Notes: a model not told the origin generated them from the sequence alone. DNA of 64,000 nt from Callorhinchus milii (GCF_018977255.1 NW_024704750.1:3968001-4032000); one strand, 5' to 3'; counted from the stretch's first letter, positions 1 through 64,000 are shown. Program-made: numbers and translations.

Positions 1-235
1 CAAGGACTGACTGAACTAAGTTTTACAGGACTGGACATACCACACAGTTGGACCTTATTTACAACCCTTCCAACACATCACTTTTATTTACTGATAGGAT
101 TGGATTTTATTAACCAATCTTTAAATCTGCAGCATCGAGGAATAATTTGGAGACCTTTTTGATTGACTGTAATTGAACAAAATATCAAAGCCATTGTTAA
201 ACCTACATTAATTACTCCACGAATGTGCTACTTAC

Positions 236-2519
236 TTGGTTTGTATGACACGGGCTTGTTCTGCTGACGCAGCTTCCGGGCAAATTGTCTCTTTCACTTG
301 GAGCTGTGGTTCCACTTCCTCCAGCACAGACTTCTTCAGGATGAAAGATCTGGTATCACAACTTATTCTGGTTTCTATAGGTTTCACTGGAAATTTGAAA
401 CAAAGTAGATATTTTCCAGTTTTAAACCAATTAAACCTATTGATAGCCCTGAACATAAGTTAGTGTGTGGGTAAAGTAAAATCACTGAGCATGCATAGAA
501 TAGAGAAATACGCTTGTCCTATTACTTTTCTTTAAAAAAAGGTAAGAATCAGGGTTGCCGATGGTTAGAAACAAAGTCCAGTATTAATAATACTAATCCT
601 TGCGTTTGATATAGAGCTTTTCATGTTTTCTAGACTTCTCAAACCGCTTCACAGAATAATAATAATAATAATAATCCTTGCATTTGATATAGCGCTTTTC
701 ACGTCGGGAGGATGTCCCAAAGCGCTTCACAGAACATACTGTAAAGTGAATTGATTGTATATTTGTGGGTAAAATGCAGCAGCCAATTACGCACAGCAAT
801 GTCCCACAAACAGTCGTGGAATGAAGTGACCAATTTACTATTTTTTTTCTTGAGGGATTATTATTAAGCGCGTGGAGTAATGAAACTTGCCCAAGGTTTT
901 GCCCTGCCGGGAATCGAACCCAGGTCTCTAACTTGCAAGACGAGTGCTCTTACCACCGAGTTGCAGGACTCCACATGACTTAAATATGACAGGTCTTAAT
1001 TGAATAATACCTCCTGGCAAAGGATTACTGATGGAATGATATCCCAACACTACTTCATTAACTTTAAGACGGAATAGGAATAAAAAGGTTGTAAAAAGCT
1101 CTATCTATTCAAACAAAGAACCAATCGGTTCTAAATTACAAAGCCCAAGTCTGATCCAAATTAAACCACACACTCACTTTCACTAACATTTAGTTACTTT
1201 ACTCTTGGTTGGTAGAGCCTTGAGACATGTTGTTGTTGTTGTTGTTGTAGCCTATCATCCCACAAATAATGTAAAATTAATTTCATTCTTACAATAATGC
1301 TTTTGTACAAGCTGTTCATCCACATCGATCTGGAGTGGTGAGCCAGGCTGCTGTGGTTTATCTTCTACCTCAATCACTTTCACTTCAGTGTCTTGTTGTG
1401 CACGGGTTCGAGGAGCCACAGGAACAGTCTGCTTCACAAACACTTGAAACAAAATAAAAAGCCACACTTACAAACGAGACAATTATAATTTAATAATTTT
1501 AGATATTTCAAGCATCAAATACATTATCCACAGAAGAACTAAATCACTTGAGATGTCCTCCTGACATGAAAGGCGCTAAACAAATTTTGTATTGATGATT
1601 TTGTGGGTTATAATGAATTTCTAAAGGGAGTATTCCACTGAAGCTTGTGCGCCTTATACTGAATTGCCCCATAAACAGTGTATTAGTAAAGCTGGTGGTA
1701 TATATTACAAACACTGGGTTCATTTAAGAACAGAAACATGCTACAATGGGAAGATGGTTGGCATTTTGGAAGGTGACATTTTCTTTGATTCATACCATGT
1801 TCCATGTCAAAAATCTAGACAGTGAGTTTCATGGCTTTCCTTTTGACTCTATCGTAACTATATCTAAAATTTGCTGTTATGTTTTAGAGAACAATGGGAG
1901 ATGGAAAAACATCTCCATTGATTGATTCAATTATCTTTCAGATTTGCAAATTACCAGTGGTATACTATTTCACTCATTTCTAGTCTCATTTTAATATTCC
2001 AGACTTCCTGATACAAAATGGAAAAGTGCTATGAATCACAAAATAGTATATCATCAACAACCAGCTCACCAAACAGAGGGCTGTCTACATAATAGTTCAA
2101 CAAAATATATACCCTAAATAGCTTACAGCAAAGAAAGAAGCCATTCAGCATTTGGGATCTACATTTTCCTTCTTTCCCTTTACCCTTTCATCTTGTTGCT
2201 CTTCAACTGCCTATCCAATTCTCTTTCAAATTCTTTGCTAGAACTAGTGGCTTTGCCTAGTGTGTCTCCTCAGAGCCAATTTAGCCCCACGGAGATCATA
2301 CTTTAGTTCAGCTTTAGAGCAAACAAAAAAGGATTCTAATATCACAGTCTGAATATCGTTCAACACAATCGTAAATACAAAAAAAGCACTCACTGACTGA
2401 TATACAAGTCTACATTACCTTGTGGATAGTTTGTTGTGTTGCACACAGACTTTTGGGCCTCTGTGATTGCTTTCAGGATTAGATTCTTATTGGCCTGTTT
2501 GGAAGGTGGCAAAGTAGGC
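236..2519 (-). CDS. ZC3H14: ZC3H14 (zinc finger CCCH poly(A)-binding protein, Nab2 orthologue), downstream exons; gene continues off the left edge
   Basis: Exons 2519-2419 (PTLPPSKQANKNLILKAITEAQ), 1442-~1293 (VFVKQTVPVAPRTR; donor less certain) and 386-236 (DTRSFILKK) match motifs of vertebrate ZC3H14. AG/GT boundaries and phases are consistent. Confidence 0.9.
655..972 (-). mobile_element. tRNA-derived SINE (DeuSINE/AmnSINE1-like tail), near full length
   Basis: Minus strand: head with TGGTAAGAGC and GGTTCGATTCC (A/B-box-like), body AATTGGCTGC, tail AAAAGCGCTATATCAAATGCAAGGA(TTA)n. A second diverged tail copy lies at 594-654. Confidence 0.85.
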
Positions 2520-2918
2520 CTCAAGAACAAAGAAAACCAGTTAATTCAAGATGAGTTTCTTTCCAGGTCTTTTTGTTTAAAAATAAAATTTAAGCAAAGA
2601 AACCTCATTGCAGGCTATTAATCCAGTTGCGTAATGTCCAGAAATTCTGTAGGAAAGTCCATTTATTCACCCAATCCTGTCCTTCACTTTCCGTAACACC
2701 TTGAGCTAGGTGTGCTGACTATGTGTGAGCTATTTCCAGAGTAATTCTGTCTACATCATAACAGCAGAGTCTATGCTTAAACCTTTGCAGAAAAGACAAC
2801 ATCTGATTTGTGTAACTACTCTTTTTGTGTGAACACTGTGGGTCTATCAACATTTATTGTGGGTCTAACAATTATTAAAGAGGAATTCCAGGCNNNNNNN
2901 NNNNNNNNNNNNNNNNNN

Positions 2919-3035
2919 ACCCCCCCCCCCTCCCCCCCGGCTCCCCCCCCCCCCCCCCCCCCCCCCGGGCCTCCCCCCCCGGGCCTCCCCCCCCCTCCCC
3001 CCGGGCCTCCCCCCCCTCCCCCGGGCCTCCTCCCC
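2919..3035. repeat. C-rich low-complexity array (CCGGGCCTCCCC units)
   Basis: Repeated cccgggcctccccc directly after the 25-N gap; reverse complement of the array at 7786-7871. Confidence 0.85.
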
Positions 3036-3167
3036 GCAATGGCGTTTAATCAACGGATTTTTTTTTCTCGAACAAAAACGATGGCCCCCGAAAGCGGTTC
3101 AGTACCTCCCACTCAACCACAGGGACACGTCTCCGGGTTTCACGGTATTTGGAGAAAAACTGTATGT

Positions 3168-3902
3168 GCCCCCACACCCCACACCACACACACACCCCCA
3201 CACCACACCCCACACCCCCCACACACACACCAACAACCCCCACACCCCACACCCCCCACACACACACCCCCCCCACACCCCACACCCCCACACNNNNNNN
3301 NNNNNNNNNNNNNNNNNNNNNNNNNNNNNNNNNNNNNNNNNNNNNNNNNNNNNNNNNNNNNNNNNNNNNNNNNNNNNNNNNNNNNNNNNNNNNNNNNNNN
3401 NNNNNNNNNNNNNNNNNNNNNNNNNNNNNNNNNNNNNNNNNNNNNNNNNNNNNNNNNNNNNNNNNNNNNNNNNNNNNNNNNNNNNNNNNNNNNNNNNNNN
3501 NNNNNNNNNNNNNNNNNNNNNNNNNNNNNNNNNNNNNNNNNNNNNNNNNNNNNNNNNNNNNNNNNNNNNNNNNNNNNNNNNNNNNNNNNNNNNNNNNNNN
3601 NNNNNNNNNNNNNNNNNNNNNNNNNNNNNNNNNNNNNNNACCGCCCACACCCCCACACACACCCCNNNNNNNNNNNNNNNNNNNNNNNNNNNNNNNNNNN
3701 NNNNNNNNNNNNNNNNNNNNNNNNNNNNNNNNNNNNNNNNNNNNNNNNNNNNNNNNNNNNNNNNNNNNNNNNNNNNNNNNNNNNNNNNNNNNNNNNNNNN
3801 ACCACCCTCCCACCACACACACACCTCACACACACACCCCCCACCCCCCACACACACACCCCCACCCCCACCACACACACCCCCCCCCCCACACACACAC
3901 AC
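3168..3902. repeat. CA/C-rich low-complexity sequence interrupted by N-gaps (3294-3639, 3666-3800)
   Basis: Irregular cacaccccacac repeats flanking assembly gaps. Confidence 0.85.
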
Positions 3903-4282
3903 GTCATGACTATCAGACCAGTAGTTCTAAGTCTGGTGTGATGTCGGACGGTCGGTTTAGTTCCTGTGTTTTTCTTCCGCTATAAAAGGGGTTACGAAAG
4001 AGTGATAGGAATGAGAATCCGGTTGGATTTTTCTCTTTTTTTTTCATTGGTAAGTCTCAGAAGTTCTCAGGATCCTCATACTCCGGATTCGTCATCACCA
4101 GCAGGAGAGCTTGTTTTGTTACCTGGATCTCATTGGAACCTGTTCACCCAATAGGCTATGCACATGTGGCCAAATAGATGAAGAAATATAACTTTGATCT
4201 GTAGGATTATATGGAATAATTTATAACATCCTGGTGAAACTTTTAATTCATGGAAGTAAATTAATCTGTATTTAATTTTCAG

Positions 4283-7200
4283 ACTGCAATTAAAGGAAAA
4301 CTACAAGAGCTCGGGGCTTACGCAGGTACAGTATAAATGATGCTGTGTGTCAATATTTTACTTATAATAAATCACAAAACAAATAGTCTTTGCATTTGAT
4401 AGAGCATCTAAAATGTCAACATCTCAAAGCACTTTACAGTAATTACTATTAAATAGGTTGAATGCAGTAGTTGTGCTGATTTGAAGAACACAGTCCAGTT
4501 GACAGTCAATAAGGTGTTTCTCGACACTTGCCAAATCTCTCGCAGCTACAAATTGCTGCTTATAAATATTTCTTGAGTTAGGGATACACTGTTCTCGTGA
4601 ATATGGATCATTACCCGAGGAACTCATGCAAAATTAAATCCGGAAGTTTTTTTTTCTTCTAAGTGTGCTCACAGGCTTAAGATAAATAACTGGACACATC
4701 TTGTTTAAATTATTTCCTTTTACACTTTATAACTTTATTTCCTTAATTCTTCTTCTGAATGTGTAGATGAAGAACTTCCTGACTATATCATGGTTATGGT
4801 AGCCAATAAGAAGAGCCAACAACAGATGACTGATGATCTCTCTCTGTTCCTGGGAACCAATACAGTGAAATTTACTATATGGTACTTTTGTTTTTGCTTT
4901 GACAACAATAGCACGTGAATTCCCTTTCTGTTCTCAACACACCGGTGTCATATATTCTTTCCCGTATGATACCTGTGTTTTAGTTATAGAAAGTCAGCGT
5001 AGCTTTATTTTCTTGTAAAAACAATGGCCTGTCCTATTACGGTAGTTGCTTGGCAATATCGTGCCTTATGTAAAATCAAGAATTGTTTCGCTTGCTGTGA
5101 TAATAAAGGGTATAGGGAAGGATAAGAGTAATGTAATTGGAGTATATAACTGGTGGAAAGCTGGCACCAGCACAGAATGGCTCAGAATGGATGTTAATTA
5201 ATAATAATTATTATTTTTATTATTAGAGTGTTGATGTGTTGCTATTTTTATTTAGGCTGCATGGTGTCCTTGACAAGCTACGCTCTGCAACTGTTGGTAA
5301 GTACCTATATAGCTCATTTCACTTTTAAGGTACGTACAACTTTTTATTTTAAACATAATTTTTTTTCACAAGCGACAGCTTTCACATGCAAAAGAAATGA
5401 ACAGTATTTTGACTTTGAAGCTTCAGAATTCAAGTTGACCAGTTTTGTTGTTGAGAATTTTTTTTTCTCTTTTTACAGAGCCCACCGGCTTGAAGTCAGC
5501 ATCCGACTACACAGACAGCATATTATTCTCATCTTCAGAGAAAATTCAAGCAGCTGTCAGTGGGAGCAGTGATCTGAGGATTGATGATGTTCGTAAACTT
5601 GCTGTCTCTAGCACACGCTTTGAAAAAAATGATTCTCGAGTTACCACAAGCTCATTACATGAGCAGACAGTAGCCAGTGTCAGGTAGGAGAGATAATAAT
5701 ATTTGCTTTTGTTATAGTGCCTTATCATGTTGTCGAGATGTCTCAAATGGCTTCACAGGAGATACTGTAAAGTGAATAGTTTGTATATTTTGTGGGTGAA
5801 ATGCACAAAATGATAGTACAATAAAATCATAATTAATAATTGATTAGATGTACTAATGCTGTTGTCCTTAAGCATTGAGTACCTTCAGCTGCAGGTTGGG
5901 TAAGTGTTGTGGTTGATAAAATAAGCTTTAGCAATGTATAGGTAGAAAAATTGGAGAAAAATCAAACTAGTTTGAGATCTACAATATCTTGAATGGAGAG
6001 TGAACAGAAAGCTTAAAATTATACTCGGTTGAAAACTTGTGTGAAAGCTCTGTTTAGTTGGTTAAAACATTGCTCACTGTGTGGAGCAGCAAAGACCAGA
6101 AAGGCTCATTTTTCTAACCCAAACCTATTAATTTACAAAAACTATCTTGGAAATTCATTAAAGCTAGTGATTTTGTTCAATACTTTGCAAATTAAAAATA
6201 GAATTTCTTACTTTGTTCAATTATCCTCTGCTTTGTTGATCTTTCCCGAATCAATCCCAGTGCTACATTTTAGTACAAAACACGCTTATATGATGAGTCC
6301 GTGAATAAAATTTGACATAAAATTCTTTGGCTCTGTATACTTTTCACTGTTAGTGTTCTGATTGACAATGTGCGGTTAATGATTTGCATTGATTCTGTTT
6401 GTCTGAATGGATAAATTCCTCAATTGTTCTGGTTTCTTACTTCAACGCAGGCCATCCTCTACTGAGAGAAATGCATCTCAGTTAATGTCAACCGTGAAGC
6501 CCTTAATGGAGCCAGTTTCCTCTGAAGCAGTGATTGACATCAAACCTGAACTAGATGATCTGATAGATGACGATCTGAACATTTTGCAGGACCTTCCTGC
6601 GGCATCCAAGAAGAAGCCTGTGGTGACATTTACCTACAATGTTTCTCATCCAACGTTCGAGGGTTACAGGCCATCAGAAAATGTTACCCAGCACTGCAGG
6701 GCATCTGAGAGCAGCGTCCAGTCTTACAGGGTGCCTCAGAACAATGTGCAGGCGTGTAGGCTTGGGGAAAGCAACCCGCCAAGCTACAGACCAGAATGTA
6801 CTGGCCACACTTACAGATCACCTGAAGGTGTCTTGCAAACGTACAACAGGCTATCAGACAGTGGTTTACAGATCTACAGGTCCTCAAAATCTAGCGTGGA
6901 TCGACCAAGTAGAGATGTGAGTATCATTTCCTAACTGAAACTGGTTAGATTGGGAATCCCCTGGGCTTATTCTTTCTAATGTTTGTCTGACGATTGATCT
7001 CATGTTACTTTTACAGGTTTGTAAGGTTTAATTTGGTAAATATGTTGATAGTTCACGCTTCAGTGATACCTGACAAATCAGCCACGTAATCTCAATTGTG
7101 CTGTTGTTGCATTCGCCCACAAAATATATGCGGTCAATTCACTTTACAGTCTATTAAGTGAAACGCTTTGAGACGGCGAGAAGACGTAAAAAGCGCTATA

Positions 7201-7611
7201 TCAAATGCAAGGATTATTATTATTTATTATTATTTGGATTCGCCTCCGTGCGATGTATCAACACAACAGTCACTTAGATCATATAAGACTGTATTTCTTA
7301 TTGGGTACCTGATGATTTTAACACTCCAGAATTTAGTCTATTTAATGCATTCCCTTTGTAAAATGTATTGCTACACTTATTTTTGGATAATTTTTAAGAT
7401 AAAATTGTAAAGATAATGCTAAGAATGGGTAACTGTTACATCCTCTTTTGTTTCTCTAGGACGAGACTGCTCGGAAAAGAAAGGGGCCAATCATCAGCTC
7501 TGTGGTTAAAGTGAACAAGACGAGTGATGGCGAGGACGAGGAAGATGATTATGGTTCAAGAACGGGGAGTCTTCCCAGCAGTATCTCGGTCCCAGCAAAG
7601 CCCGAAAGAAG
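4283..7611 (+). CDS. ZC3H14: ZC3H14 exons 2-7 (N-terminal PWI-like domain and following region), inverted relative to the rest of the gene
   Basis: Exons 4283-4325 (TAIKGKLQELGAY), 4767-4881 (DEELPDYIMVMVANKKSQQQMTDDLSLFLG), 5256-5296 (WLHGVLDKLRS), 5479-5683, 6451-6916 (SEAVIDIKPELDDLIDDDLN) and 7460-7611 (RKRKGPIISSVVKV...SSISVPAKPERR). All GT-AG. Confidence 0.93.
7100..7233 (+). mobile_element. SINE 3' fragment, same family
   Basis: tcgcccacaaaatat...aaaagcgctatatcaaatgcaaggattattat. Confidence 0.8.
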
Positions 7612-7785
7612 GTACCAAAAGCAAGCGTTCCGACTGTTAAATTCATTTTTTGTTAAGTGGTTCGCAATACAGTACACTGTTGCCAATCCATTTCCTGTGC
7701 CAAGTTGAGATGCTACATGAAATTGATGCAGGTAAAAAAAACTATTTTGGTTACAATTTTGTTGTGATGCATTAATGTTGTTTCA

Positions 7786-7871
7786 GGGGAGGGGGGGGGG
7801 GGGGAGGCCCGGGGGGGGGGGGGGGGGAGGCCCGGGGGGGAGGGGGGGGGGGGGAGGCCCGGGGGGGGGGG
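7786..7871. repeat. G-rich array (GGGGAGGCCCGG units)
   Basis: ggggaggcccggggg repeated; inverted counterpart of 2919-3035. Confidence 0.85.
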
Positions 7872-7953
7872 TAACGGCACCTCACAGGGTGGAGGGCGGT
7901 GATGTTGGGCCCTCTCCCCCCAGGAGGCCGAGCCCGAGGCCGAGGCCGCTCAC

Positions 7954-7989
7954 CCTGATCTTGCGGCTGATCTCAGTGCCTATTTCCAT
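7954..7989 (-). CDS. ZC3H14: ZC3H14 exon 1 coding part (MEIGTEISRKIR)
   Basis: Reverse complement reads ATG GAA ATA GGC ACT GAG ATC AGC CGC AAG ATC AGG|gtgagc, matching the known ZC3H14 N-terminus. It lies in a CpG island. Confidence 0.93.
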
Positions 7990-8135
7990 ACCGCCCTCTG
8001 TCTGTCCGTCTGTCTCTCGCCGCCGCTCTCGCGTCTCCCCGCAGTGAGCCGCCCCGGAGGCTGCCGGGAACTACCGAGCGCCATTCGTGTCAAACCCGTT
8101 CCGTTCGCGCGATTTCAAAACATTGACCTCAAACG
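7990..8135 (-). promoter_or_regulatory. ZC3H14 5'UTR / CpG-island promoter
   Basis: CpG-rich stretch upstream of the ATG. Contains GGGAACTAC (ZNF143-type), CGCCATT (YY1-type) and TTTGAAATCGCGC on the minus strand (CHR/E2F-like). Motif roles are inferred. Confidence 0.6.
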
Positions 8136-8139
8136 CCGT

Positions 8140-8557
8140 CCACCACCACCATCACCACCACCCTCTACCCCCCCACCCCTAACCCCCCCCACCCCCCCCT
8201 CTAACCCCCCACCCCTAACCCCCCCCACCCCTACCCCCCCTCTAACCCCCCCACCCCTACCCCCCCCTCTAACCCCCCCACCCCTAACCCCCCCACCCCT
8301 ACCCCCCTCTAACCCCCCCACCCCTAACCCCCCCCCACCCCTACCCCCCTCTAACCCCCCCACCCCTAACCCCCCCACCCCTACCCCCTCTAACCCCCCA
8401 CCCCTAACCCCCCCCACCCCTACCCCCCCTCTAACCCCCCCATCCCTAACCCCCCCCCACCCCTCTAACCCCCCCATCCCTAACCCCCCCATCCCTAACC
8501 CCCCCCCTCTACCCCCCCACCCTCTAACCCCCCCCACACCCCACCATCACACACACA
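8140..8557. repeat. C-rich minisatellite with CCCTAA (telomere-like) cores
   Basis: Repeated cccctaacccccccacccctacccccc units. Confidence 0.8.
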
Positions 8558-9569
8558 GATTAAAGCCAGAAACTGAAATCGTTTCACTGAATTTGATTTT
8601 TTTTTCTTCAGAAGAACATTAAAGAAGTCTGTCGTGGGCTCAATGCCCGGTCGGTCCGCCTGTTCGGGTGGACCTTACGGATCCCGTAGCGCTGTTCAAG
8701 AAGAGAAGGGAGTGTCTCCTGATGTTCCGGCCAACAATTCCCCAAATAAAAAATTGGTCCCTCACTCCACGTAACCCTCATCCGTATGGAGTGCAACTCA
8801 GTGCACTTCAGCTTCACAGGTTTCCCCGAACAGTTCGTATGATCGATCGCTCTCCATCCATCTATTTCCAATGTTACTAAAATGATTCGGCACAAAGTAT
8901 TCTCAAAAGTAGGGATTTTGTTCTGGATTTATTGTCATCTATCTTTTAGCTATTACACCAGGAATGAACGAACATATGTCCCACCGATCATGATCAATCT
9001 CATGCTCTAAATTTGGAGATTATGTCTGATATTTATCGGATGAAAGTTGCGAGTTTAGTATTTTAAATATTTCCAACAACGGTGGAATGGAAATATTTAT
9101 CTATTTTAATATAAAGTATTAGACGGTTGTATTCATAGAATTTTTTTTTAAAGCATTCAAGAATCTACAACTTGGAAAAGGGCAAAACAATTCTAATGTT
9201 TTAAATATTAATTTGGTTATGGATGTTCCAAAATATTTTATAACTAAGAAACAAGCGCACAACTAAAATATTGTTGCTACTCTTAAATCGGAGGTTATGA
9301 ATTAAACAGGATTTTTTAAACAGTACCATTTTTGTGTAGATATTAAGACAAAGCTTTCCTTTGCATTAGAGTTCCATGTCAAATATTTAGGTTTTTGTTA
9401 CAAACAAATGTTGATATTACACGAAAGTAACAAGTGATATTTGTCATACAATATGAAATTACAGGATTGATATCCAGTTCTAGTGATAATGGACGGCAAA
9501 CCACCACCACGTGGTCGCATTTGAAAATAAATAAAACATTCTGGAGATCCACAGCATCTATGAGATATG

Positions 9570-11915
9570 CAAACGTTTAATTTACAACTCTTTATTGCAA
9601 TATCTTCTGACACTGGTTTCATTACGGTACTAAAACACAAGTATGGGAGAGTGGATGAAAAGCGGTCGGGTGAAGAACGTGCTACAGACATAAGCTGAAT
9701 TTTTTTGTGTCTAAAATTCTATGGTTCTGTAGTATAACTGATCTTGATAGAAGATTGCAGTACATTGTACAATAGTGATTTCAAAGAGCGATTCTGCGCT
9801 TTTGTGCAGTTAAAACAATTAATCATTTGCTTTGTATACACTAAAAAAAGCTAGAGGCAACTGCAAAAAGAATAGTGTGGCAACTTTTTTTAAACTTGCT
9901 GGCAGCCCAGAACTAATTTATATTTAGTTACGAACTTGGAACCGACATGGTAACCATGTGCTACTGGAAAATCCTAACAACTGAGTGGATTCAGTTGTTT
10001 GCCATTGATTAACAGTGCAGTTGCTGGTAGTCAGTTAAATGTATGTTGTTGGCATTAAGTATACATTTCAATAACATCCGGCACGTAAGTATGTGTAGTG
10101 ACATCAGGTATCCAGTGAAGATGTAGAGATAAGGAAGGTGTATTTCAACCTTGGAAATATCAAGAAATAGCTTGTAGGAGCAATGACCAAAGTAGTATCT
10201 ATAAATATTTAAAATGTACATTGCATATATTTATTTCCATAGCAGAATATAAACTGAATCTCTTTTCCATAAACATATTACATAATCAATTCAGTTCAAA
10301 TACAATCTGTACATTGTTTCACAAACTTTCAAAATTCACAAAATATCGTAGGTCAGATTTGTAAAACCATAAATCAATATGCAAATCATACAATACTCAA
10401 TATGAATGGATAACTGAACACTGATAAAATGGTATGGCATACATTGACAAAAACATACATGCAGTAGATTAATCTTCACGACTAACCTTCATGAAGTGTA
10501 ACCCTGTTCAATTAAATTTAGAACATGGTGTAAACTGCTTCTACATAATTTCTATACATGAAAAACATTACAAAACATCAGATTGTCCTTCATATTTCCA
10601 TGATTTCTGTCCTATAACAGGACGAGACTATTCTTTTGACTCATTACATGCACCAATAGCTATTGAAATTCATAAAACAGGTGGATCGTAGTGTGAAGAA
10701 TTATCAAACATGAATAAGTTTGATGAGGAACATGGATACTACAAAGGAACCCTTCACTTTAACGTTTTGTAAACTTACTATTTAGCAGCAGTCTCACGAT
10801 GCACCACACCTCCCGGAGTTTAAATTCATAATGAAGTTGTTTACTTCAGTTTTACAATGAAAATTTCACACAAAAGCCAGTTGTGTGCAAAGTACCTAAC
10901 TATCAAATGGGTATAATATTAAAATATTTTGCAGACTTGAACCCAACTTTCATATGAGCTAAAAGATTTAAATATGCAAGGCAAATGCTGCATTGTTAAA
11001 ATAGAAAATGTGTTAATGGCGAATACAGCTGTTAAAATGGGTAAAAGATTATGTAATTCAATGAATTACATAAAACCACAGATTCTATTGAATTTGTAAG
11101 CCTATCTGAACAAACTGTCTATTCAAAACATAAATAGGATTTACTTTTTAAACTGAATCATTCCACCTCACTTAGTAAAAAGTGGAACTCACAATCTTTA
11201 TATTCATCCCTTTTGTAACCCTTGAAACGTAATATACCTAATGGAACATTTTACACATTCTGTGACCAGCCCTAGAAAGGTAAAATCCCAACTCAAACCA
11301 TTATTTCCTCCATTTGAATCAGTTCAACTTACTTTTTAAAAAGCAGCAATTCACATTCACTCATTCTTTTCTCACATCATATCCTGTCACTGCACTTTAT
11401 TCCAAACTAACATTCCCTGTTATACCCAACAATCACTTCCAGGAAACTAAAGTATGTGCACACTAAAACTTGATAAAACTATAATGGCCTGTTAGTTCAC
11501 AGAGCATGAATTTATTTACTTTTATATATTTTATCAGCTACTCTATCCACTAATCTATAACCTATACTAATTACATAGAAAGACTTACAAAACAAAGCCT
11601 TCACTTCGTAGAATAAAACATTCACTTCATAAATATTCCCCACCTGACATTGTTTAATCCCTACTTTTCCAAACATTTGCCAATGTAGGTTTTTGTATCA
11701 AAGGTAACAGAACACATGAATATATGTATTTGAAAAATATTTCTCAAAATACTTGCTACAATTTTATAATGGAGTTTAAAATGTTGACTTCTAAATAACC
11801 ATTCTGTGGATGTATTTTTCTACCACTACCCAGTAGGAGGGGAGAGTTTTTACTTCATTTGAAACTAATCTACAACCAACTATTTTATTCGCAACACACA
11901 TTCAAGGACTCGGGA
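9570..11915 (-). other. Probable PTPN21 3'UTR with AATAAA at 9596-9591
   Basis: AT-rich, SINE-free stretch downstream of the stop codon. TTTATT at 9591-9596 on the plus strand. The end position is inferred. Confidence 0.45.
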
Positions 11916-23859
<11,944 letters not shown>

Positions 23860-25869
23860 GGCAGAATAAAATAATTGCAAAATTTCCTGCACTTGTTCCC
23901 CTTACTCTGCTTGCAAGTTTGTTGTCTGCAGCATGTACAGAAGTCATCCAGCAGCCAGCAGTAGAAGGTTGAGCCACTTAAATCGGGAAAGCATTGCCCT
24001 ACGAAACAAAACAGTTGAATATTCAGCATGGTGTAGTGTTCCTCATTCTCTCAACAAAGTGCAATCTCCACATACGAAATGGATAATTCCTTTATTTGCA
24101 TAGTTTTGAGAATGTATACCTGTAAAGTTTCTTCAACGTATACTATGCTTGTTTTTCACCCCCTTCATTCTATATTCCCCTTCTTGCCATCTACTCAGTA
24201 TAATATTAAGAGTTCAGCAAACCTGGTTGAAATCTGAAACCTACTATTCCACAGCATAACCATAGAGCATCAGAACAAAGTACTGCACCATCATATTGTC
24301 CCTTTATTGAGTTGTTCACTGTTTGTGAATTACAATGCTTAATCCCAACATTGTTAGATCTAATCCAGGATATGACGAGCAAAGTGCAGGAGGACAGTAT
24401 TGCAATTTGACCAGAGAAAACAAAAACATCTATCTGGTCTTTATTGTCTATTAAAGTAGAACAGAACCCTGTGGGGTAGACTAGAACACAAACAACATAC
24501 TGGTACAGTAGTGGTGAATGAACAAAGCTGAGGATACTGAAAGAGAACTTGACAGACTGCATATTAAGCTACTTAAAGAGTTGGCTAATACAATCAATCA
24601 CACCTGGCAGGTATGTGTGGGCTGAAATATTCAGTTATGTTTATATCTGAATATTTCAATCTACAGTACTGTAACATCCAAATAGCTGAAGTATCTAAGG
24701 TGTATAGCCAGAGGAATGGAGCACAAGTTTCATGACATGAGTCATCTTGTACAGAACACTGGCCCAGCCCCACCTGAAGTTTATCCAATTCTAGTTAATG
24801 AACAACACTATTGGGATCCTTGCACTGAAGATATACATAACATAATGGGCCAAATAGCCTTCTGTGCTGTAAATTGCTATGTTTCTAAAATTCCACGGAG
24901 GGTAAACAAAATCGTATCTGAGATTAGGTACCTGAGCTAAAGAAGTTATGGAAACCAGTTTGCACTGGAGGAAAGGCAGCTCAGGGGAGACTGAATCGAG
25001 ACGTTTTGCACACAAAACAGTCACTCCACTTGGCAACGTATCGTGTGAAGCACTTTGAGTCGTCTCTACAACGTGATAAGGCTCTGTATCAAATGCAGGG
25101 ATTACTGTTATTATTTTCAAGATTGTAAGTGCTACAAATAAACCATCAAAATGTTAAAACACAAATCAGAAACCGCACAACTCGTTTAGAGGAGAAAAGA
25201 CGAACAAAAGTTTTGATTTGCTTCCCACAGAACAGCAAATATATAGCCACGGTAGCAGTTAAGATGGACAACATTAGCAAAATTCAAGAGAGTGCTAAAC
25301 AGATGTTTGCTGGAAACTGAAGTGTATTAGAAATCGAGTATTATGATTTTGAAATGTTGCGACCAGAGCAAAGTCTTCGCCAGTTTGGGTTATTTGCATT
25401 TATTTAATAATATTTAAGGACTTCATGTAATGCAGGTCAATCGACATCCCATCATTCATTAAAAATAACAGTAGTACACATTTACTGACAGAAATTGCTA
25501 CTCCGGCCCTATCCGGAGCTGTTTTCTTTGGTTTGATCTGCGATACCGAGCTAATGACAACACGTTTTAAAAGTTTCACAGCGGGAAAAGCGATACAACA
25601 ACATACATTGGTTCGCGTGTCATTCCGCAATCATCCTTCGCTTTGGCTCAACTTTGACGTCAACGAACTGCCGACTTAAACTGGAGCTTAACAAAACACA
25701 ACCGAGCAGGAGGTGTGTGTGTGTGTGAGTGTGAGTGAGAGAGAGTGAGAGAGAGACCTCCTCCAAGAAAAAAAACATTTGCGCGAAGGCAATAACCGGG
25801 TGCAAACAAAGAGAGCAGCTCTGTGTGTGTGTTTGGAGAGGTGGGGGCTCTGCTCTGTGTGTATGAGGG

Positions 25870-25901
<32 letters not shown>

Positions 25902-25949
25902 AGGGTATGATTTAGATGGCACAAAAGACAAAGCAGGGAATGTCAGGCG

Positions 25950-27300
25950 GGCAAGGAGTCAGGGTTGGGTTGGGTGGAGGTGCGGCCATGGCGGCGGTGG
26001 TGGTGATGGTGGGGGGGGGAGGGACGGGGGAGGGAGGCAGGAATCACGCGGCACCGTTTACCAACACTGACAGGCGGCCGTGAAATTCGACGGCTGAGAC
26101 TCGACCAGGAGCGCGAGCGTTCCTGGCGGAGCCGGAGGCCCAAGTGTCTGTGCCGACCCCCCCCAAAAAAAAACGGAAAGGAGGAATAAGTTCAGCCCTC
26201 GTACGGTTTGGTCCGGTCCGGCCCGGCGCCATCTCCTAAACCCGGGGAGGAGGGGGGGGGGGGGGGGGGGTGAAGAGAGCTGAGGAACAACAAAACCCCT
26301 CACACCTCCCGTCTCCCACTCGGGGAAAATCCCGCACGACCCACCGGCCGCCAGAGAGCAGTTGGCGGCACCAGACCGAGGGGGACACAGATGAGGAGGG
26401 AGGGAGGGAGGGAGAGATGAGGAGGGAGGGAGGGAGGGAGGGAGAGCGGGCGGGCGGGAAGGGCGCGCGTGGTGGGCCACCAACCGTCTGCGCTCCGCTC
26501 CGTCCGTCCGTCCGTCGGTTACCTTTCGAATGCTTCCAGAAGGATCGGCTCGCGGGGCTCCGGCCGCCACGCTGACTCCTCTCCGTCGTCTTCTTCTTCC
26601 TCCGCGCTCCCGGCAATAGTTCCCCGCCGCTGCCGCCGCCCTCTCACACTTCCGCTTTCTCCCTTTTCCCTCTCGCACTCTTAGTATGCTTCCGCCACTC
26701 CCCGCCCCGCCCCCCCATACACGCCCCGCCCCCCCCGCCCCGCCCATGCCCGGCGCTACTTTCAGGTGGCACAGGGATCCCTTCTGTTTGCAACAGTAGC
26801 ACAGCACAGACTTCCCCCCCACACACACACACACACACACACAGAGGGGGTTCAGGGATCACTGCTGCACCACACGCATCCGAAGCAAATCGCCACCAGT
26901 GCCACACGAAGCATTAGCATTAATTTTTATGTTAGAAAATTAGGAAAAAGTGTGACCGTTTCATTCTACGACCCTTTCGTTTGCAATTCGATGATTGTTT
27001 GGGGGGGGGGAGGACGGGTTTGCGGGGCTAATGGTGCGGGTGGGTGGGTGGGTGGGTGGGGCGGGCGGGCGGCGGGCGGGCGGTCGGAGTGGGTTTGAAT
27101 TGGAAAAGCTCTTTGCGAAGAGCCGACACAGACACGACGGGCCGAATGGCCTCCTTCAGTGCCGTACGATTCTATGATTCTATTTTCTCCCTTCCTCCCC
27201 CTTTCCTTCGGGGCCGATTGTGTTTAGTTCAGTCGCTGGATCGGGAGCTGATGTGGGGAGGTGGCGGCTTGCGGTGTGAAAAGTCCATGACATCAGGCAC
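25950..27300 (-). promoter_or_regulatory. PTPN21 CpG island: promoter and non-coding first exon (donor AAG|gtaacc at 26523)
   Basis: Very GC/CpG-rich, clustered CCCCGCCCC GC boxes at 26700-26745, a canonical donor, and an acceptor for exon 2 at 23998. Confidence 0.7.
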
Positions 27301-30300
27301 CTGGAATGCTATGTGCACCAAGAATTTGTGGCATGGGACAGCTGGCTGCTGAGTTGAGGATGCAGGGATCAAACTTCCTCCCCCTAACAATATACAGCTC
27401 TTACTTTATTGCTTCGAGCTTTAAAATGTTCAGAATTTTTTTCTACGACTGCAATTGAATAGCTGCTCGTTTACACAGAATAATCGAGGAGAATGTGTCT
27501 CAAAGGCTCGAACAGGATCTAAAGTCATCTGGTTTTATGCAATCGTCTCCACCCACCAAAATACATAGCCTGTTTAACACATTCCCAGATGCTATTTATA
27601 TTACTCCCTAGTTTTTTTTTAATTGAGCTTCCATTACTATTTGTGTGTTTGGCAGTGTTACAATTAGAATTTAGCTCTAGCATTCAATCAGTAGGTTGAT
27701 TTATATCGCATAATAATACTGTAATAGGCAGTGTGATTGTTGTAGGTCACTTTGGGGAAGAAAGATTCCTTCCATCAAAACACTGAGTGAAATCACCACT
27801 AATCTCTTAACAATGCAAGCCTACCACCACTGACTGTTGAGGCTCCTCTTTATTCATTTGCGGGACACATACACATTCCTCTATGATATTTATATGAATA
27901 CTTCTCACAGTGTCAAAATTGCACAGAACACGAGGACCAATCTAATCTGGTTGACTTGTATTGTACCGCCTAGAGCAAGCCTGGCACTTAAATCTTCACC
28001 ATAACATACCAAAGGTTTGCTCTACTATGTAGCAAGGTTTAAGTGTGTAGTTATACGTTACAACAACGCCCTTCACGCCGGACGGCATCTCGGACCGCTT
28101 AACTATACAACGTTTCACTCACAAGGTGTACAGTCAATTCACTTTACAGTATATTCTGTGAAGCGCTTGGAGACGTCTTGAAGATGTGATAAGGCACTAT
28201 ATCAAGTGCAAGGATTATGTTTGGCTGGCCGTTGTGGATCAGTAAATGATGTCATGAGCTACAGATTTACATTAAATCCATAAAGCCAAACTTGCAGATT
28301 TTATCCTCTTCAAATAACTAGGGAGTGCAAAACCTTCTTGGGATAAATTAATTTTGAATTTGTAAGTTAGTTCACCTCTGATTTATTTGGGGCTATAATT
28401 ATATGTTGTTCCGTGTATGTATCTATTTGCCTGTACTCTGTGCAGAAAGGTTTGAATAAAGATTAATGCCTAATCATCACTTCGAGGCAAAATTGGTACA
28501 TTAAATGTGAGTGCACATGCAATACTGCTACAGCATCACATTCCCTCGCTCATAAAAAGTGTTTACAGTGCAACATTCCCTGCTAGTGGCAATCGTAAAT
28601 CCAGCTGATTTATCCAGGAACATTTCGACATACAATTCTATTTTGAGTTAGTTCTAAAATGCTGAATGTAACATTTAAGAACAAAGTCAATTTCATTTTT
28701 GAAATCAGCTGTGATCCAGTTAAGTTCTTGACAACCTGGAACTGTTTTACAATATATTGCAACACTCTCCTTTGGCCAACACATGGTTCTATCGAGTATT
28801 CTTGATGTAAATATTTTTAAAAGTTTTGCAAGTAAAATTGACTTAAAAACATGTTTAGACCCAAATTGCTCAAAACAATTCTATTGTAAATCAAATGTAT
28901 TATTTGATTTGTACGAGAGCAATGTGATATATTGTAAAACTTTATGGGCAAGATATTTTCCACATCGAAATTAGGATACACAGAATGTCTGACAACAGTG
29001 TGTTTATTATAATTTATATGGTTCTGTAGCTTTCTACAATATTTTAACTATTAAATAATCATTCACAACAAAGTGAGAAGTGCATACGAACAATGCATAA
29101 TAATTTAAAGTTTAAAACAGAATAATACTAGTTTTTAAAAATCTAATTTGTAAATAATAAAGCAGTACTTAAAAACAGAAAATGCATCCACCATCTAAAC
29201 CGGCATTTAAATCAAATTAAATAGAACCACTGTAAAAATGTATCTTCAAATATTTAGTAGAAATATACTTTTATTAGCTCTTATACACCTATAAATTATT
29301 TTAAGAAGAAATATGTATGATATAATCATCCAAAATATTTATAGACTTAATTTTCTTAATAGATTAAGTTCTACATCTAGCCATTTGCAGCATTATAAAA
29401 GGATAACTCCTCCATGCTACATTTTCATCATGATGTTTGCTTCTTACCAAACCTATCTTTCATCATAAATGTTACATTTTTAGTGCATCTTTGATGGCCA
29501 TAGCTAATGATAGCCATAATAAATCCATCATGTCAAAACAAAATCATTAGATACAATACAAATCTAATACAATGTACACAATTTGCAATAAATAATGTGA
29601 AAACTTACTGAAAGGGAAAGTACTTTCTACTAAACTATCTATAATCGGAAGCATCAAAAAGAGATATCTCTAGATATATTGGTGCCTCAGTCACTGAAAG
29701 TTGTTCCTGTTTTATATTTTGAACTACTGGTTGGAGGCAGCCAGAAAATAAACATTGTATATAGAACTTTTCTCGTTGTAATATGAAGTTACATCCATCG
29801 AAACCATGAATTTCCTCGGGCTCCATTATCCCCATTCCCAAATCCAGTAGAAATACCTTCATGATACCACAATTGTAGAAGTTATGCACAAAATGCCTGT
29901 ACTACCCAGCAATTTTAAACCATGAAGCAAAACAATGATGGTTAATGGAGACAAGACTGGTAAGTGTAGAGACCTTTCCCTTTATTATATTTTGGATTAT
30001 GGGGTAATTCAGTAGAATGTATGTTGCCTTTAAAATATTAAAAATTAGATCAATAATGCAAATTTTAAGAATACGATTTTTAAATTGTGAATAAATGTAA
30101 ATATCTAGAATTGTTTTAATCTAAGCAATCCACTGGTGCACTGACCTACAGTCCTCCGTAAATGAGCCAAAGGATGTAGGTCTGCACCTGTGACTTAACC
30201 TGCAAGTTCCTGATCTTGGACAGGACACCTTAGGTGATGTAAAATGGTATGAATGGATGCAAGATGGAGAAAAGAAATTTGGAAGAAGAGTTCTCCCTTC

Positions 30301-30480
30301 CCTCCCACAAATGTCTAAGCAGTTGATTCTCGAGAAGCAGCAGTAGTGATATAAAGTTACTACTAAACTCCGAGAAAGTTAACTAACTCTTAGCATCAGT
30401 CAGGTTAGAGTGTGTTACAAGAGGTTACTTTAATACTGGAGGTGTTATCCAAAGGACTTAAAACAAAAGTTTAAAAAAAA

Positions 30481-30606
30481 ATTGGCTGCTGAGTTTCGCC
30501 CACAAAATATACAGTCAATTCACTTTACAGCATATTCTGTGAAGCGCTTTGAGACGTCTAGAAGACGTGAAAAGCACTATATCAAATGCAAGGATTATTA
30601 TTATTA
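30481..30606 (+). mobile_element. SINE 3' fragment, same family
   Basis: attggctgct...gcactatatcaaatgcaaggattattattatta. Confidence 0.8.
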
Positions 30607-30899
30607 TAAAAGTATTGCTTGGTAACTTTTCATAAGCACAAGGTTAGGTAACCTTCTGTAACACTATATCTGTAGTAAAACATGCACTGGAATTAGAAAT
30701 ATTGCACTAAGTATTGCACAGTGCAGGTTATAACTATAAATCAGTTATTGCTACAAACCTGACAAGTGTCAATAACCAGTTAGATGACAGTACATCACTA
30801 AAATGTAAAATTCTGTTGAGATGAGTAACTTTCAGAAGTGTAACTGCAATGAACTTCAAACAGTAAACATTGATCACAATCTATTTCTGAATCTTAACT

Positions 30900-33800
30900 T
30901 CATTCAGATACAATCTCCGCATTCTCGGTCTCCTCGTCGTGCTCTTTCACTTCAGCAGTATGAAGACATTCTGCAAAAGATTTCCCAAGATCGCGAATCT
31001 CTGATGTGTGATCACAAACACTCCCATAGTCGATGGAATGGACCGCATGTTCTTCATGTAATTTGCATAGGTTTTCTTCATGGTTTTCAGACAGGGAATG
31101 GTCTGCCTGTTTCGTTTGCAATCTGCAGACATCTTCTTCATCCTCATTCTTCGTAGCCAGGGAATGATCGACATGTGCCTTATGCAATCTGCAAATGTTT
31201 TCCTCAACCTCATTGCTTACAATCAGGGAATGGTCTGCATGTTCTTTATGTAATCTGCAAGTGGTTTCCTCATCACTTACAGTCAAGCAATGGCTTAAGT
31301 GTTCCTTATGTAATCTACAAAGGTTTTCCTCATTGTTTATAGCCAGAGAATACTTTCCTTCAATGTCATGAAATTCATGGTTTTGTTCCCTACTAACGTG
31401 AGAATGATGGTTTCCTGTAACGTTCTGGGGGTAATGAGCATGGATTCCACATTCGCCATGAAATACATGATTCCATGAATAGTTGCTTCTACAGTCTGTT
31501 GAAATATCAGCAGTTTTACTAGCACAACAATTAAATTCCATTCTCTGGTATTTTTCCACAGTTTCATTACCAGTGGTTCTCCAGGTTTTCAACTCCGGTT
31601 TACAACCCAAATCTTCTTTTAACACATCCAGGAGATGGCGTAATTTACTCTGCATGATCAACACAAATTGAACAAATAAGTATAAGAATAATCCTTGCAT
31701 TTCTAGAGCGCCTTATCATGTCGTCAAGACGTGTCAAAGCGCTGTAAAGTGGATTTCTGTGGGCAAAACAGTTTCAGTGTATATAAAAAAAATGGGTATG
31801 AAAGGGAACAATCATGCAAGTGCTGTTTTGTTACTTTTAATATGGCATCCCTCTTCCAGGATTGTGAAAGCAGTATCTCTAACTTGCTAAAGTTAAATGC
31901 AAATGTAAAAGTTATTATTATTAAAGGCACCACATCTTGCAAATGCATAACAACTGCTAAAGTGAAAGAAGCACAAAGTCAAAGATAATTGCTTTTTTCT
32001 CTTTGACTACTGTCATATTTCTATAACAGGGGAACTACTTATATGGGCCAATGTATGGATTATGAAACTCACTGTTCCCATACAGCAGCTCATGCCAAAT
32101 GTTTCCTTTGTACAGAGAAAATAAATTGAAGTGTTTTGTGGTGCATTAACTAAAACTTCCAAACCTATAATCTGGCTGTATCAGCTATTTCACTCTAAGC
32201 TTTACTAACTGAGCCATTGGGGCAGCCGTTAGTATCCAAGTACCAAAAGTAAATTTATGCAGTTGGTAAAACTAAGTTTCTAACAGGTACCTATTTTAAC
32301 ATTTAGAATGTAACTTTAAAAGTTACATTTCTGTCTTACGGTCAAGAATATTAGAATGTATTTGCATTAATTATAAATTTCACATAACATTATGTTACCA
32401 ATCTTTTTTAGTTCAAGTTTAAAATCTACCAATAAACATTAATACTTTTACCCATGTAAAGTGTGCGGATATTTTGAAAGTACTGAACCCAAGAAGTAAT
32501 ACTTACTTCATCTAGACGATGCTTGTTTTGTTCTATATAACGTTCACATATTCTTATTAAAACCCTGAATAAAAGATCAAAATAAAGAGGTTATATTATT
32601 AATGCACATATCTCCATATCATCACCAGGACCACCACTTTTCGAGCTCGGGCCATCTTACTTAATAGGGCTTTGGTTTGCAGGGTAAACAGGATCCAAGT
32701 AGAAAGAATATTATTATTATTATTAATAATGCTTTCAATGAATCTACCCTTCCAAGTTCTTCTAATGAGCCGCCCGGGTTGTGTTGACAAAAGTACTGCG
32801 TCTGGTGCAGCAACCGGCAACCGAGACCGGCTCAGAGGGTTAAAATGATTCTGACTATCCATTGCCAAGCACATCACCTCCAAGGAGACCCCCGCTTACC
32901 TCCTTACCTTCTCCCCACCCCATCTCCATCCCCACCCCACCTCCATCTCCCATTAGAAACCTGTTATATCTCAAATTATGTGAAATTGTAATCACCAAAT
33001 CTCTTGGCACAATTTTATTCAGAAGCACAATTAAAGATGTAGTTCAGGAAGCAAATTGTTTACCTGTTTGAAAATAATCCTAGAGTCAATATTTCCTTGG
33101 TAACGTCAGAGATGACTTCAAGATACTTTAGTTCTTCCTCTCTGTTTGGGAATATATGTACAATAAGGCAATTTCAAGGACACTTCTTATTTTTTATATT
33201 TAAACAAATCAATACAGCGTACGTATTTCCATTCTCTAACTCAAATCCATTGCAATACACATACTGGATAGAACAAAGCGGTAAATTCAGTAGGTTTTTT
33301 AAGGCTTTTTAATTCCAGCCATGGAACGTCCAACATTTGTTGATTGGATGACACCAATATGATTTGTGTAAATAGTACCATTATTCGTGAGAAGAAAAGT
33401 AATTACGTGGAAAGCTGTGTTGGAAAAGCAAATTGATTAGAGCACTCGCTTTGCTAGTGAGAAACCTGGGTTTGAATCACGCCTGATAATAGGCCCTCAA
33501 AAAAAAATTGGTGATTTCAAACCACGACTGTTTGTGGGGCACTGCTGTGCTCAATTGGCTGTCGCATTTTGTCCACAAATATACATCACTCACTTTACAG
33601 TCTATTCTATGAAGTGCTTTGAGACGTCTAGAAGACGTGAAAAGCGCTATATCAAATGCAAGGATTATTATTGTTATTAAATGCTTTATGTAGGTTTATT
33701 ATATAATACGAGTGCCTGAATTCTCTTCAATTACAACTAATACCAGTCCAATTTAAAAGAAAACTTCTTATGGCTTTCTAAATTGTATTTGCTATTGTTA

Positions 33801-36800
33801 ATGGGACAATTAAATACTAACCACAGTTTAATTCAAACATTTTATTAAAAAAACTCATACAATACACATCAGCCACTAATTCCCCTTTTGGCTATTTATA
33901 AATGCTCCAGATTTCCCACTAACATTATCTACTACCTTTTGGGTTTTCTGGAGAACAAGATTAACTTTACAACAAATTCTAAGATCATACCCCACTTACT
34001 CTGCTCGAATCTTTCTCATAATTGGTGACTTCATTCTTTTTGGTAAGGATAACCTGAAGGCAATTCATTTTGGAAAGAGAAAAAAAGTTATTTACCATCT
34101 TTTAACGATATGAGGTTCCAAAGTGAAACCTCCACCCCTTGTTTTTTTGCAATGAAACATTACAGTGAAACTGGTAACTAGAACTATTTACGGTAAGACA
34201 GTAAGTTTCTGTATAAATACAGTCACTATATTTCACACAAAATTTTGTGAAGTGCTTTGAGACATCCTTCCAGTGTAATTAGGCGCTTTACCAAATGTAA
34301 TGATTATTATTTATATAGTCTGTCCCCATTAATAATACAGCAGTTGAGGTCCATAAAAATAGTGTACAACTTTAGTAGAGGATATTAAATAGGTCTCAGT
34401 ATATTTTGAGAAGACCTGGTGCAGGAATTCACCTTAAGATTTAGCTCAAACAAGACATAAAGGACAAAGTGTTCTTTCTGCTGCTTTCATATTCTTTCCA
34501 TCAATCTGGGTTGAGAGACTGGTGGATGGACTGAAACTGAATCCACCGCTTGAACAGAATTTAACAGAAATTGGCTTAATAAATACTACTTTTTGAAATA
34601 CATTTGTAGAGCTGTGAGATGGTGAACATAAATACAATTGTAGTTCGGATGACACAATATCTTTTCCTTCTCCTCAGTTGGATCTTTTGCAACAAGACAT
34701 TTCATACGTACACCGATGTAGAGTAGTTATCTGCACTGTGCTCAAAACTATCTTTCTGCCTTTTGCTGTGCAAATGGTGAGCAAAAACCTTCCTGTCCTC
34801 CAGTTCTTCTGCAGACCACATCTGCCCATTTTGAGAATCCTAGCAAGACAAAGGACACATTTTTATTTGCAATTCTACTGAAATTAACATAGCATTTATG
34901 ATTACCATTAGGCTCCATAAGGCTTGATATTTACATTCTAAGGAATTGCTAGTACACCTCATTAATTCTGCAATATAACACAATATAGTCTGCAACTTGA
35001 ATTTATTTTTAAGTTTCAATTTCAGGAATATTTGTTTCAACTTTGATATGGTTTGTCAAACTTTGAGAAAATAATTATATTATCACTTGCTCCACAAATG
35101 CTTTTGATCTACAATACGTTCAACACATTCAGTCTTATCATGTTGTACTTGGGAAATGTGAAGACTTAAATCTTTCAGCAAAACACTTTTAAAATTGTCC
35201 AGCGACACAATTGACTGGTTGTCGCCTAACCTGCTGTGGTGCCAACTGTGAATAATTCCTCTTCTCCTGTGAATATACATCTTGAAAGCTGTAAAATATA
35301 AATAAATAAAATCCTTACATTTGATATAGTACCTTACATGGTCACGAGGATATCCCCAAAATGCTTCACAGATACACTGTAAAGTGCAGTGACTGAGTGG
35401 CGTAGGCGCAACTTAAATTAGTGTGATGGCAGCTAGCAGGATACTATTAGACATAAAAACAGAAGTCGCTGGGAAAACTCAGCAGGTCAGACAGCATCTA
35501 CGGAAAGAGGAGGATGTGTTAATGTTTCAGGTCGATGACCTATCGTCAGAATCTCTCCATAGAATTTGCCTGACTTGCTGAATGTTCTCAGCGACTTCTG
35601 TTTTTGTTTCAGATTTCCAGCATCTGCAGTATTTTGCTTTTGGAGACTATTAGACCTGTCATCCAAGCTGATGTTTTTGGTCGGTAAAGCCTGTCTTTAC
35701 GCAGCAGACAGCTCCGTAAAGCTGTCTGTTTACTAACAAAATGGAGATACTCTCTTCACTCTAAGGAAGCAAAGTATTTCAAACACTTTTTTTTTAAATG
35801 GTTGTCTTCCTGGGGGGGAGTTCTTCATATTAAAAGTATTTTCCCTCCTTTAAACTGTCTTGTTGACACAGGGTTGCTGTCAATGTAATTGAAATTCGCA
35901 AAGCATAAAAGGTACCAAACACCTGAAGAATAAAGTGTGGGACTGGATTCCAGGGTTAAGGTTGTTTCAGTTTTTGTGTGGTAACAATGCTGGAAGCATC
36001 AGGAGAAAATGGTCCTCATTAACAGGGCTTTACAGTACCTGTCAAAATCAGTCTGCGTTTCTTGCTCTATCAGTATCTTTCTTGACTTCTGTTTCTTCTG
36101 TACAGGAGTGTAAAACCTGTACTGGGACAGAAAGGACTGTGCTTCATTTTTCAGAATACGTGGAGTAAACGGTTGATGCCCATCTGTGAAATGGTGAGCA
36201 TGTTTCTCTAAAACATCACCGCTGTAGGTTTTTTGGTGGGGATCCTGAAATGGTCTGTAGCAATGCTGGCTGTTGGCATTCGTCGATGATGAATCAAAAG
36301 AAATGCCATGACGCTGTCGTTGGGATGCCGAGATTCCGTCATTCAGGTCAGAGTAGGCCCTACTGGAGATTTTCTCAATGGTTTCTTTACCAATGTTGGA
36401 AGTGGAGGGCAATACTGAATACTTCTCTTTCGAAGAAGCAAAGGACCGGGCTGAATGCACATAATTTTCTAAATCTGTGGATGGCTCATTGCGTAGCAGT
36501 ATGGAAGGATTCTGTAAAAAGGGAAACAAACTGTAAAAGAAACTAGGCTCTGAAATGTACTGACATACTTGTGCAGGTTTTAATATATGACTCTCCACCC
36601 AAACATAAACTGTGAATACAAACACCTCCGAAACATAGTTTTCATTAGCAGATGTTTTATATATGGCTCCCATGAGCATGGTTAGAAGGAGGTAATGTTT
36701 CAGTACAGGGACGTTATCTGAAGAAACCATCTTCCAATGTCACCCCATGACATTAGGGCAAAAAAATGCCCTATAGGGCAAAAAAATTGTCAAAATGCAA

Positions 36801-60300: not shown

Positions 60301-62824
60301 CACAGAACACACTGTAAAGTGAATTGACTGTATATTTGTGGGCAAACGCGGCAGCCAATTGCGCACAGCAATGTCCCACAAACAGTCGTAGATTGAAAAT
60401 GACCAATTTATTATTGTTTTTGGTTTTGGAGGGATTATTTCCGACGTGAAGGGTGCCAGACAAGTGTAATTTGTTGTTCATTTTATGTTATAATTGTTAT
60501 GATTGTTACTGCAGCTGTTGGGTAAAAAAGGGTGACTAAAACTTGTTGAACAGTGAAAATTAACCTGCAGTGTTCCAGTACAAATGCATGATAAAAAGCC
60601 ATTTAAAAAAATGACGTCTTTATAAAATATGTACACTTTGCTCTGTGTGACCTTTAACTCAGGTGGAGACATAGATATCCATTACCGAGAATGGTATAAA
60701 CCCTTAGTTTGGTTCTGGATTCTAGTGGGTCTTGCCTACTTTGCAGCAGTCCTCAGCATGATCGGAGACTGGCTCCGTGTGATATCCAAGAAAACCAAGG
60801 AAGAGGTAGGACGCCACTCTTAATGTTGGAAAAAACATTGTAAGATTGACATACTAAATTGGTAATGCAAACAAAACTAAAGTAAAACTGAGCTTGCTGC
60901 AGTGTTTTAAATAACTGTGGTTGATTCAATAACGTTGTAAAGTTAACTTACCAAAGGAGAGTACGTCCCTCATAAGACCCCTGTCATCCCTTGTTGCACA
61001 TTAATAATAATAATAATAATCCTTGCATTTGACATAGCACCTTATCACTTCTTTGAGACGTCTCAAAACATTTCACAGAACGTACTGTAAAGTGGATTTA
61101 CTGTTATTTGTGGGGGAAATGCTATTGGATTTGAGGATGCTGAATAAATATATAAATAATAATATAACAACACCTCTTTCACTTGTGGGACCTGGGTTCA
61201 AATCAGCCTAGACAAAAGAAATTAAACTCTCTTCCTTCCAATTGGAGTTACGAGATGATCATTATCCGTTCACACAGTCTCAATTTAAATCCTCGGAGAC
61301 GTAAGCCCAGAGGAAACTGTTTTCCTACAGTAGTTAGTACAGATGGCACTCATTAACATTGTTTTTTTTCTTTGGTGACAGAGATCACATTATTAATACT
61401 TTGCTTTGATCAGAAATTAATTACTTTTCCTATAGTATTTGTCACAATATTATTCCTATAAGTTTTAATTATCATTTTAAATACCAAGGAGGTAAAAAAA
61501 CACAGATTGTGATATTATCACCGGTGATATTACCACATGCTGCAGTTTTCCATCAATGCATGCAAAGAGCAAGGGAAAGCTCCATTACACAGAGTAATGA
61601 AGTAAATTGATTCAAATATGTGCTAAGTTTCTACAAATAAATCAGTTAAGATGTTTTTGGCTCTTTGCTTCACTGGTGTTTTCTTGCATGTTGGTTGGGA
61701 ATTTGTCAATAAGGAAATTCTTCAGGATGATTCCTCACTTGTCAGGAGATTTACAATGAGTGAGAACATCGTGTTATCTGCTGCTCTGACTCTGCCAGGA
61801 TTAGGATTATAATAGGATTTACCAACAACAAGAGAATTAACTCTCCCCCTCCTCCGCTCCCCCACTTCTTAAAACTAAGTATCTCCAGCAAATGCTAGAA
61901 CTTTTGAACTCTGCTTCAAGTATCACTGCTTTAAATGTAATAACTGTGGTTGGTTCAATAATGTTGTGAAGTTAGCATACCGAAAGGGAGCCCTTGTTGC
62001 ATGTCCAAAATAGAGCATTTGCAGATGCTTAGTTTTATATTTAAGACATGTGAGGAGGGGAGTGGTGGTGGGGAGATAGAGCATTGGAGTTGATCAGCCA
62101 GGAACAGACTCAAGGCACTGAATGGCCTACACCTGTTCCTACGTATTTGCTAGATATTTAGTTTTATATCTGCTTTACGTCTGCGTTAAAAAATAAACCT
62201 CACTTGCTGTGTGCTTGGCAGGTCGGGGAGATCAAGGCTCACGCTGTTGAATGGAAAGCAAACGTACAGGCAGAGTTCAGGGAGACACGGAGGCGGCTGA
62301 GTGTGGAGATTCACGATAAGCTCCAGAGAGCAGCGACCATCCGGAACATGGAGCGGAGAAGGCTTGGCTTGGACCAGCGAGCGCACTCCCTGGACATGCT
62401 CTCCCCTGAGAAACGCTTGGCGTTTGCCGGGCTGGAGACGGGCCAGTTCAAAACCTCGTCTCAAGAGAGCATCGATGGCAAACCGAACAATCTGCAGCAT
62501 AAGGAGCAGCAGTACAACGAACACATGCAAGGATCGTCAGAAGACAACATCTACAATAAATTTGGATTGTCAGTGAGAGTGGCCAAGAGGTTCAAAAACA
62601 AGGAACTGAAGAAAGAGATACCAGAGGATGTCAGGAAAATTTATGAAACGTTTGCCAATGGTACTTACACTCTGGACGAGGAGAACAAGGAACAGGAGAC
62701 GGAGAAAGAGTGTAACATGGGTGTCCCAGCAATAACAAATTATATTCAGCACCCGGAAGATGACAGAATGTCCAATGCAACCAAAAATCCAGAGGATAGA
62801 AAATTAATCGAGAAAAAGATATGA
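47538..62824 (+). CDS. KCNK10: Two-pore domain potassium channel TREK-2 (K2P10.1), isoform with TREK-2c-type first exon, 7 exons
   Basis: Exons 47538-47589 ([17 protein letters not shown]), 50196-50524 ([18 protein letters not shown]), 51693-51810 ([20 protein letters not shown]), 55209-55369 ([27 protein letters not shown]), 57685-57871 ([18 protein letters not shown]), 60663-60805 ([30 protein letters not shown]), 62222-62824 ([32 protein letters not shown]). Two pore motifs, TIGYG and TVGFG. Confidence 0.97.
48090..48418. repeat. ~80-90 bp tandem repeat x4 containing (CT)n
   Basis: TTTTCCCAATTGTGAATCAATTCC recurs four times, separated by variable CT tracts. Confidence 0.9.
50663..50850 (-). 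mobile_element. CR1-type LINE 3' end
   Basis: acataggaacaggaggaggccacccagcctctcgagcctgttccgccatt...gatcatggctgatct resembles the chondrichthyan CR1 3' terminus. Confidence 0.65.
52061..52255 (-). mobile_element. SINE 3' half, same family
   Basis: (AAT)n ccttgcatacgatatagcgcc...gccaattgcgcac. Confidence 0.82.
53565..53760 (+). mobile_element. L2-type LINE 3' fragment
   Basis: cctttaaggcatggctcaagaccctcctttttgacc...gtgaaaggcgctttacaaatgcaattttgttgttg. Confidence 0.6.
54105..54292 (+). mobile_element. SINE 3' half, young copy
   Basis: Near-perfect reverse complement of 60245-60410. Confidence 0.88.
54640..54818 (+). mobile_element. L2-type LINE 3' fragment
   Basis: Encodes [10 protein letters not shown]; tail gtgaggggtgctatataaatgcaaattgttgttg. 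Confidence 0.6.
56695..56980 (-). mobile_element. SINE, long subfamily
   Basis: Tail, body, internal segment and gtaaggaaacttgc are present. Confidence 0.85.
60232..60440 (-). mobile_element. SINE 3' half, young copy
   Basis: Near-identical to 41575-41770. Confidence 0.88.
61003..61120 (-). mobile_element. SINE 3' fragment
   Basis: (AAT)n ccttgcatttgacatagcacc...actgtaaagtgg. Confidence 0.75.
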
Positions 62825-64000
62825 GATAGGAAATATCTTTCATATCAGATCCGAAAGAAACACTTGGTTAAACAATGCAGAAGATTGTTTTGCAGAGGGT
62901 TTTGTTTTTAAATTGCTGGACATGTGCCTTATTATAATTAACAGAAAAAAATCAATGGGAGATCATACATTTCACATGTGCATGATCTACACAAACCTTT
63001 TCAGTGGATTTATTGTGCCCCCAATGATATAAGTTGATGTACCAAATATCTTACACGTCAGCTTGCGATTAATCAGTTTTTTGATCTGTGGGAATGTGTT
63101 TGAAGTCTAACATAATGTAAATGTGGACCAAAATGAACAAAAAAACCCAGTGCCAGTACCAATGCAGTATACCTTGCTTAAGGAAGAAGAGGGTAGTTCA
63201 ATGATATGATAATCAGAAGCGCCAAGCAAGCTCCGTGGATGATCATTGCTGCGATGATTCCGACTTCAATGAATTCATTGTGACGGATGGATGTCAAACA
63301 TTTCTAAACAAACATTTGTTGTAGGGGATCTTGCTCTTTTTAAAAAAAAGAGCAGTTTTTGAGCATTTACTCAACACCTTCTGCGTGAACTCTTTCAAAA
63401 ATCACAAGGTCGTATTTCTGATACATCGAGTAAGAATTCTGCGGCAGATTAATGCCTTTCCAGAATTGTTGGAGACTCACTTAACAGAGACTGAGGTGTG
63501 CATGCCCATAACTTTCTAAGTTTACTACTAAGATTTCTAGGACTGGTCTTGATGATTATTGATTGCACAGGGATCTGAGGGCTCCCTCGGTTCCTGCTTT
63601 TACAACATTTCCTACATTAGGTTTTAAAAAAAAATTGGGTGTTTGGGGACTAATATAACGCAAGAAGTAAGTAATACATCAAAAAAAAAGAAAGCATGTT
63701 CGTGTCTTTATCTATGATCATTCTCTTCTTGTCTGTGATCTGCGATTCATTTACAGTTAATTCGTAAATGCTTATTGAAAAATGGCATCAATAGAATTAA
63801 GACAGAGCCTGGTAAACGAATATTTTTGATCCATGATTTGCCATTTTTGTTATTCCCACATCATTCAAGGCTGGTGTTTGAGCCCTCTCTGCCCTCTCTT
63901 TATGTTGGGTTTCTGGTTGTCCTTCAACTGAAGAGGGTGGACAGACAAATCAGGCACTTAACACAGCTCCCTACAGGGGATCAAGATGGACTAAAAGCAG

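Follow-up and report, generated by a model that had tools for sequence, protein, structure and literature searches.

Organization of the ZC3H14 locus

We analysed a stretch of 64,000 nucleotides, referred to here as the window (G000:C9:3968001-4032000), taken from an assembly, G000, of 992 Mb. In this displayed Callorhinchus milii assembly, the ZC3H14 gene is distributed over both DNA strands: exon 1 and exons 8 onward lie on the minus strand, and exons 2-7 lie on the plus strand. The first eight exons are given below in window coordinates. Each was placed by a check of splice sites and reading frame and by protein identity, and the last two also touch contigs of the sequencing run X5, described further on.

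7989-7954, minus strand: exon 1, coding, 36 nt, phase 0
4283-4325, plus strand: exon 2
4767-4881, plus strand: exon 3, with a weak PWI match below cut-off
5256-5296, plus strand: exon 4
5479-5683, plus strand: exon 5
6451-6916, plus strand: exon 6, with one full-length match in G000
7460-7611, plus strand: exon 7, whose 3' end matches the loose letters of the X5 exon-8 contig
2519-2419, minus strand: exon 8, with a G at position -3 of the acceptor; also found in X5 contigs

The eight exons carry GT donors (8/8) and AG acceptors (7/7), and their phases agree. Once joined, they give 386 codons without a stop, all of them (386/386) identical to the start of P0001, a protein of 697 residues named Callorhinchus milii ZC3H14 by its sources. 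The initial annotation had proposed two changes of strand, and this reading frame bears out both: exon 1 on the minus strand (7989-7954) continues into the plus-strand exon at 4283 with GT-AG sites and agreeing phases, and the plus-strand exon that ends at 7611 is completed in frame by the minus-strand exon that begins at 2519. Such agreement greatly exceeds what chance would give. Its view that the exons are intact and that the gene is not decaying also holds, and we discarded a pseudogene or decaying gene because there are no stops, all splice sites are intact, and the identity to P0001 is complete. The exons after exon 8 stay collinear on the minus strand and extend from 1446 to a point ~1.8 kb beyond the window's left end; those encoding the zinc fingers fall outside the window on this side, on the same strand.

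The gene resembles the vertebrate ZC3H14/Nab2-type poly(A)-binding proteins treated in PMC3988569 and PMC8260979 in its exon 6, its zinc fingers, and its neighbours. First, exon 6 is 100% identical to P0001 and 59-70% identical to 11 further sequences from sharks and rays. A protein search with this exon gave 26 matches, 24 of them named, and all the names are ZC3H14 or its short label; one named match is a hypothetical protein, yet it is also labelled ZC3H14. Second, P0001 matches PF14608 (E 7e-23) in five stretches that correspond to tandem C-terminal CCCH zinc fingers of the Nab2 type, and a possible N-terminal PWI-like domain (PF01480) scores 17.3 bits, under the cut-off of 22. Third, the locus is flanked by PTPN21-like and SPATA7. 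In relatives, the ZC3H14 protein is intact and of full length. Judged from its sequence, the gene is an ordinary ZC3H14 orthologue, and by orthology its product would bind poly(A) RNA and regulate tail length, as described in PMC3988569. The protein is no different from the one these two sources treat; all that differs here is the direction in which exons 2-7 are displayed.

The reversed block and its edges

The features that surround the two changes of strand are as follows.

2520-2893, minus strand: rest of intron 7 (the whole intron is 548 nt once joined)
2894-2918, no strand: left breakpoint, a 25-N gap that hides no intron-7 bases (N in G000; contigs join 2893 straight to 7786)
2919-7785, plus strand: reversed block of 4.87 kb, with the rest of intron 1, exons 2-7, and the first 174 nt of intron 7
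2919-3035, plus strand: block-side copy of the C-rich intron-1 repeat
7785-7786, no strand: right breakpoint, where intron 7 is displayed as joined to the repeat without N (contigs depart here in 4/4 DNA runs)
7787-7871, minus strand: exon-1-side copy of the C-rich intron-1 repeat, with C runs separated by GGGCCT units (the plus strand is 84% G)

According to the initial annotation, flipping approximately 2919-7786 would restore a collinear gene. A scripted flip of 2919-7785 indeed placed all eight exons in order on one strand, and the end of the block was refined to 7785/7786. After the flip, the successive introns measure ~1.5 kb, 441, 374, 182, 767, 543, and 548 nt, the first figure being uncertain as it counts the repeat twice.

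The edges had been described as a 25-N gap on the left and low-complexity sequence on the right. Both are present, with the refinement that the same C-rich repeat occurs at both edges of the block. The exon-1-side copy (7787-7871) immediately follows the initial part of intron 1. Each copy begins with A-C11 and contains C runs of ragged length, from 2 to 24, and across the 494 kb scanned the 12-letter unit of the repeat is found nowhere outside the two copies. The two copies may represent one intron-1 repeat rebuilt twice, from each unique flank, a soft reading in sequence of such low complexity.

In G000, too, positions 2894-2918 read as 25 N, and this is the sole N run longer than one base in the 440 kb of G000 examined (240 kb ending at window position 10,000, plus 200 kb lying to the right of the window). 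The same 440 kb holds six single N, each after a homopolymer. The other N runs of the window (3294-3639, 3666-3800, and 45959-46633) read as letters in G000 and are therefore masks. That the 25 N are also a mask, set by the operator, is unlikely, since those three runs have letters in G000 and 2894-2918 has none, with the caveat that a stretch withheld in G000 would likewise read N.

We also considered a second copy or an alternative haplotype within G000. DNA searches with 6451-7786, with 7872-8135 (the exon 1 stretch), and with 3030-3170 each returned a single full match, which is the window itself, and this reading was rejected. The other matches of the 6451-7786 search in G000 are a dispersed repeat.

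Independent DNA across the intron-7 breakpoint

A search of sequencing runs listed 24 runs, 18 of which contain part of the block. Four of these (X1-X4) are samples from one study, genome-sized, and each holds ~80% of the block's words. Contigs of X1-X4 were placed on 7300-8125, and contigs of X1, X2, X4, and X5 were placed on 1400-2918, so that X3 was placed on the right side only. The identity of a contig across both sides was judged by equal size in nucleotides, equal depth, and letter ranges.

In all four DNA runs, one contig tracks the window up to 7786 and then departs from it with letters to spare; among the matches listed for X1-X4 on 7300-8125, none crosses 7786/7787. For X3, the contig departs at 7786 with 93 letters left. 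In the three runs placed on both sides, the same contig goes on at 2893 on the opposite strand. The X1 contig (1319 nt, depth 10.6) lies with letters 90-577 on the plus strand at 7300-7786 and with letters 577-1319 on the minus strand at 2893-2151. The X2 contig (1098 nt, depth 9.12) lies with letters 521-1007 on the minus strand and with letters 1-521 on the plus strand at 2373-2893; for X4 (1915 nt, depth 8.89), the corresponding ranges are letters 1338-1825 on the minus strand and letters 1-1338 on the plus strand at 1556-2893. The landing sites had been forecast beforehand under collinearity at ~2151, ~2373, and ~1556, and they were hit by X1, X2, and X4. In each of the three, the two placements overlap by exactly one letter, a G found on both sides.

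Because the contigs of X1, X2, and X4 run from 7786 into 2893 reversed, intron 7 is an unbroken 548 nt in three animals; exons 7 and 8 share a strand, and this part of the gene is collinear. This is the junction anticipated by the initial annotation under its preferred reading, a mis-oriented block: ~7786 joined to 2893 on the reverse strand.

A second study contributes X5, tentatively classed as RNA. One of its contigs, of 605 nt, covers 2492-2893 and runs on for 203 letters. An exon-8 contig carries 27 loose letters that are the end of exon 7, and there is also a joint from exon 8 into the next exon. A contig spliced from exon 7 to exon 8 is thus present in this run.

The intron-1 side and the reach of the runs

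At the other end of the block, the X1 and X4 contigs that start from exon 1 stop in the G-run, at 7870 and 7869, and no contig bridges ~7871 to ~3035 among the matches listed for X1-X4 on 7300-8125. When both orientations were looked for, the collinear path was alone among the matches listed in 4/4 DNA runs, which consist of contigs from one study, and contigs drop rare variants.

The window also departs from the runs at single letters: at 7627 it mismatches all four DNA runs, and on the left side it mismatches all four runs placed there at 1877, 1902, 2142, 2150, 2631, and 2799. A second X1 contig, of 69 nt, lacks the mismatches at 2142 and 2150. The mismatches are either consensus errors or the mark of another haplotype, and X1-X4 therefore need not speak for the haplotype of the assembled animal.

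Origin of the displayed layout

We consider it very probable that the genome assembly wrote the 4.9-kb block with exons 2-7 backwards and that the displayed flip is not biology; in the animal, ZC3H14 probably lies on a single strand and is cis-spliced like any ordinary gene. The breakpoints of the block lie at a gap or in hard-to-read sequence, with the 25-N gap at one end and the C-rich repeat at both. The sequence of events could have been as follows. Where intron 1 begins, the C-rich repeat would have been unreadable, leaving the block poorly anchored. The sequence would then have been cut within intron 7 and the block set in reversed. Extension of the repeat from both unique flanks may next have produced two noisy, overlapping copies, and one join would have been kept as 25 N while the other was closed without support. 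A gap of this gap-filling kind is presumably written as exactly 25 N.

Several reports on gap filling describe comparable situations. PMC3504050 (PBJelly) names inversions among the suspected causes of overfilled gaps and counts at least 25 N as a gap, PMC9635638 describes overfilled gaps at scaffolding errors, inversions included, in long-read gap filling, and PMC7757076 describes gap-filled sequence as rich in GC and G-quadruplex. The likeness to the present locus lies in a misjoin beside a gap and in flanks grown into GC-rich, low-complexity sequence that stays unbridged. The likeness has a limit: plain flank extension would grow the two intron-7 flanks into each other, which is not so here, and a separate, clean cut is needed.

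That clean cut is the point at which mis-orientation by the assembly is least comfortable. Intron 7 is severed with zero bases lost, in unique sequence that short-read contigs cross, and a real inversion would match this pattern. There is no N at the right join, none of the contigs listed spans the intron-1 side, and the evidence from X1-X4 consists of contigs from one study, which the window mismatches at several letters.

The same observations lend what credit there is to an improbable alternative, namely that one chromosome of the assembled animal bears a genuine but rare inversion of 4.9 kb and that the assembly chose that haplotype. The breaks would have occurred in the C-rich intron-1 repeat, taken to be fragile and prone to form G-quadruplexes, and in intron 7, making the animal heterozygous for a ZC3H14 null. 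The zero-loss cut in unique sequence and the N-free right join would suit such an allele, and so would the letters at which the window haplotype differs from the runs. It fits poorly with the other join, an N gap that is the only multi-base one in 440 kb, and with the collinear path found alone in 4/4 DNA runs among the matches listed. The repeat, moreover, seems doubled with the same opening rather than split in two, a soft argument given its low complexity. Small inversions also arise much more often through assembly than as private alleles in which a conserved gene is knocked out. The intron-1 and intron-22 inversions of F8 offer a comparison, as they too have intronic breakpoints and knock out the gene. 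In F8, long inverted repeats lie at both breakpoints of the normal allele, whereas the normal intron 7 here has no repeat at the break and a single shared letter.

Hardly credible at all is the notion that the displayed layout is normal or reversible, with the mRNA made through two trans-splicing steps, as in mod(mdg4), or through a flip-flop inversion of the DNA. The exons are intact on both strands, and the block as displayed is flanked by an inverted repeat pair, which speaks in its favour; against this, exons 7 and 8 share one strand in the DNA contigs of X1, X2, and X4, and the displayed layout as the normal state of the species is already contradicted. The switch and the trans-splicing raised in the initial annotation find no support in this arrangement. 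For a switch, the intron-7 breakpoint is repeat-free in the collinear orientation, which leaves recombination without an inverted pair, and for trans-splicing, the X5 contig passes 2893 like ordinary unspliced intron. In Drosophila, PMC4387717 describes mod(mdg4) trans-splicing of exons from both DNA strands, which combines shared 5' exons with alternative 3' exons. The likeness is one reading frame over both strands, as displayed here; the layout described there is real, whereas here the independent DNA is single-strand and the exons are constitutive, and trans-splicing would have to occur twice.

Implications and database records

If, as is most likely, the gene is ordinary, the displayed layout has no biological import and points to a local mistake in a reference genome. 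Mapping of variants, RNA reads, or structural changes at ZC3H14 in this assembly then needs the orientation corrected. If the inversion were real, a wild cartilaginous fish would carry a naturally occurring null allele of a conserved regulator of RNA in the brain. Loss of ZC3H14 causes recessive intellectual disability in people, as stated in PMC8260979, and such an allele would be a natural knock-out of the gene linked to that human disorder. A literature search, which was not exhaustive, found no published report of this locus.

Protein records were weighed as a further source on the order of the DNA. Full-length proteins were rejected as proof of collinearity, as P0001 and P0028 are full-length models listed on a contig with the length of C9, where the DNA as displayed breaks collinearity; transcripts can evidently serve to patch such models. 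These two records show an intact mRNA, not the order of the DNA. A third record, P0027 (350 residues, 'ZC3H14-like'), begins in exon 3 and, past the end of exon 7, continues into intron 7, its tail matching the window from 7612 onward; it is likely a spurious record produced by the local assembly error.

Gene order and orientation

The window carries these genes beside ZC3H14:

~8550-27000, minus strand, PTPN21-like gene (FERM_N at 23530-23901, Y_phosphatase at 13960-14310)
36002-36739, minus strand, HSD3 domain match marking SPATA7
~50000-63000, plus strand, two-pore K+ channel gene

The PTPN21-like gene, ZC3H14 exon 1, and SPATA7 share the minus strand. In human, PTPN21 and ZC3H14 are arranged head-to-head. 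The same-strand order seen here may reflect either a real lineage difference from human or a second mis-oriented block spanning ~8550-27000. At both its ends this stretch is itself GC-rich and of low complexity, but no N gap occurs there.

Repeats around exon 1 and intron 1

Directly upstream of ZC3H14 exon 1, at 8140-8550, is a C-rich minisatellite in which CCCTAA-like units are numerous. Intron 1 contains a degenerate CA/C-rich repeat of ~730 nt (3170-3900); masking hides part of it in the window, where the genome assembly gives the letters.

Letter differences and single N

At seven positions, the window letter disagrees with all four sequencing runs compared there: 7627, covered by the four genome runs X1-X4, and 1877, 1902, 2142, 2150, 2631, and 2799, where X5, a run of another study, replaced X3. 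These differences represent either consensus errors or a separate haplotype. The extra A after 7627 would alter the intron read-through tail of P0027, the 350-residue ‘ZC3H14-like’ record. Elsewhere on the contig, six single N (positions 3764935, 3810866, 3814508, 3889860, 3919441, and 4055724) each immediately follow a homopolymer run, a sign that the assembly is uncertain at homopolymers.

Exon-8 acceptor and isoforms

The exon-8 acceptor of ZC3H14 (2520-2522, minus strand) has G at position -3, which is uncommon among acceptors; its use is seen in a contig from X5. The two full-length protein models, P0001 and P0028, differ by one alanine close to the zinc fingers, in exons left of the window, which is probably explained by a tandem acceptor.
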